Positions 1 through 64,000 of a DNA stretch of 64,000 nucleotides are shown piece after piece (positions within the stretch are counted from its first letter, which is position 1; each line of letters starts with the position of its first letter). The stretch is from Clostridia bacterium (GTDB taxonomy: Bacteria > Bacillota > Clostridia > JAAYHZ01). The stretch spans positions 352,001 to 416,000 of the forward strand of contig JBMNIH010000002.1 in assembly GCA_050950825.1 (NCBI GenBank), in the 5' to 3' direction. The notes below the pieces were generated by a model. The model worked only from the letters and a program-made list of their open reading frames with translations, was not told the origin of the DNA and did not search any database. Position numbers and translations under genes: made by a program.

Positions 1-56
1 AGAACATTCTTTGCAAATACGGTGCTTCCCGCGCCGATAAACGTTATCTTTCTCAT
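1..56 (-). CDS. GH4 family glycosidase (alpha-galactosidase/glucosidase), 5' end only, runs off window
   Basis: Minus strand reads MRKITFIGAGSTVFAKNV, the GH4 NAD-binding N-terminus; GGAGG SD upstream. Confidence 0.8.
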   Translation of the reverse strand, partial: MRKITFIGAGSTVFAKNV

Positions 57-88
57 GTGTTTAGAACCTCCCTAAAAGTTTACGTTCT

Positions 89-1711
89 CTATTGTAACGT
101 TATATGTACAACACCCATTCTATCATATGGAGCCCAAGAATAGGAGACTATGTTTCCGTTAATTTTTTCGGACAATTCCCGAATCAACGCCTTCATGCCT
201 TCCGAGGTAAAGTCGTTGGGGTTGTAGTCTTTCAGACGGTATGAAAACGACCGCTCGCCCTTTGCGAAGGCATTTTTCATATGCTCCAGCATCTCGGTTC
301 GGTTTTGAAGGTAAGTCCCGTTAAGGTTATAGTAATTGTAGCGGTCTTGGTCGCATACGGGATAAGCCGAACGGTCCCACAGACGGTATTTTTCCAAATC
401 CTTATCGGTAACGTTAAAATAGTAGTGGCGTAAAACGCTTTTTGCTCCTACGGGGTCGTCGTAGGTAGCGTCTACGTGGTAATACTCCCCGTCCAGCCGC
501 ACCATATTCCAAGAATGGCTTGTGCCTTGGTCGGTGCCTACCACTTCACGGCAATAGACTCCCGCCAAAGATAACAAAAGCAGCATGGCTCGGCTGTAGC
601 CTTGGCATACGGCCTCCTTTTCAATCAAAGCACCGTAGGCATCGTAGCAGTGCTCCGAGTAACCGTAAGAAGTGTTCAGAACCAAATAGTCATGGACCGC
701 CAATTCTTTTTCCACATCGGTCATGCCCGGCTTCACAAGATCGGCTACAATACGGCAAGCTTTTTTCAAAAGCTCTTTTCTTTCTTCCGGACTTACGGTG
801 TATTTGATATGAATTTCATACCGAATGATATTTCCTTCCCTGTCTTCCAGCCACCGAAAATCGGCTCCCTTGTACATACCCGTGTAAGAATCGTTTGTTT
901 TTAAGGATTCGCTTACGTCTTCACGAATATTCCCCGAATACTCGGAAGGATTGATGACAAGAGTCTCGGTATACCGGTACAAAGCTCGAAGAATCAGCTT
1001 GTCCAGCTGTTCTTTGCTTTGCACGTAATACGTGCCGTTAACCGTTTTGATATCCGGTAATAGCCCTTCTCCTAAGGCAAGGATGCAAAGCTCGTTTACG
1101 GCCCCCGTGCTTACGAGCCGGTCCGCAAGGCGGCTTTTTTCGTCCTTCATACGGCTCCAAAGGGCGCGGTAAGACAAAAGAATCAACTCTTTTCGGGTAA
1201 ACGATTCGCTTTTTTCGAATGCTTCCCTTTCGGTTCGGTTAAGGACTCCGACAGACTCCAATTTTTTCAAAGCATCGAAATAGGAAAAGTCCCCCTCTTC
1301 CTCGGAATACCCTAACGCGCGGAGAAGAAAAGCGGCATACTGAAGAGGTGTCGTTAAAAGAACGGAGCCGAACCGATTTTCTCCGATCCCTTTTGTAAGC
1401 CCCTCACGGTACAAAAAGCCGATGTAAGGGGCGGCCCAGCCGGGTACATCGGTAAAGGGGTGGGTATATTGTTCCTCCAGTGCCGTTTTTTCTTTTCCAA
1501 GAAGCCTTACCAGCATGACCGCCGATTCGGCTCGGGTCGGACTCCGATCCGGTTCATACCCTTTGTCGGTGCCCTGCATAAGCCCTAATATTTTTAAGCA
1601 ATCGGCGTAAAATTCGATATCCCGGATATATTCATCGGCATAAACAGGTACCGGATTGATAAATCCTATAAGCAGCGTTATGGATAAAACAACGGAAATT
1701 ACGGATCTCAT
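89..1711 (-). CDS. Secreted S-layer homology (SLH) domain plus transglutaminase-like domain protein
   Basis: Signal peptide; SLH motifs (PTRAESAVML, FTDVPGWAAPYI); Cys-His-Asp triad AVCQGY/HSWN/VDATYDD; start moved to ATG 1711 after GGAGG. Confidence 0.85.
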   Translation of the reverse strand: MRSVISVVLSITLLIGFINPVPVYADEYIRDIEFYADCLKILGLMQGTDKGYEPDRSPTRAESAVMLVRLLGKEKTALEEQYTHPFTDVPGWAAPYIGFLYREGLTKGIGENRFGSVLLTTPLQYAAFLLRALGYSEEEGDFSYFDALKKLESVGVLNRTEREAFEKSESFTRKELILLSYRALWSRMKDEKSRLADRLVSTGAVNELCILALGEGLLPDIKTVNGTYYVQSKEQLDKLILRALYRYTETLVINPSEYSGNIREDVSESLKTNDSYTGMYKGADFRWLEDREGNIIRYEIHIKYTVSPEERKELLKKACRIVADLVKPGMTDVEKELAVHDYLVLNTSYGYSEHCYDAYGALIEKEAVCQGYSRAMLLLLSLAGVYCREVVGTDQGTSHSWNMVRLDGEYYHVDATYDDPVGAKSVLRHYYFNVTDKDLEKYRLWDRSAYPVCDQDRYNYYNLNGTYLQNRTEMLEHMKNAFAKGERSFSYRLKDYNPNDFTSEGMKALIRELSEKINGNIVSYSWAPYDRMGVVHITLQ

Positions 1712-1741
1712 CCGGCACCCTCCCGACATTTCAAGCCCCGA

Positions 1742-2314
1742 CTAAACCTTTTTTATAATCAATTCATCCAAAGTTCTTTTCGGTACGTGGTGAACCTTGT
1801 TTTCGTCACGATAGTATTTTATGTCTCCTTTCGCATCTTCCGAAACCACTTTCTCGTCGGCATAACCGAAAGCGATCACCGTGTCGATTTTGTATTTATC
1901 GTCAATACCCAAAAGCTCTTTCAACCGGTCTCTTTTCAAGGAACCGATCCAGCAGGAGCCGATCCCTTCTTCCCAAGCCGCAAGCATCATATTCTGTGCA
2001 GCGGCACCGCAATCGTGCTCGGCACCGTCCTTTCGGATGTCGGTGTCCACCAACAGGAATACGTAAAGTACGGGTTTTTCACCTTCCTTCGGCGTTCCTT
2101 CTCCTTTTAGATATCCCGCCCAAGCCGTGTTCTCAAATACTTTTTCACACATATCGGGAGATTGAACGATAATATATTTCAAAGGTTGAATGTTAGCGCC
2201 GGACGGTGCTTGTCGAGCGGCTTCCATAATTCTTGTCACGATTTCATCCGGAATGGGATCTTGCTTGAATCGTCTTACCGTTCTTCTTGATACAATGAGA
2301 TCATAAAGAGACAT
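1742..2314 (-). CDS. Nitroreductase family protein
   Basis: RRTVRRF, APSGANIQP, GIGSCWIG motifs. Confidence 0.9.
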   Translation of the reverse strand: MSLYDLIVSRRTVRRFKQDPIPDEIVTRIMEAARQAPSGANIQPLKYIIVQSPDMCEKVFENTAWAGYLKGEGTPKEGEKPVLYVFLLVDTDIRKDGAEHDCGAAAQNMMLAAWEEGIGSCWIGSLKRDRLKELLGIDDKYKIDTVIAFGYADEKVVSEDAKGDIKYYRDENKVHHVPKRTLDELIIKKV

Positions 2315-2450
2315 AGAAAAACCTCCTTGCCGTTTTGTACGTAAATTATACCATACCCATGCCGGCCCTTCAACGAAAGTTCGGTATACTTCTTCTCGGT
2401 TCCATAAAATATTCCTTTTGAAATATTGTGGCGGTTCGCTTTTAATTTTA

Positions 2451-3626
2451 TTATATATCTTCCAAATCGATCATATAGATCCCTCGATATCCTTCGTGGG
2501 TGGAATCAAAGGATACGGCAGAACCTGTATCGTTCCAGCGGGGATGCAAATCGCATCGAATGTCGTTGCAGGAAACAGGCATGGAGTAAAAAGAGCCGAG
2601 CATGATTTGAGTATCCTCCTCAAAATCGTATATGCTTAAGGATCTCATGCCGATTTTCGAAGGATATGTATCCATTAAAAGCCGTTTTCGGTCCGGGGAA
2701 TAACTCATGTGGGTATCTTTCGTAAAAGCGCCTTCGGCGATAAGCCTCCCCTCGTAGGTGCGGTCAATAAGCTCGTAGGTGTTAAGGTCTCCTTTTCGAC
2801 ATTTCAATTCCTTGCCGTCGGAGAAAAAAATCACGGTATTTTTATCCTTCCAATGGTAGTGGGATTGGATACCGTAGTCCGACAGCAAAAACAAATCCTT
2901 CCCTTCTTTATCGGCGGTAATAATGGCGGTTTTGTGACGTTCTCCGGGCTTCGGGAAATTGCGAGGCAAGAACAAAAAACGACTTTGGTCCGTATTGAAG
3001 GTAATGTGGTTGATTACCATTTTTTGATCCTCACCTTGGAAATACCCTCCCGAAAAATCCCATATGTCTTGCAGGGACAAGATCAATTTTCCTTTCCCGG
3101 ATTCCATATCCGTCAGAAAAATTCCGTCCTCCTTCGGATGGTTTTCGTTCTTAAAAGGGTCTTCGATGGTAGCATACCCGTACCCCGGTCGAAAATCATA
3201 AAGCCTGCTCATGTTGATTCCCAAAGCATATTCCCCCGATGAAGACACATTGGCTACAGGGTAATCCGTATACCTTTTCTTCCCCGTATTAATATCCATG
3301 ATTACGCCGACGTAAACGCCGTCCTCTAGCCGGTTGTAGATAATCTCCCGGCCCTTTGCCTTCGGGTTCCATTGAAGCATCGCTCCCTGCTGAAAGTTCC
3401 ATGCTTCGGTAATATCCAAGGCCTCAAATTTCCCGGTTTCAATTTCAATGATGCCGATTTGCGCTTTGTCCCCTTTTACATGGAGCCGATCCATGAAAGA
3501 AACCTTATGAGCAAGATGAAAACGTCCGGTCGGGTCGAAGGCCGGAAGATCGTAATAACCGAAGAAAAAATAGCCTTCTCCCGGAGAAATCCTTCGAACG
3601 AACGGCCGACCGTACCGAATTTTCAT
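2451..3626 (-). CDS. TolB-like/oligogalacturonate-lyase-like beta-propeller protein
   Basis: FFGYYD, AWNFQQGAMLQW, RCDLHPRW..FDSTHEG motifs; no signal peptide. Confidence 0.6.
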   Translation of the reverse strand: MKIRYGRPFVRRISPGEGYFFFGYYDLPAFDPTGRFHLAHKVSFMDRLHVKGDKAQIGIIEIETGKFEALDITEAWNFQQGAMLQWNPKAKGREIIYNRLEDGVYVGVIMDINTGKKRYTDYPVANVSSSGEYALGINMSRLYDFRPGYGYATIEDPFKNENHPKEDGIFLTDMESGKGKLILSLQDIWDFSGGYFQGEDQKMVINHITFNTDQSRFLFLPRNFPKPGERHKTAIITADKEGKDLFLLSDYGIQSHYHWKDKNTVIFFSDGKELKCRKGDLNTYELIDRTYEGRLIAEGAFTKDTHMSYSPDRKRLLMDTYPSKIGMRSLSIYDFEEDTQIMLGSFYSMPVSCNDIRCDLHPRWNDTGSAVSFDSTHEGYRGIYMIDLEDI

Positions 3627-3828
3627 ACCCGATCCCTCCTCCCTTAAAGGTTTTCCTTATTCTCCATTATATACCCTTCTTGTCCTTTGCAACATTTTTT
3701 CTTGCAGCATATTTATAATTTCCATAAGTTATTACAAAGGATGAAAGCTTCTTGCTAGAATACCGTGATGAAAGGGGGATATACTGAATAAGACTTGTGT
3801 AAAATCTATGATATAAGGAAGATAGCAG

Positions 3829-5196
3829 ATGAACGGTAAACAATTGGTTTTGGATACATTGGATCATAAAAAAACGGAGCGGATTCCGTGGATTCCCTTT
3901 GCCGGGGTCCATGCCGGATCCTTATGCGGATACAATGCTACGGAAATTTTAAAGGATGCGGACAAATTGTACAAAGCGGTTTTGGAAGCAAACCGTATCT
4001 ACAATGCAGACGGTCAGCCGGTCCTGTTCGACCTGCAGGTGGAAGCGGAAATATTAGGATGCGAATTGCAATGGGAGCCCTATTCTCCTCCGTCGGTAAG
4101 GACCCATCCTCTTGAAAATACCGACCGGATTCCTTGTCTATGCCGATTGCCGAAAAAAACCGACGGCAGAATACCCATGATATTGGACGTGATGAGACGC
4201 TTGAAGAAAGAAATCGGGGATCGTACCGCTTTGTTCGGCTTAATATGCGGCCCCTTTACCTTGGCCTCTCATTTGCGAGGCAGCAACATATTCATGGACA
4301 TGTACGACGACGAGGAATACGTTAAAAGCTTATTGTCCTTTTGCACCAAGGTTGCTATGGTCATGAGCGAGTACTACATCGAAGCCGGTATGGACGTTAT
4401 TGCCGCCGTGGATCCCTTGGTCTCCCAAATATCGCCGAGTCATTTTGAAACCTTTTTGTCGGACCCTTATACGAGGTTGTTTAAGTATATAAAAGGGGTG
4501 GGGGTACACACCGCTTTCTTCGTTTGCGGCAACGCAAGCGAAAGCATTGACGTGATGTGCCAAAGCTCTCCGGATGCCATTTTTGTAGACGAAAACGTGG
4601 ATTTGAAAAGAGCGCAGCAAACGACAAAGAAATACAATATCACCATCGGCGGGAATATTCCTTTGACCTCCATCATGCTCCACGGAACGCAGCAGGACAA
4701 TATCAAATACGTAATCGACCTGATCGATTCTTTGGACAAAGACAATTTGATCATCGCACCGGGATGCGACATGCCTTACCATACCCCCATTGAAAATACC
4801 GTTGCCGCTTCCCAAGCGGTTCAAAACACGGAAGCCATGAGAGTTTCGGTCCAAAACTACGAGATTACGGACGACGGACCGGATGTGGTATTGCCGGATT
4901 ACGAGCATTTGGATCGTCCCTTGATTGAAGTCTTTACCTTGGACAGTGCCACCTGCGCAGCCTGTACCTACATGATGGACGCAGCTTTAATCGCCAAGAA
5001 AGAATACGGCGATAAAATCGACGTGAAGGAATACAAATTCACCGAAAAAGAAAATATTTCACGAGTCAAAAAGATGGGCGTACAAAAGCTCCCCTCCATC
5101 TATATTAACGGAAAACTGCAGTTTTCCTCCATTATCCCGAGAAGGTCGGAGTTGTTCGAACGCATAAACGAGGTGCTCGACGGTGGAAAGCGCTAA
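3829..5196 (+). CDS. Uroporphyrinogen-decarboxylase-family (MtaA/CmuA-like) methyltransferase with C-terminal thioredoxin-like domain
   Basis: DLQVEAEILGC, GPFTLA, IIAPGCDMP; C-terminal TCAAC ... LPSIYING. Confidence 0.8.
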   Translation: MNGKQLVLDTLDHKKTERIPWIPFAGVHAGSLCGYNATEILKDADKLYKAVLEANRIYNADGQPVLFDLQVEAEILGCELQWEPYSPPSVRTHPLENTDRIPCLCRLPKKTDGRIPMILDVMRRLKKEIGDRTALFGLICGPFTLASHLRGSNIFMDMYDDEEYVKSLLSFCTKVAMVMSEYYIEAGMDVIAAVDPLVSQISPSHFETFLSDPYTRLFKYIKGVGVHTAFFVCGNASESIDVMCQSSPDAIFVDENVDLKRAQQTTKKYNITIGGNIPLTSIMLHGTQQDNIKYVIDLIDSLDKDNLIIAPGCDMPYHTPIENTVAASQAVQNTEAMRVSVQNYEITDDGPDVVLPDYEHLDRPLIEVFTLDSATCAACTYMMDAALIAKKEYGDKIDVKEYKFTEKENISRVKKMGVQKLPSIYINGKLQFSSIIPRRSELFERINEVLDGGKR

Positions 5197-6112
5197 AAAC
5201 CTGTACATCGTGACCGGCTTTTTAGGCTCCGGCAAAACCACGTTTTTAAACCGTTGGCTTGAATCCTTTGAAAACCGGCCTATAGCATTGGTTATCAACG
5301 AATTCGGAGCCGTAGACGTAGACGGAGCCTTGTTCGATCCCTCTCGTTTCGACATTGCCAAAATCAGCAACGGATCCATCCTTTGCTCCTGTCGGTCCGA
5401 TCGCTTCATCGAAGTGATGGAAAGCCTGGCTAAAGCCTCGGTTACCGATGTGATCGTAGAAACCTCCGGCATATCGGACATATCGATATTAGGGAAGGTT
5501 TTAGGCACGATAAACCAGCTGACAAAGGATGCCTATTGCTACAAAGGCTTGATCACCGTTGCCGACTGCACCCGGATACGAAAAACCGCTTCCGTTTCTT
5601 TGCCCGTAAAAAGCCAGCTGGCATATGCGGATTACATCCTATTGAACAAGACGGATTTGTGCACCGAGGAAGAAACGGAGGAAGTCCTTTCGTTTATTCG
5701 AAGGATCAATCCCCTCTGCCCTATTGAAAAGACGTATTACGGCATAGCGAAGAATCCGAAAAAGCTCTTGGATTTGGAAGTCTTCCGCAAACTGCCCGTT
5801 AACATGAAGGACGTTGTTTCTCCTTGGCCGGATAAATTTACGTGCTTTTTTCAAAGAAAAATATCCGTCGATCGGTTGGAAGCCTTGGTTGATTTTTTAA
5901 TCTCTCATGCTTTAAGGGTAAAGGGCTTTGTAGATACGGACGAGGGTTTTCGATTTGTAGATGCCGTACCGGGTTCCGTAAAAACGAGCGAGTATAAATT
6001 TCATGATTTCTCCTTTTTGACGGTCATTTACGAACACGAGACGCCTTTAAAGCTTTTGACAAAGAAAAAAGGCGTGGATCTTTTCGGTCCGGAAATTTTG
6101 AAAATTGAGTAG
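5183..6112 (+). CDS. CobW/COG0523 family metallochaperone GTPase
   Basis: TGFLGSGKTT, INEFG, NGSILCSC, VETSG, LNKTD; overlaps upstream stop. Confidence 0.9.
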   Translation: MESAKNLYIVTGFLGSGKTTFLNRWLESFENRPIALVINEFGAVDVDGALFDPSRFDIAKISNGSILCSCRSDRFIEVMESLAKASVTDVIVETSGISDISILGKVLGTINQLTKDAYCYKGLITVADCTRIRKTASVSLPVKSQLAYADYILLNKTDLCTEEETEEVLSFIRRINPLCPIEKTYYGIAKNPKKLLDLEVFRKLPVNMKDVVSPWPDKFTCFFQRKISVDRLEALVDFLISHALRVKGFVDTDEGFRFVDAVPGSVKTSEYKFHDFSFLTVIYEHETPLKLLTKKKGVDLFGPEILKIE

Positions 6113-6137
6113 ATATGTATTATTCAAAATACCTCCT

Positions 6138-6182
6138 TTTAAAACACCCGATAGAAGAAAAGCTCTATCGGGTGTTTTTAAA
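6138..6182. terminator. Bidirectional intrinsic terminator
   Basis: aaaacacccgatag...ctatcgggtgtttt hairpin between convergent genes. Confidence 0.75.
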
Positions 6183-6191
6183 CGGTTTATT

Positions 6192-7274
6192 TTACAGAAT
6201 AATTTCTTTCCCCGTTTCCGCGGATTCGTAGATCGCCGTAATGATTCGGATCATATCCACGCCCTGTTGAGGTACGAAAATGGGTTTGGCTCTTCCTAAC
6301 AAGCAGTCCACTACGTGGTCCAAGTTTCCTGCATGCTGTTCTCTTTTACCGGATTTTTTGAAGTTCGGTTGAAGGTCCGTGGTAATTCCTTGTTCTTCGC
6401 TGAAAATGGACAGCTTGCTGTCAAAGTACGAGGAATGCCATCTTGCTCCGGCTTTGGTTCCCATCAGCTCGTAATAACGGTTTTCTCTTTCGATGTTTTC
6501 CGCCCAGCTGAATTCCACCGTCATGGTGGCGCCGTTGTCAAACTTGATGTAGCCGGTAGCCAAGTCTTCCACGTTGTAAATGCCGTCTTCCTTGGCATCG
6601 CCGAAAGCGGCGTTTACGCTGTCGGCCAAGGTTTGGCTTTGTCCGAATTTGGAATAGGTGGAGCCTACCACCGAAACCGGTCTCGGATTGCCCATGAGCC
6701 ATATGGTCAAATCCATCATATGTACGCCCAAGTCGATTAAGGGTCCTCCGCCGGACAACTCTTTTGTTGTAAACCATCCGCCTTTTCCGGGAATTCCTCT
6801 TCGTCTTACCCAACCGCATTTGGCGTAGTAGATTTCGCCCATTTTGCCGTCTTCTACGAACTTCTTAACAAAAGCGCTTTCCGCCGTAAAGCGGTTATTT
6901 CTCATGACCATTAAAAGCTTACCGGAGCGCTCGTAGGCCTCCTTCATCTTCAGCACTTCTTCGTAGTTCATGGCGTCCGGCTTCTCGCACATGACGTTTT
7001 TCCCTGCATTCAAAGCGTCTACGGCAATAATCGAATGGTATTTGTTCGGGGTGCAAATATCAACCAGATCCAAATCCTCCAAAGCAATTAAATCCTTGTA
7101 GTCTTCGAACACATAAGGGATGTTATGCTTCTGAGCGGCTTTTTCCGCCCGTTCCCTTATGATATCGCACACCGCAACCACTTCCACGTCCGGATTGGTC
7201 ATCCAAGCTTCCAAGTGGGTCCCTCTTCCGATACCGCCGATTCCTACAACTCCAACTTTGATTTTTTTGCTCAT
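6192..7274 (-). CDS. Gfo/Idh/MocA family oxidoreductase
   Basis: GIGGIG, CEKP, GGPLIDLGVHMMD. Confidence 0.92.
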   Translation of the reverse strand: MSKKIKVGVVGIGGIGRGTHLEAWMTNPDVEVVAVCDIIRERAEKAAQKHNIPYVFEDYKDLIALEDLDLVDICTPNKYHSIIAVDALNAGKNVMCEKPDAMNYEEVLKMKEAYERSGKLLMVMRNNRFTAESAFVKKFVEDGKMGEIYYAKCGWVRRRGIPGKGGWFTTKELSGGGPLIDLGVHMMDLTIWLMGNPRPVSVVGSTYSKFGQSQTLADSVNAAFGDAKEDGIYNVEDLATGYIKFDNGATMTVEFSWAENIERENRYYELMGTKAGARWHSSYFDSKLSIFSEEQGITTDLQPNFKKSGKREQHAGNLDHVVDCLLGRAKPIFVPQQGVDMIRIITAIYESAETGKEIIL

Positions 7275-7369
7275 AGATTATATCCTCCGTACACAATATC
7301 TACGAGCATTATACCATACCTATTGTGTAAAATATCCTCACAAAGCATATGAAATATGGCAAAACATCA

Positions 7370-8140
7370 TCATTTTTCGATACGTACCTGGGTTCCGTTC
7401 ACGTCCACCGCAAAATCCTCCGTAAACAGCATATCGGAAACCTTCACCGCTTCGTATCCTTTCATCCTTAACCTCGTCAATACCTCTCTCAACGTATCTT
7501 CTACAAATTTGCCGTTTGTTTTAAACAGAAATATGGACCCCGGCTTTACGTTCTCCATGGCCATTTCCACGGCTCGCTCTACGGGGACCTCCGGCTTCCA
7601 AGTCAGAGGGTCCGTATCATAGCGAACGGAGTACATACCCATCGCCGCCGCCGTCTTTACAACCCTGCCGCCGAAATCGTCGTAAGGCGCACGAAACAAC
7701 GTGCATTCGTCCTTCGTTATCCTTTGAAGCGTCGCATTGCATTCTTGAATTTCACTCTTGATCACGTTTGCTTTTGCATCCCCTAATTGTCGGTAGCTGT
7801 AGGTCATATTCCCGATATCATGCCCTTTTGCCCATAAAGAAAGAACCGCCGATCGGTTTTCCAAGGCCAATTTTCCGGGTATGAAAAACGTCGCTTTCGC
7901 ATCGAATTCGTCCAATATATACATGATATTTTGTATCTCATCGCCGAAGGATAGGCAATCAAAGGTTAATGCCACTTGCTTTAGCTCCGTATCCACCGAA
8001 CAAACGGGTACGGCGGAAATTCCGTTTATCGGTTTTGCCACATTGTAGAAATTTAGAACCCAAACGGTTAAAAACATAACCGTGACCAACAGACCGATAC
8101 CGATTCTTCGAACCCATTTGCTTTTATTTCTATCTTCCAT
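7370..8140 (-). CDS. Polysaccharide deacetylase (NodB/PdaB-like, sporulation type), possibly degenerate
   Basis: N-terminal TM; VALTFD, KATFF, FRAPY, PGSIFLF; HxxxH and LxH motifs are altered. Confidence 0.8.
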   Translation of the reverse strand: MEDRNKSKWVRRIGIGLLVTVMFLTVWVLNFYNVAKPINGISAVPVCSVDTELKQVALTFDCLSFGDEIQNIMYILDEFDAKATFFIPGKLALENRSAVLSLWAKGHDIGNMTYSYRQLGDAKANVIKSEIQECNATLQRITKDECTLFRAPYDDFGGRVVKTAAAMGMYSVRYDTDPLTWKPEVPVERAVEMAMENVKPGSIFLFKTNGKFVEDTLREVLTRLRMKGYEAVKVSDMLFTEDFAVDVNGTQVRIEK

Positions 8141-8257
8141 AATTCACACTCCCGCCATGTTGCTACTACATCATATTAAAAAAAAGGACAAATTATACCC
8201 TGATCCGACAAAAACAATCCACCGAAAAGACAAAATCGAAAATCCGCTTGCTGTGCG

Positions 8258-8318
8258 TTATCCACAAAGTTATCCACAATTTTGATAACATATCCACATC
8301 AAGTTATCCATATCCACG
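8258..8318 (+). promoter_or_regulatory. DnaA-box cluster
   Basis: Perfect TTATCCACA at 8258-8266 and 8270-8278; ATATCCACA 8290-8298, TTATCCATA 8304-8312, ATATCCACG 8310-8318. Confidence 0.75.
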
Positions 8319-8321
8319 GGA

Positions 8322-8354
8322 GCGACGATTTTTTACGCGACGATTTTTTATGCG
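8322..8354. repeat. 15-bp tandem direct repeat
   Basis: GCGACGATTTTTTAC GCGACGATTTTTTAT GCG. Confidence 0.85.
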
Positions 8355-8440
8355 GAATTTCCTTTTTCAACATCAAGAAGAGAGGTTTTTCCGGTAAAAT
8401 AGGAAGGGTGAAGAACCTGTTTCATAAGGAGGTAGATCTG

Positions 8441-9532
8441 ATGCTGCTTGAGGACTTAAAAAAAAGAGAACTGCCACAGCTTACCGTATTCAATGACGGA
8501 ACCCAATGCACCCCGGAATCCTGGCCAAAAAGAAGAGAAGAGCTTTTAACGTTGCTGCAAGAAAATATCTACGGCTATACCCCGGCACCGCCGAAAAAGG
8601 TAACGGGAAAAGTCATAAAAAAAACGCCTCCTCACGCCTTTGCAGGAAAAGCCATACACGAAACGGTGGAAGTGTCCTTCGATACTCCCTATGGCGACTT
8701 TTCCTTCCCTCTCCAAGTGATTGTACCTGTAAACGTTCCGAAGCCTCCCGTTTTTCTTCATATCGCTTTTCGTCCGGACATTCCGGATAAGTACACACCG
8801 GCGGAAGAGCTTATTGATAACGGATTCGCGCTGGCCTTGTTTTATTACCAAGATGTGGTCAACGATAACCACTTCGGCGATTATTCCGACGGTTTGGGAA
8901 AGCTTTTCATCGGTTCTCGAAAAAGAGAAAAGACGGAATGGGGAAAAATCGGCATGTGGGCATATGCCGCAAGCCGTGCCATGGACTATCTTGTAACCCG
9001 AGAGGACATCGATGCCGAAAAAGTGGCGGTGGTCGGTCATTCCCGTTTAGGAAAAACCGCATTGTGGTGTGCAGCCCGGGACACGCGCTTTTTCACCGCC
9101 ATATCCAATAATTCCGGAAAAGGCGGTGCATCTCTCATGAGGCACGCAACCGGGGAAACGGTGAAGTCCTTTTTGGATGCCGGCAGCTGGGATTGGTTCT
9201 GTGAAAAATGGAAAGAATACCACGGACATGAAAATGAAATCCCTTACGACCAGCATTTCGTTTTGGCATGCATAGCTCCGAGATACATCCTGGTAGGCAG
9301 CGCCGAAATCGACCCCGGAGCGGACCCGAAATCGGAATTCCTATCCTGTGTAGCGGCCTCCGAGGTTTATCGTTTGTTAGGAAAAACAGGATTGGTCACC
9401 GAGGATAAATACCCGGTTCCCGATACCGCCCTCCACCAAGGAGAAATCGGATACCATATCCGCAAAGGCTTGCACTATTTCAGCCGCACCGATTGGCTGT
9501 ACTACATGGATTATTTGAAAAAGAGGATTTAA
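8441..9532 (+). CDS. Glucuronoyl/acetyl-xylan esterase-like alpha/beta hydrolase (CE15-like)
   Basis: GHSRLGKTALW nucleophile elbow, YDQHFVLACIAPR; start at ATG 8441 after AAGGAGGT. Confidence 0.8.
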   Translation: MLLEDLKKRELPQLTVFNDGTQCTPESWPKRREELLTLLQENIYGYTPAPPKKVTGKVIKKTPPHAFAGKAIHETVEVSFDTPYGDFSFPLQVIVPVNVPKPPVFLHIAFRPDIPDKYTPAEELIDNGFALALFYYQDVVNDNHFGDYSDGLGKLFIGSRKREKTEWGKIGMWAYAASRAMDYLVTREDIDAEKVAVVGHSRLGKTALWCAARDTRFFTAISNNSGKGGASLMRHATGETVKSFLDAGSWDWFCEKWKEYHGHENEIPYDQHFVLACIAPRYILVGSAEIDPGADPKSEFLSCVAASEVYRLLGKTGLVTEDKYPVPDTALHQGEIGYHIRKGLHYFSRTDWLYYMDYLKKRI

Positions 9533-9537
9533 AATAC

Positions 9538-9580
9538 AAGGTCCAAAAATCGCTTGAAAAAACCGGTTTTTGGACCTTTT
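9538..9580 (+). terminator. Putative intrinsic terminator
   Basis: aaggtccaaaaa...tttttggacctttt. Confidence 0.6.
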
Positions 9581-9706
9581 TCATCGATCTTTTTTCCGAA
9601 TGGAAAGCTTGTAAAGATAACTTCGGCATGGTACTTTCAAAAAAGAATGACCGTTTTTACCAAAAAAACTTTTGATATAAAGGGCAAACGGAAGGAGGCC
9701 GGGCCA

Positions 9707-10858
9707 ATGATTAAGACCTACAAATTGAAAGACGTTGATTTTGGCAATGGATGGACGGATTATGTGGAGAATCGATGGGAATACAAGCAATTTATCGACA
9801 ACAAGGATTGGAGAGAAGGCTGGATTTCATTCGATTGCTGTTATTACCACAAAGACTCTAAAAGCCTTTTTTTAGGGGTCACGTCTTTTGACGGTGACAT
9901 ATTCTATGAATTCGACGTAGAAACAAAGGAATTCGTCAACATGGGATTCAAGAAAATCGGGAATCCTTACGATGCGAAATTCCACCGCTCGCTATGCTAT
10001 CATCCTCAAACCGAAACCTTGTATGCCGCCGTGGCTCTGCTCCATTGCACGGATCGATACAAGGAGGCTCCCGGAGGTGCGGTCGTTGCGGCATCCGTTG
10101 ACGGAAAGCGTCTTGAAAAATTGTCCGTCCCCATCCCTCATGTCTACATACAAGCTTGCGACATCGACATTGCGAACAACAAGCTGTACTTACAATTCTT
10201 CACGCCTGAGTACATCGGAGAATTTGATCTTTGTACAAGAGAGTTTCGCTTGTTAGGCTTAGCGGGATCCGGTATCGGCGGAATGGCACAGGGACAAAAC
10301 ATTCTTGTCGACAAGGAAGGAAATCTCTGGGGCGCATGGTGCTTGACAAGGGCTTGGCAGGATAAACCGGGAAAAGACGTCAATCGGATATTTATTAAAA
10401 AAGCTCATGAGCCGGAAATTACTTGGTTGAATATCGGGCTGCCTTACTCCGACGGCGAATACGGGTATAACAAGGCGGATGCGTTTTTTGAACTCGGCGA
10501 TGATCACCATATCTACGTCTCGGACGTCAAAGGAAGCTTGTATCGAATTTCCAAAGAAACCTATCAAGTAGACTTCTTGTTTAATCCCGTTCCTTACGGT
10601 AAAGGAAGATTTTCCGCCATGATCAAGGCGGCAAACGGAGATGTTTACGCGGCGGTTGGCAAAGACGAGGATTGCCAAATCATCAAAGTGAACCTTTGTG
10701 AAGGCACATATGAGAAAGTATGCTCTTTACAAGATCAAAACGGTATTGTATGCCGACAAATTCACCACATGACCGAAGGTCCTCACGGCATTCTGTATTG
10801 CTGCGAAAACGACAACCCGAAAAGAAGCAGCTATTTATGGGAAATCGATTTACGATAG
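9707..10858 (+). CDS. Hypothetical cytoplasmic beta-propeller protein
   Basis: Long ORF with AGGAGG SD; repeated blade-like segments; no signal peptide. Confidence 0.6.
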   Translation: MIKTYKLKDVDFGNGWTDYVENRWEYKQFIDNKDWREGWISFDCCYYHKDSKSLFLGVTSFDGDIFYEFDVETKEFVNMGFKKIGNPYDAKFHRSLCYHPQTETLYAAVALLHCTDRYKEAPGGAVVAASVDGKRLEKLSVPIPHVYIQACDIDIANNKLYLQFFTPEYIGEFDLCTREFRLLGLAGSGIGGMAQGQNILVDKEGNLWGAWCLTRAWQDKPGKDVNRIFIKKAHEPEITWLNIGLPYSDGEYGYNKADAFFELGDDHHIYVSDVKGSLYRISKETYQVDFLFNPVPYGKGRFSAMIKAANGDVYAAVGKDEDCQIIKVNLCEGTYEKVCSLQDQNGIVCRQIHHMTEGPHGILYCCENDNPKRSSYLWEIDLR

Positions 10859-10893
10859 TACAAAACAAACACTGAATATAGGATAAAAAGAAT

Positions 10894-11625
10894 ATGATCA
10901 TTCTTGATTGCAATGTCACTTTACCGTGCATGATGAAAAAGGAAAGTATACGGCAATATATGGAGGAGTATAAAATCCGGTATTGCGGTCTTCGAAGCCA
11001 ATATGCCGTAACATACCATCCTTTGGACGGGAACGCCGACTTATGGAATCTTGTGAAGGACAACCCTGCCATTTTACCGGTGTTTACCGCCCTACCTTCC
11101 GTGGGAGGTGATTTTCCGGACGAAGAAGAATTCGCCGCCGACGTTATAAAAAAGAAGGGAATCGGGGTATATTTCGAGCCCTTCGGTGACGAGCTAACGA
11201 AGTCCGCCTGTCTTTGGACCATGGGACGGTATTACGAGGTTTTATCCTCGTACAAGCTTCCTCTTATGATCAAGGCCGAAAAAATCTCCTTTCACGTTAT
11301 TTACGAGCTGTCAAAATCATATCCCTCATTAAAAATTGTGCTTTTGGACATCCGGTACGCTATGATAAAGGATTTATACGGGCTTTTGGATGCAACCCGG
11401 AACCTGTACTTGGAAACATCCGGTTTGAAGGGCTATCGGATGATTCATGATATTTGCAAAAAATACGGCGCCGTGCGCCTTGTATTCGGGTCAAGATTTC
11501 CCGTTTTTGAACCCGGCACTTCCTTAGCGGACCTTTTCTACATGGATGTAAGCCGTGAAGAAAAACAAATCGTAGCTTGCAACCCGCATGTGTTCGGCGA
11601 TTCGTTTCAAGAAGGGGGTCAATGA
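10894..11625 (+). CDS. Amidohydrolase-2 family protein, degenerate metal motif
   Basis: NLYLETS, RLVFGSRFP; DCNV in place of DxHxH. Confidence 0.65.
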   Translation: MIILDCNVTLPCMMKKESIRQYMEEYKIRYCGLRSQYAVTYHPLDGNADLWNLVKDNPAILPVFTALPSVGGDFPDEEEFAADVIKKKGIGVYFEPFGDELTKSACLWTMGRYYEVLSSYKLPLMIKAEKISFHVIYELSKSYPSLKIVLLDIRYAMIKDLYGLLDATRNLYLETSGLKGYRMIHDICKKYGAVRLVFGSRFPVFEPGTSLADLFYMDVSREEKQIVACNPHVFGDSFQEGGQ

Positions 11626-12416
11626 TGGATATCTCGGTTATTGAACGGTTTAAAAACGGCGAAGGCCTAAAAGGAATATGCATAAAGGACAGCCACATGC
11701 ATATCGGCAGGATTTATCATTTGCCCTTTTGCTCCGATACGGATACGATGACCAAAGATATGAAACGCTTTTCCATAACCGAAGGCCTTATATCCTGCAT
11801 ATTGAAATACAACGAACGGGAACCGGAAAACGATTATGTACTTCAGACCGTTCAAAAATATGCCGGCATTTTAAAAGGACAAATCTTTTTTTCTCCGACG
11901 GTGCATGGCGACCCCCGGGAGATGGTGGAGAAGTATTTTAAAACCGGCTTGTTTCGAGGGATCAAGATCCATCCCGAAATTAACGGTTTACCGGCAGATC
12001 ATAAAGGGTATTATCCTTTATATGAAATCGCCGGCTTCTACGGATTACCGGTACTTTTGCATACCTGGACGTTGAATAACGACATCCTGCCGGTCGCCAA
12101 ATTGGCGGCGGAATTTCCCGATACCGTCTTCGTCATGGGACATATGGGCGGAAAAGAACAAGCCTGCTTTGAGGCCTGTTTGGATATCGTAAAAAAGTAC
12201 GACAATGTGTATGCCGATACGGCCTTGTCATGGAGCTATCCCGGCAGGCTCGAATATGCCGTGAACAAGGTAAGTTCCGAAAAGATTTTGTTCGGTTCGG
12301 ACGCCAATTGGAACTCCATGCCGGCTTCCTTGGCAAGGGTGTTGTATGCAAAAATATCCTGTTCCCAAATGGAACATATCTTGTATAGGAATTACGACCG
12401 ATTGTACGGCGCATAA
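11622..12416 (+). CDS. Amidohydrolase-2 family protein
   Basis: DSHMH, GIKIHP, LLHT, GHMGG, ILFGSD; ATGA overlap with upstream gene. Confidence 0.85.
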   Translation: MMDISVIERFKNGEGLKGICIKDSHMHIGRIYHLPFCSDTDTMTKDMKRFSITEGLISCILKYNEREPENDYVLQTVQKYAGILKGQIFFSPTVHGDPREMVEKYFKTGLFRGIKIHPEINGLPADHKGYYPLYEIAGFYGLPVLLHTWTLNNDILPVAKLAAEFPDTVFVMGHMGGKEQACFEACLDIVKKYDNVYADTALSWSYPGRLEYAVNKVSSEKILFGSDANWNSMPASLARVLYAKISCSQMEHILYRNYDRLYGA

Positions 12417-12538
12417 CCCTTTTTCCTATAGGATGAAGGAATGGGATTGTACAAACAAAAAAGGAATACACGGTTTACAAGAATCTTTCGGTAACATATA
12501 ATAACCATAAAACGTGTTTTTGCATAGGAGGATAAAGA

Positions 12539-13549
12539 ATGACGATATTGGTCACCGGCGGCGCCGGATATATCGGCAGTCATACTTGCGTCGAGCTTTT
12601 GGAAGCGGGATACGATGCCGTGGTTGTTGACAATTTAAGCAACAGCGATAGAAAATCCATTGAACGTGTGGAAAAAATCACGGGGAAACCCCTCCCCTTA
12701 TATACATCCGATTTACTGGATATAGATGCATTAAACCGCATATTCGAAAAACACACCATCGATACGGTAATTCATTTTGCAGGCTATAAAGCCGTAGGAG
12801 AATCGGTTGCGAAGCCTTTGAAGTATTACGAAAACAATCTTGTCGGAACCATCCGACTGTTACAATGTATGAAGGAACACAACGTGAAAAACATCGTGTT
12901 CAGTTCTTCCGCCACGGTTTACGGAGATCCGCATAAGGTTCCCATTACGGAGGACTTTCCCATTCAAGCCACCAATCCTTACGGACGAAGCAAGCTTATG
13001 ATCGAAGAGATCTTAAGGGACTTGTATAAATCCGATTCGAGCTGGAATATCGCCATATTGCGATACTTTAATCCCGTAGGCGCTCACAAAAGCGGATTGA
13101 TCGGAGAAGATCCCAACGATATTCCCAACAACCTGGTCCCCTATATCTCCCAAGTGGCCATCGGAAAGTTAAAAGAATTAAGGGTATTCGGAAACGATTA
13201 CCCTACCCCGGACGGAACCGGAGTACGGGATTACATTCATGTCATCGATTTGGCTTTAGGACACATTAAAGCCGTTGAGAAAATACGCCAAAACCCGGGT
13301 CTTTTTACGGTGAACTTAGGTACGGGCAGAGGCTACAGCGTATTGGAAATGATCAAGGCCTTCGAAAAAGCAAGCGGAAGAAAGATCCCTTATATTTTTA
13401 CGGACCGCCGCCCGGGCGATATCGCCGTCTGTTACGCCGATCCTACCAAGGCTTACGAGCTTTTAGGATGGAAAGCGGAAAGAGACATCGACGAGATGTG
13501 CGAAGATACGTGGCGCTGGCAAACCATGAATCCCAACGGATACAAATAA
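12539..13549 (+). CDS. galE: UDP-glucose 4-epimerase
   Basis: [32 protein letters not shown]. Confidence 0.97.
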
Positions 13550-13562
13550 CTAAAATAACCGG

Positions 13563-13595
13563 AAGGGAAATGCATCGGCTGCATTTCCCTTTTTT
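13563..13595 (+). terminator. Intrinsic terminator after galE
   Basis: aagggaaatgca-tcggc-tgcatttccctttttt. Confidence 0.8.
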
Positions 13596-13601
13596 CATCT
13601 T

Positions 13602-14657
13602 TTATCGATCGATTCGGTTGACATGGTCGGCTAAAAACAGCCCGCTTGAAATGTCCGTTCCTTCTTTCAGCTTGACTTTTTTTCCTTCGCAGCGAAGAAT
13701 TACGTTTTCCACACCGTCGATTTGCTTGGCCGCCAAATAGATTTGGGATATCATCTCCATTTCCTTTTCCAAGCCGGAATAGTTTAAAAGGTTGGAATTG
13801 AAATCCAAAATCACCGTATTGGCCGAGTATTTACATTCCTCCAGCCGTGCATTGACGGGCAGCGCCGTTTCAAAGCTTTCCGCAAGATTGTTCATGGAGT
13901 CGAAGATCATGTAGGCCTGGTCCTCCACGGTCATAACCTCTACCTGTTTGGAAATCGGTATGCACCACTTGTTGTTATGCTCGTCCTTGATCCACATATA
14001 GGAGTCGAATTTGGCGTATCCCTGGGTAACAATGGTCTGATCTGCGTTGATCATGACGTTTTTACGGGTCAGCACCCCCGATATGTCGGTTTCGTAGGGC
14101 ATGGTCTTCACTTTGCTTCCGTTAACCGTAATGCTGACGCCGGATACGGTATCGAAGGATGTCAGCGTATACACAATGGACACCACCATGTTTTGTTCTT
14201 GATTTTTCGATAAAGGATTTAAAAACACGTCGTTCAAGTCCAAATGGGCAATGCTGTTTTTAATCGTTAAGCTCAACACCTTCAAGTCCTGAGGCAAAAC
14301 CGGGTACAATCCGTATCCTCGAATCTCGTTTTGCGTGATGGGATAATTGATTAATGCAATGATGCTCGCCCGTTCGATATTGTCCTGTTTTAAAATGCTT
14401 CTGCGTACCGGAATCAAATATCCGTTATCGTTTTGATAGTACAATACCGTTTCTACGGTAGGAAAGTCGGGCGGCTTTTCCGTTGCTTCCATAAATGCCG
14501 CCGCCATCACGCCTACGGCTCCGTCCTCTTCTCTTTCCATACCGTTATACAGCACTTTACCGGAAGGGTTCTTGTCGCTGTACATGGTCAAGACCCCGCA
14601 TCCGGACAAGCCGAACAAAATGATAAGTATGATGACAAACCCTGTTATTCTCTTCAT
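13602..14657 (-). CDS. GerMN-domain lipoprotein (GerM-like)
   Basis: Lipobox LSGC; YLIPV, SIVYTLTSF; two GerMN repeats. Confidence 0.85.
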   Translation of the reverse strand: MKRITGFVIILIILFGLSGCGVLTMYSDKNPSGKVLYNGMEREEDGAVGVMAAAFMEATEKPPDFPTVETVLYYQNDNGYLIPVRRSILKQDNIERASIIALINYPITQNEIRGYGLYPVLPQDLKVLSLTIKNSIAHLDLNDVFLNPLSKNQEQNMVVSIVYTLTSFDTVSGVSITVNGSKVKTMPYETDISGVLTRKNVMINADQTIVTQGYAKFDSYMWIKDEHNNKWCIPISKQVEVMTVEDQAYMIFDSMNNLAESFETALPVNARLEECKYSANTVILDFNSNLLNYSGLEKEMEMISQIYLAAKQIDGVENVILRCEGKKVKLKEGTDISSGLFLADHVNRIDR

Positions 14658-14687
14658 GGTATCCTCCCCGCCTATGGAAAAGAAATT

Positions 14688-14717
14688 AAAAAACCGGATA
14701 TATAAATATATCCGGTT
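14688..14717 (-). terminator. Intrinsic terminator after amidase gene
   Basis: aaccggatata-ttta-tatatccggtt followed by T run on minus strand. Confidence 0.7.
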
Positions 14718-14767
14718 ACAGGTTCAATTATTATTCTTTTGCCCTCATTATGTCATTTCCCGGCTGC

Positions 14768-16918
14768 TTATCTTCCGATAAAGTCCATGATACCGTTTGC
14801 GATGGCTTCCGCCGCCTTTGCACGGAATTGGGCGGTGCAAAGAAGGGTAAAATCGATGTCGCCCGACATGAAAGCTACTTCCACCAAAGCGGAAGGCATG
14901 GCGGTTCCCTGAAGAACGATGTATTCGTTTTGCACCCGAATACCTCTGTCGGGCATGCCCAAGTCCTTAGTCAAGCGATTCAAAATGACGGAGGCCAGCG
15001 CTTTTCCTTGGGTGCTTGCGCTATGATAAAATACCATGGAGCCGTTGACGCTGCTGTTGTTTTCCAAGGCGTTGTTATGAATGCTTACGAACCAGGATGC
15101 ATTTAACGCATTGGCGATATAGGCACGTTCATAAAGGCCGACGTAGCTGTCATCCTCTCGGATTATGTAAGTGTTAATCCCTCGGGATTCCAAGATTTCC
15201 TGGACCGTCAATGCAATATCCAAGTTCAGGTTCTTTTCGTAAACACCGTTGTAAACGGCACCCACTTCTTTACCGCCGTGGCCCGGGTCAATCACAACCA
15301 AACGGTCCTCTTTTTTCGCTTGCTTCACCAGTGTAATGGCCGTATTGTTTACATCATATCGATAAATGACGGTATGGACCATGGGTTCGGCCATATGAAT
15401 GGTAATGATGTTGTTGCCGGTCCGGGAGTCTTTTTCCAATATAATTTCATTGACCGTTCCGTCGTAGACGGAAATGGTACCGGTTGACAGGCTTCCGTAC
15501 TTGGACGGAAAAGTGATTTGCAGAGTTTTCCCGCCGTTTAACGAGGCGGACGTATAGTAGCGTGTCAAGGTTTTGCTTCCTTCGGTCAGCTGCACTCCGT
15601 TTAACAAGATGGCGGTGCGATCTCCGACGGAATGATAAGTAACGTTTCCTCGGGTTATGATATTCTTCTTGTTCTTATTTACCCAGGGTCCCGAAGCTGT
15701 AGGCTGCGCTTTGAAGACCAAATTCGTTCCGACGTTACCCGAGAGGACGGGTACGATCTCAATATCGCAGGTTACGGGTGTCTCTACGGTAATGCGGGTA
15801 TATTCCATAATCCGATTGTATCGGGAAGAAACGGTGTTTATCGTGCCGTCCTTCAGATTGAAGAATTGCTCCTCCGGCACGCCCGCCGACTTCTTTATTT
15901 CCAAAACGAATTTCTTTCCGTCCGCCGCTTTCCATAAGTCGTATGTACCGTTTTGCAGTACAATTCCTTCTAAAAACAAAGCGGAGGTACGTTCGTCGGT
16001 CTTTTTATACGTCATTTTCTTTTGTACGATACCTTCTTGTACCGGGCTTTCCGTATTTCCCGATTCGGCTTTTTCTCCTACGGTGGAATCGGTGCCTTCT
16101 TTCGGCGGTTGGGCTTTTTTCCCTACCGTTATTTGCAAACGGTTATTTGCCATAACGTATTCAAAATCCGGACTTCCCGACAAATCCAAAGCCATACCGA
16201 CGATATCCTTGTCGAATCGAGTATATCGGACGTTTTGCACCGATCGGCCGTTCACCGCTATGGTCTGTTGGCCGTCCTTTTTATTGGCACCGTAGATGCG
16301 CACCGCAATTCGCTCGGGAAGATTGTCGGCTGCAGCCACTCGAAATACGTCGGTTTTGTAGTCCCGATCCATCATAACTCTCAAATCGAACTCGGCATCG
16401 TAGCTCCAAAACTTCATACCCTTGATACCTTCCACGTCTTTTGCATAGGAGGATCGATTAACGGAAACGGTTCTTTTTTCGGAGTCTACGGAAACATTGA
16501 TATCAAAAACGTCAAAAAGGATATCCAAAGGCACTACGGTTACGCCGTCGATGGTGGTAACGTTATAGCCCAAATCTCGCGTTTGGTTATTGACGATACA
16601 AGTAGACCGGTTCATGGTAAAAACAAGGGTGTTACCATCCAAGAGAGCGGTTGCCGATGCGGTTTGACCGTCCCAAGATATGGTTCCGCCTAATCCTTCA
16701 ATGACCGGTCGTAAAGGAACCGTCAAACAAGACCCGTCAATCACGGGTAATACGCCGCTTTGTACGGAATTACCGTTCACGGTCAGCGAGAAATAAGGTC
16801 CAATTTCTTTTTCAACGTATTGGATATATCCGTATTTGACGGTTTTTGCTTCAACCGCTGACGATGAAATTGAAAAGAAAAAACAGCACAGAAGTATTGT
16901 TGCTATAAACTTTCTCAA
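14768..16918 (-). CDS. N-acetylmuramoyl-L-alanine amidase (Amidase_3) with copper-amine-oxidase N-terminal and AMIN-like domains
   Basis: Signal peptide; VPLRPVIEGLG; IDPGHGG, FVSIHNN, ALVEVAFMS. Confidence 0.9.
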   Translation of the reverse strand: MRKFIATILLCCFFFSISSSAVEAKTVKYGYIQYVEKEIGPYFSLTVNGNSVQSGVLPVIDGSCLTVPLRPVIEGLGGTISWDGQTASATALLDGNTLVFTMNRSTCIVNNQTRDLGYNVTTIDGVTVVPLDILFDVFDINVSVDSEKRTVSVNRSSYAKDVEGIKGMKFWSYDAEFDLRVMMDRDYKTDVFRVAAADNLPERIAVRIYGANKKDGQQTIAVNGRSVQNVRYTRFDKDIVGMALDLSGSPDFEYVMANNRLQITVGKKAQPPKEGTDSTVGEKAESGNTESPVQEGIVQKKMTYKKTDERTSALFLEGIVLQNGTYDLWKAADGKKFVLEIKKSAGVPEEQFFNLKDGTINTVSSRYNRIMEYTRITVETPVTCDIEIVPVLSGNVGTNLVFKAQPTASGPWVNKNKKNIITRGNVTYHSVGDRTAILLNGVQLTEGSKTLTRYYTSASLNGGKTLQITFPSKYGSLSTGTISVYDGTVNEIILEKDSRTGNNIITIHMAEPMVHTVIYRYDVNNTAITLVKQAKKEDRLVVIDPGHGGKEVGAVYNGVYEKNLNLDIALTVQEILESRGINTYIIREDDSYVGLYERAYIANALNASWFVSIHNNALENNSSVNGSMVFYHSASTQGKALASVILNRLTKDLGMPDRGIRVQNEYIVLQGTAMPSALVEVAFMSGDIDFTLLCTAQFRAKAAEAIANGIMDFIGR

Positions 16919-17094
16919 AAGTTATCCCCTACCCTATTCGAATGAAATTGCCTGCGGTTTGCTGCCAACTTCATATTTTTTAAATATATTTTCCCCTGAC
17001 ATCAACCTTTAAGCCCATTATATACCAAAGGACCTCTCTTTGAACAGACACAAACAAACTGTATCATGAATGTAATACAGTTGAAAAAAATAAT

Positions 17095-17652
17095 TTAATC
17101 CCATGTAATTTTTTCTTTAAAAGGAGATGCGTTATAGGAGTGAATGCATCCGCAATATTTCTGGCGGTATAACCCCATTTCCTTGGCCATGGATTGGCCT
17201 TGTCGAAAACCCGCCCGAAAGTCCCGATACAAAAAGGGAATCTTGAACTCTTCCTCGAATTCCAAAGCAATTTCCCTCATCAATTCGTGGTTCTGATAAG
17301 GACTTACAAACAAGGTGGATGTAAAACCGCCGTATCCATTTTCTTTTGCAAAACGGGCGGCTTCTTTCAGCCGCATTTTGTAGCACATAACGCAGCGATT
17401 CGGATCATCCGGAGCATAAGCTTCCCATCGCTCTTGAAGAAAGTCCTCGCTTATATGAACATTTAAATTCTTAATCCGAGCATAAGTCAAGAAGGTTTCT
17501 TTTCTTCTTGAAAACTCCTTTAGAGGGTGAATATTCGGATTGAAAAAGTATGCTTCAAGGTCAAACCCTTCCTCCCGCAGCCGCTCCACGGGCCATACGG
17601 CGCAGGGACCGCAGCAGGCATGAAGGAGGATTTTTTCATTTTCAGGCTTCAT
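17095..17652 (-). CDS. queH: Epoxyqueuosine reductase QueH (DUF208)
   Basis: [30 protein letters not shown]; ATGA overlap with ruvB. Confidence 0.9.
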
Positions 17653-18668
17653 ATAATGGGAATATCTCCTTTGTATTTGATTCCAAAGTGTTCATAGGCA
17701 TTCATGCTGACGACCCGTCCCCGAGGCGTCTTTTTGATGAATCCTAACTGCATTAGATAAGGCTCGTAAACGTCCTCGATAGTGTCGTTTTCTTCGCCGA
17801 TGCAAGCGGCCAAGGTATCCAACCCCACGGGGCCTCCGTCAAATTTTTCGATGATACTTAAAATCAAATTTTTATCGATGCGGTCCAGCCCCAACGGATC
17901 GATTTCCAAGGCATTCAAAGCCATCCGTGCGATATCAAGGTCAATCACGCCTTTTCCTTTGACCTGGGCAAAATCCCGGACTCTTTTTAAAAGACGGTTA
18001 GCGATTCTCGGCGTTCCCCGAGATCGGGAAGCGATTTCCCGAGCTCCGTCCTCCGTAATGGGAACATCCAGGATGGCCGCCGATCGTTTAATGATGGTTT
18101 TCAATTCATCGGGATCATACATCTCCAAACGAAACAAAACTCCGAAACGATCCCGAAGAGGATGAGTCAACAGTCCGATTCGGGTGGTGGCTCCGATTAA
18201 GGTGAATTTCGGCAAATCGATACGGATGGAACGGGCGCCCGGTCCTTTTCCGATGATGATGTCCAAGGCCCGGTCTTCCATAGCCGGATAAAGAATTTCT
18301 TCCACGCTTCGGTTTAAGCGGTGAATCTCGTCGATAAAAAGTACGTCGTGTTCCCCGAGATTGGTCAAAATGGCGGCCAAGTCTCCCGCCTTTTCAATGG
18401 CGGGGCCGGATGTAATCCGAAAGTTGACGCCCATTTCCGTTGCAATGATATTGGCCAAGGTGGTTTTACCCAATCCGGGAGGTCCGTATAAAAGAACGTG
18501 GTCAAGAGGCTCTCTTCTTTCCAAGGCCGCTTGAATAAATACTTTTAAATTTTCTTTTACCTTCGTTTGTCCGAAAAAGTCGTCCAGCTTTTTCGGTCGT
18601 AAACCGGATTCGTTCTTATCTTGTGTACCGGCGTTTGGATCCATTAACCGTTCATCCAAATCCATCAA
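17649..18668 (-). CDS. ruvB: Holliday junction helicase RuvB
   Basis: [31 protein letters not shown]. Confidence 0.98.
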
Positions 18669-18689
18669 GCCTCTTCACCCTTTCACACG

Positions 18690-19298
18690 TTATATCTTGC
18701 AGGAAGATAATTTCTTTAAAGACTGCCTTATTAAGTCTTCTACCGTTTCGCATTCGTCGAGAACGCTTTTTACAGCATCCCTCGCTTCTCTTCCGGTATA
18801 TCCTAGCACAATAAGAGCGTTTACCGCCTCCGCAAATCGCAAATCTTTCCGATCGATATCTTTTTCGATTATCGGTTCGAACTCTTCTTTTCTTATCTTG
18901 CTTACTTTGTCCTTCAACTCAAGAATAATCCTTTGGGCGGTTTTCTTCCCTATTCCTTTCGCTTGGGCTAAAGCTTCCGCATCCTCGGAAACAACGGCCA
19001 AACCGAAGGCGGCAGGTGTTAAAGCCGATAATATGGCTATTGCCGCTTTCGGACCTACGCCGGATACCGAAAGGAGCATAACAAACACATCTCTTTCTTC
19101 CGCCGTAGAAAAACCGAACAGCGTCCAACCGTCTTCCCGCACATGAAGATACGTATATATTTTCACATCGTCCCCGCAATTACCCGTATGAGCCAAGGTA
19201 TTCAAAGAGGTATACACCTTGTATCCTATAGAGCCGGTATCGATGGTCAGATAATCGTCGGACTTTCTTTCTATTTTACCCTTAATGTATTCGTACAT
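18690..19298 (-). CDS. ruvA: Holliday junction DNA-binding protein RuvA
   Basis: MYEYIKG, HVRED, VSGVGPK, GIGKKTAQRIILELK. Confidence 0.97.
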   Translation of the reverse strand: MYEYIKGKIERKSDDYLTIDTGSIGYKVYTSLNTLAHTGNCGDDVKIYTYLHVREDGWTLFGFSTAEERDVFVMLLSVSGVGPKAAIAILSALTPAAFGLAVVSEDAEALAQAKGIGKKTAQRIILELKDKVSKIRKEEFEPIIEKDIDRKDLRFAEAVNALIVLGYTGREARDAVKSVLDECETVEDLIRQSLKKLSSCKI

Positions 19299-19323
19299 GA
19301 ATAAATCCTTTGACTTATATTTT

Positions 19324-19815
19324 TCATCTCTTGGAACAACATATTCCCGTACCGGAATGGGCGTGGCACACGGATACGGCCAATGCGTCGGCGGCATCGT
19401 CCGGCTTCGGGATGCTGTTTAAATTCAGTATGATTTTGATCATCTGCTGCATCTGGGCTTTATCCGCCCTTCCGTATCCGGTAACGGCGATCTTTACTTG
19501 CAGCGGCGTATATTCAAAAACGGGCAGTCCGCATTTCATGACCTCGTACAATACGACTCCCCTGCTTTGTGCAACCGAAATGGCCGTTTTTAAATTGGTA
19601 TTGAAAAACAGCTCTTCTACGGCAACGGCATCCGGCTTGTACATGGAAAGCAAATTCCCCACTTCGGTCCCTAAAATATGCAGCCTCTTAGGTAGCGGTA
19701 TTCCGGCATCCGTCCGAATAACGCCGTAGTCGATTACGGTAAATCGATTGCCTTCGTATTTAATTACTCCGTACCCGGTAATGGCAAAGCCCGGGTCAAT
19801 ACCCATTATGATCAT
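19324..19815 (-). CDS. ruvC: Crossover junction endodeoxyribonuclease RuvC
   Basis: [23 protein letters not shown]. Confidence 0.97.
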
Positions 19816-19878
19816 GTTAGCCATTATATCATTATTTCTCGGCATGAACAAGTCGAAAGAACAATCGTTTCCTATCCC

Positions 19879-21672
19879 TTACGCGTACCATTTCTTTTGG
19901 GATTCGAACATTTCTTTGTAAATGCCGTTTTTCATCGACATAAGCTCCGTATGGGTACCGTCTTCCACTACGCAGCCGTCGTTTATCACGATGATTCTTT
20001 CCGCATTTTTCGCAAAACCGAGGCGGTGAGATATGAAAAACACCAAGCGGTCCTCCGCCAAGGAGAAAATAAAACGGTACATTTCGATCTCCGCCAAAGG
20101 GTCCAGAAAAGCCGTGGGCTCATCCAAAACCCATACATTGGCCTCCTCGTCGGCCAAAAGCCTTGCAATGGCCAAGCGCTGCCACTGTCCTTTGGACAAT
20201 TCCACTCCTTTATCCAGCTGTCCCAGCATCGTTCGGATCCCCTCCGGTTTTGACGCGATAAAATCATACAGATTCACTTTTTTTAGGATCTCAACAATTT
20301 TCTCATCGGGAAGAGATTTCCCGCCGCAGCCCAGCTCGATGTTTTCCTTTACCGTCATTTGGTATTGGCCGAAATCTTGCAAAACGGCGGTGCAGGATAC
20401 ACAATTCAATCTCAGGCTTCCCTCGTACTTTTTTAAAAGCCCCAATACTACGGATATCAGCGTGGTTTTTCCGCTTCCGTTGTATCCTACAACGGCAACT
20501 TTTTCTCCTTTTTTAAAAGAGATGTCGATACCCTTCAAAGCGTAGCTTTGGGCTTGGGCATACTTGTATTTTAATCCGTTTATGAAGATGGCCGTATCCG
20601 ACATCCCTTCTCCTCTTTCCCTATCCGTATCGTTTTTGTTAAGCTCAAGCAAATCGTAGTAGGCGCTTAAGACCTTGACATACCAATTTCCGTCCAACAT
20701 GAACAAGGTGAATTCCTTTAATACGGTAAAAAGGCTTACCAGCAGGGCGATAACCATGCTGTAATACCCGATGGTAAATCGGCCCGAAACCGTTCCTTTC
20801 CCCGTCATTACGGCGGTTAAAAAGAAAACGATCAAAAACAGAACCGATGTTATAAGCTCCGTATAAACGGAAAACAGGTTCAGCTTCAAATAGTTCTTTC
20901 GTTCTCGGTTGTTGTAATAGCGATATTTGTCAAAAAAGTAACCAATGGATCTTGTGTTTTGAATGTTTTGATGATGGACCCGATTTCGGAAGACGGATTT
21001 AAAGTAGACGTTTCTTCTTGTTTCCGGAGAAACATACATGCGCCAATAATCCAATTGCTTGTCCGTCACTTTTGCCGAAACGACGGCTCCCGCTGCAATG
21101 GAAACGAAAATGACCAAAACGTATAAAAGATGGATCTTGGAAAGCAAAACGGTATACACAACCAACATCACCAAAATCCTTATCAATTGGGTTACACCGT
21201 ACACCGCATTCGGATACTGAGAACCCGCTTGGCGAGCAAGATTGATTTTCTCGTAAAATTCATTGGATTCATAGTATTCGTAAGTTACATCGGACAACTT
21301 GTCGTTGATTTTTTTCTCCACTTCAAATATGATTTTGCTTTCGTATTTAGGAGATAACCGATTATATGCATTTTGAACCAAAAGGACGAAAAGCAACAAG
21401 ATCAAAAAAATGACCGTTTTGCGCACAATCTCTTGAAAAGACACCGTTTCATTCAGATACCCGGAAACTCCGTCGGTTATATGCTCCAAGAATTTCAGTT
21501 CAATAAACTTGGAACCGAATGCCAAAACGGATAAAATCAGAATGGCCGTTGTCTCCTTCCTGTATTTTCCGTAAAGCTCCTTTAGGATCTTCCATTGAAC
21601 CTTAAAAAATTGCCCCGGAGTGACTTTTTCCCTCATGGCTTTGTTGAAAAATTTCTTCGATTTTTCTTTCAT
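19879..21672 (-). CDS. ABC exporter, fused permease/ATPase
   Basis: Several TM helices plus GYNGSGKTT, LSKGQWQR, VLDEPT, ISHR. Confidence 0.9.
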   Translation of the reverse strand: MKEKSKKFFNKAMREKVTPGQFFKVQWKILKELYGKYRKETTAILILSVLAFGSKFIELKFLEHITDGVSGYLNETVSFQEIVRKTVIFLILLLFVLLVQNAYNRLSPKYESKIIFEVEKKINDKLSDVTYEYYESNEFYEKINLARQAGSQYPNAVYGVTQLIRILVMLVVYTVLLSKIHLLYVLVIFVSIAAGAVVSAKVTDKQLDYWRMYVSPETRRNVYFKSVFRNRVHHQNIQNTRSIGYFFDKYRYYNNRERKNYLKLNLFSVYTELITSVLFLIVFFLTAVMTGKGTVSGRFTIGYYSMVIALLVSLFTVLKEFTLFMLDGNWYVKVLSAYYDLLELNKNDTDRERGEGMSDTAIFINGLKYKYAQAQSYALKGIDISFKKGEKVAVVGYNGSGKTTLISVVLGLLKKYEGSLRLNCVSCTAVLQDFGQYQMTVKENIELGCGGKSLPDEKIVEILKKVNLYDFIASKPEGIRTMLGQLDKGVELSKGQWQRLAIARLLADEEANVWVLDEPTAFLDPLAEIEMYRFIFSLAEDRLVFFISHRLGFAKNAERIIVINDGCVVEDGTHTELMSMKNGIYKEMFESQKKWYA

Positions 21673-23483
21673 GCCGACTTTTCCTCCGTGTACAACTTTT
21701 TCTGTTCATTGAATAATGAAGCGTAATACCCGCCAAGAGCCAGAAGCTCTTCGTGGGTGCCTTCTTCCGTGATCTTTCCGTCTTGCATCATGATGATTCG
21801 GTCCGCAAGCCTTGCAAAGCCGATACGGTGGGATATGAGGACGGCGGTTTTGCCTTTCAGATTTTCCCGAAGGTTTCCGATTAGCTCCATTTCTTTTAAA
21901 GGGTCAATGGAAGCCGTCGGCTCGTCCATAAGAAGAATCTCCGGCTCTCCCATATACGCCGATGCAATGACAAGACTCTGCCATTCTCCTCCGGATAAAT
22001 CCACTCCCTCTTCGTCGTATTCTTTTCCTAAAACCGTCCGATCCTTGTCCTTGTATTTGTTTATGAGAGGTAAAATGCCGGCTTTTTTATACGCATCGAA
22101 AAGCTTTTCTTCATCGAACTTATCTTTTATGCTTCCCAATCCCACAAAATCCCGAAGAGGGATCGAAAAACGCGAAAATTCTTGAGGGGCTATACCGAAA
22201 TATTGAAACACAAGCTCCTTGTTCCCCTCGCAAACAGGAACACCGTTTAAAAAAATACGACCTTCCGTAAGAGGCAAGCTTCCCGTCATCAGTTTACATA
22301 GGGTGGTTTTACCGCTGCCGTTGTAGCCGAGAATACTTACAATTTCTCCTTTTTTAAGAGAAAAGGATACGTTGTCCACCGCTTTTTTATCGCTGTTGGG
22401 GTAAGTATAGGAGGCGTTGTGAATCGTCAACTCCCGGAACTCCCCGAAGGGCAGAGAACCGAAGGCATCCTGCGTGTTTTTTATGGACTTGATTTCTTTT
22501 ACGGTAACGGGCATTATGAAGTCGTAATAATCCGTCAAATACTTCGTATCTTTATGGGCTCCGGATATCATGTTGGTCATGAGCCGGTCGATGTTGTTGA
22601 AGACGGTTTCGATCAATCCGAATAAAAGAGCAAAGGTACCCAAGTCGTATCTTTTATGATACACCCCTCGGAGCAGAAGAATAATCGCCGCCCCTCTTAA
22701 AACATACTTCACGACGGAAAAAAGATTGTTTAAGCTTACCTTCTTTAAAGCGAGGTTCAGCTTTTCCAGTCTTAAAGCATCGTATATTTTTATCCACTTG
22801 CGGAAAATATGATCTTTGAAACGGTAGATCCGAAGCTCCTTTGCCGTCGGTTTTCCCGTAAGAACCTCCTTGTAGTAGTCATGGTATCGAAGCTCTTTAA
22901 TTTGCCGCTTGTCCAGCTCGTATTCTTTTTTGGCGATGTATCGTTTGACAGTAAAAGCAAGTATCCCGATAATCAAGCTGTAAATTACGAAAAAAGGCTC
23001 GTATACGGCGAACATAAGGACGGTTCCTACGATGAATCCGATATTGGAAAAGATAAGATTTGTCAAGCTGCCGATATAGGAGCTGATTTTACTTGTATTG
23101 CCGCTAACAAAAGAGTACTTTTCCATAAATTCATGGTCAAAAAACCGTTCTTGGGAAGTAGCGTAGCTTTTATACATGAAAATTTTGTGAAACAAAAGGT
23201 CCACATTCAGCCTGTAAAAATTCGAACCGAAGGCTTTGATAAAACCGAAAGTGAAATAGAGGATGTACAGGATTATGTAGACAAATACGAGTATGAAAAA
23301 AACTTTAGGAAGCTCTCCGGCATCGATTCCCGCCGAAAGGCTGTTAACGATATTCTTGTTTACGATATTAATAAAAAGTACAACTCCCGTTGATAAGGAA
23401 ACAATCAAGATATTGACCAATATATACGGCAAGCAAAAACGAAGCGCCGTCTTAAGCACCCACCAAACTTTCTTATTGACCAT
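21669..23483 (-). CDS. ABC exporter, fused permease/ATPase
   Basis: TM helices plus GYNGSGKTT, LSGGEWQS, LMDEPT; ATGA overlap with partner. Confidence 0.9.
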   Translation of the reverse strand: MVNKKVWWVLKTALRFCLPYILVNILIVSLSTGVVLFINIVNKNIVNSLSAGIDAGELPKVFFILVFVYIILYILYFTFGFIKAFGSNFYRLNVDLLFHKIFMYKSYATSQERFFDHEFMEKYSFVSGNTSKISSYIGSLTNLIFSNIGFIVGTVLMFAVYEPFFVIYSLIIGILAFTVKRYIAKKEYELDKRQIKELRYHDYYKEVLTGKPTAKELRIYRFKDHIFRKWIKIYDALRLEKLNLALKKVSLNNLFSVVKYVLRGAAIILLLRGVYHKRYDLGTFALLFGLIETVFNNIDRLMTNMISGAHKDTKYLTDYYDFIMPVTVKEIKSIKNTQDAFGSLPFGEFRELTIHNASYTYPNSDKKAVDNVSFSLKKGEIVSILGYNGSGKTTLCKLMTGSLPLTEGRIFLNGVPVCEGNKELVFQYFGIAPQEFSRFSIPLRDFVGLGSIKDKFDEEKLFDAYKKAGILPLINKYKDKDRTVLGKEYDEEGVDLSGGEWQSLVIASAYMGEPEILLMDEPTASIDPLKEMELIGNLRENLKGKTAVLISHRIGFARLADRIIMMQDGKITEEGTHEELLALGGYYASLFNEQKKLYTEEKSA

Positions 23484-23653
23484 TTCGCCCCCCGGAGCAC
23501 TGCTATGACCGATTCTACCTTTGTAACTTACGGTTCCGTCATTCGCATTTCAATAAATTGCAAATTTTTATTGTTTATATTATCTCATGATTTATCATAG
23601 TTGTAAAGGTTTTCATAAAGCGTTTTTAATATGAAACTCCGAGTAAAATTTAT

Positions 23654-23704
23654 TATGCATATTTATAAATCACTCTTGCATATTTATTCATTTCGTAGTA
23701 TTAT
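23654..23704 (+). promoter_or_regulatory. Tandem ARG boxes (ArgR/AhrC) overlapping sigma-A promoter of argGH
   Basis: TATGCATATTTATAAATC (23654-71) and CTTGCATATTTATTCATT (23675-92), 3 bp apart; TTGCAT-17-TATTAT. Confidence 0.8.
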
Positions 23705-23820
23705 GGATACGAAATTGAAACGATGCTTTTTGTCTCGTTTTCTTTATTTTAAAAAGCCGTTGAATGTTTTTATGCTATAATTTGAAATACGCAATAAAAG
23801 AACAGGTTAGGAGGATATCC

Positions 23821-25035
23821 ATGAGCAAGGAAAAAATTTTACTGGCTTATTCGGGCGGATTGGATACGTCCGTCATTATTTCATGGTTATTGGAGAATTA
23901 CGATTGCGAAGTCATCGCCATGGCGGCCGATGTCGGTCAAGGAGAGGAATTGGCTCCCTTAAGGGAAAAAGCCATTAAATCCGGCGCCAGCAAAATATAC
24001 ATCGAAGATTTGAGAGAAGAATTCGTAACCGACTTCATATTCCCCACTTTGAAAGCGGGAGCCGTATACGAAGGCAAATATCTTTTGGGCACCTCTTTTG
24101 CACGCCCCATTATCGCCAAACGTATGGTGGACATAGCAAAAAAAGAAGGCTGTACCGCATTTGCCCACGGCTGCACGGGAAAAGGTAACGACCAAGTTCG
24201 TTTCGAATTGACCTTTAAAGCTTTTGCACCGGAAATGAAAATCATTGCCCCGTGGCGAATCTGGAATATAAGATCTCGTGATGATGAAATCGATTATGCC
24301 GTCGAAAGAAACATACCGGTCCCGGTAACCAAGGAAAACAACTACAGCATGGACAGAAACCTTTGGCATTTGAGCCATGAAGGAATGGATTTGGAAAACC
24401 CGGAAAACGAACCGAATTACGATCGCATCTTAAAGATGATTGTTCCTCCGGAAAAAGCTCCGGACAAACCCGCTTACGTAGAAGTCGAGTTTGAAAAGGG
24501 CATCCCGGTAGCCGTTGACGGTCAAAAACTGCCTCCGGTGGAACTAATCGAATATTTGAACAACATAGCGGGAGCAAACGGCGTGGGTATCGTCGATTTG
24601 GTGGAAAATCGCTTGGTGGGCATGAAGTCTCGGGGTGTTTACGAAACACCGGGCGGAACCGTCCTTTATGCGGCTCATCGGGAATTGGAGCACATCTGCT
24701 TGGATAAAGAAACGCTGCACTACAAAGACCTTGTCGCCCAAAAGTTTGCGGAATTGGTTTACAACGGTCAGTGGTATACTCCTTTAAGAGAAGCCCTCAG
24801 CGCTTTTGTGGACAGTACCCAAAGATTCGTTACGGGTAAGGTTCGCTTAAAGCTGTACAAAGGCAACGTTTTCCCGGCCGGCTCCTTCTCCGACTATTCC
24901 TTATACAACGAAGAGCTGTCTACATTCGGAGTAGACCAAGTCTACAGACAGAAAGACGCGGAAGGCTTCATTAATCTTTTCGGACTGCCGGTAAAAGTCA
25001 ACGCGTTAATGAAACGGAAAAACGGGATTGAATAA
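23821..25035 (+). CDS. argG: Argininosuccinate synthase
   Basis: [32 protein letters not shown]; start after GGAGG. Confidence 0.98.
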
Positions 25036-25043
25036 AACGGGCG

Positions 25044-26444
25044 GTGAACGGTTTGAAATTATGGAGCGGACGATTTAGCAAAGATACGGATAAAACGGTG
25101 GACGATTTTAATTCGTCCATCCGTTTTGACTGCCGAATGGCAAAGCAGGATATCAAAGGAAGCATGGCCCATGCGGAAATGCTGGGAAAATGCGGCGTTA
25201 TACCGGAAGAGGATGCGGCTTTGATCGTAAAAACCTTATCGGAGGTTTGGGAGGATATTAAAGAGGGTAAGGTATCCTTTGATCCCCGCGCCGAAGACAT
25301 CCACATGTTCGTGGAACAAGAGCTTATCAAAAGGATCGGCGATACGGGGAAAAAGCTTCATACGGGAAGGTCCCGAAACGACCAAGTGGCATTGGATATC
25401 CGCATGTATTTAACGGACGAGTGCAAAATCATCAAAGAAATGATTTTGGAGCTTATGAACACCGTGCTTCAGACGGCAAAAAAACACCGGGAAACCATCA
25501 TGCCGGGATACACCCATCTGCAGCGTGCCCAGCCTATAACCTTCGGTCATCATATGATGGCGTATTTTCAAATGTTTAAAAGGGACTTAGAGCGCCTTTC
25601 CGACTGCGTAAAGAGGATGGACGAAATGCCGTTAGGCTCGGGTGCCCTTGCATCCACTACCTATCCTTTGGATCGGTACTACGTGGCGGAAAAGCTGGGG
25701 TTCTCCCGTATTACGCAAAACAGCATGGACGCGGTAAGCGACCGGGATTTTGTAATCGAATTGGCATCGGTTTTGGCCATTTTCATGATGCATATAAGCC
25801 GATTAAGCGAAGAGATCATTTTGTGGGCTACCAAAGAATTTTCTTTTATCGAGTTGGACGATGCCTACAGTACCGGTAGCAGCATCATGCCCCAGAAAAA
25901 GAATCCCGACGTGGCGGAATTGGCTCGCGGAAAAACCGGAAGGATGTACGGCAACCTGATGACGCTGCTGTCCATGATGAAATCCTTACCTTTGGCATAC
26001 AACAAGGATATGCAGGAGGATAAGGAGGCCATATTCGACAGTATCGATACGGTCAAAATGTGTATTCCTCCCTTCAACGGAATGCTGGCTACCATGAGGA
26101 TAAAAGAAGACGCCATGGCCGAAGCGGTAAAGACCGGTTTTGCCAACGCTACCGATTTGGCCGATTACTTGACGGTAAAAGGAGTCCCCTTCCGAGTCGC
26201 TCATGAAATTACGGGAAAACTGGTAGGTTACTGTACGGAAAAGAATTTGAAAATTGAGGATTTGGATCTTCCCTTTTTAAAATCCTATTCGGAACTGATC
26301 GAAGAGGACATCTACCAAGCCCTTAAACCCGAAACCTGTGTCAACCGCCGCAATCTTCCGGGAGGACCGGCATTTGATGCGGTAGCCGAAGCCATTTCCG
26401 AGGCGGAAAGATACATGGATAAAGCTAGCAAAAAAACGGAATAA
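25044..26444 (+). CDS. argH: Argininosuccinate lyase
   Basis: LHTGRSRNDQ, GSSIMPQKKNPD. Confidence 0.98.
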   Translation: MNGLKLWSGRFSKDTDKTVDDFNSSIRFDCRMAKQDIKGSMAHAEMLGKCGVIPEEDAALIVKTLSEVWEDIKEGKVSFDPRAEDIHMFVEQELIKRIGDTGKKLHTGRSRNDQVALDIRMYLTDECKIIKEMILELMNTVLQTAKKHRETIMPGYTHLQRAQPITFGHHMMAYFQMFKRDLERLSDCVKRMDEMPLGSGALASTTYPLDRYYVAEKLGFSRITQNSMDAVSDRDFVIELASVLAIFMMHISRLSEEIILWATKEFSFIELDDAYSTGSSIMPQKKNPDVAELARGKTGRMYGNLMTLLSMMKSLPLAYNKDMQEDKEAIFDSIDTVKMCIPPFNGMLATMRIKEDAMAEAVKTGFANATDLADYLTVKGVPFRVAHEITGKLVGYCTEKNLKIEDLDLPFLKSYSELIEEDIYQALKPETCVNRRNLPGGPAFDAVAEAISEAERYMDKASKKTE

Positions 26445-26454
26445 AAGACAGTAT

Positions 26455-26491
26455 AAAAAGACAAGTCTTGTATTTAAAGGCTTGTCTTTTT
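26455..26491. terminator. Intrinsic terminator after argH
   Basis: aaaaagacaagtc...ggcttgtcttttt. Confidence 0.75.
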
Positions 26492-26548
26492 GTACTTACA
26501 TAAAGAATATAAAAAAAGAAGTGAATTCACGGTGAGTATGCTATTCAT

Positions 26549-27337
26549 TCACGCATAATTCACCCTTTTCAAAAAATCTCCGATTAAATTAAGCATTTCA
26601 TCGATATTTTCATTTATCTGAAAATCAACGCCTAACTGTAAATAACTCGGTGCCTCGGCGTATTTACGTGATTGCAGACCGTTTATTTTGCCACATAAAA
26701 GTACAAGAGCCTTTGTAATGGATTCTTTTAGTTTTTCGATGTATTCATCGCCGTCATATAATTCAGGCATTATAATTTCCCTGCTTTCCCAAATATGCGG
26801 TAACGATTTTATCAACTCATTTGCCTTTTCCGTCTTGCTTAGCTTTAAGTACAAAAAGAGAAGATTGACGGTAGCGGTGGTTCTTGACTTCATTACGAGA
26901 TTACCCTGCAAAGCACGTTCTGTCAGAGAAATTGCTTCTTCAATCAAAGTAACATCATTGATTTTATTACTTTTTTGAGTCGGCGTTGAAGCAAGCGCCA
27001 ATAATAAACCGCTATTATTTGGGTATAGCTTCAATCCCTCCTTAAGTAAAACGATTGCCTCATCAAGCAGGTTGTTTCCCGCAAGCCTGTGTACATCGCT
27101 GTGCAGCTTACCGATATTTTCATTCTTTCGTATTTCGTCCATACCGACAAGCTCGTCAATTGTGGTATTATAATAAATGGCAATACCCGGTAGCATTGTA
27201 ATGTCGGGATATGCGGTATTGTTTTCCCAACGACTTATCGCTTGAGGTGATACTCCGAAAACCTCTGCGAGTTGTTCTTGGGTAAGGTCTTTTTTCAACC
27301 TTAATCTTCTTAAATTTTCACCGATGTTAATTATCAT
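26549..27337 (-). CDS. XRE-family HTH regulator with TPR-like C-terminus
   Basis: LTQEQLAEVFGVSPQAISRWENN..YPDI; helical LKEGLKLYPNN. Confidence 0.88.
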   Translation of the reverse strand: MIINIGENLRRLRLKKDLTQEQLAEVFGVSPQAISRWENNTAYPDITMLPGIAIYYNTTIDELVGMDEIRKNENIGKLHSDVHRLAGNNLLDEAIVLLKEGLKLYPNNSGLLLALASTPTQKSNKINDVTLIEEAISLTERALQGNLVMKSRTTATVNLLFLYLKLSKTEKANELIKSLPHIWESREIIMPELYDGDEYIEKLKESITKALVLLCGKINGLQSRKYAEAPSYLQLGVDFQINENIDEMLNLIGDFLKRVNYA

Positions 27338-27588
27338 AATAACTACTCCTCATTTTTGAATTTTCTATAGTGATTCTATAGGAGTTAGTGAGCAGTTTTA
27401 ATATCAAATCCGTTGAGGAAAATTCAACTAAAGCGAGAGTTTTATTTATTACCTCAATATATACCAAAAAGAATCAATTATTTTTATAAGATTATTACGT
27501 ATAATAAAATAATAGATAGGACATACAATAATTCCGTGAATCCTATCTATTATTTATTATGATTTCTTTTTTATAACATTTGTCACGT

Positions 27589-27900
27589 CTAATGCTGCTT
27601 TACCCTTTTGTCCATCGCTCTGCCTAAGCTGTACCAAGAATCTCGCAGGCGGGAACGCATGTCATAATCAAGGGTTCTTTCAATGATGTCGTTGAAATCT
27701 TTTCTCATTTGGTGATATTTTGTCATTACAAATTCTTCTTCCGAAAGGAGCTCCTCCATTTGCTCAATCCATTCCAAAACGGAATCTTTCCCTTGGAATT
27801 CGGGTTCTATTTTCTTTTTTAAATGCACGATAACGAGCTTTATCGCTTTTCTTTTAACGTCTTCATCCGTTTGTACCTTTCTGACAGATTTGCTGCTCAT
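27589..27900 (-). CDS. Hypothetical protein (alpha-helical)
   Basis: 103-aa ORF with AAGGAG SD and a downstream hairpin at about 27509-27555. Confidence 0.7.
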   Translation of the reverse strand: MSSKSVRKVQTDEDVKRKAIKLVIVHLKKKIEPEFQGKDSVLEWIEQMEELLSEEEFVMTKYHQMRKDFNDIIERTLDYDMRSRLRDSWYSLGRAMDKRVKQH

Positions 27901-28047
27901 AATATATTCAACTCCTTATTCCGATCATAATGTTTTCGTAAATGATAAAAAAAGTCACCGGCTTTTTTGCGCGCTACAACAAGCGGCATTTTCTAAAGAA
28001 AATCACTTCTATTACTACAATGTATTCGGTTATACCGGAAAATTTGT

Positions 28048-28881
28048 TTACCTTACGGCTGTCGATAACATGTTTTGAATGTCTTTCAGATCATATACAA
28101 AGCCGTTCTTTAAAGCCGTCACCCATAGACCGTATTCTTTGTGTCTTTCCGTCCGTGCAGATTCCTTGTTCTCTACCGCGGTGACCGCTTCCCTGATGGC
28201 GGAACATAAAAACCCTCTGTTCGCCATGTCGTTCATGCTTGCCGGAGAATACTGCAAACACCAGTTGATGGCAAAACCCATATAGATGAGATGATTGATA
28301 CCGTCCTTCAAGCAGACGGCCTGCAGTTGATCGCCGTCCAGGGCAATAGGCTCATTGTCGGCGGGCATGGCCTCTTTCATAAAGGTAGCCTTCGCTTGAC
28401 CTCTTTCGATGTCGGCTTTGTTATGTAGCCCGACAAAAACATTTTCGAACCTGAATTTCCTCAATTCGTCTGACACTGCGTCCCTTTCGGCGTAAGGCAT
28501 TTTAAAGGACTCTTTACCTTGGGTGTATTCTTTTAAACATTGCTTTGCGTATTCGAACCCGGGAAACCCTTTGCAATGGGATTCGCTTCCGGCTACATGA
28601 TACAGCTTCATACCCGCATTTCGAATAGCCGACAACAAACCCGGGAATATTTCCCGAGCAATCTTGTTCGCTCTCGGGATGTATTCCACCGCACGATACC
28701 AACCGGGATGTTCTTCGTATGTTCCGCAGTCCCAAGCATGCATAACCACAAAAGCGGTTTTATCCGTATTCAGCTTTAAGTCGGCTTTCATCCATCCGCC
28801 GTAGCCTTCACCGGGAATGTCCCGAGAATAGTCAGCGTCAAATTGTCTATAGTACCAAGCAGGCACGGTCACAATGCTCAT
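28048..28881 (-). CDS. Isochorismatase-like cysteine hydrolase
   Basis: TAFVVMHAWD, LIYMGFAINWC. Confidence 0.6.
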   Translation of the reverse strand: MSIVTVPAWYYRQFDADYSRDIPGEGYGGWMKADLKLNTDKTAFVVMHAWDCGTYEEHPGWYRAVEYIPRANKIAREIFPGLLSAIRNAGMKLYHVAGSESHCKGFPGFEYAKQCLKEYTQGKESFKMPYAERDAVSDELRKFRFENVFVGLHNKADIERGQAKATFMKEAMPADNEPIALDGDQLQAVCLKDGINHLIYMGFAINWCLQYSPASMNDMANRGFLCSAIREAVTAVENKESARTERHKEYGLWVTALKNGFVYDLKDIQNMLSTAVR

Positions 28882-29114
28882 TGTTTTTTCTCCTTCAGGG
28901 ATATATTCGTACGATTACAATATATCATACCATAGTTGTGATATAACTTCAACCGATTATGTCATATGAGGGTATTTCTTGTAATCATTCCCGAAGTTTA
29001 AGAAGCTATACGCCGGGAAGCCGGATATCGTGATTTTTAGACCTCCCTGTAGTGTTTATACGGTAAATATGCTATTATGGACTATGTAGTTAATATAAAA
29101 GCTTAGAGGAGTAT

Positions 29115-30398
29115 ATGGAAAACCGTAATGCCAATCAACCCGTTGATGAAAAGAATAACAATACGGAGGAGGTTCCCCCTTCGGCCGAAAACCTTATAGA
29201 GACCGTAGAAGAGGCCGACACTTTCGAGGATGAACCCGATAAAAAACAAGAGCGACATTCGCTGAAAGAAAGCGGATTTCGTTTCTTTACCTTGCCGGTT
29301 ATATTGATTCTTTTGGTTGCTCTTCGTTTCATATTCGACGCGGATAAATTTTTGGCGGATCTTAGCCGGCTGTTTTCCATTATCAGCTTTCTTGTATGGG
29401 GATTTGCCATCGCCTTTTTCATCGATCCCTTAGTTACCCTCTTTATGAAAACCCTCTTTAAAAAAATGAAAAAGGGAAAAAGAGGACTGGCCATGCTCCT
29501 TGCCTATTTGGTGTTTTTTGGAATCATCACTTTTCTTTCCGTTTACATCCTTCCCGTTATCGGGGAAAACATTATAGACATCGCTTCGAAGGTTCCTTCC
29601 TATTGGAACGATATCCAAAATTGGTGGAGCCGTATAGAAAATTCTCTTACCGACGACGGCATGATCAATCATTTCCTATTGTCCGTCGGTGATCGAATCG
29701 GACTTTTATTGTCCGATTACTTTAACAGCAGCGAATTTAACCGCCAATTGAAAGATTTAGGAACCGGTATTTTAAACACCGCTTTAGGGGCTACCCAATT
29801 TTTAATTGATTTTCTTTTGGCGCTGGTTATGTCCATCTACATGCTGGCGGATAAAGAAAATATGATCCGCGGCATTAAACGCATCGTATATGCCGTATTC
29901 AAAAAAGAAACGGCGGATAAAGCCGTTTTTGCAACCAAGAAAACCAACGAAATATTCAAAAAATTCTTTTTAGGCAAAGGATTGGCGTCCATCATAGTAG
30001 GAATCGTCGCTTTCATCTTTGCTTCCTTGACCAAATTGCCGGTGCCCATCCTTCAAGCCGCCATACTCGGTATCACCAACATGGTTCCCACCATCGGGCC
30101 CGTGATTGGAGCGGTGCCCTGCCTTTTGCTCACCCTTCTCTACAGCCCCGTTCAAGCGTTATGGCTTCTTATATTCATTCTTGTCATACAGCAAATCGAC
30201 GGAATGTATATGTCACCCAAAATTCTTGGCGATTCTTTGGGCTTAAAGCCGCTTTTCGTCATCGTGGGCGTATTGATCGGAGGCAGTATCGCCGGCATTT
30301 TAGGCGCTTTATTAGGCACCCCCACCTTGGCGGTTATCAGCTATTTTTTAAACCGCTATACCGAAAAACGCTTAAAAGAAAAACAACTGAACATTTAA
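29115..30398 (+). CDS. AI-2E family transporter
   Basis: Multi-TM; NMVPTIGP, IQQIDG..SPKILG. Confidence 0.9.
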   Translation: MENRNANQPVDEKNNNTEEVPPSAENLIETVEEADTFEDEPDKKQERHSLKESGFRFFTLPVILILLVALRFIFDADKFLADLSRLFSIISFLVWGFAIAFFIDPLVTLFMKTLFKKMKKGKRGLAMLLAYLVFFGIITFLSVYILPVIGENIIDIASKVPSYWNDIQNWWSRIENSLTDDGMINHFLLSVGDRIGLLLSDYFNSSEFNRQLKDLGTGILNTALGATQFLIDFLLALVMSIYMLADKENMIRGIKRIVYAVFKKETADKAVFATKKTNEIFKKFFLGKGLASIIVGIVAFIFASLTKLPVPILQAAILGITNMVPTIGPVIGAVPCLLLTLLYSPVQALWLLIFILVIQQIDGMYMSPKILGDSLGLKPLFVIVGVLIGGSIAGILGALLGTPTLAVISYFLNRYTEKRLKEKQLNI

Positions 30399-30952
30399 CG
30401 ATTCCGAGCATATATAATGTCAAACATTCGGGATATGGGCTTGTATATTAAGAACGTGGTCACGGAATTGATTACGGCCTTAATCAGGTTAAAAGGTATG
30501 ATACCGGGCAGCAGAAGATCCACCACCTGCTGTTTCGGAAAGCCCCAAAACTTGACCGTAAAGAACAGATTCGCGGGAATCATGACCAAGGTCATACACA
30601 AGGAGCTTACGATTAACGCAATTAGAGCGCCTTTTCTCGTGTGGATCTTTTTATACACAAAGCTTGCGACAAAGACATAGGATCCCGAAGCGATAATGTG
30701 CATTGCGATTCCTACCCAGCCGGATCCGGCGCTTACCGTCATCCCTTGGATTAAAGCGACGATGATAATTACGATAAGCCCTTCCACGGGACCATACAAA
30801 AATCCTGCAATTAATCCCACCACATCGCCGGGATCATATTCCATAAACGGAACGATGGGCAATATGGGAAATCGAACAAAAAACATCAGAACAACGGCCA
30901 ATGCGGACAAAACACCCAACATGGCTACCTTAACAACGTTAACCTTTTTCAT
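30395..30952 (-). CDS. ribU: ECF transporter S component, riboflavin-specific
   Basis: EYDPGDV, PFNLIKA; directly downstream of an FMN riboswitch. Confidence 0.85.
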   Translation of the reverse strand: MKKVNVVKVAMLGVLSALAVVLMFFVRFPILPIVPFMEYDPGDVVGLIAGFLYGPVEGLIVIIIVALIQGMTVSAGSGWVGIAMHIIASGSYVFVASFVYKKIHTRKGALIALIVSSLCMTLVMIPANLFFTVKFWGFPKQQVVDLLLPGIIPFNLIKAVINSVTTFLIYKPISRMFDIIYARNR

Positions 30953-30995
30953 AAAACAACCCTTTCTTTTTTAATTTTTTGTATGGTCTGCGTAC

Positions 30996-31024
30996 AAAAA
31001 AGCCCTGATAGAAACTCAGGGCTT
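30996..31024 (-). terminator. Riboswitch expression-platform terminator
   Basis: aagccctgag-tttcta-tcagggctttttt between aptamer and ribU. Confidence 0.85.
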
Positions 31025-31050
31025 AGAGATGATCTATATTTATGTATGCA

Positions 31051-31178
<128 letters not shown>

Positions 31179-31185
31179 TAGGATC

Positions 31186-31214
31186 ATTATAGTATCCTGC
31201 ATACACGTTGTCAA
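31186..31214 (-). promoter_or_regulatory. Sigma-A promoter of riboswitch-ribU
   Basis: TTGACA-17-TATAAT. Confidence 0.85.
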
Positions 31215-31256
31215 GGATTTTGCCTCGGAAAATTTTTCCGCTTTTTATGGAAAAAC

Positions 31257-32345
31257 TTATTTTTCCCCGTAAATCCACGGATTCTGTCTGTGGCATTCCT
31301 CGATTACGGCAATTTGTCTTCTTACTTGTTCCGGCGTAACTTCCAAGGGAGCGCCTTCCGTCAAAGCTTTATACAGATTGTCGTAGAAAGCTCCGGTCAT
31401 ATTCCCGAATGTGCCGTATACTTCTCCTGCATCTTCCCATTCTTCTTCGTAGATCTTGATGTCTTCCGTGCAATAATGGGGCATTAAACCGGGCCGGTAA
31501 TGCAGCGATTCTTTTTGGAGAACCAAAGGTTTGTTTTCTTCGGGCTTAATGTATTTCCACTGAACCTTCTTTTGGGAAGCCAGTATACCGCCGAATTCCG
31601 CATCCACTTTGTAGGTGTAAGGTGCATAAGCATAAGCATATCCGCCTTGTACATCTACCACCGGGTGATCGGCGTCTTTGTAAAGAACCACTTTTACAAA
31701 GTTTTCGGCATCTCCTGCCGCCAAAGAGGTGTTTTGCAGCATGCTTACCACGTTCGGATAATCGTTTGCGTCTTTGGAGAACAGCATTAACGCTTGGTCC
31801 ATCGGGTGCGGACAGGTATTCATCAATTCACCGCCGTCAAATTCCGTCAATGTCTGCCAGTCCCATCTTCTTCGGAAGCCGCCGAAAAGAACACTGACTT
31901 GAAGAATTCTGCCTAAGATTCCGGAATCGATAATTTCACGGACCTTTTGGTAATACGCTGCGAATCGGGATTGTTGGAAAATGGCGAACAAAACGTTGTT
32001 CTTCTTGGCCGTTGCAATCAAATCGTCAACGTCGGACACTTTCTTTGCCAAAGGCTTTTCACACAATACGTTAAAGCCTCTTTCCAGAAACGCCTTCGTA
32101 TAGGGAACATGCAAATAGGAAGGAGTTGCATTGACAACCAAGTCGATATCCTTTTTGTCGAAAAGAGCCGTGTGTTCGGCAAAGGTTTCGCAGCCGAACT
32201 TTTCTTCCGCATTTTTACGCATATGCTCTAAAGGATCCACCACATACTTGATCTTGAAACGTTCGGTATCCTTCGACAAATGAGCGCAGTGAATGCTTAA
32301 ACCGCTTCTTCCTTGCCCAATAACTGCAACATTTAACTGTTTCAT
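31257..32345 (-). CDS. Gfo/Idh/MocA family oxidoreductase
   Basis: IGQGRSG, CEKP, GGELMNTCPHPMD. Confidence 0.9.
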   Translation of the reverse strand: MKQLNVAVIGQGRSGLSIHCAHLSKDTERFKIKYVVDPLEHMRKNAEEKFGCETFAEHTALFDKKDIDLVVNATPSYLHVPYTKAFLERGFNVLCEKPLAKKVSDVDDLIATAKKNNVLFAIFQQSRFAAYYQKVREIIDSGILGRILQVSVLFGGFRRRWDWQTLTEFDGGELMNTCPHPMDQALMLFSKDANDYPNVVSMLQNTSLAAGDAENFVKVVLYKDADHPVVDVQGGYAYAYAPYTYKVDAEFGGILASQKKVQWKYIKPEENKPLVLQKESLHYRPGLMPHYCTEDIKIYEEEWEDAGEVYGTFGNMTGAFYDNLYKALTEGAPLEVTPEQVRRQIAVIEECHRQNPWIYGEK

Positions 32346-32467
32346 AAATATACCTCCAAACTTAAGGCACATATAAGTACTTGCTAAACCCGATTATAGC
32401 ATACAAGCCGTCCTGTAGATTAGACGATTGTATAAATTTATTGGAATATTGTTCAATTTATAAGGCG

Positions 32468-33658
32468 TTAGCCCATCCTCGAATTCACCGGGAGCAATTG
32501 ATCCTTCGCAACCTTCGGGTCGGTACAAGCATGATCGTTTCTGTACTTTTCTCTCAATGCCGCGCTTTTTTCTTTGTCACGAAAATCCGGTATTTCATAG
32601 GGAATATTTCCGTTTAAAATGGAACGGTATCCCAAAAGACCGGGAAGGAACATGTCCAAAGCCGTATAGACGTCGATCATTTCTTTGCCGTCTTCCGTTC
32701 CTAAAATTCTTTGCAGGAAATAGTGAACGGCATAGTAATCCGCTCCGCCGTGTCCGGTTTCGTTTTGGATGGTTTGCTCGGGAATGTAGGTTTTGATTTC
32801 CTTGGTGGATTCGTCGTCGTCAAATTGGATGTAAATGCGGTTTTCGTCGCCGATCCTTGCATTTTCCATAAAGCCCTTCGTACCGTATAGGGTATACCAA
32901 TGTATGGCCGGTTCCCGTTTTAAAAATCCGTTGAGATTTTTTACGGTGGCTCCGTTGTCCATCTGAATGGCCAGCATGCCGGAAACCGCCATCATACAAT
33001 TGCCTTCTTTTAAATATCCCGGATTGAAATTTTCAAAGCCCACCACTCTTACAGGCCGGGTTCCGGTAATGGTCAATATGGGACCCAAGCTGTGGGTGCA
33101 ATAGAAGGTAGAGTACATGCGATTCCGCCAGTGATTCGGATCGTTTCGGGTCAATCTTTCCCAAATGGGCATGCAATTGTGAACATATTCTCCTTCCCCG
33201 TGCAAAAACTCACCTAACATACCCTGTCTGTAATATTTTTTCATTTCCATGGCATGTCTCATGTAACAACAGTTTTCGGCAAAGCCGTAAACCTTGCCGC
33301 TTTTTTCAACCGCTTCCACCAACGCCACCGCTTCGGCCATGGTTTGGACCGGCAGCAATTCGCTTAATACATGACGGCCGGAATTTAAACAGCGTATGGC
33401 ATAGGGAGCATGTTCGTTTGCGTAATTGGCCAGAATCACGGCATCCATGTCCTCTTGGAAAAAAGACTCGAAATCTTTATGCAAGCTGATTTTCATGTTT
33501 TTGGCTTCCGCAAACTTTCTGCAGTCTTCCAAAAAAGGCTCCCACATATCGCATACAGCGGTCACAACACATTCCGGATGGGCTTGAGCGGCCGCTAACA
33601 AGGAAAGTCCTCTGCGCCCTCCGAATACACCGATTTTTATTTTTTCACTCATATTCAT
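32468..33658 (-). CDS. Gfo/Idh/MocA family oxidoreductase
   Basis: IGVFGGRRG, HVLSE, EGEYVH, YCTHSLGP, GHGGAD. Confidence 0.85.
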   Translation of the reverse strand: MNMSEKIKIGVFGGRRGLSLLAAAQAHPECVVTAVCDMWEPFLEDCRKFAEAKNMKISLHKDFESFFQEDMDAVILANYANEHAPYAIRCLNSGRHVLSELLPVQTMAEAVALVEAVEKSGKVYGFAENCCYMRHAMEMKKYYRQGMLGEFLHGEGEYVHNCMPIWERLTRNDPNHWRNRMYSTFYCTHSLGPILTITGTRPVRVVGFENFNPGYLKEGNCMMAVSGMLAIQMDNGATVKNLNGFLKREPAIHWYTLYGTKGFMENARIGDENRIYIQFDDDESTKEIKTYIPEQTIQNETGHGGADYYAVHYFLQRILGTEDGKEMIDVYTALDMFLPGLLGYRSILNGNIPYEIPDFRDKEKSAALREKYRNDHACTDPKVAKDQLLPVNSRMG

Positions 33659-33678
33659 ACCTCACTTACATAATCGTA

Positions 33679-34338
33679 CTAAAATTCAATCAATTCGTAA
33701 TTCAAGGCTTTGATTATTTCCACCAGCCGGTGAACGTCTTCACAAGGTGTTTTCGTAACAATCCCGCCTCTTGCCAAATCCATAATCTGATGAAAATCCG
33801 ATCCGGATAGCTGCAAAAGCCGGTTATCTATGGCATACTTTTTAGCCTGCTCGTTGGAGGAATTATGGCGGGCATTCCCGTTGAAAACCTCGATCCCGTG
33901 TAAAAGCTCTTTCGGCCGTACTTCGCAGTTTTTTCTATAAGGGTGAGCTTGAAAAATCAATATGCTTTTATCCTGTACGGATTCATTGTATTTCTCCAGG
34001 GTCATTCCCATTAAGTTTTCCGTTTCGTATAAATAATCCTCGTCAAAGCCGAAAGCTACATAATCGTTTGGATCCTCGTCAAAACGAATTTCCGCTCCTA
34101 AAAATACCCTTATGCCGTATTTTTCTCCCGCTTCTTTCGCCGCTCGATACCCTTGAAGAAAAAAATCAATGTAGTCTTTCCACCGAGGATAGACGTCTTT
34201 TTTCCAATTGTAGAAATGGTCCGTTACAATAACACCGTCGTATCCGTATTCGGCATACAGCCTTATACCTTCTTCCGCCTTGACCTTTCCGCAGGGGCTG
34301 ACTTCTTCGGTGTGAAAGTGGGTCTCGTATCTATACAT
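33679..34338 (-). CDS. PHP-domain phosphoesterase
   Basis: ETHFHT, VTDH, AHP, SGSDFH. Confidence 0.85.
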   Translation of the reverse strand: MYRYETHFHTEEVSPCGKVKAEEGIRLYAEYGYDGVIVTDHFYNWKKDVYPRWKDYIDFFLQGYRAAKEAGEKYGIRVFLGAEIRFDEDPNDYVAFGFDEDYLYETENLMGMTLEKYNESVQDKSILIFQAHPYRKNCEVRPKELLHGIEVFNGNARHNSSNEQAKKYAIDNRLLQLSGSDFHQIMDLARGGIVTKTPCEDVHRLVEIIKALNYELIEF

Positions 34339-34443
34339 CTTCTATACTCTCCAAATAAAGAAACGTCGGGGCATTGCGCCCCGCTTTATTTTTACGTTTA
34401 TATAATTTCACAAAGTATTTATATTGCGGATAAATACTTGTTC

Positions 34444-35001
34444 TTAGACTTCCATAATTTCGTTTTCTTTTTGCTTGAGAATGTCTTCAATTTTGGATAT
34501 GAATTTATCCGTAAGCTCTTGAATGTCTTTTTCCGTAACCTTCAAATCGTCTTCCGTGATTTCGCTGTTCTTCTGCATGGCTCTGTATTCGTCCATGGCT
34601 TCACGACGAACGTTTCTTATGGCTATTTTCGCTTCTTCGCCGTACTTTTTAACAACCTTCACAAGCTCCCGTCTTCTTTCTTCGGTCAATACGGGGAAAA
34701 CCAACCGAATTACTTTTCCGTCATTGTTTGGATTAATACCGATATCGGAGGTTTGGATGGCTTTTTCAATATCTTTTAACAAGGATGAATCCCACGGTTG
34801 GATGACAATCAGTCTCGCCTCGGGAACGGTTACGTTAGCCACCTGGTTAACGGGTGTCGGAACACCGTAGTAGTTGACCTTCACCTTTTCCAGCACGGCG
34901 GGATTGGCTCTTCCCGCTCTTAAGGTCGCAAGCTCGGAAGTCAATACCTCTACGGCTTTTTGCATTTTCGCTTCAATAGGCTTATATTCGCTTTTCGACA
35001 T
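34444..35001 (-). CDS. frr: Ribosome recycling factor
   Basis: [21 protein letters not shown]. Confidence 0.98.
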
Positions 35002-35022
35002 GCTTATCACACTCCTGTAAGT

Positions 35023-35733
35023 CTATTTTGTTATTATGGTACCAATATGTTCTCCTTTGACAATGCGAATGATATTTTCGGGGGGATTAATACCGAAGAC
35101 CGCAACCGGTATGTTGTTTTCCATGCACAGCGATGTAGCGGACAAATCCAAAGCGGTCAGCTGATCCTTTAATACGTCCCCGTAAGGTATCTTGTCGTAT
35201 TTAACGGCATCGGGGTACTTGCCCGGATCCTTATCGTATACGCCGTCTACGTTTTTGGCACATAGCAGGATTTCCGCTTCGATTTCCGCCGCACGGAGGG
35301 CTGCCGCCGTGTCGGTGGAAAAGTACGGATTTCCGGTACCGCAAGCAAAGATCACAATCCGTCCTTTTTCCAAGTGCCGGATAGCTCTACGGCGAATATA
35401 GGGTTCGGCGATTTGCCGCATTTCTATAGCCGTTTGGACTCGTACGGGAATTCCTCGCGATTCCAATGCATCCTGCATAGCCAAGGAATTTAAGACGGTA
35501 GCCAGCATTCCCATATGATCGGCGGTCGTGCGATCCATGCCCTTGCTGCTTCTGCCTCTCCAAAAGTTTCCTCCGCCTACTACGATACCGATTTCTACGC
35601 CCATTTCATAGACTTCTTTCAATCGGTCCGAAATTTCTCCCAATATCACGGGGTCGATACCCATTCCGTTTTTGCCGGCCAACGCCTCCCCGCTGATTTT
35701 GAACATTACTCTTTTATACTTGCATTTGCTCAC
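35023..35733 (-). CDS. pyrH: UMP kinase
   Basis: [25 protein letters not shown]. Confidence 0.98.
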
Positions 35734-35842
35734 TTCGTACCACCTATCTAAATCTTACAATATCCCTTTCTGATTTTCAATAACGAAAAAAATTATATTT
35801 GCAAAAAAAGGGACATTTGCATGTCCCGGTTTTTTATGAATT

Positions 35843-36496
35843 TTATTCTTTGTTGATTTGTTTTTGTACTTCTTCTGCGAAGTTTTCTTCTTTCTTTTGA
35901 AGCCCTTCTCCTCTTTCGAAGCACGCAAACCTTCTGATTTGAATGTTTTCGCCGATGCTAGCGACCTTTTCCGTTAAAATATCTTTTACGGCTTTTTCAG
36001 GATCCTTAATAAAGGGTTGTTCCAGCAAGCAGAAGTCTTTGTAGAATTTGCTGATTCTGCCTTCAACGATTTTGTCAACCACTTTTTCAGGTTTTCCTTC
36101 CTTTAACGCTTGAACGCGTAAAATGGCTTTTTCTTGTTCAATTACGGATTCGGGAACATCTTCCATACGGACGTATTGCGGTCTGCTTGCGGCAATCTGC
36201 ATAGCGATGTCTTTAGCAAAAGCACGAAATTCTTCGTTTTTCGCAGCAAAGTCCGTTTCCGTGTTGATTTCCACAAGAACACCGATTCTTCCGTCGCCGT
36301 GAATATAGGCTTCAACCACACCTTCCGAAGCAATTCTTCCGGCCTTCTTTGCGGCAGCCGCCAAGCCCTTTTCACGTAAAATCTTCTTTGCTTTTTCCAT
36401 GTCGCCGTTGGATTCTACCAAAGCTTTTTTGCAGTCCATCATTCCGGCGCCCGTGATTTCTCTTAATTCTTTAACCAATCCTGCACTTATTGTCAT
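35843..36496 (-). CDS. tsf: Elongation factor Ts (short form)
   Basis: [23 protein letters not shown]; 217 aa. Confidence 0.97.
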
Positions 36497-36532
36497 GCCA
36501 ACTTCCCTCCTTTATGTTCTCTGCTTTCTTTA

Positions 36533-37393
36533 TTATTCAACTTCATCGGCAACTTCGTCCATAACGTCTTCGGCCATATCTTCAAAAGCCTCTTCCACAT
36601 CGTCCGCTTTGTCGCGGCCTTCGAGGTCTTGCATAGCCAAATCGTCAATGACGATCTTATCATCGGCATCCCCTTCGTTCGATTCGCTGCGGCTTACATC
36701 CGTCAGCTGTTCGCCTTGCTTCGCTTCCAAAACGGCATCGGCAATAACACCGGCTAAAAGCTTAATGGCGCGAATCGCGTCGTCGTTACCGGGTATGGGA
36801 TAATCCACTTCGTCCGGGTCGCAGTTGGTGTCAACAATCGCTATGATGGGGATATTCAGTTTACGAGCTTCCAACAAAGCATTGCGTTCTTTCTTCGGAT
36901 CTACGATGAATACGGCTTGGGGTATATCGTTCATATTCACGATACCGCCTAAGTTTTTCTCTAACTTTTCTTTTTCCAATCTCAAGCGGATAACTTCCTT
37001 CTTCGGAAGCAAATCGAATATACCTTCCGTTTCCATCTCTTCCAATTCGTTTAAGCGTTCGATTCTCTTCTTGATGGTTTTGAAGTTGGTCAGCATTCCG
37101 CCTAACCATCTGTTGTTCACATAGAACTCGCCGCAGCGTTCGGCTTCTTCTTTAATGGAATCCTGCGCTTGCTTCTTTGTACCGACAAAGAGCACCGTTC
37201 CACCGTTGGCAACGATTTCTCTTACGAACATGTAAGCTTCTTCGATTTTCTTTACGGTTTTTTGCAAATCGATGATGTAGATTCCGTTACGTTCGGTAAA
37301 AATGAACTCCGACATTTTCGGGTTCCATCTTCTGGTTTGATGGCCAAAGTGGACGCCCGCTTCCAATAACTGTTTCATTGAAATAACTGACAT
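36533..37393 (-). CDS. rpsB: 30S ribosomal protein S2
   Basis: [30 protein letters not shown]. Confidence 0.98.
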
Positions 37394-37399
37394 AAAAAA

Positions 37400-37500
37400 T
37401 CCTCCGTGTTTTAGTCTTTCACGATACTCAACTTCGCAACCGACCGAATCCTTAAGATTCGGAACACGTCTTGCGAATCCTACCGTGTGTTTTTAACCCG
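37400..37500 (-). promoter_or_regulatory. Structured rpsB-tsf leader (putative S2 autoregulation)
   Basis: About 100-nt 5'UTR after TATAAT with acacacg motif and ccgaatc-ttaag-gattcgg hairpin. Confidence 0.5.
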
Positions 37501-37576
37501 AGCAATTATAGCATACTCCTACTGTTTATGCAAACAATTTTTTCAAATTATTAAATGTTCCTTACACATCAAAATT

Positions 37577-38821
37577 TCAAAAATTTCGAATCAAATCCTC
37601 CAACGTATCGCGTCTACGAATCAACTGCACCGATCCGTCCGATCGGATCAGTACTTCCGCAGGACGCAGGCGGTTGTTATAATTCGAGGACATGGAATAC
37701 CCGTAGGCACCGGCATCCATTACCCCGATAATGTCCTTTTCTTGAGGCATGAATATCGTCCGTTCCTTCGCCAAGATATCTCCGGATTCGCATATATTGC
37801 CTACCACGTCCGCCGTAATCGTTTCTCCTTCGGTTACAAGCTTTCCGTTCCGATACAGCTCCAATTCGTGGTGTGCGTCGTACATGATGGGACGCGCCAG
37901 TACGTTAAATCCGATGTCCGTTCCTACATAAAAGGTTTCTCCGTTTTCCTTAATGGCATGTACGGTTCCTAAAAGCACGCTGCTTTCGGCAACAATATAG
38001 CGGCCGGGCTCGCTTCGGAACAGGATTTCTCTTCCATACTCCTTCACCCATTCCTTCAGCACATCGCCGAGCCTTTGACCGAATTCCTTCAGTTCCAAGG
38101 GAGCTTGTCCTTCTTGTTTTCGATAGGGTATACCGAATCCGCCTCCGAAATCCACAAATTCGATGGTATCGAATTGCTTTGCGATTTCCAAGGTGTTTTT
38201 CACGCTTTCCAAGTACTTGGATCCGTCCATAAACAAGGATCCGATATGTTGGTTGATGCCTTTTAAAGTCAAATTGTATTTTTTCAATATGGCTTTTACT
38301 TGGTCCAAATATTCCGTGTTGATACCGAACTTTGTCTTTTTACCGCCGGTGATCACTTTGGCATGATGTCCCGCTCCGATGCCGGGATTGATGCGGATGG
38401 CTACTTTTCCGCCGGGATTCAAACGCCCGAACATTTCTAGCTGAGACAAAGAATCCACGCTGGTATCAATGCCTCTATCAATAGCGAATTTCATTTCTTC
38501 TTCCGACACGTTATTGCTGATGTAGAAAATCTCGCAAGGCTTAAATCCGGCCTTTTCCAACACGTAAATTTCTCCCGGGGACATGGCGTCGGCATGCATG
38601 CCCTCTTCACGAGCAATTTTTAATAAAGTGAGATTCGAATTCGCTTTGATGGAATATGTAACCTTGTAGTGAGGGTAATCTACAAGCCCCACCATCTGTC
38701 TGCATCGCTCTCTAAAAATATCCTCGTTGTACACGTACAACGGGCTGCCGAAGTTTTTTAACAATTGCTCCGGCGAATTCCCTTTGTAAAAATTCGTTCT
38801 CTGTGTATAATAGATTGTCAT
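37577..38821 (-). CDS. lysA: Diaminopimelate decarboxylase
   Basis: YSIKAN, KTKFG, HIGS, DFGGG, EPGRY, GNICESGD, AGAYG. Confidence 0.95.
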   Translation of the reverse strand: MTIYYTQRTNFYKGNSPEQLLKNFGSPLYVYNEDIFRERCRQMVGLVDYPHYKVTYSIKANSNLTLLKIAREEGMHADAMSPGEIYVLEKAGFKPCEIFYISNNVSEEEMKFAIDRGIDTSVDSLSQLEMFGRLNPGGKVAIRINPGIGAGHHAKVITGGKKTKFGINTEYLDQVKAILKKYNLTLKGINQHIGSLFMDGSKYLESVKNTLEIAKQFDTIEFVDFGGGFGIPYRKQEGQAPLELKEFGQRLGDVLKEWVKEYGREILFRSEPGRYIVAESSVLLGTVHAIKENGETFYVGTDIGFNVLARPIMYDAHHELELYRNGKLVTEGETITADVVGNICESGDILAKERTIFMPQEKDIIGVMDAGAYGYSMSSNYNNRLRPAEVLIRSDGSVQLIRRRDTLEDLIRNF

Positions 38822-39024
38822 AAAAAAGCCCTCCCTTGTTCTCACTTTCTGAAACAATATATTATACCGCATCCCGGGCTGTCAAGAAAATGTTCAATAT
38901 TCATATTGTAGAATTATGAACGATTCTTTAAAAAAGATACCCGTTTTTTTCTTTTTTTCCGGTATAATAAAAAAGGAAGATTTTTTAATTTTCAGCGGAT
39001 AAGCGAACGGGAAGGAATTTTACA

Positions 39025-41076
39025 ATGAGGACGAAAAATTTTTACATATTTTGTCTCGTCGTTATGATTCTGCTGTCCACGACGTCTTGCAGTTCACAAA
39101 CGGTACCCGTTTTAAGGGTTGCCGAATTCAATATGCCGAAAACCCATTTCAGCGTTTTGGATTTGTACGATACGAAGGAATACCCGAAACCGAAAGAGAC
39201 CGAAATCGTTGAGGAAACGGAAGAAAAGGAAATAAAGCCAAGATACAGCCCGCCTGCCGGTGAAGTGATAATCACCTTCGAAGGATCCTTTACCGAAGAG
39301 TTTTCCAATTTTGAATTTAATATTATGCAAGGCGGCGCCTATATCGACATACGCGTCTCGGGAACGGAGTGGGCTCGCGACGTAGGAAGCGACCCCGAGC
39401 TTACCCAAATCCTCATCGATTCCATCGAAGGTCCTCAGCAATGGAGAAGGCTTATTGCAACTCGCTTAAACATAGACAACATTGACCGCCTTACCGGGAA
39501 TTTGCTGCGCATTCGTATACCGGTTCCGGATTACTTCAACATCACCTCTACCGAGCATTTATCCTTTAAATTTCCTTCGGTTCTTTTGCAAGGAGTCAAG
39601 CAAGACACCATTATTGTTCGAGAAAAACTGTATATTCGAAACGGCATGGGAACGGAAGAGGATCCCTTTACCCTTCTCGAGGCAAGGGATTTAAAAGCGT
39701 TGTCGGTTTATCCCGATATGGTCTTCCGTTTGGAAAAAGACTTCGATATGGAAGGATACGAATGGGAGCCCTTCGAATTCAGAGGAACCCTTTACGGCAA
39801 CGGCAAAACCATTAAAAATTTACATATTAAAAGCGACGGCTCGAACCCTTCGGGTCTGTTTTCGGTCCTTTCCGGTACGGTAACCGACTTGAGCTTGAGC
39901 GACGTAACGGTAGAAGGCGGCAACGAAACCGGAGCCATTGCCGGAATCAATAAAGGAGTTATCAAGGGCTGCTTCGTTACGGGAACCGTAAAGGGCAATA
40001 ACAACACCGGAGGCGTTGCAGGTATTAACGAAGGAACCGTAGAAAAAACCAACGTGATTTGTTCGGTAGCGGGACAAAACAACGTAGGAGGCATCGTGGG
40101 CTCGGTTCTTTCCGGTTTGGTTCAAGGATGCTGTTCCTTTTCATCCGTAACGGGAGTAAACTCCGTCGGCGGGATCGCGGGTAGAGCCGCATACCCCGGA
40201 AAGATTTCTTCCTGCCTGATTACGGGAGGATTCATAAATTACACAGGATCCTTATCCGCCGTAGGACGGATCTGCGGGACTCCCGATAATAATACCTTGT
40301 TCAACAATGCCGGAACTCCGGAATTCGAGATTATGCCTTTAGGAAGCGTACAAAGGACGGTTGTATTCGGAGCCTCCTACGACAACAATTCCCTTTCTCA
40401 CCGCCACGGTGAAAATCTTCAATGTATTACGGAACCTACCCTTTCCATGGAAGCCGTTTGCGATACCGGAAGAAAGACGTATCCCGATACCAACGAGCTG
40501 TTCCACTACGATTTGACTTATTACGGACTGAATTTGTTGGTCAAGCTGAACAACGGCATTTGGCTGGAGGAAGAAATCAAAACTCCGGAAGGCATTAAAA
40601 TGGTAACGGATACATTGAAACAATCTTTTCGAAACGTTAAGGCCAACGCCGCCGATTTATCCATAAAACCGGAAAATATCCAAGTTCATAAAAACGTTTT
40701 GATCATACAATCGGATCCCATCAAGCAATTCCGAACCGAGGGAGATTTTTCTTTAAAAATTCAATTACCTCTGTCGGTTATCGCCACTTGGTCGAAAGAA
40801 TCCCATGTGGAAACAATCGAAGGAATCCCCTATTTAAACGTTATGGGAACGAAGGAATCTCCTTATCCCATACGAACGGAAAGAGAATTGTGGCATTTCA
40901 ACGAGGATCCCTATTCCCACTACAAACTCATGAACGACATCGTGCTGTTTGAATCGGAAACGTGGTACTGGCCTGAAAAAGTCTTCGGTTCTTTGGACTT
41001 TAACGGCAAAAGAATCATCCGTGCGGAGGACATGTTCAAAAATCCCTACACGGATGAAATTACACCCATTCCGTAA
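39025..41076 (+). CDS. Lipoprotein with GLUG/beta-helix repeats
   Basis: Lipobox TTSC; GTEEDPF, TGAIAGIN/TGGVAGIN/VGGIVG repeats. Confidence 0.75.
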   Translation: MRTKNFYIFCLVVMILLSTTSCSSQTVPVLRVAEFNMPKTHFSVLDLYDTKEYPKPKETEIVEETEEKEIKPRYSPPAGEVIITFEGSFTEEFSNFEFNIMQGGAYIDIRVSGTEWARDVGSDPELTQILIDSIEGPQQWRRLIATRLNIDNIDRLTGNLLRIRIPVPDYFNITSTEHLSFKFPSVLLQGVKQDTIIVREKLYIRNGMGTEEDPFTLLEARDLKALSVYPDMVFRLEKDFDMEGYEWEPFEFRGTLYGNGKTIKNLHIKSDGSNPSGLFSVLSGTVTDLSLSDVTVEGGNETGAIAGINKGVIKGCFVTGTVKGNNNTGGVAGINEGTVEKTNVICSVAGQNNVGGIVGSVLSGLVQGCCSFSSVTGVNSVGGIAGRAAYPGKISSCLITGGFINYTGSLSAVGRICGTPDNNTLFNNAGTPEFEIMPLGSVQRTVVFGASYDNNSLSHRHGENLQCITEPTLSMEAVCDTGRKTYPDTNELFHYDLTYYGLNLLVKLNNGIWLEEEIKTPEGIKMVTDTLKQSFRNVKANAADLSIKPENIQVHKNVLIIQSDPIKQFRTEGDFSLKIQLPLSVIATWSKESHVETIEGIPYLNVMGTKESPYPIRTERELWHFNEDPYSHYKLMNDIVLFESETWYWPEKVFGSLDFNGKRIIRAEDMFKNPYTDEITPIP

Positions 41077-41080
41077 ACCG

Positions 41081-41425
41081 TTATTTCTTCAGCCATTCGT
41101 AGATGCCGGCGATAATTAAGAAAACGCCGAAAATTTTACGAAGGAGCCCTTCTTCCGTTACGGAAGCAAAATAGGCCCCGGCAAACGCGGCAGGCACGCC
41201 GGCAAGGACGGCAAAGCCCGTGATTTTGTAATCCACCATTTTGTTTTTAATATGGACAACCAAGGATGCCGCCGCAACCGGAAGAAAGAACAGCAAATTG
41301 ATTCCTTGCGCTTGGTGTTGAGAAAGTCCCGCAAACAACACCAGCCCCGGGATGAGAACCGTCCCTCCTCCGATGCCCATACCGCCTAAGATTCCGGATG
41401 CAAGGCCGATGAGAAATAAAGTCAT
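41081..41425 (-). CDS. TauE/SafE family half-size membrane protein
   Basis: GGMGIGGG..LIP, QHQAQG. Confidence 0.85.
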   Translation of the reverse strand: MTLFLIGLASGILGGMGIGGGTVLIPGLVLFAGLSQHQAQGINLLFFLPVAAASLVVHIKNKMVDYKITGFAVLAGVPAAFAGAYFASVTEEGLLRKIFGVFLIIAGIYEWLKK

Positions 41426-41793
41426 TTATGCGCAAACATTCGGTACCCCGCATACAAAAGCAGAGTACCGAATATCTTTCTTAGCCATTTCACGGGACAT
41501 TTTTTCAGCAAATAAGCACCGGTCAGTCCTCCGAGTATCCCGCCCGGAATGACTCTAAAGGCGGAAGGAAGGTCAATGTAATCCTTTTTGAAATACACGT
41601 ACAAGCCGGCTCCGCTTAAGCAAAAGATGATAGCCACCGTGGTTGCGTGAGCCTTCTTGTCTTCCGTATCCGTTAGTCCGGCGATGAGGGGAACCGCCAG
41701 GCTTCCTCCTCCCGAACCGAAGAAACCGTTTAATATGCCGGATAAAAGGCCGATCATGAAGGATTTTGTCTTTTTAAATTTTTCCTTGTTCAC
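41422..41793 (-). CDS. TauE/SafE family half-size membrane protein
   Basis: NGFFGSGGG..AVP, KAHAT; overlaps partner. Confidence 0.85.
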   Translation of the reverse strand: MNKEKFKKTKSFMIGLLSGILNGFFGSGGGSLAVPLIAGLTDTEDKKAHATTVAIIFCLSGAGLYVYFKKDYIDLPSAFRVIPGGILGGLTGAYLLKKCPVKWLRKIFGTLLLYAGYRMFAHK

Positions 41794-41896
41794 TTTTCCC
41801 TATCCTTTTTGATGATTTACCGGTATTAGGTTCTGTGAAAAGGACGGTTTTTATTCAAACGATCGGCATTTATCCTTGGAAATCCGTTTCTTCCGT

Positions 41897-42109
41897 TTAT
41901 CTTTGCTCGTCCGGATGGCGGGATCTATGAATCCTTTGGATTTCCTCTTCCAATTTCGCTTCTCTTATTCGTTTCTTGCGAACTTGGTAGGCAATCAAAC
42001 CGATAATACTTAATGCCCCCAACGTAATTCCCAGCCAAGGAATCTCTACCAATAAATAAATTTCGACCAAAGTAAATAATAATACATAGATACCGATTCT
42101 TTTATCCAT
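41897..42109 (-). CDS. Small membrane protein
   Basis: GAGGTG SD; two hydrophobic segments plus charged tail. Confidence 0.65.
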   Translation of the reverse strand: MDKRIGIYVLLFTLVEIYLLVEIPWLGITLGALSIIGLIAYQVRKKRIREAKLEEEIQRIHRSRHPDEQR

Positions 42110-42140
42110 TGTATCACCTCACCGGATCGTTCCTTATATT

Positions 42141-43121
42141 TCACACGTATTGAAAAATCCCTTCACGGATCTCTCGGTCAATAGCCATGAATTCTTCGCA
42201 CATAGCCCGAATCGCTTCGGGGGTATGGCCTACGCTTTGCGGAGAAGAGTAGTATCCCGCAATAAAGCCGCCTGTCGGGGTACCTAGCTTCGACACCATT
42301 TCTCTGCAGTAGGCTCGTATGGTACTTTCGTTTCCGAAGGCCATGACGGCTTGGATATCAACAGGGCAATAGAAGGTAATTCTTCCACGGAATCTTCGGG
42401 AAAGCAAATCCAACCCCATATTCATCTGTTGGTCCATTTGGATCACGTCCAACCCGGCTTCAATCAAGTCGTCCAAGATGTCCACGATATATCCGCAGCT
42501 GTGAAGGATCGTGACCAACCCCGCTTTGTGAGCCGCTTCGAAAATCCTTTGGTATCTCGGCTTCCACAGTTCTCGCCAATGCTTCGGAGAAATCATAAGG
42601 GAATCCTGCAGTCCCCAATCGTCACAAAACATCAATCCGTCGAATCCGTATTTTCCGTACATTTCAATAGCGTAAAGATTCATGTCCACGAGAATGTCCA
42701 TCAGCTCGCACAGCTTTTCCGGATTTTCATAAATGTCAATCCATGTATTTTCCAAGCTTCGGATAAAGTGCAGCCGTTCGTAGATGGAAAACCCGCTTCC
42801 GCAAAGAAACTTGTCGCCCGCTTTTTCCCGGACCTCTTCGATTCCCTTCCATCTTCTTTCTTCTCTCACATCGGGTATTTTCAGCTTGGGGAAATCCTCC
42901 CAGTCAAGCAAGGGAAATTGCTTCACTTCTCCCAAGGAAGTGGTTCCGATATTATCCCAAACCGCCCCCCATTCGTCGACCCCCTTTTTACAACGAGCAT
43001 CCGGACTGGGGTTCGGCCCCCAACCGTAGAAATCATACCGATATTCTTTCGGCAATGTCATTGCCAACCCTTTCGGGCTTTGAAAATGAACGGTTTTTAA
43101 AACCATTTCTCTTCCGTTCAT
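42141..43121 (-). CDS. Uroporphyrinogen-decarboxylase-family protein
   Basis: DEWG, DDWGLQ, LHSCG, CPVDIQ. Confidence 0.85.
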   Translation of the reverse strand: MNGREMVLKTVHFQSPKGLAMTLPKEYRYDFYGWGPNPSPDARCKKGVDEWGAVWDNIGTTSLGEVKQFPLLDWEDFPKLKIPDVREERRWKGIEEVREKAGDKFLCGSGFSIYERLHFIRSLENTWIDIYENPEKLCELMDILVDMNLYAIEMYGKYGFDGLMFCDDWGLQDSLMISPKHWRELWKPRYQRIFEAAHKAGLVTILHSCGYIVDILDDLIEAGLDVIQMDQQMNMGLDLLSRRFRGRITFYCPVDIQAVMAFGNESTIRAYCREMVSKLGTPTGGFIAGYYSSPQSVGHTPEAIRAMCEEFMAIDREIREGIFQYV

Positions 43122-43192
43122 ACCGTGTAAGGGTTCCAATGCAGAACCCTCTTCACCTCCTTCATCGTATACACTTGTTATGCTAACCCTTG

Positions 43193-43819
43193 TCAAATTT
43201 CAATCAAGACCGCTCGAACCGGCGAACCGTCCACGTCTTCGATCTTCAACGGCAATGCCGAAAGCAGATAACGGCCCGGTTTCGCTTCGAAAAGGTCCAA
43301 GCCTTCGATAACGGCAATGTCGTTTTTAAGAAGTATTCGATGGACATCTCCGTTGCCGCCGAAAGGCTCCACCGAAAGGTAGTCCACTCCTACGGTTTTG
43401 ATCCTTTTTTCCGCAAGCTCTAATGCCGCATCCGGTGCCAAACCGCAATAATTTTCGCGAAAGGCTTTTTCGTTTCTTATATAACTGTTCTCGGTCTTAA
43501 ACAGGACAATGTCCCCTTGTTCGATGTCCAAATCCTTGATGTCTTCTTTTTGAATGTGACCTTCTTTTCTGATCTCGAAAACCTTGCATATGCCGTAGAA
43601 CCGAGACAAGTCAAGCTCGGAGGCCTTTTTCCCCTCCTTGACATAATGCCAAGGAGCGTCAATATGGGTGCCGGTATGAAGCCCCGCACACAGGCTCGAT
43701 ACGTTGCAGTCATGTTCTTCGATGTTGCACAGCCTTTCGATAACCACCGGAGGGTCGCCGGGCCATACCGGCATATTCGGTTCAACGGTTCTTGTAATGT
43801 CGATAATTCTCATTGTCAT
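43193..43819 (-). CDS. Cyclase family (kynurenine formamidase-like) hydrolase
   Basis: WPGDP, HTGTHIDAP, VGVDYLS, DGSPVRAV. Confidence 0.9.
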   Translation of the reverse strand: MTMRIIDITRTVEPNMPVWPGDPPVVIERLCNIEEHDCNVSSLCAGLHTGTHIDAPWHYVKEGKKASELDLSRFYGICKVFEIRKEGHIQKEDIKDLDIEQGDIVLFKTENSYIRNEKAFRENYCGLAPDAALELAEKRIKTVGVDYLSVEPFGGNGDVHRILLKNDIAVIEGLDLFEAKPGRYLLSALPLKIEDVDGSPVRAVLIEI

Positions 43820-45855
43820 TTCCTGTAGACGTATTCTCCCCATTTGTCCTTCTTGAAAATCGTTTCCCCTTTATACGTTAAGTTTTCGCACTGCTCCGCA
43901 TAAGCATATTGTAATAGATCCTTATCAAAAATCAAAACGGCGCTCTTCCCGTCACAGAAAAGATCTCCGGCTTGCGCGATTTGGGGCAGCCGTCCTCTTT
44001 CCCAGCCCTTAATGCGGGATGTGACGAAAACGACTTTCTTGTCCTTGTAAACGATTTCAACGGCTTTGCTTGTTTCGTAATTCTTAAGGACAATATCCAC
44101 GTCCGGTTTTTCATTGTCATAAGGCATAATCCACTGTCCCAATTCAAAACGGGAAACCGGATCTTCCGTTTCGAAGCACAGCATGGGAGCAGGCTCTCCG
44201 CCTCTTAAGCCGACGCCTTTGTAGGACACCCAACCGGCAAAGGGCTCCTTGCTGCCCGTATATACCTTTTGATTGACCTTGGTATTGGCAAAGTAGGCTT
44301 TAATCAGCACATTGGCATCGTCGAAGCAGGTATGGGCTTCTTGTTCTTCGGGAAGATTTTTCATTTCACCCGGAATGCTCTGCCATCTGGAGGAGAATCG
44401 GCTTTCTTTACCGAAGCAGGTGAAGGAATCGTGGACGACGGCACCTAGGCCTTTGATCCACAGGAAGGTTCTTTTATGGGAGCCTGCAAGGCTTTTCCCA
44501 TCTCCTTCGTAGCCGCCCGTATAGTCGCTGTGGATATAACTGATGGCATCGTCTTCGTAGTATTTTTCTATCGTGGCATCGTTGATGGTTTGGGTCATTC
44601 CTTCCGGAGATACGGTATTATGGGATTGGGTAGACCTTCCGTAGTGGCAGAAAGGATCGGATCGTTCGTAATTCAACGTTCCCGGATCGATCAAGAGCAT
44701 CTTGCCGTTGTAATACATGTTCACCGCATTGCGAGCTCTGTGGCAATGGCCTCCGCCCCAAACGGTGGCATCAAAGACAAACATGGTTGAAGATCGGTCC
44801 CAGCTTTCTTTCATAAAGAATTGACCGGCCTTGTCGAAATACTTCGAAGGCTTATCTTCGGTTTTGAACTCGTCCATATCGGACAAATCAAAATCCTTTA
44901 GGAATTTGCTTCTTTGTTGGATAAATTCGTCGTAAGACCGCTTCACGGACTCCTCATCCGCAAGCTCGTACCATCTTCCGCTGTCGTTTAAGCCGGTGCG
45001 CTTCCCGTCCGGAGCGTACATATATAAAGAATAGTTCCACATTTTGCCGAGCATATACGGATCGATGTCGAAGCCTAAATCCGGACGGGCTTTTTGTACA
45101 TAACAGTAGCGGGTAAATACGTTTTTCATCCAATCGTGGTACCCTGCGGTATGCTCTTCATGACTTCCGTCGTCATGCACCTGGGTGAAAAAGGTTTCGT
45201 TTATGTTATGTACGGCAAAATCCAAGTAGTCTTTGAAGCCGGGCAAGCAAAAGCCGATGAAAAACATGGTATCCAGCTGGCTGATCCGCCAGTTGCCGAT
45301 GGGGGTTATGTTTCTTTTCATAAATTCCATTTGCTGCGCCGTACTGTCCAACATTCTGTTGATGAAAGCGTCGTCGAAGTATCCGCTGTCATTCAAATAG
45401 GGCACGGCTCCCCACCAGCCTCTTCTGTTAAACTGTCCTAAGCGAATGGAGGTGGAAAGGGTATTGTCTCCCGTTGTCATCCATACGCTTGCGTTGGTTT
45501 CCGTTCCGGTAAAGGTACGAAAATCCAACCAGGCCTCAATGGATTCCCTTGCAATTTCCGCCAACCGCTTGTCTTTTGTCCGTTCGTATTCCCAAGCAAT
45601 AGGCTCCAGCCAGAAAAAGCGATTCAGCTGTGCCCGCCACTCTTGGTTGTTAATTTCCGGCCCTCTGAAGTCAATGTCCTTGAAGCTTTTGTATTGCACC
45701 TCGGTAGCACCCCCGCTAAAGGGAATCTTGTTTTGGGCAAGAAGCTCCATCCACCGTTTGGTATTTTGCACCTTCTCTTGGGTGTATTCGCTAAAGTCCC
45801 CGTAATACCTTTCATACTCCAACATTTTCTCCTTAACAGAAGACAAAATGTCCAT
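43816..45855 (-). CDS. Heparinase II/III family protein, cytoplasmic
   Basis: QLNRF, GNW, DGSHEE..YH, GHCH, LIDPG..Y, HNTV; no signal peptide. Confidence 0.8.
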   Translation of the reverse strand: MDILSSVKEKMLEYERYYGDFSEYTQEKVQNTKRWMELLAQNKIPFSGGATEVQYKSFKDIDFRGPEINNQEWRAQLNRFFWLEPIAWEYERTKDKRLAEIARESIEAWLDFRTFTGTETNASVWMTTGDNTLSTSIRLGQFNRRGWWGAVPYLNDSGYFDDAFINRMLDSTAQQMEFMKRNITPIGNWRISQLDTMFFIGFCLPGFKDYLDFAVHNINETFFTQVHDDGSHEEHTAGYHDWMKNVFTRYCYVQKARPDLGFDIDPYMLGKMWNYSLYMYAPDGKRTGLNDSGRWYELADEESVKRSYDEFIQQRSKFLKDFDLSDMDEFKTEDKPSKYFDKAGQFFMKESWDRSSTMFVFDATVWGGGHCHRARNAVNMYYNGKMLLIDPGTLNYERSDPFCHYGRSTQSHNTVSPEGMTQTINDATIEKYYEDDAISYIHSDYTGGYEGDGKSLAGSHKRTFLWIKGLGAVVHDSFTCFGKESRFSSRWQSIPGEMKNLPEEQEAHTCFDDANVLIKAYFANTKVNQKVYTGSKEPFAGWVSYKGVGLRGGEPAPMLCFETEDPVSRFELGQWIMPYDNEKPDVDIVLKNYETSKAVEIVYKDKKVVFVTSRIKGWERGRLPQIAQAGDLFCDGKSAVLIFDKDLLQYAYAEQCENLTYKGETIFKKDKWGEYVYRK

Positions 45856-45897
45856 GAAAAAACCCTCCTTAATATATACTATATTCCGATAAACCCG

Positions 45898-47232
45898 TTA
45901 GTCTTCCAATATATCTTTTTTCGGGTACAAAACCTTACGGCTTAAGTCCTTCATGCATCGGATAAATTCCTCTTTGCTTGAAAAATACGGCACATGCTCC
46001 TTTTTTATCTTGCAAGCGCAAGCACCGTTATCCGACAACAAGCCGTAGGCGGTTAAAGCCAAAAAGTGCGTTCCCGTTCCGTACGCCGTATCTTTGTCGT
46101 CAATCTTGAATGCTCCGCTGTGAAGCCCGCCTTTTGCACCGCCCACGTAAGGGTGTATCACCGGCATGATCATGGAAAGGTCCCCCATGTCCGTGGAAAT
46201 TCCCATGTGGCCGATCCGAACCGCTTTGTCGCCTGCTAAGATCTTGGCACATTCGAATGCAAAGCTCGTAAAATTCGGATCCGATGAAAGAGGAAAGTAT
46301 CCGGGTACGTCTTCGATTTCCACCCGGCAACCTAAGGCCGCCGCCGTTCCCGCCAAAGCACGGTCCACTTTCTTGTTGACTTCCAATATGGCATCCAAGG
46401 TTTTTCCTCGGACGTAGGTTCCGATATTGACCTCCGAAGGTATGACGTTTACGGTATCTCCGCCTTTGGTAATTATGGGATGAACCCGAATGCTGTCTTC
46501 TTCTTTAAAGGTTTCGCGAAGAGCGTTAATGGCGTTAAGCCCCAGGTTCGCCGCATATAAGGCGTTGATTCCTTCATGAGGTGCGCCTCCCGCATGGGCC
46601 GCTTTCCCTTTATAGGAGATTTGCTTGATCAAGCAGCCGTTGCAGGTAGACCCAAAGCTGAGCTTTGCATCGGATTCCAAAACGTGGACCATCATAGCCA
46701 TATCCACGTCATCAAAAAAGCCACGATAAACCAGCTCCGTCTTTCCTCCGGTAAAGGTCAGCTTCCCTTTTCTTACCAAATCCATACGGAAATCCTGTTG
46801 GATATGCTCCTCCGCGGGTACCGCCATAAACTTGATCTTCCCGCACATGTCTTTTAAAAGCCCGCTGTCCTTTAAAAGGGCGGCACAACCGATCATATCC
46901 GCTACTTGGACATGATGGCCACAGGCGTGAACATATCCGTTTTCGGTACAGTCCGGATGCTCAAAGCATACGATGCAGTCCATCTCCCCCATCACGGCAA
47001 TCACGGGACCGGGTTTTCCGGTGTCCATATAGGCGGTGACAACAGGAATGTCCGGGTCGTGATTCACGATAAGACCCAAGCTCTCCAACTTTTTCGCCGC
47101 AAGAGCCGCCGTATTATGCTCTTGAAATCCCGGCTCCGGATTACGGTAGATATCTTCCCCGATTTTTATAATCTCCGGCAGTCTTTTTTCCAAGCATTCC
47201 TTTAAAATTTTTGCACTTTGTTCGAAATTCAT
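45898..47232 (-). CDS. M20 family amidohydrolase
   Basis: NPEPGFQE, HACGHH, PAEE, GKAAHA, STDMGD. Confidence 0.9.
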   Translation of the reverse strand: MNFEQSAKILKECLEKRLPEIIKIGEDIYRNPEPGFQEHNTAALAAKKLESLGLIVNHDPDIPVVTAYMDTGKPGPVIAVMGEMDCIVCFEHPDCTENGYVHACGHHVQVADMIGCAALLKDSGLLKDMCGKIKFMAVPAEEHIQQDFRMDLVRKGKLTFTGGKTELVYRGFFDDVDMAMMVHVLESDAKLSFGSTCNGCLIKQISYKGKAAHAGGAPHEGINALYAANLGLNAINALRETFKEEDSIRVHPIITKGGDTVNVIPSEVNIGTYVRGKTLDAILEVNKKVDRALAGTAAALGCRVEIEDVPGYFPLSSDPNFTSFAFECAKILAGDKAVRIGHMGISTDMGDLSMIMPVIHPYVGGAKGGLHSGAFKIDDKDTAYGTGTHFLALTAYGLLSDNGACACKIKKEHVPYFSSKEEFIRCMKDLSRKVLYPKKDILED

Positions 47233-47247
47233 AATATCCTCTCACCC

Positions 47248-48774
47248 TTACAAAAGCCCGCTTAATTTTTTGTAATCCTCTTTCAAAGACCGGTACAACG
47301 ACCGGAACAAGTCGTAATACCCTTCGTAAATCCTTTGGGTCGATAGATCGGGCTTTTGAACCTCTTTGATTTTTATAACCGCATCGCAGGCTTCTTCTAC
47401 GCTCTTGTATATGCCTACGCCTACGCCCGCCAAGAGGGCGACGCCTAAAGCCGGCCCCTCCGTAGCGTTGACGGTTTTCACATCCGACTTATACACGTTG
47501 GCTTGGATGCTCTTCCATATCTTGCTTCGTCCTCCGCCGCCGGATGCCCGAATTTCTTGAACCGGGACTCCGGTCTCCTTAATGATATTCAAGCAGTCGT
47601 TCATGGCGAAAGCCACTCCCTCCATAACGGAACGGATGAAATCGGCTTTCGTATGCGAAGGAGTCAGACCGAAGAAAACCCCTTTTGCATCGTCGTCCAA
47701 ATGAGGCGTCCTTTCTCCCATCAAATAGGGCAAATAGATTAAGCTTTTTGCGCCCGGAGGTGACTTTTCGCATTCTTTGTCCATCAATACATAAGGGTCT
47801 ACGTCCATTAAAGCCGCTACGGCCTTTTCTTCGTTGCAGAATTGATCACGGAACCACTTTAAGGAAAGTCCCGCGGATTTCATAACGCCCATGATGTGCC
47901 ATGCGCCCGGTACGGCGTGGCAAAAGGTCTGGGTACGGCCTTGGGGATCCATTTTTAAAGAATCGGAATATGCGAACACCACGCCGGAGGTTCCGATGGT
48001 AGCGGATACCACGCCGGCTTTCACGATTCCGTTTCCTACGCCGCCGGCCGCCTGGTCTCCTGCGCCGCCTACCACAGGGGTACCTTCTTTTAATCCGGTA
48101 AGTGCGGCCGCTTCCTTGGAAACCCGGCCGGTTACCAAATAGGATTCATAAACATCCGCCAAAAGGCCGGGGTCCACATCCAACAAGTCAAGTATTTCGC
48201 GGCTCCAGCAGCGCTTCGGTACGTCCAAAAATTGCATGCCGCTGGCGTCAGAAACTTCCGTAGCAAATTCTCCCGTCAGCTTGTAGCGGATATAGTCTTT
48301 GGGAAGAAGGATTTTTTTCGTTTTTTCATAATTCCAAGGTTCGTTGTTTCGAACCCATAACAGCTTGGATGCGGTAAAACCGGTTAAAGCCGGATTGCAG
48401 GTAATATCCATCAATTTGGCGAAGGTCACTTTCTCCGTAATCTCTTGGCATTCTTTGACGCTTCGGCTGTCGCACCAGATGATGGAATCCCGAATTACGC
48501 GTCCGTCCTTGTCCAACATCACAAGGCCGTGCATTTGTCCGGACAAGCCGATCCCGGAAATTTCTTCTTTCGTGATTCCCGCCTTGTTCAAAACATCCGG
48601 AACCGTTGTACAAACAGCCTTCCACCAGTCTTCCGGAGATTGCTCCGCCCAGCCGGGTTTTAGCTGCTTCATCCCGTATTCAAATACCGATTGGGAAAGG
48701 GCCTCCCCTTTTTCATTGAACAGAACGGTTTTCGTCCCGGACGTGCCGATATCGATTCCTATCAGATAAGCCAT
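47248..48774 (-). CDS. xylB: Xylulokinase
   Basis: GIDIGTSGTK, SGQMHG, GAGDQ, GERTP. Confidence 0.92.
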   Translation of the reverse strand: MAYLIGIDIGTSGTKTVLFNEKGEALSQSVFEYGMKQLKPGWAEQSPEDWWKAVCTTVPDVLNKAGITKEEISGIGLSGQMHGLVMLDKDGRVIRDSIIWCDSRSVKECQEITEKVTFAKLMDITCNPALTGFTASKLLWVRNNEPWNYEKTKKILLPKDYIRYKLTGEFATEVSDASGMQFLDVPKRCWSREILDLLDVDPGLLADVYESYLVTGRVSKEAAALTGLKEGTPVVGGAGDQAAGGVGNGIVKAGVVSATIGTSGVVFAYSDSLKMDPQGRTQTFCHAVPGAWHIMGVMKSAGLSLKWFRDQFCNEEKAVAALMDVDPYVLMDKECEKSPPGAKSLIYLPYLMGERTPHLDDDAKGVFFGLTPSHTKADFIRSVMEGVAFAMNDCLNIIKETGVPVQEIRASGGGGRSKIWKSIQANVYKSDVKTVNATEGPALGVALLAGVGVGIYKSVEEACDAVIKIKEVQKPDLSTQRIYEGYYDLFRSLYRSLKEDYKKLSGLL

Positions 48775-48817
48775 TCGTTATTCCTCCCGTTTCGTATTTT
48801 ACATTGCTTTACACTTC

Positions 48818-50155
48818 TTATCTTCCGAAGCACAAGCGTTTTTCTTGCCGAATATGCCGTGCTACCTCCCCGATCAAAGGAGCCGCCCATTGCTGTCCGG
48901 AAAACACTTGGTTCATAAGCTCTCCTTCGATGAAGCACAGTCGGTCTTGAAGAGGATAAAATTCGCTCATTAAGAACATGGCGTACCGCACCAAGCGGGT
49001 AGGACCGAAAGCCATATACCGCATGGAGCCGTCGGCTCTTTTGTATTGACGGCACCCTACCGAAAGATGGTTCTTTATGGCGGCGGTAACGGAAGATATA
49101 TTTGCATCTTCCGCAAACACAATCGTGTATCCGTCTCCTAAACCGGATTTGTCGTGGGCGTCGGTTGCTCCTACCACCGGCATCCGAAATCCTTTTTCAC
49201 ATTCTTCGGTGTAAAGAACGTTTTGCATAAAGTCCTTGTCTCCGTCGTCCACACCGGTGATTTCCCAAGCATCGGAGTAGCCTTCTTCAATGATCAAACG
49301 AGACAAGGATGCGGGTATATATGTTGCGTTTCCTTCATGCGGCCAATACGGGTGGGCCAGTACGGATAATCCGCCGAGTTTTTTGATTTGCTCGAACACC
49401 CACCGCTGCATACCGAATTCCAAAGGATCCACGTCTTCCGGCAAGTCCGTATGCTTTTCGGCAATTTTTAAAGCCTCCTCCTTTATATTATCATAATCGT
49501 CCATCAGCATGCGACTGATACACTTGGAGGCTCCGATACTTACAATATGCATTTTATGGCCTAATTTGTGGACTTCTTCGCCGGGATATATGATCAATCC
49601 GCTGTCGATAGCGGACATTTTTTCTAAAATCGTCGGATGGGGCTGTAAAGAATAATGGTCGGTTAGTGTGGCAAATTCCATTCCCGCTCTTCTCGCATAA
49701 GAATACATGATTTCCGGAGGTTGCTTCCCGTCGGACCAGTTGCTGTGCATATGGAGTTCGCCTTTCCAAGGCAATAACCGATATAAATCTTCTTTTACGG
49801 AATAGAGTTTAAAAAAGGTGAGTCGTGTGTTAACACCTTCTACGACTTCATCGATAAAGACCATATACTCCTGCTCGCCGTAGAAGGTATATTCAAAAAC
49901 AAGAGAACCGTTTTCAACGGTATAGCCGATTTCTTTTTGCGCTTTCGTTTCGGGATAATGAATTTCACGAGGCGTGACTTTAACGGAATATTGCTTCTTT
50001 GTAGTGAAAGGACCGCCCGATCTTTGCTTTCCCCAATAATCGATACCGGATTCGGTTCCGTCACATGACATTTTGGAGACAACGGTTACGGTCGTTCTTT
50101 GCCCTTCCAATACCACTAACGGGTATATTGCGAAAGAATCCATATTCTTTTTCAT
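48818..50155 (-). CDS. PHP-domain protein with N-terminal extension
   Basis: LHMHSNWSDG, TDH, AHPYW, ATDAH. Confidence 0.8.
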   Translation of the reverse strand: MKKNMDSFAIYPLVVLEGQRTTVTVVSKMSCDGTESGIDYWGKQRSGGPFTTKKQYSVKVTPREIHYPETKAQKEIGYTVENGSLVFEYTFYGEQEYMVFIDEVVEGVNTRLTFFKLYSVKEDLYRLLPWKGELHMHSNWSDGKQPPEIMYSYARRAGMEFATLTDHYSLQPHPTILEKMSAIDSGLIIYPGEEVHKLGHKMHIVSIGASKCISRMLMDDYDNIKEEALKIAEKHTDLPEDVDPLEFGMQRWVFEQIKKLGGLSVLAHPYWPHEGNATYIPASLSRLIIEEGYSDAWEITGVDDGDKDFMQNVLYTEECEKGFRMPVVGATDAHDKSGLGDGYTIVFAEDANISSVTAAIKNHLSVGCRQYKRADGSMRYMAFGPTRLVRYAMFLMSEFYPLQDRLCFIEGELMNQVFSGQQWAAPLIGEVARHIRQEKRLCFGR

Positions 50156-50251
50156 GAAAAACGCTCCTTTTTTCAGGCTTTAGGTGCATTTTCCATGCAC
50201 CTAAAGCCTCCTTGTTTTTATTTCATTATACCTTTTTTCAAGGGGAGTTTG

Positions 50252-51871
50252 TCAGCGTTTTTTGAAAAGTCGGGCAATTTCTTCTTCGGATAATGCGGCA
50301 TCAAACAGCTCCACTTCACGGATCGATCCCGAGAATCTCGCTTGAGGTCCGTTCCCTATAACCAAAGAAGCTTGGGAAAGATCGCTGATTTTCGAAGGAT
50401 CAATCGGTTCCTTGGAAACAAGCTTTCCGTCCAGATACAAGGAAAGAGCTTGACGGTCGTAAACAATGGCCGTTTTGTGCCATCCGTCTTCCAAGGAGTA
50501 ATCATAGGTAGCGATCGGGCCGTTGTTCAGGCTCCATACTTTTCCTCCGGGCAATGTTCCTGCATAAAGCTCGCCGTTGTGTACGGCCATGCTCCATACT
50601 CGACGGTAACGGATATTCGGATCCGGCTGTTCCAATACACCGGATAAGATCCATTCCGTTTCCCCGCCGTACCGGTAAACATGTCCTCCCGGCAGCGTTC
50701 CGCCATATAGCTTACCGTTATACAAGGAGATACCCATGACTTCCATTTCCGAGCCCATCAAACCGTAATCGCTCCATACGCGGTTTCCTTCGTAACGAAC
50801 GACGCGGGCTTCTCTCCATATGCCCATCAAAAGGCTGTTGTGATGTACCGTAAAGACGTATACTTGGTCGCATTTGTCAACCGTACCCTCGTAAACCCAA
50901 TCTTCGTCCAACGTTCGGCTGTAGACGCCTTCCATCCAGTTGCAGCCTATATACAGACGTCCTCGGTAGATACCTAAGTTCATGCCGCGAATGTTCTTTT
51001 CCGGTCCCGGAGCGCCTAAATCCTGCATCGTACCGTCTTCATCGAAGGCAACCACACCGGGTGTGTAGAAGGACATGGCAACAAGCTTTCCTTGATAGGG
51101 TACAAGTGCGGCACAGCTGTCGGAGCCCGGTATTTCTCCAAAGAAGGACCAAGTCTTTCCGCCTTCGTAACGATAGATTTTTCCTCCCGGTACGCTCATG
51201 TTAGGAGATTCCGGCAAAGACGATCCTTTGGCGTTATACTTCATGGTGCCTGCATATAGTTTTCCTTTATACTCCGTCAGCGTCCATACCGAGTTGCTGT
51301 CGTCGGGATTGCCGCAGTCGATCCATTCGTTGTTTTCATCCAATCGGTAAACGTGACCTTTATTGTCCTTGGCATCGTCGAACACGCCGGCATACAAAGA
51401 GCCTTGGTATGTGCACAAAGCACAGATCATACGGCTGTTACCCGGTGCTCCTCGATCTTGCCACTTCGGTATCAAGTCCTCGGTTATGGGCAAGCTCCAG
51501 CCGAATTGCAGGTGCCGCCAATTGGAAATGCAGGAAGGCCCCCCCGTCTGCGTCATCGGGGTCAAATGCCAGCCTTCCATTCGATCCGGAACATAGCGGC
51601 TTGCCAAAACGCCCGGAAGCGTTCCGTTTTTGTCGTCAATCTTAAACTCCATGGAAAGTGTAAACGGCCGAGTACCGGTTGTAATTTCCGCATCCGGCAA
51701 CAGGACTTGCGAATTCTCGCCGTCAAATACGGCTGCTCCGTCTTGAAAAAGGACCGATTCTCCCTTCCCGTGCCGCTCGTTGGAGGATGCGTCTTTGAAA
51801 TCTTCACGAAGCGGCCAATAGCCTACTCGTCTTGTATCCATTGCGACCGTATCCTTTCTTTCTTTATCCAT
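50252..51871 (-). CDS. LamG/ConA-like domain protein with inserted beta-propeller
   Basis: LamG halves (VGYWPL..FDG; WHKTAIVYD..LYLDG..FDAALSEEEI) flank YxGxLYAGT blade repeats. Confidence 0.75.
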   Translation of the reverse strand: MDKERKDTVAMDTRRVGYWPLREDFKDASSNERHGKGESVLFQDGAAVFDGENSQVLLPDAEITTGTRPFTLSMEFKIDDKNGTLPGVLASRYVPDRMEGWHLTPMTQTGGPSCISNWRHLQFGWSLPITEDLIPKWQDRGAPGNSRMICALCTYQGSLYAGVFDDAKDNKGHVYRLDENNEWIDCGNPDDSNSVWTLTEYKGKLYAGTMKYNAKGSSLPESPNMSVPGGKIYRYEGGKTWSFFGEIPGSDSCAALVPYQGKLVAMSFYTPGVVAFDEDGTMQDLGAPGPEKNIRGMNLGIYRGRLYIGCNWMEGVYSRTLDEDWVYEGTVDKCDQVYVFTVHHNSLLMGIWREARVVRYEGNRVWSDYGLMGSEMEVMGISLYNGKLYGGTLPGGHVYRYGGETEWILSGVLEQPDPNIRYRRVWSMAVHNGELYAGTLPGGKVWSLNNGPIATYDYSLEDGWHKTAIVYDRQALSLYLDGKLVSKEPIDPSKISDLSQASLVIGNGPQARFSGSIREVELFDAALSEEEIARLFKKR

Positions 51872-52193
51872 CTTGAAGCTCTCCTTTTGAATTTGTATTC
51901 GGATGTTTTCCGATCAAAGGGTCATACATCCGGTTTCTTCTATTAAACCACGCAAAATTGCCGACAGCTATTCCTCTTTTGGACATATTTTGCTTTTCTC
52001 CGGCCTGTTTTTACACTCCCGTTCTTCTTTTGTGAAAACAGGACCCATGAAAGCTTTACTTTCTCGTCTTTTTATTCGACCTGCATTTTACGGATATTAT
52101 ATCACAGGGCTTTTACGACGTGTATGAAAAAATTGCACTGCAAGGAAAGGGAAAGAATTGCCTTTCTTTCTTTTATCCTTTAATATATAACCT

Positions 52194-52466
52194 ATGGAAA
52201 AAACGATCATTCTTTTGTATTACGTTGTTATGAATACTTTCTCTTTCGGCTTATGCGCAACGGACAAGACAAAAGCCGTAAAGGGAAGCTTTCGAATTCC
52301 CGAAAAGGTTTTGCTGTTGACGGGACTTTTAGGAGGAGCTTTGGGTCTGTACCTTGCCATGCTCACTACACGACACAAAACAAAGAAAGCGAAATTTCGC
52401 ATCCTCGTTCCCCTTTTGATTCTCCTTCATGCGTATCTTCTTTTGAAGATTTTTTCTTTGTTGTGA
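52194..52466 (+). CDS. DUF1294 membrane protein
   Basis: DK.KA....RIPE, GGALG, RHKT.K..F. Confidence 0.9.
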   Translation: MEKTIILLYYVVMNTFSFGLCATDKTKAVKGSFRIPEKVLLLTGLLGGALGLYLAMLTTRHKTKKAKFRILVPLLILLHAYLLLKIFSLL

Positions 52467-52528
52467 AATAAAAAAACACCTGAAGGGAATATTTCAGGCG
52501 TTCATACGATGTTTCATCGATCGGATTT

Positions 52529-52714
52529 TTAAAATCCCGATTTGTTGGTAGGATTGTTTAAAATGCCGAAACCGGTCAATACGGCCAACAGCAGCGTGAC
52601 AAAAAGATCCCATTTAGGGATTTCAAAGCCGACCCACTCTTTCAAAACGAAATAGATCAAAGCCAACATGGAAGCCCAAACCACCTTGCTTCTCCACCTG
52701 CTCTGTTGTTCCAT
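52529..52714 (-). CDS. Phage-holin-like protein
   Basis: 61 aa, QSRWRSKVVW, 2 TM, GILNNPT; GGAGG SD. Confidence 0.8.
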   Translation of the reverse strand: MEQQSRWRSKVVWASMLALIYFVLKEWVGFEIPKWDLFVTLLLAVLTGFGILNNPTNKSGF

Positions 52715-52787
52715 TCGTCGCTCCTCCCCGTAAGGTTTAATGTTCCTAAGACAAGATATGCACGGTCGGGACAAATATGCGAAAACT

Positions 52788-53801
52788 TTATTTCTTTTCT
52801 TTGCTTCTTCGATAATAAATCAGGAATACGGATATGAACAGCATGAAGCAGGCGGCAAAAAACAAAATGGCGGACCGGTCCGATATAAGGTAGGTCTTCT
52901 CCATGTCTTCGGATATTTGCCGAATCTTTTGGGCTTGCTTCGCTTCTTTCTTGGTCATATTCAATGTAAATTGCCGTTGTACCGTGTCCTTTTTTTGACT
53001 CCCGTAGCTTACCGTAAGCAGGAGTTTATAGCTTTCTTCTTTGTATAAGCGATCCGGAACAAGAAAATCGGTTTGAAAAGCATTCTTCGGATAGACAATG
53101 TCCAAGGCTTTGGTTTCTTTATGGACCGGACGATTTTCCATATCGAATATTTCTATGGACACTTCCGGGTAATCGAAGGTATTTCCCGTATTTTCAATTT
53201 CAAAGGACAGTACCAAATCCCGATCCTTCACCCATTTTTTCTCGAAGGATTCTTTCAATTGAAAGAAAGAACAAAAGTCCGCATCCCCTTCGACTCGAAT
53301 CAAGACGGCACAGGATAAGGCATAAACTCGATTCATTTGAAAACGTATTCCTTTTTTTGCCTCTTCTCCCGGGGTTCCTTCCTCCTCGTCGCTTCTTAAA
53401 TACAGCACGGCGATATGGTCTCCGGGCATTGCATCATCGGGAACCCTGCCTTCCAATTCAATGATTTTTTCTTCGCCCGGTAAAAGAGCAATTCTTTCTT
53501 CGGAAAACCGAATCCATCCTCCTGCAGCCTCGCGGGTAGCTTCCTTAGGGGTTAGAATTTTGGTACCGCCGTTATCCGCCGTATACCCGTCGCTTATGAA
53601 CAAGGTATTTTCCTTGACCTCCGTTCCCCTGTTCGTCAACACAACGGAAAACCGAAAGGATTCTCCCGGCTTGCACTCGATATCCACGTAGCTTTTGTCG
53701 GAATCTTGTATTTGAAAATGAAACAAATAGGGCTCGAAGGCTCTTGCTTTCAGCGGTAAACAAAGAAAAACGAGAAACAATAAAAACGATACTTTTTTCA
53801 T
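52788..53801 (-). CDS. DUF916-like (WxL-interacting) surface protein with C-terminal TM anchor
   Basis: Signal peptide; DGYTADNGG, VPDDAMPGDH, IENTGN; C-terminal TM plus basic tail. Confidence 0.75.
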   Translation of the reverse strand: MKKVSFLLFLVFLCLPLKARAFEPYLFHFQIQDSDKSYVDIECKPGESFRFSVVLTNRGTEVKENTLFISDGYTADNGGTKILTPKEATREAAGGWIRFSEERIALLPGEEKIIELEGRVPDDAMPGDHIAVLYLRSDEEEGTPGEEAKKGIRFQMNRVYALSCAVLIRVEGDADFCSFFQLKESFEKKWVKDRDLVLSFEIENTGNTFDYPEVSIEIFDMENRPVHKETKALDIVYPKNAFQTDFLVPDRLYKEESYKLLLTVSYGSQKKDTVQRQFTLNMTKKEAKQAQKIRQISEDMEKTYLISDRSAILFFAACFMLFISVFLIYYRRSKEKK

Positions 53802-53900
53802 GGAATCATATCCTTGTCTTTTGTGGTATATATAAAGCACCCCGAAATGTATCAAACAAATCGGGGCATGCATTTTCTATTTCCTTCCGGCTTCATGCCG

Positions 53901-54634
53901 CTATTCCAACACGGGATTTCCGGACACGCTGTACGTGATGGTTGTCCGATACGTTGCGGCAAAAATCTGATACTTTTGCGATTGGTTATTTACCATCACC
54001 GGAGTATTCAAAAGGAAATGCTCCTTTCAGCATCGTTGCTTCTGATCAATGTACCATTCGGCAGCCATTCCGACACGGTGATATCGCACTGCAGGTAAAA
54101 ATCGAATTCACCGGCGCCGTAGCCCGGATTTACCCGCAGCAAATCGAAGGTGCCGCTGTCGGTAATGAAGTTGTTGACGACATAGTTTCCCGAGGATACG
54201 GGGGTGCCGTAAGAAGACACGGGAGTCAAGAGAGTCCCGCCTTGTCCTAATTCGTTTAAAAGCTCGGCATCGTCAAACAAGCGAAAGGACATCCATTCTT
54301 CTACATTGACGAAAACATCCAATTCGGCACCATAACAGGTTGGATCTGCTATGGGAGTACTGTTTTTAAAATTCGACAAATCCACTCGAACCTTCCATCC
54401 TTCGTTTTTTCCGGACAAGTCCGTAACGGTGATGCGGTCCGTCTTTTGAAAGGTCGCCGTACCGCCTAACGCGATGGTCCACCGGTCTTGAGTCGGATTG
54501 ATTTGATCTTCGTGTTCAATCGAGATACTTAAAGACCCTCCGTCGATGGAGAATTCTTCGATTGTTCCGCTTTGGGCGTAAACATTGTAAGAGAATAGCA
54601 GCATGAAAATAACGGCAAACGATAGTTTTCTCAT
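53901..54634 (-). pseudogene. WxL-domain-like secreted protein, split by a -1 frame change (54008-54634 plus 53901-54011)
   Basis: GGSLSI, ITVTDLSG..GWKVRV, PGYGAG; the WxL-like terminal strand TYRTTITYSVSGNP is in the -1 frame. Confidence 0.65.
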
Positions 54635-55083
54635 TCGAGTATTCCTCCTTGGTAAATTATATTGCTTTTGTCTGTCGTTCCTTTCATTTAACCCATGTTG
54701 AGAAGGCCGGTTTTAATGTTTTATCTTTTGTATAAGAACGTCCCTACCCTCCTTCCTCCTCTTGCACATAACCGGTTTATGGTCAGGCCTTATTTACACA
54801 AACCGAAATATTGCAAGGTTACTCTTTTGTAAAAATCAATAGACTAACGGTATTATAACCGGAAAGTTTACAGTTGTTCAATAACACTGTAATCCATTTC
54901 CATGCCGTTTTCATATAAAATTCACGGAATATCCTATATATTCACTCATAATTGGCAGTTAACTGCAAAAAACTGCCGATTCCCCTCTAATATCTTCGTT
55001 TTGCAATACTTACCTATGCATTTCATACATCTTGCCTTCTCAAAATATTCTCAATTTTTTCTAAAAAAATTCATATTATGATG

Positions 55084-55138
55084 TTGACAGTTTCCTCTCC
55101 GCTACATATAATAACATATGTACAGTTATTCATATGTT
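55084..55138 (+). promoter_or_regulatory. Sigma-A promoter plus ArsR/SmtB operator
   Basis: TTGACA-17-TATAAT then palindrome AACATATG-N10-CATATGTT. Confidence 0.88.
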
Positions 55139-55166
55139 CAAAGGTTAAAAAGAAGAGGTGTGAATC

Positions 55167-55535
55167 ATGGCGGATTTTGCAGACCGATGCGATTGTACGG
55201 TCATTCACGAAGATGTAGTGGAAAGAGTAAAAGAGGTTATGCCCGAGGAAGAGAACCTGTACGATTTGGCCGAGCTTTTTAAGGTCTTTGGGGATACGAC
55301 TCGGATCAAGCTCTTATGGGCTTTGGACAAGGAGGAAATGTGTGTTTGCGATTTGGCCATTTTATTGAACATGACCCAATCGGCCGTATCTCATCAGCTC
55401 CGCGTGTTAAAGCAAGCACGACTGGTTAAATTCCGTAGAGACGGCAAAAACGTGTATTACTCGCTGGACGACGATCATGTGAAGTTGATGTTCGAGCAGG
55501 GTTTGCTGCATATCAATGAAAAAGAACCGAAATAA
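55167..55535 (+). CDS. cadC: ArsR/SmtB metal-sensing repressor (CadC/ZiaR-like)
   Basis: N-terminal CDC..H, EMCVCDL, SAVSHQLR, alpha5 DDDH...H..E. Confidence 0.85.
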   Translation: MADFADRCDCTVIHEDVVERVKEVMPEEENLYDLAELFKVFGDTTRIKLLWALDKEEMCVCDLAILLNMTQSAVSHQLRVLKQARLVKFRRDGKNVYYSLDDDHVKLMFEQGLLHINEKEPK

Positions 55536-55563
55536 TGATGCGAACACCTGGAAAGGGGAAACT

Positions 55564-57768
55564 ATGACAAGAGGTCAACAGAACTTAACAAAAACAAAAA
55601 AACGCATCGGGGTCAGCTCTTCGAAGGCTACCCTTCCCAATGTAAAAAAGACATATACGGTCACCGGATTGGGCTGCGCTCACTGTGCCGAACGCATGGA
55701 AAGAGAAATCGGCAGATTAGCCGGAGTTAGCGAAGCTCGTTTAGACTTTGTCAACAAAAAACTCACCCTGGTTTTGGACACGGCCGAAGAGCTCGACCAA
55801 TTGAAAAGCAAAGTCCGAGCAATCGTTAAAAGAATCGAATACGGTGCCGATATTGACGATAAAGCTGAATCTCATGATCATGAACATGATCATGAACATG
55901 AACACCATGAAAGTCAAAACATTTGGCTTCTCGTGTCGGGTGCCGTCTTGTTTTTGGCCGCCGTTCTTTTAAGTTTACCTCAATTTCCGAAAATCCTTTT
56001 GTTTGCGGTGAGCTTGGTCCTCATCGGCGGTGAAATTTATGAAAAGGCCGTAAGAAACATTATACGAGGCCGGGTTTTCGACGAGAATTTTCTAATGAGT
56101 ATTGCTTCCATCGGTGCTTTTATCATCGGCGAATACGCCGAAGGCGTCGCCGTCATGCTGTTTTACCAAATCGGCGAATACGTGCAAGCCCGAGCGGTGG
56201 ATAAATCCCGCCGATCCATTGCTTCCTTGATGGATATCAAACCGGAGTATGCCAATCGTAAGGTCGGAAACGAAACCGTGAGGGTTGCTCCGGAGCAAAT
56301 AGCCGTCGGAGATTTGATCGTTGTGAAGCCGGGAGAAAAAATACCCTTAGACGGAACGGTTGTAGAAGGTACCTCCATGCTGGATACGTCGGCTTTAACC
56401 GGAGAATCCTTGCGCCAAGAGGTTTCGGAAGGCCATACCGTTTTTTCCGGATCCATTAACATGAACGGGCTTTTAACCGTGAAGGTAACCAAGCCTTACG
56501 GAGAATCCACCGTTTCCAAAATATTGGACTTGGTGGAGAATGCAAGCTCGAAAAAAGCGCCTACCGAAAACTTCATTACAAAGTTTGCTCGCGTCTACAC
56601 GCCTACCGTGGTAACCGTCGCGGCTCTTATAGCCTTCATCCCCCCTTTGGTTATAAAAGAAGCTCTTTTTTCCCAATGGCTCTACCGTGCCCTTGTTTTT
56701 CTGGTCATATCCTGCCCCTGTGCTTTGGTCATATCCATCCCCTTAGGCTTTTTCGGCGGAATCGGCGGAGCCTCGGCCAACGGAATATTAATAAAAGGAG
56801 GCAACTACTTGGAAGCCTTGAACCAAGTGGATACGGTCGTTTTTGATAAAACCGGCACGTTGACCAAAGGCGTTTTCGAAGTAGATAAAATCGTCACCTT
56901 CGGCAAGCTTTCCAAAGACGAGCTTTTAATGCTTGCCGCATACGCCGAAAGCTTCTCCAATCACCCCATTGCCGCTTCCGTTTTAAAAGCCTACGGTAAG
57001 ACCGTAGATAAAAACCTTATTTCCGACTTTAAAGAAACGGCCGGCTTCGGAATCGAGGCGTCCATTGAGGGAAAAAAGGTGTTGCTGGGTAATGAAAAAT
57101 TAATGAAAAAAGAGAAAATTTCTTTTACGAAGTCCGATGAAGCCGGTACGGTTGTTTACCTTGCCGTAGACGGCCGTTTCGAAGGATACATCGTCATATC
57201 CGACCAAGTAAAAGGCGACAGCAAAATAACCGTTTCCACCTTGAAAAAAAGCGGCGTAAAAAAAACCGTTATGCTCACGGGAGACAAGAAAGAGATCAGC
57301 GAAAGGATTTCGTCGGACCTTGGTATCGACCAAGTGTATGCCGAGCTTTTGCCTCATGAAAAGGTTAAGGTATTGGAAGACTTGAGCAAAAAGATTCCCC
57401 AAGGGAAAAAGCTTCTGTTTGTCGGAGACGGTATCAACGATGCCCCGGTATTGGCAAGAGCGGACATCGGAGTTGCCATGGGCGGATTAGGCTCGGATGC
57501 CGCCATCGAAGCGGCGGACATCGTTCTTATGACCGACGAGCCCTCCAAGCTGATCAGCGCTTTGCAAATCGCAAGCAAAACGCGAAGCATTGTATGGCAA
57601 AACATTATTTTGGCCTTGGGCGTTAAAGCCGTGGTGTTGGTCCTTGGGGCGGGAGGCATAGCCTCCATGTGGGAAGCCGTTTTTGCCGACGTAGGAGTCG
57701 CACTTTTGGCCATATTGAACGCTCTGCGTGTTATGAGAATCCGACCCGGAAAATCCTCCTTCATATAA
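55564..57768 (+). CDS. cadA: Heavy-metal (Zn/Cd/Pb) P1B-type ATPase
   Basis: GLGCAHC HMA domain, His-rich linker, TGES, CPC, DKTGT, GDGINDAP. Confidence 0.95.
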   Translation: MTRGQQNLTKTKKRIGVSSSKATLPNVKKTYTVTGLGCAHCAERMEREIGRLAGVSEARLDFVNKKLTLVLDTAEELDQLKSKVRAIVKRIEYGADIDDKAESHDHEHDHEHEHHESQNIWLLVSGAVLFLAAVLLSLPQFPKILLFAVSLVLIGGEIYEKAVRNIIRGRVFDENFLMSIASIGAFIIGEYAEGVAVMLFYQIGEYVQARAVDKSRRSIASLMDIKPEYANRKVGNETVRVAPEQIAVGDLIVVKPGEKIPLDGTVVEGTSMLDTSALTGESLRQEVSEGHTVFSGSINMNGLLTVKVTKPYGESTVSKILDLVENASSKKAPTENFITKFARVYTPTVVTVAALIAFIPPLVIKEALFSQWLYRALVFLVISCPCALVISIPLGFFGGIGGASANGILIKGGNYLEALNQVDTVVFDKTGTLTKGVFEVDKIVTFGKLSKDELLMLAAYAESFSNHPIAASVLKAYGKTVDKNLISDFKETAGFGIEASIEGKKVLLGNEKLMKKEKISFTKSDEAGTVVYLAVDGRFEGYIVISDQVKGDSKITVSTLKKSGVKKTVMLTGDKKEISERISSDLGIDQVYAELLPHEKVKVLEDLSKKIPQGKKLLFVGDGINDAPVLARADIGVAMGGLGSDAAIEAADIVLMTDEPSKLISALQIASKTRSIVWQNIILALGVKAVVLVLGAGGIASMWEAVFADVGVALLAILNALRVMRIRPGKSSFI

Positions 57769-57782
57769 AAATAAATGCAATG

Positions 57783-57816
57783 AGAAAAGGAGAGCTTTTA
57801 TGCTCTCCTTCTTTTT
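57783..57816. terminator. Terminator between cadA and zinc-ribbon gene
   Basis: aaggagagc-ttttat-gctctcctt. Confidence 0.75.
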
Positions 57817-57841
57817 GCAAATACAATATATAAAGCTTTAA

Positions 57842-58033
57842 TTAGCGTCTGTATCCGCCTCTGGCTCCGGTGCGATTGTCTCTGTTGTTTCTTTGTTGCT
57901 TTCTAGCTCTTCTGCAATCCGGACATCTTAAAGGTTCGTTCGTGAAACCCTTTTCTTTGTAAAATTCTTGTTCTCTTTCGGTGAATACGAAATTTGTTCC
58001 GCAATCCTTACAAGATAAAATTTTGTCTGCCAT
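57842..58033 (-). CDS. Small zinc-ribbon domain protein (zf-trcl-like)
   Basis: DKILSCKDCG..F.FT..EQEFY..KGF.NEP.RCPDCR. Confidence 0.92.
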   Translation of the reverse strand: MADKILSCKDCGTNFVFTEREQEFYKEKGFTNEPLRCPDCRRARKQQRNNRDNRTGARGGYRR

Positions 58034-58205
58034 TTGAAACCTCCATAATTTATCTGGATCTTATTGCCCGAACCACCATCTCCAAATGAATTAAAGAGGT
58101 TGTTTGAGATAATGAATCCATTTTTTCGCGCATAAGCGCGTAAATACATACTAACACGAAAAGATTAAGAATGCAATATGCTGTGAAAAATATTTTTATT
58201 TCCCA

Positions 58206-58742
58206 TTAATTTTTAGGTGGATTTTTCGTAGTTATGGGATTCATAACCATAACCATCGATTTGCCGTCCAAATTCGGCTTCTTTTCAAGAACTCCTACTT
58301 CTTTCAAGGCATCGGCAAATGCATTAAGGACTTCGTACCCGTTTTGGGTAAACTGCATTTCTCTGCCTCGGAATCGAATACTGACCTTTACTTTATCTCC
58401 GTTTTGTAAAAATCGATAAGCGTTTTTCACTTTAAAATCAAAATCATGTTTATCAATTTTTGCCGACAACCTTACTTCTTTTATATTCAGTATTGTTTGC
58501 TTTTTCTTTGACTCTTTTTCTCTTTTTGATTTTTCATATTGATACTTGCCGTAATCCATAATCTTGCATACAGGCGGCACCGAATTGGGTGCTATCTTCA
58601 CAAGATCCAAATTTTTCGACACGGCAATTTCCAGTGCCTTTTTAGGAGACATGACACCTAACATGGTTCCGTCTGCATCAATAACTCGGACTTCCTTATC
58701 TCTGATTTCTTCATTGATCATTCCGGTCTCGTTTTTCTTAAT
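58206..58742 (-). CDS. infC: Translation initiation factor IF-3, ATT start
   Basis: INEEIR, PPVCKIMDYGK, FRGRE; GGAGGTG 6 nt before in-frame ATT at 58742. Confidence 0.93.
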   Translation of the reverse strand: MKKNETGMINEEIRDKEVRVIDADGTMLGVMSPKKALEIAVSKNLDLVKIAPNSVPPVCKIMDYGKYQYEKSKREKESKKKQTILNIKEVRLSAKIDKHDFDFKVKNAYRFLQNGDKVKVSIRFRGREMQFTQNGYEVLNAFADALKEVGVLEKKPNLDGKSMVMVMNPITTKNPPKN

Positions 58743-58784
58743 ACTCAACACCTCCGCTAAGTTATATATTTTCATACCTCTTTC

Positions 58785-58813
58785 ATTATACCGCCTTTTA
58801 CTCCAAGTTTCAA
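58785..58813 (-). promoter_or_regulatory. Sigma-A promoter of infC
   Basis: TTGAAA-17-TATAAT. Confidence 0.7.
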
Positions 58814-58904
58814 TCGGTTCATGCCAATTTTGTACAGAACAACCAAAACGATTGAATTTCATAAAATTTTCAGCCGAAATTCCACTCCTTGATCGGTCGG
58901 CAAT

Positions 58905-58941
58905 AAAAAACGGCAACAAGGTTTTTCCCTTGTCACCGTTT
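58905..58941 (-). terminator. Intrinsic terminator after kamA-like gene
   Basis: aaacggtgacaagg-gaaaaa-ccttgttgccgtttttt. Confidence 0.75.
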
Positions 58942-58972
58942 GATTCATGCACAACGATCGGATAAGACAATA

Positions 58973-60094
58973 CTACTCTTTCGGATTCGGATAATAAAAG
59001 ATTTTCCCTTCAAAATTCCTTAATGTAACGCCTTCCTCCGTCATATCCACGATGTAATCACGGTTTACCGGTGTTTTTCCTCCCCCGCCGGGAGCGTCAA
59101 TCACGTACTCCGGCACCGCAAATCCCGTAATATTTCCCCTTATGCTCTTCAACATTTCCATACCCTTGGAAACCTTGGTACGAAAATGACCGATGCCTTG
59201 GGAGACGTCGCACTGGTACAAATAATACGGTCGGACTCGAATACTTACCAGCTTCAAGAATAAAGCCTTCAAAATTTCAGTATCGTCATTGACACCACGG
59301 AGAAGAACGCTTTGGTTCCCCAACGGGATGCCGGCATCCACGATTTTTCTGCAGGCTTCGGAGGACTCCTTCGTAATCTCCTTCGGATGGTTAAAATGGG
59401 TATTAATCCAAAGGGGATGGTATTTTTTCAGCATATTTAAAAGCTCGTCGGTAATTCTCATGGGCAGAACCACCGGCGTACGGGTTCCGATACGAATGAT
59501 TTCAACGTGAGGTATTTCCCTCACCTTTTTAATAATCCCCTCCAGTCGTGCATCGGGCATAACCAAAGGATCTCCTCCCGACAGCAGCACGTCACGGATG
59601 ACGGTGTTTTTGCGTATGTATTCCAAAGCCGCTTCCAGTCTTTTATCGCTTATGGAATAGTCTTCGCACCCTACCAGTCTTCTTCTCGTACAGTGCCTGC
59701 AGTACATGGAGCACTTATGGGTCAGCACCAAAAGCACCCTGTCCGGGTATCGGTGGACCAGACCCGGTACGGGAGAATATTTCTCTTCGCAAAGAGGGTC
59801 TTCTCGTTCACAAGGGTCGATGATGAGCTCCTTGGCGGAAGGTATCGCTTGTTTTCGGATCGGACAATCCGGATTGCTGTCGTCGATAAGTGCCGCGTAA
59901 TACGGCGTAATGGCCATTTTAAACTTTTGCAGGCATTTTTCAATGTCTTCTTTTTCTTCCTTCTTCAAGTGAACGATTTTGCTTAGTTGCTCCGTATCGG
60001 TAATCCGATTCTTGATTTGCCATTTCCAATCGTTCCAATGCTCAAGGGAATAATCCTTCCATATTTGTGCTTTTTCATTCTCATCCATTATCAT
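58973..60094 (-). CDS. kamA: KamA family radical SAM, lysine 2,3-aminomutase type
   Basis: HRYPDR, CSMYCRHCTRRR, LSGGDPL, NQSVLL, YQCD, DAPGGGGK; ATGA overlap with upstream ligase. Confidence 0.88.
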   Translation of the reverse strand: MIMDENEKAQIWKDYSLEHWNDWKWQIKNRITDTEQLSKIVHLKKEEKEDIEKCLQKFKMAITPYYAALIDDSNPDCPIRKQAIPSAKELIIDPCEREDPLCEEKYSPVPGLVHRYPDRVLLVLTHKCSMYCRHCTRRRLVGCEDYSISDKRLEAALEYIRKNTVIRDVLLSGGDPLVMPDARLEGIIKKVREIPHVEIIRIGTRTPVVLPMRITDELLNMLKKYHPLWINTHFNHPKEITKESSEACRKIVDAGIPLGNQSVLLRGVNDDTEILKALFLKLVSIRVRPYYLYQCDVSQGIGHFRTKVSKGMEMLKSIRGNITGFAVPEYVIDAPGGGGKTPVNRDYIVDMTEEGVTLRNFEGKIFYYPNPKE

Positions 60095-61125
60095 TCGCCT
60101 CGATTCGGGTTCCATGGTTTCATACCATATCTTTCCAATGCACAGTTAAAAACGCTCAGTATCAATTCCTTGTAACTCATTCCGCAGAATTCCGCTATCA
60201 TGGGATAATCGCTGTAGGAAGGAGCCAAACCCGGCAGCGGGTTGATCTCGATAAAATAGATGTCTCCTTGGTCCGACAGACGAAAATCAATCCTCGAAAA
60301 ATCCCTGCAGCTTAAAACCCGGTGAATCTTTAAGGCGGTTTCTTTCATTCTGTTGTTTGTTTCATCGTCCAATAAGGGAGGGCAGATGTATTCCACATAG
60401 TCCTTGTAATGGGTTTTTACATGGAAACTGTAGATACGATTTTCTCGTCCTTCTTTCAAGTAGCGAATTTCCATCGGCTCAAAGGCGCGGGCATTTTCCC
60501 CGTTTCCCAAAACGCCTACGGTGAATTCTCTTCCCGATATGAATTGCTCGATCAGCATGGGCTGACCGTACAGCTTGAAATTTTTATCCAGTACGGCTTT
60601 CAGTTCTTCCGCGTTATCAACCACCGCCGTTTGGCCTATTCCCTTTCCGGAGCCTTCATGGTTCGGTTTCACGATCAAAGGAAAGGTTAACCCCGGACCT
60701 TCTTCGATACTCGGCGATTTCGCCAATCGATAATCCGGGGTTTGTATATGAAACGTAGATAAATAGCGTTTTGTAATCTCTTTATCCAACGCCATAGCCA
60801 AAGTCGTTTCATCGGATCCGGTGTAAGGGATTCCCAAATAGCTTAATATGGCCGGAATATGAGCTTCCCTTCCTCTGCCGTTCGTGCCTTCGGCTATGTT
60901 AAACACGATATCCGGTTTTGCTTCTTTCAGTCTTTCCACAATATCCGCATCCGCTTCAAAAAGCTCCACTTTATAGCCTTCCGAGAGAAATACGTCCCGT
61001 ATTGCGGCTATTGTGTCAAATGAATCGTACTCCGCTTCGATATCGTCTGCTTCGGAGATAACGCCTTTTTTCAGGTTATACGTTATACCGACAGACGGAA
61101 GCGGAGGTTTTGTTTCGTTTTCCAT
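60091..61125 (-). CDS. D-Ala-D-Ala-ligase-like ATP-grasp enzyme (divergent)
   Basis: FNIAEG, PYTGS, LIVKP..EGSGKGI, GREFTVG, RIDFR, FIEINPLPG. Confidence 0.88.
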   Translation of the reverse strand: MENETKPPLPSVGITYNLKKGVISEADDIEAEYDSFDTIAAIRDVFLSEGYKVELFEADADIVERLKEAKPDIVFNIAEGTNGRGREAHIPAILSYLGIPYTGSDETTLAMALDKEITKRYLSTFHIQTPDYRLAKSPSIEEGPGLTFPLIVKPNHEGSGKGIGQTAVVDNAEELKAVLDKNFKLYGQPMLIEQFISGREFTVGVLGNGENARAFEPMEIRYLKEGRENRIYSFHVKTHYKDYVEYICPPLLDDETNNRMKETALKIHRVLSCRDFSRIDFRLSDQGDIYFIEINPLPGLAPSYSDYPMIAEFCGMSYKELILSVFNCALERYGMKPWNPNRGE

Positions 61126-61475
61126 CTATCATCACTCGCCCATCGTAATAAATTAAGGTTTTTTCACCCTTCATCAGCCCATTATAGCACCGGGAATATG
61201 AAAAGAAACAGCGGAAAAAAGCCTAATCCATACGTTTAAACAACTGTATACCGGTTTTAGTAAAGGGCCTTCCTGTCTCGCGGTCTATCTAGTTCACGCC
61301 TATTCTTCGTCAATCTTTTAAAAATGGTACTATATATAGTGGATTTTTCCGGTCTTTGCTTAAAAATTTTTACTTGCTTTGTATTTGTATTTTTTTTTAT
61401 GGTAATTGTACAAATACGGTGTATAATAGTGTTAATATTTATTCTTTCTTCAAAATAAGAAAGGAGTTCATATCC

Positions 61476-62489
61476 ATGAATCGTAAAGCGAATGTAGCAG
61501 TTATCGGGGCGGGCGGAATCGCCAACAACGTTCATTTGCCCTCGTTATCGGAAATTGAAGAAGCCAATGTGGTAGCCGTATGCGACCTTCATGAAGAAAG
61601 AGCCAAAAAGGCTGCCGAAAAGTACTCCATCCCTGCCGTATACACCTCCATGTATAAAATGTTCGAAAAAGAAAGCCTAGACGGAGTTTTCGTGTTGGTT
61701 GAGCCGGACCGGCTCCACCGAGCGGCTTACGATTGCTTGAGCGCAGGTCTTCATGTGTTTATGGAAAAACCTGCAGGGATAACGTCCTACCAGGCTCGTT
61801 CTTTGGCGCGAAAAGCGGAGCAAACGGGCAAAACCGTTGCGGTAGGCATGAATCGAAGGCACATTCCTTTGGTTCAAAAAGTGTTTACCATGATGAAGGA
61901 AATTACACCCATAACCCAAGTCGACGGGGTTTTCATGAAAAACAGCAATATTGCAAACAGCTGGCACTACATGAGCGCATTCGTATGCGACATCATCCAC
62001 GCCACGGACTTGGTTCGATATTTTGCAGGGTCGAAGCCGACAAAAGCGGCAACCGTAGTCGCAAGGAACAACTCCCCTGTCGATAACGCTTGGTCCTCCG
62101 TCATTATGTTTGAAAACGGAATTGTGGGTACCCTTCGGTCCAACTACCAAATCGGCGGCCGCGTACATAGCTTCGAGATTCACGGGCCTAAAGCCAGTGC
62201 CTTTATTAACTTAGGATTCGGCGGCAACGAATGCGAAGCGAAGATTTTGTATGCCTCCGGAAAACCCATCTATTCTTTGGCCGCCGCCGGAGTATCCAAG
62301 CTTGCCATGGAGCATTTGGACGGAAAAGAAATCGCCGGCACCGATGCTTTCTATGCCTACTACGGCTACAAGCAGGAAGACAAAGATTTCATCAACTTCC
62401 TTTTAACCGGCCAAAAGCCTTTATGTACCATCGAGGATGCCGCCGAGACGATGGAAATGGCGGAAATGCTTTTAAACAACACGATCTAA
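61476..62489 (+). CDS. Gfo/Idh/MocA family oxidoreductase
   Basis: IGAGGIA, MEKP, DIIHATD; AAGGAG SD. Confidence 0.9.
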   Translation: MNRKANVAVIGAGGIANNVHLPSLSEIEEANVVAVCDLHEERAKKAAEKYSIPAVYTSMYKMFEKESLDGVFVLVEPDRLHRAAYDCLSAGLHVFMEKPAGITSYQARSLARKAEQTGKTVAVGMNRRHIPLVQKVFTMMKEITPITQVDGVFMKNSNIANSWHYMSAFVCDIIHATDLVRYFAGSKPTKAATVVARNNSPVDNAWSSVIMFENGIVGTLRSNYQIGGRVHSFEIHGPKASAFINLGFGGNECEAKILYASGKPIYSLAAAGVSKLAMEHLDGKEIAGTDAFYAYYGYKQEDKDFINFLLTGQKPLCTIEDAAETMEMAEMLLNNTI

Positions 62490-62508
62490 GAAAAAGACTT
62501 TGAGGAAT

Positions 62509-62552
62509 ATAAAAAAGAAACGTTATGGCATTTCATGGCGTTTCTTTTTTAT
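62509..62552. terminator. Bidirectional terminator
   Basis: aaaaaagaaacgttatg...catggcgtttctttttt. Confidence 0.7.
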
Positions 62553-62577
62553 CGCGTTATTTTATTCCCGTCTTTCC

Positions 62578-63111
62578 TTAATTCAATACCTTCGCTTCCG
62601 CATTTTCTTTCTTTTGCCGATCAAATCGAATCATGCCCACAATGATGGATGACATGACGAATATTTCGGTAATGATCCCGGCATAAGATCCTTTCACGAT
62701 ATTGTAGGTAATCCACAAAGGAGATACCGGGAACGTGACTCTTCGTACATAGGTAGGATTGTCGAGCCAAAAGCCTAACGAGCCTAACACCATTCCTAAT
62801 ATGGGGAACAATGAGAAGATGTCTTCCCAAGTCAAAATCCCCGCTGCAATGGACACGGCCATAAATAAGAAAAGCCACCCTTTATGTCTTGCCCAAGTAT
62901 GCTTTTGCTTTTGGTAATATACGATGTTTCTTATGACGCTGACCACGTTAAGAGCCGCACCGGTGTAGGCACCTAAAAATAAAAAGTGAACGGCAAACAG
63001 GCATCCCGCCAAGAGCTGGAAGGTCAAAATCCCTTTTTTCGTGTTGTTCTGAAAAGAAATGATGGCCATAAGCAGGGCTACCCCGCCAATGACCTGCGCA
63101 ATGATTTCCAT
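62578..63111 (-). CDS. YgjV-family inner membrane protein
   Basis: AQ.IG, SFQ, HFLFLGAYTGA, WITYNI..GS..G; start could be GTG 63120. Confidence 0.8.
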   Translation of the reverse strand: MEIIAQVIGGVALLMAIISFQNNTKKGILTFQLLAGCLFAVHFLFLGAYTGAALNVVSVIRNIVYYQKQKHTWARHKGWLFLFMAVSIAAGILTWEDIFSLFPILGMVLGSLGFWLDNPTYVRRVTFPVSPLWITYNIVKGSYAGIITEIFVMSSIIVGMIRFDRQKKENAEAKVLN

Positions 63112-63305
63112 TGTATCCACGGTATATGTACTCCGATCCTCAAGTCTAATTGAATTGAATTCTATCACCTTTCATCGGGGTTTGCAATACGGCGGAAAAG
63201 CCGTACTTCTAAAATCTTTAAAAGAATCGTTTCATCATCCTTTGTCTTTTGTTTGATACATTTTCATCAAAGTGGTATAGTATTTCTCGAGGTGGGTAGG
63301 AAGCT

Positions 63306-64000
63306 ATGAAAATTATTGATATCCATGCACATATTTTTCCGGACAAGATAGCCGAGAAAGCATCCGCAAATGTAGGCGCTTTTTACAACTTGTCCATGAA
63401 ACACGACGGTAAAATTCGAACTCTTTTGGATATGGGCGACCGTTACGGCATCGACCGGTTTTTGGTCCACTCCGTTGCCACTACGGCGGAACAGGTGGAA
63501 AGCATTAATAGTTTCATAAGCGGAGTCGTTAAAGCCTATAACGGGCGTTTTATCGGATTTGCCACGCTGCATCCGGATTACAAGAATACGGAAAAGGAAA
63601 TCGATCGAGCCGTATCCCTCGGATTAAAGGGGATCAAGCTTCATCCGGACTTTCAGCGCTTTCATATCGACTGTAAAGAAGCCATGGGACTGTATGAAAT
63701 ATTGGAAGGAAGGCTGCCATTATTGATCCATACCGGCGATTACCGGTACGAATATTCGAAGCCCCAACGGTTGGCAAAGGTTTTGGACCGTTTTCCTCGC
63801 CTGCAAGTCATCGCCGCTCACTTCGGCGGATGGTCCGAATGGGACAAAGGAGCGGAAGCTTTGGCCGGTAGAAACGTATATGTGGATACCTCCAGTACCT
63901 TTTACGCCAACCCTCTGGAAAAAGTCCGTTTTCTTTTCAAGCTTTTCGGCTCGGATCATATCATGTTCGGTTCCGACTATCCCATGTGGAATCCGGGTAC
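63306..64000 (+). CDS. Amidohydrolase-2 family protein, 3' end off window
   Basis: MKIIDIHAH, GIKLHPDFQ, IHTGD, AAHFGG, MFGSDYP. Confidence 0.88.
   Translation, partial: MKIIDIHAHIFPDKIAEKASANVGAFYNLSMKHDGKIRTLLDMGDRYGIDRFLVHSVATTAEQVESINSFISGVVKAYNGRFIGFATLHPDYKNTEKEIDRAVSLGLKGIKLHPDFQRFHIDCKEAMGLYEILEGRLPLLIHTGDYRYEYSKPQRLAKVLDRFPRLQVIAAHFGGWSEWDKGAEALAGRNVYVDTSSTFYANPLEKVRFLFKLFGSDHIMFGSDYPMWNPG

Follow-up and report, generated by a model that had tools for sequence, protein, structure and literature searches.

A gene pair from an anaerobic-digester bacterium, in which a ligase gene of the D-alanine--D-alanine ligase (Ddl) family directly precedes a gene for a lysine 2,3-aminomutase (KamA), raises the question of what the two enzymes make together. 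To our knowledge, beta-lysine has three fates in primary metabolism, namely fermentation, conversion into an acetylated osmolyte, and modification of the translation factor EF-P. The pair lies in a 64,000-nucleotide stretch of a Clostridia genome (the window), and a preliminary description of this DNA had proposed that the ligase joins beta-lysine to another amino acid or acceptor. Literature searches based on the aminomutase, conducted outside subscription journals, found no description of a KamA paired with an ATP-grasp or Ddl-like enzyme; in their accessible parts, PMC11201294 deals with ablA/ablB only and a negamycin preprint contains no ATP-grasp enzyme. The analyses presented here lead us to conclude that the pair is a real variant of beta-lysine metabolism.

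Layout of the ligase-aminomutase operon

The two genes form an operon on the minus strand, with the ligase followed by KamA, and the unit comprises the following features.

60091..61125, minus strand: Ddl-family ATP-grasp ligase of the KamA-associated subfamily ("ligase A"), 344 aa
58973..60094, minus strand: short lysine 2,3-aminomutase (KamA/AblA type), 373 aa from the overlap ATG
60091..60094, minus strand: ATGA stop/start overlap (translational coupling), read directly from the sequence
58908..58941, minus strand: intrinsic-terminator-like hairpin closing the two-gene unit, with a 14-pair stem, a 6-nt loop, and a T-rich tail
61181..61189, minus strand: candidate extended -10 promoter element (TGcTATAAT), located by eye 56 nt upstream of the ligase start

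The minus strand at the gene junction reads ...GGCGAATGATAATGG..., where the ligase stop codon TGA (60093-60091) overlaps the in-frame KamA ATG (60094-60092), in agreement with the ATGA overlap reported in the preliminary description. The longest KamA open reading frame (58973-60115, minus strand) offers an alternative ATG at 60115. A GAGG sequence is located 3 nt upstream of the overlap ATG and no GAGG-type site precedes the alternative one, while KamA relatives align from residues 1 to 3 of the 373-aa form. The terminator assigned to this unit in the same description (58905-58941) is likewise present, as the hairpin at 58941-58908. Six of its 14 pairs are G-C, and it lies 32 nt past the KamA stop and ahead of an infC promoter-like site (58813-58785). 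The 58000-62000 region contains nine terminator-like sites, whereas shuffled sequences have 4.7 on average; we regard the terminator as credible because of its stem length and position and not because of this count.

The TGcTATAAT sequence may serve as a promoter element of the ligase-KamA unit, and it is absent from the promoter-scan list because it has no good -35 hexamer. An Rfam search of 57500-62000 with E values up to 1 returned no match, and therefore no riboswitch or leader was identified. Neither gene was matched in a PADLOC defence search. Contigs from all four metatranscriptome runs match the ligase and KamA without mismatch, which gives a hint that both genes are expressed; these are a handful of low-depth contigs, and RNA libraries can contain DNA. 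At this depth, none of the contigs in the four runs spans the ligase-KamA junction by at least 31 nt, and none covers 61181-62600, which holds the upstream intergenic region and an oxidoreductase gene.

A short lysine-type aminomutase and a divergent ligase

The window KamA scores 551 bits against the AblA equivalog model TIGR03820, above its cut-off of 525.4, and falls below the cut-offs of the glutamate (481 versus 650), arginine (433 versus 600), and EpmB (TIGR03821, 269.6 versus 369.3) models. Over residues 6 to 371, it shares 64% identity with 2A5H, the solved enzyme from Clostridium, and residues R134, D293, D330, and K337 of that enzyme are all conserved. We take R134, D293, and D330 to hold the alpha-carboxylate and epsilon-ammonium groups of lysine, with the two aspartates presumably binding the epsilon-ammonium, a point at which glutamate mutases differ. 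The CSMYCRHC motif (CxxxCxxC, the [4Fe-4S]/SAM cluster) aligns with C125/C129/C132 of 2A5H, and VIDAPGGGGK pairs with VVDAPGGGGK, in which K337 is the PLP-binding lysine. Among 35 ligase-linked relatives, the corresponding residues in window numbering (C128, C132, and C135; D296 and D333, equivalent to D293 and D330; and K340) are invariant. By homology, the enzyme is thus a lysine-type and not a glutamate-type 2,3-aminomutase, as had been claimed from its motifs. Those motifs (YQCD and VIDAPGGGGK), together with EADDIEAEYDS and IYSFHVK of the ligase, are all found in the translations.

The alignment also identifies the window KamA as a truncated form that lacks the C-terminal zinc-binding tail. 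In the Clostridium enzyme, zinc is presumably bound by C268 and a three-Cys C-terminal tail; in the window KamA, C268 is replaced by Asp and the sequence stops at about position 370 of 416. Of the KamAs directly downstream of a ligase, the 52 that were listed all lack the zinc-tail motif, whereas 18 of 20 unlinked KamAs have it. We know of no requirement for this tail, a feature of the long form, in catalysis. The preliminary description had overlooked this truncation as well as the large family of related cassettes.

The ligase has the fold of Ddl and VanA-type enzymes. In its AF2 model (pLDDT, 87.7), the closest folds are Ddl structures (Z, 28 to 33; rmsd, 2.1 to 2.8), followed by RimK and LysX/ArgX (Z, 22 to 24), and Ddl/VanA proteins account for all of its nearest matches among solved folds and sequences, with 22 to 30% sequence identity to Ddl/Van-type ligases. 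The Ddl C-terminal domain PF07478 is matched at 135 bits, and the Ddl N-terminal domain PF01820 is not matched in a Pfam scan. The protein is below every NCBIfam Ddl cut-off (best NF002378, 203.2 versus 243; TIGR01205, about 172.5 versus 245.65) and far below the cut-offs of all Van models. Among its homologs, the best 120 long ones are Myxococcota proteins of 684 to 854 aa annotated with ATP-grasp domains only.

A profile-profile alignment of the ligase family with 20 canonical Ddl proteins (probability, 100%; 288 columns) allowed the active sites to be compared, and the residue-conservation statements rest on alignments of 35 ligase-family and 20 canonical Ddl rows. Residues K115, K153, S159, E193, E200, K237, R278, D280, E293, and N295 match invariant Ddl columns, and the ATP-grasp catalytic set (phosphate-binding Lys, Mg ligands, and transition-state Arg) is present; the residues for ATP, Mg, and the transition state are therefore common to both groups. 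The substrate site is different. Ddl H62 is replaced by E79, the GEDG loop by GRGRE, G86 by D105, the P-loop Ile/Val by K161, the omega-loop Tyr by T238, and L283 by D306, so that of the Ddl Ser-Leu pair only the Ser is kept (S305). Across the 35 family members, conservation of the replacement residues is mostly complete or at least 90%. This mapping combines the profile alignment with the residue roles assigned in Ddl, where H63, Y216, and S281-L282 of the Escherichia coli enzyme are taken to be the substrate-site residues.

At the N terminus, the canonical Ddl consensus is GGxSxEREVS, with G9, G10, S12, and E14 invariant in the 20-Ddl alignment, and the GGxSxExEVS motif presumably binds the first D-Ala. 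The ligase lacks GGxSxEREVS; the profile-profile alignment begins only at its residue 35, and the region equivalent to the D-Ala1-binding Glu is not alignable. The absence of a D-Ala-binding N-terminal motif, as first described, is thereby supported. Taken together, these features predict an active enzyme that is not a Ddl.

Conservation of the pair

A pattern scan of one genome per species recovered 591 related stretches, and the pair is widespread and not rare. Of 80 related loci, 63 contain KamA (56 directly downstream of the ligase, 3 directly upstream, and 4 about 3.9 kb away), while the remaining 17 show none inside the fetched DNA. In the Clostridia sample, the ligase occurs in 24 of 251 genomes, or about one in ten; 22 of these 24 encode KamA, whereas among the 226 other genomes it is found in 44. 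KamA occurs in each of the 16 genomes whose ligase is top-tier (>440 bits) and is adjacent in 13, and the two ligase-positive genomes without KamA both carry low-tier, probably non-orthologous ligases. The two enzymes are also found as a single polypeptide. One locus (L081) encodes an 825-aa KamA-ligase fusion protein, a search with this protein gave 32 clusters holding both domains among the best 120, and fusions are known in both domain orders and in several phyla. Cultured carriers include Caproicibacter fermentans EA1 (L015) and Papillibacter cinnamivorans DSM 12816 (L040). Diderm carriers include Victivallales, Omnitrophota, Sedimentisphaerales, and Thermodesulfobacteriota, and one of the nearest Atlas clusters of the ligase is 66% archaeal, which we treat as a lead only. 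The expected neighborhood conservation is well borne out by these counts and by the fusions.

In a model of a natural KamA-ligase fusion, both domains are confidently folded. The linker (residues 401 to 475) has a pLDDT below 50 and the pTM is 0.51, and therefore no fixed domain arrangement is predicted; the model bears neither way on binding between KamA and the ligase.

Clustering of all open reading frames in 81 loci yielded only generic families beyond the ligase and KamA, namely histidine kinases (18 loci), ABC ATPases (17 loci), and response regulators (7 loci). These loci have no conserved transporter, regulator, or stress gene next to the pair that would indicate an osmolyte role. An osmoprotectant importer was considered as a partner and dropped, as CBS domains occur in only one of the ABC ATPases (L069). 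The divergent GFO/IDH/MocA oxidoreductase gene shows conservation in L013 alone, the closest relative (84% identity).

Phylogenetic analysis of 123 ligases separated 93 non-canonical sequences from 29 canonical Ddl proteins (SH-aLRT, 99), and the window ligase falls outside canonical Ddl in a clade of 60 rows (99), 53 of which are accompanied by a neighboring KamA. The short KamAs encoded next to a ligase (31 sequences) also form one clade (99), separate from the long fermentative or GNAT-linked KamAs. The two trees are parallel; for example, the window groups with L013 to L017 and L045 groups with L079 in both. A more elaborate cassette, L086, has the gene order KamA, ligase A, ligase B, and GNAT. 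Its ligase A, together with the ligase of the L081 fusion (L081_A), shares an 80-row clade with the window ligase, and the second ligase is a sister clade. In these trees, the window ligase is the orthologue of the "ligase A" of KamA, two-ligase, and GNAT cassettes. The window represents a minimal form of this arrangement, with one ligase, no GNAT, the ligase placed before KamA, and a truncated KamA.

It could be argued that the ligase makes no use of beta-lysine and that the genes are inherited together for another reason, with the ligase forming an unrelated dipeptide or KamA feeding an unlinked enzyme. The 17 ligase loci that lack a nearby KamA would fit this explanation, as would the sister ligase subfamilies that lie beside quite different genes (the opine-dehydrogenase family in L128 and L137; M20 peptidase, GGT, and FGase in L129). 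However, 9 of 10 genomes with such "orphan" ligases encode KamA elsewhere and only one does not, and chance or unrelated linkage would be difficult to reconcile with the complete co-occurrence in the top-tier genomes, the fusions in both domain orders, the parallel trees, and a specific truncation common to ligase-linked KamAs. We consider such an explanation unlikely.

Candidate products of the pair

The lysine-type KamA, the separate Ddl of this genome, the conserved and fused pairing, and the failure to find other routes together support a ligase that acts on beta-lysine. Of these, the genome-wide results are given here. A canonical Ddl is encoded on another contig (G000:C3:355709-356716; TIGR01205, 370.4 bits; PF07478, 252.7 bits), and the ligase at 60091-61125 is not the genome's Ddl. 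The other beta-lysine routes, which the preliminary description had noted to be missing next to the pair, were also not found across the genome, which is 97% complete. The best AblB hit (TIGR03827) has 23.8 bits against a cut-off of 205.1 and is on another contig. For EpmA (TIGR00462, cut-off 286.9), the best hit has 250.5 bits and lies in an open reading frame of 511 aa that probably encodes LysRS. KamD (PF09043) and Kce (PF05853) gave no match in the genome; the KamD search also matched no control genome, and in hmmscan the PF09043 model detects KamD at 917 to 936 bits in L145, L147, and L149.

On this basis, we find it fairly probable that KamA makes (3S)-beta-lysine and that the ligase joins it through an amide bond into a soluble compound. 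A radical-SAM, [4Fe-4S], PLP-dependent KamA would turn free L-lysine into (3S)-beta-lysine, a step that is well supported by homology. Since the KamA residues that bind free lysine through its alpha-carboxylate and epsilon-amine are retained, KamA would precede the ligase in the pathway. The ligase would then use ATP to activate a carboxylate as an acyl phosphate and couple it to an amine, with beta-lysine as one substrate and possibly as both, giving an amide (dipeptide or isopeptide). The weakest step is the last, in which the product would be a soluble small molecule, compatible-solute-like or polyamine-like, and neither a peptidoglycan precursor nor a protein modification. Translational coupling here and fusion elsewhere would fix the ratio of the two activities. 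Each of the two Ddl substrate sites has gained invariant acidic residues (E79 in place of His and D306 in place of Leu, with E32/D34 at the N terminus), and we therefore guess that a cationic side chain is carried by the amine donor, if not by both substrates. The simplest candidate, also a guess, would be beta-lysyl-beta-lysine or a beta-lysine/lysine dipeptide.

A cell wall role, in which the ligase builds a non-canonical peptidoglycan block or a cross-bridge containing beta-lysine, would suit an enzyme whose nearest folds and sequences are those of Ddl/VanA. It also has a precedent in an isomerising enzyme encoded beside an ATP-grasp ligase, as the racemase and ATP-grasp D-aspartate ligase pair of Enterococcus faecium serves the cell wall. 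In the present genome, however, canonical Ddl is a separate gene, while the window ligase belongs to another clade, is genetically tied to KamA, and has replaced the residues by which Ddl recognizes D-Ala. The genes around the pair in the window include no mur or other wall genes, and no such genes recur in the 81 loci; the pair is also present in diderm phyla, and the mostly archaeal Atlas cluster, as a lead, points the same way. This role therefore appears quite unlikely. The original proposal that the ligase joins beta-lysine to an acceptor is supported in respect of the action on beta-lysine; among the three products then offered (a peptidoglycan dipeptide, a compatible solute, or a protein modification), the peptidoglycan option is the least likely.

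Attachment of beta-lysine to an amine or carboxylate of a protein, such as the conserved Lys of EF-P, would be an EpmA-independent process analogous to EpmB/EpmA, in which a short KamA-family mutase likewise supplies beta-lysine to an ATP-dependent enzyme that joins it to an amine. The EF-P of this genome has a modifiable Lys in its KPGKG loop, no EpmA is above the cut-off, the window KamA, like EpmB, is short and has no C-terminal tail, and the protein-modifying ATP-grasp enzymes RimK and LysX/ArgX are the next structural neighbors of the ligase. The KamA itself argues otherwise, as it passes the AblA cut-off and remains far under that of EpmB. EpmA is a LysRS paralogue and not an ATP-grasp enzyme. 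EpmB makes the (R)-isomer of beta-lysine, whereas the window KamA resembles the (S)-forming Clostridium enzyme. The patchy presence of the ligase among Clostridia is unlike that of a core translation-factor modification, no candidate target gene is conserved next to the pair, and the L086 cassette, with its second ligase and GNAT, better fits the stepwise assembly of a small molecule. We judge protein modification to be very unlikely, and the pair probably serves neither the cell wall nor EF-P. That KamA acts on another basic amino acid, or on lysine already joined by the ligase, is highly improbable: its distinct, truncated clade and the other specificities in the family (the glutamate and arginine models, and Asn at the D330 position in the Eam-like outgroup L162) would allow it, but the lysine-binding residues are identical to those of 2A5H or invariant in the ligase-linked group, and the AblA-level score and the overall identity agree with them.

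A soluble amide is accordingly the reading we prefer for the ligase product, as an inference. Two further known pathways can be compared with the pair. AblA/AblB form the N-epsilon-acetyl-beta-lysine osmolyte pathway of methanogens and some bacteria, with KamA-YodP as the counterpart in Bacillus. As in the window, a lysine 2,3-aminomutase gene is found beside one dedicated enzyme that derivatises beta-lysine, and this known type is represented in our sample by long KamAs next to 277-aa GNATs (L151, L152, and L159 to L161). The window partner is instead an ATP-grasp ligase, no AblB is above the cut-off, the KamA has no three-Cys tail and lies in a clade separate from the GNAT-linked KamAs, and the product would be an ATP-dependent amide and not an acetyl amide. 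Lysine fermentation (kamA, kamDE, kdd, kce) has the first enzyme family in common, and long KamAs occur beside a zinc-ADH-like protein, a MutS-like protein, and KamD in L145, L147, and L149. In contrast, the window KamA is in the short clade and its genome yielded neither KamD nor Kce.

If the preferred reading is correct, ATP-dependent amide ligation would be a fourth fate of beta-lysine, and anaerobes of the gut and of anaerobic digesters may turn out to contain a new solute or polycation. If the ligase instead modified a protein, anaerobes without EpmA would have their own, convergently evolved way to beta-lysylate a translation factor or to modify another protein. The identity of the product would reveal the role of thousands of genes that are annotated as "D-alanine--D-alanine ligase family" or "ATP-grasp domain-containing" and would end the misreading of such ligases as cell-wall or vancomycin-type enzymes, and the ligase could serve as a biocatalyst for beta-amino-acid peptide bonds.

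Organization and conservation of the ligase-KamA unit

The Ddl-like ATP-grasp ligase and the lysine 2,3-aminomutase (KamA) are encoded head to tail on the minus strand, and the self-contained operon of the preliminary description is borne out by this layout, the overlap of the two frames, and a hairpin 3′ of KamA. The ATGA overlap was found as described, with the ligase stop (TGA, 60093-60091) overlapping an in-frame ATG (60094-60092) that has GAGG 3 nt to its 5′ side, and all four motifs quoted earlier are present in the translations. The KamA start was taken at 60094 and not at the upstream ATG 60115 because relatives align from the first residues of the 373-aa form.

Features of the operon and its surroundings
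55167-57768, plus strand: ArsR/SmtB-like regulator (122 aa) overlapping the start of a heavy-metal P-type ATPase (750 aa), identified by eye
57842-58033, minus strand: treble-clef zinc-finger protein (63 aa; PF13451, 86 bits), between the ATPase gene and infC
58206-58970, minus strand: infC (IF-3), listed as a 254-aa ORF from a distant upstream TTG, with IF-3 domains from residue 81-85
58813-58785, minus strand: strong promoter-like site ahead of infC (11/12 matches)
58941-58908, minus strand: terminator-like hairpin (14 pairs, T-rich tail), 32 nt beyond the KamA stop
60094-58973, minus strand: KamA-family radical-SAM protein, 373 aa (ORF listing and start choice)
60091-61125, minus strand: ATP-grasp ligase, 344 aa (ORF listing)
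61189-61181, minus strand: candidate extended -10 element TGcTATAAT, by eye
61476-62489, plus strand: divergent GFO/IDH/MocA oxidoreductase, arranged as in the closest related locus, L013 (4574-5611, minus strand)

An A+T-rich spacer of 350 nt separates the ligase from the oxidoreductase, which shares 84% identity with its L013 counterpart, above the 73% of the ligase. In the related locus L015 the oxidoreductase is not in the same place and the upstream ORF differs in size; the gene probably reflects local synteny and lies outside the two-gene unit. On the other side, infC probably starts at a non-canonical codon near 58730, and its region matched neither an L20 leader nor any other Rfam family. 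In the translated P-type ATPase, a CPC motif and a region rich in His are visible by eye. Near-identical DNA occurs in 14 metagenome runs from sludge, digesters, and bioreactors, which are possible source runs and hence no independent evidence. All four digester metatranscriptome runs compared contained mismatch-free contigs of 151 to 350 nt that match parts of both genes, between 59647 and 61152; such low-depth RNA-library contigs give only a hint that both genes are transcribed.

A pattern scan using one genome per species recovered 591 related stretches, and the pairing proved to be conserved, with KamA present in 63 of the 80 best loci. In 56 loci it follows the ligase directly, with 3 to 128 nt separating the two matches; in 3 it directly precedes the ligase, and in 4, all of them deltaproteobacterial, it lies about 3.9 kb downstream. 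At least two (L063 and L067) of the 17 loci lacking KamA end too early to judge, and whole-genome searches of ten genomes with such "orphan" ligases found KamA elsewhere in nine. Even sampling of the window's class gave ligase matches at an E value of ≤1e-60 in 24 of 251 genomes and KamA in 66 of 250 (one genome was unscored). KamA occurs in 22 of the 24 ligase-positive genomes versus 44 of the 226 others; these counts are purely descriptive, being inflated by kinship of the genomes. All 16 genomes with a ligase above 440 bits encode KamA, which is the next gene in 13 of them (open frames of 377 to 411 aa, one cut at 206 aa). Lower-scoring matches (255 to 342 bits) fall outside the KamA-associated subfamily (ligase A) in the tree and occupy other gene contexts; both ligase-positive genomes without KamA belong to this tier. 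One of the Atlas clusters nearest to the ligase in sequence is 66% archaeal, which we note only as a lead.

The two activities are also found fused. A locus labelled Victivallales (L081) encodes a single 825-aa protein with KamA at the N terminus and the ligase at the C terminus, and a search with this protein found both domain sets in 32 of the best 120 clusters, whose source names include Syntrophobacteraceae, Desulfoferrobacter, Deltaproteobacteria, and Candidatus Magnetoovum. The order is KamA-ligase in P0246, P0248, and P0264, while a 944-aa metagenome protein (P0282) reads peptidase S51, Ddl-like ligase, KamA. Fusion in both domain orders is strong evidence that both activities serve one pathway. 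Larger cassettes add a second ligase (ligase B), in the order KamA, ligase A, ligase B, GNAT in L086 and ligase A, two-component system, KamA, ligase B in L066 and L074. The window unit is the minimal form of these KamA-ligase cassettes. Myxococcota (loci L082-L092, labelled Kofleriaceae, and proteins P0121-P0240) carry ligase A within proteins of 684 to 854 aa in which only ATP-grasp domains are annotated; KamA is absent within 6 kb and was found elsewhere in the three genomes checked.

A lysine 2,3-aminomutase of a truncated class

KamA passes the NCBI equivalog cutoff for AblA-type lysine 2,3-aminomutase (551 versus 525.4) and falls below those for glutamate 2,3-aminomutase (481/650), arginine 2,3-aminomutase (433/600), and EpmB (269.6/369.3). 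Over residues 6 to 371 it shares 64% identity with 2A5H from Clostridium subterminale, the one relative with a solved structure. The alignment shows that the CxxxCxxC motif, the following Arg, both Asp residues (YQCD and DAPGGGGK), and the PLP lysine are retained; their roles we take to be those assigned in structural work on 2A5H. The protein ends near residue 370 of 416 and has Asp for Cys at position 268, so nothing remains of the zinc site found in the long enzyme.

This truncation is a property of the ligase-linked KamA class and no accident. Among 52 listed loci with KamA directly downstream (L038, L039, L042, and L057, with KamA matches below 340 residues from partial matches or contig ends, were left out), the ORF ends 0 to 23 residues past the match and none has a three-Cys tail, while a CxCxxC or Cx3CxxC tail occurs in 18 of 20 KamAs without ligase linkage. 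A KamA tree with 55 sequences (LG+G4, quick search, with an Eam-like sequence as root) placed the 31 short ligase-adjacent proteins in one clade (SH-aLRT 99) and the long KamAs in another (98). The outgroup, a KamA-family protein of L162 (4852-6150, minus strand), has IVNGPKGLGK in place of DAPGGGGK, lacks the Cys tail, and looks by sequence like the glutamate 2,3-aminomutase type.

A Ddl-like ligase with altered substrate sites

That the window ligase might simply be the D-Ala-D-Ala ligase (Ddl) of the cell is contradicted by a canonical Ddl on another contig of the genome (11 contigs, 97% complete), which scores 370.4 bits against TIGR01205 versus 172.4 for the window ligase. The ligase tree (n = 123), a quick search with SH-aLRT as its sole support measure and with four partially matching loci left out, comprised one canonical Ddl from each of 29 Bacillota genomes, the window's own included, and 94 non-canonical ligases. 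A branch supported at 99 sets 93 of the latter apart from Ddl; within them, ligase A forms an 80-member clade (99) that includes the window protein, and its sister clade (99) contains the second ligase of the larger cassettes. The window ligase is thus not the cell's Ddl.

Only the C-terminal Ddl domain of Pfam matches the ligase (135 bits); the N-terminal domain is unmatched, and every curated Ddl/Van model is missed (best, 203.2 versus a cutoff of 243). A confident AlphaFold model built from 35 relatives (pLDDT 87.7, pTM 0.88) has Ddl and VanA as its nearest solved folds (Foldseek E value of 1.7e-28, TM 0.76/0.86; VIA comparison, Z 28-33, rmsd 2.1-2.8), followed by LysX/ArgX (Z 23.7), L-amino-acid ligase (22.2), and RimK (22.2). 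Profile-profile alignment of the family with 20 canonical Ddl (probability 100%, 288 columns, 31% identity) indicates that the Ddl-invariant ATP, Mg, and acyl-phosphate residues are retained (K115, K153, S159, E193, E200, K237, R278, D280, E293, and N295). The amino-acid-site positions are altered, mostly to residues invariant or nearly so within the family.

Ddl substrate-site positions and their counterparts in the ligase family (profile alignment)
His: E79
GEDG loop: GRGRE (R84, R86, E87)
Gly of GSG, invariant in Ddl: D105
Ile/Val of the P-loop: K161
Tyr of the omega loop: T238, which varies within the family
Ser-Leu pair: S305-D306

Nothing in the family can be aligned with the GGxSxExEVS motif at the Ddl N terminus; an acidic stretch (E32 invariant, D28 and D34 near-invariant) takes its place. 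The retained ATP/Mg residues and altered substrate sites therefore predict an active ATP-grasp amide ligase for substrates other than two D-alanines. New acidic residues where Ddl presumably contacts both substrate side chains would fit cationic side chains, as in beta-lysine.

Other Ddl-like ligases occur in different surroundings. A sister subfamily lacking KamA, represented by L128 and L137 of other Bacillota/Clostridia genomes, adjoins octopine/nopaline-dehydrogenase-family genes (PF02317, 153 to 180 bits), a context that may represent a different amino-acid conjugate pathway. L129 (3879-6020) encodes a 714-aa fusion of a Ddl-like ligase and an M20 peptidase, flanked by gamma-glutamyltranspeptidase and N-formylglutamate amidohydrolase. 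In L143, from an orphan-ligase-A genome, an unlinked long KamA (8780-9874, minus strand) lies three genes from the canonical Ddl of that genome (PF07478, 254.9 bits, and PF01820), probably by coincidence.

Proposed pathway and its product

None of the known beta-lysine sinks ablB, kamD, epmA, and kce was found above cutoff in the 97% complete window genome. The best AblB match reached 23.8 bits versus 205.1, Kce had no match, and the best EpmA match (250.5 versus 286.9) is a 511-aa frame that is probably LysRS. KamD had no match in the window genome and none in the control genomes by the same search; its model scores 917 to 936 bits on KamD genes fetched from other Clostridia. Long KamAs adjoin KamD clusters in three sampled loci (L145, L147, and L149) and 277-aa GNATs in five (L151, L152, and L159-L161), so the method is able to detect these known contexts.

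Because KamA retains every residue that holds free lysine, it should act first, and it very likely converts free L-lysine to beta-lysine. The ligase would then consume beta-lysine, which we regard as a likely substrate of this enzyme. If so, a soluble small molecule is a rather better prospect than a wall or protein modification, because the genome has a separate Ddl, neither wall genes nor a target gene adjoin the pair, the carriers include diderm phyla, and an acetyltransferase and a further ligase are present in some related cassettes. The whole scheme, from beta-lysine formation through its ligation to a soluble product, we favor with moderate confidence.

The most economical guess at the product is a beta-lysine homodipeptide, because Ddl itself couples two identical amino acids and the two-gene unit requires no further special substrate. 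A partner that is acidic, for example Glu or Asp, would suit the site equally, given the new Arg and Lys residues that are invariant in the family (R84, R86, and K161). The single S51-peptidase fusion P0282 (dipeptidase E/cyanophycinase family) is a hint that the product is a dipeptide or isopeptide open to hydrolysis.

Both the ATP-grasp/Ddl-like and the KamA families are textbook enzymes, and the open-access literature searched held no description of a dedicated beta-lysine ATP-grasp ligase. The acetyl-beta-lysine osmolyte route (AblA/AblB) is a two-gene derivatization of beta-lysine, and the window pair would be a comparable one that differs in its second chemistry. The pairing of this ligase with KamA is real and widespread.
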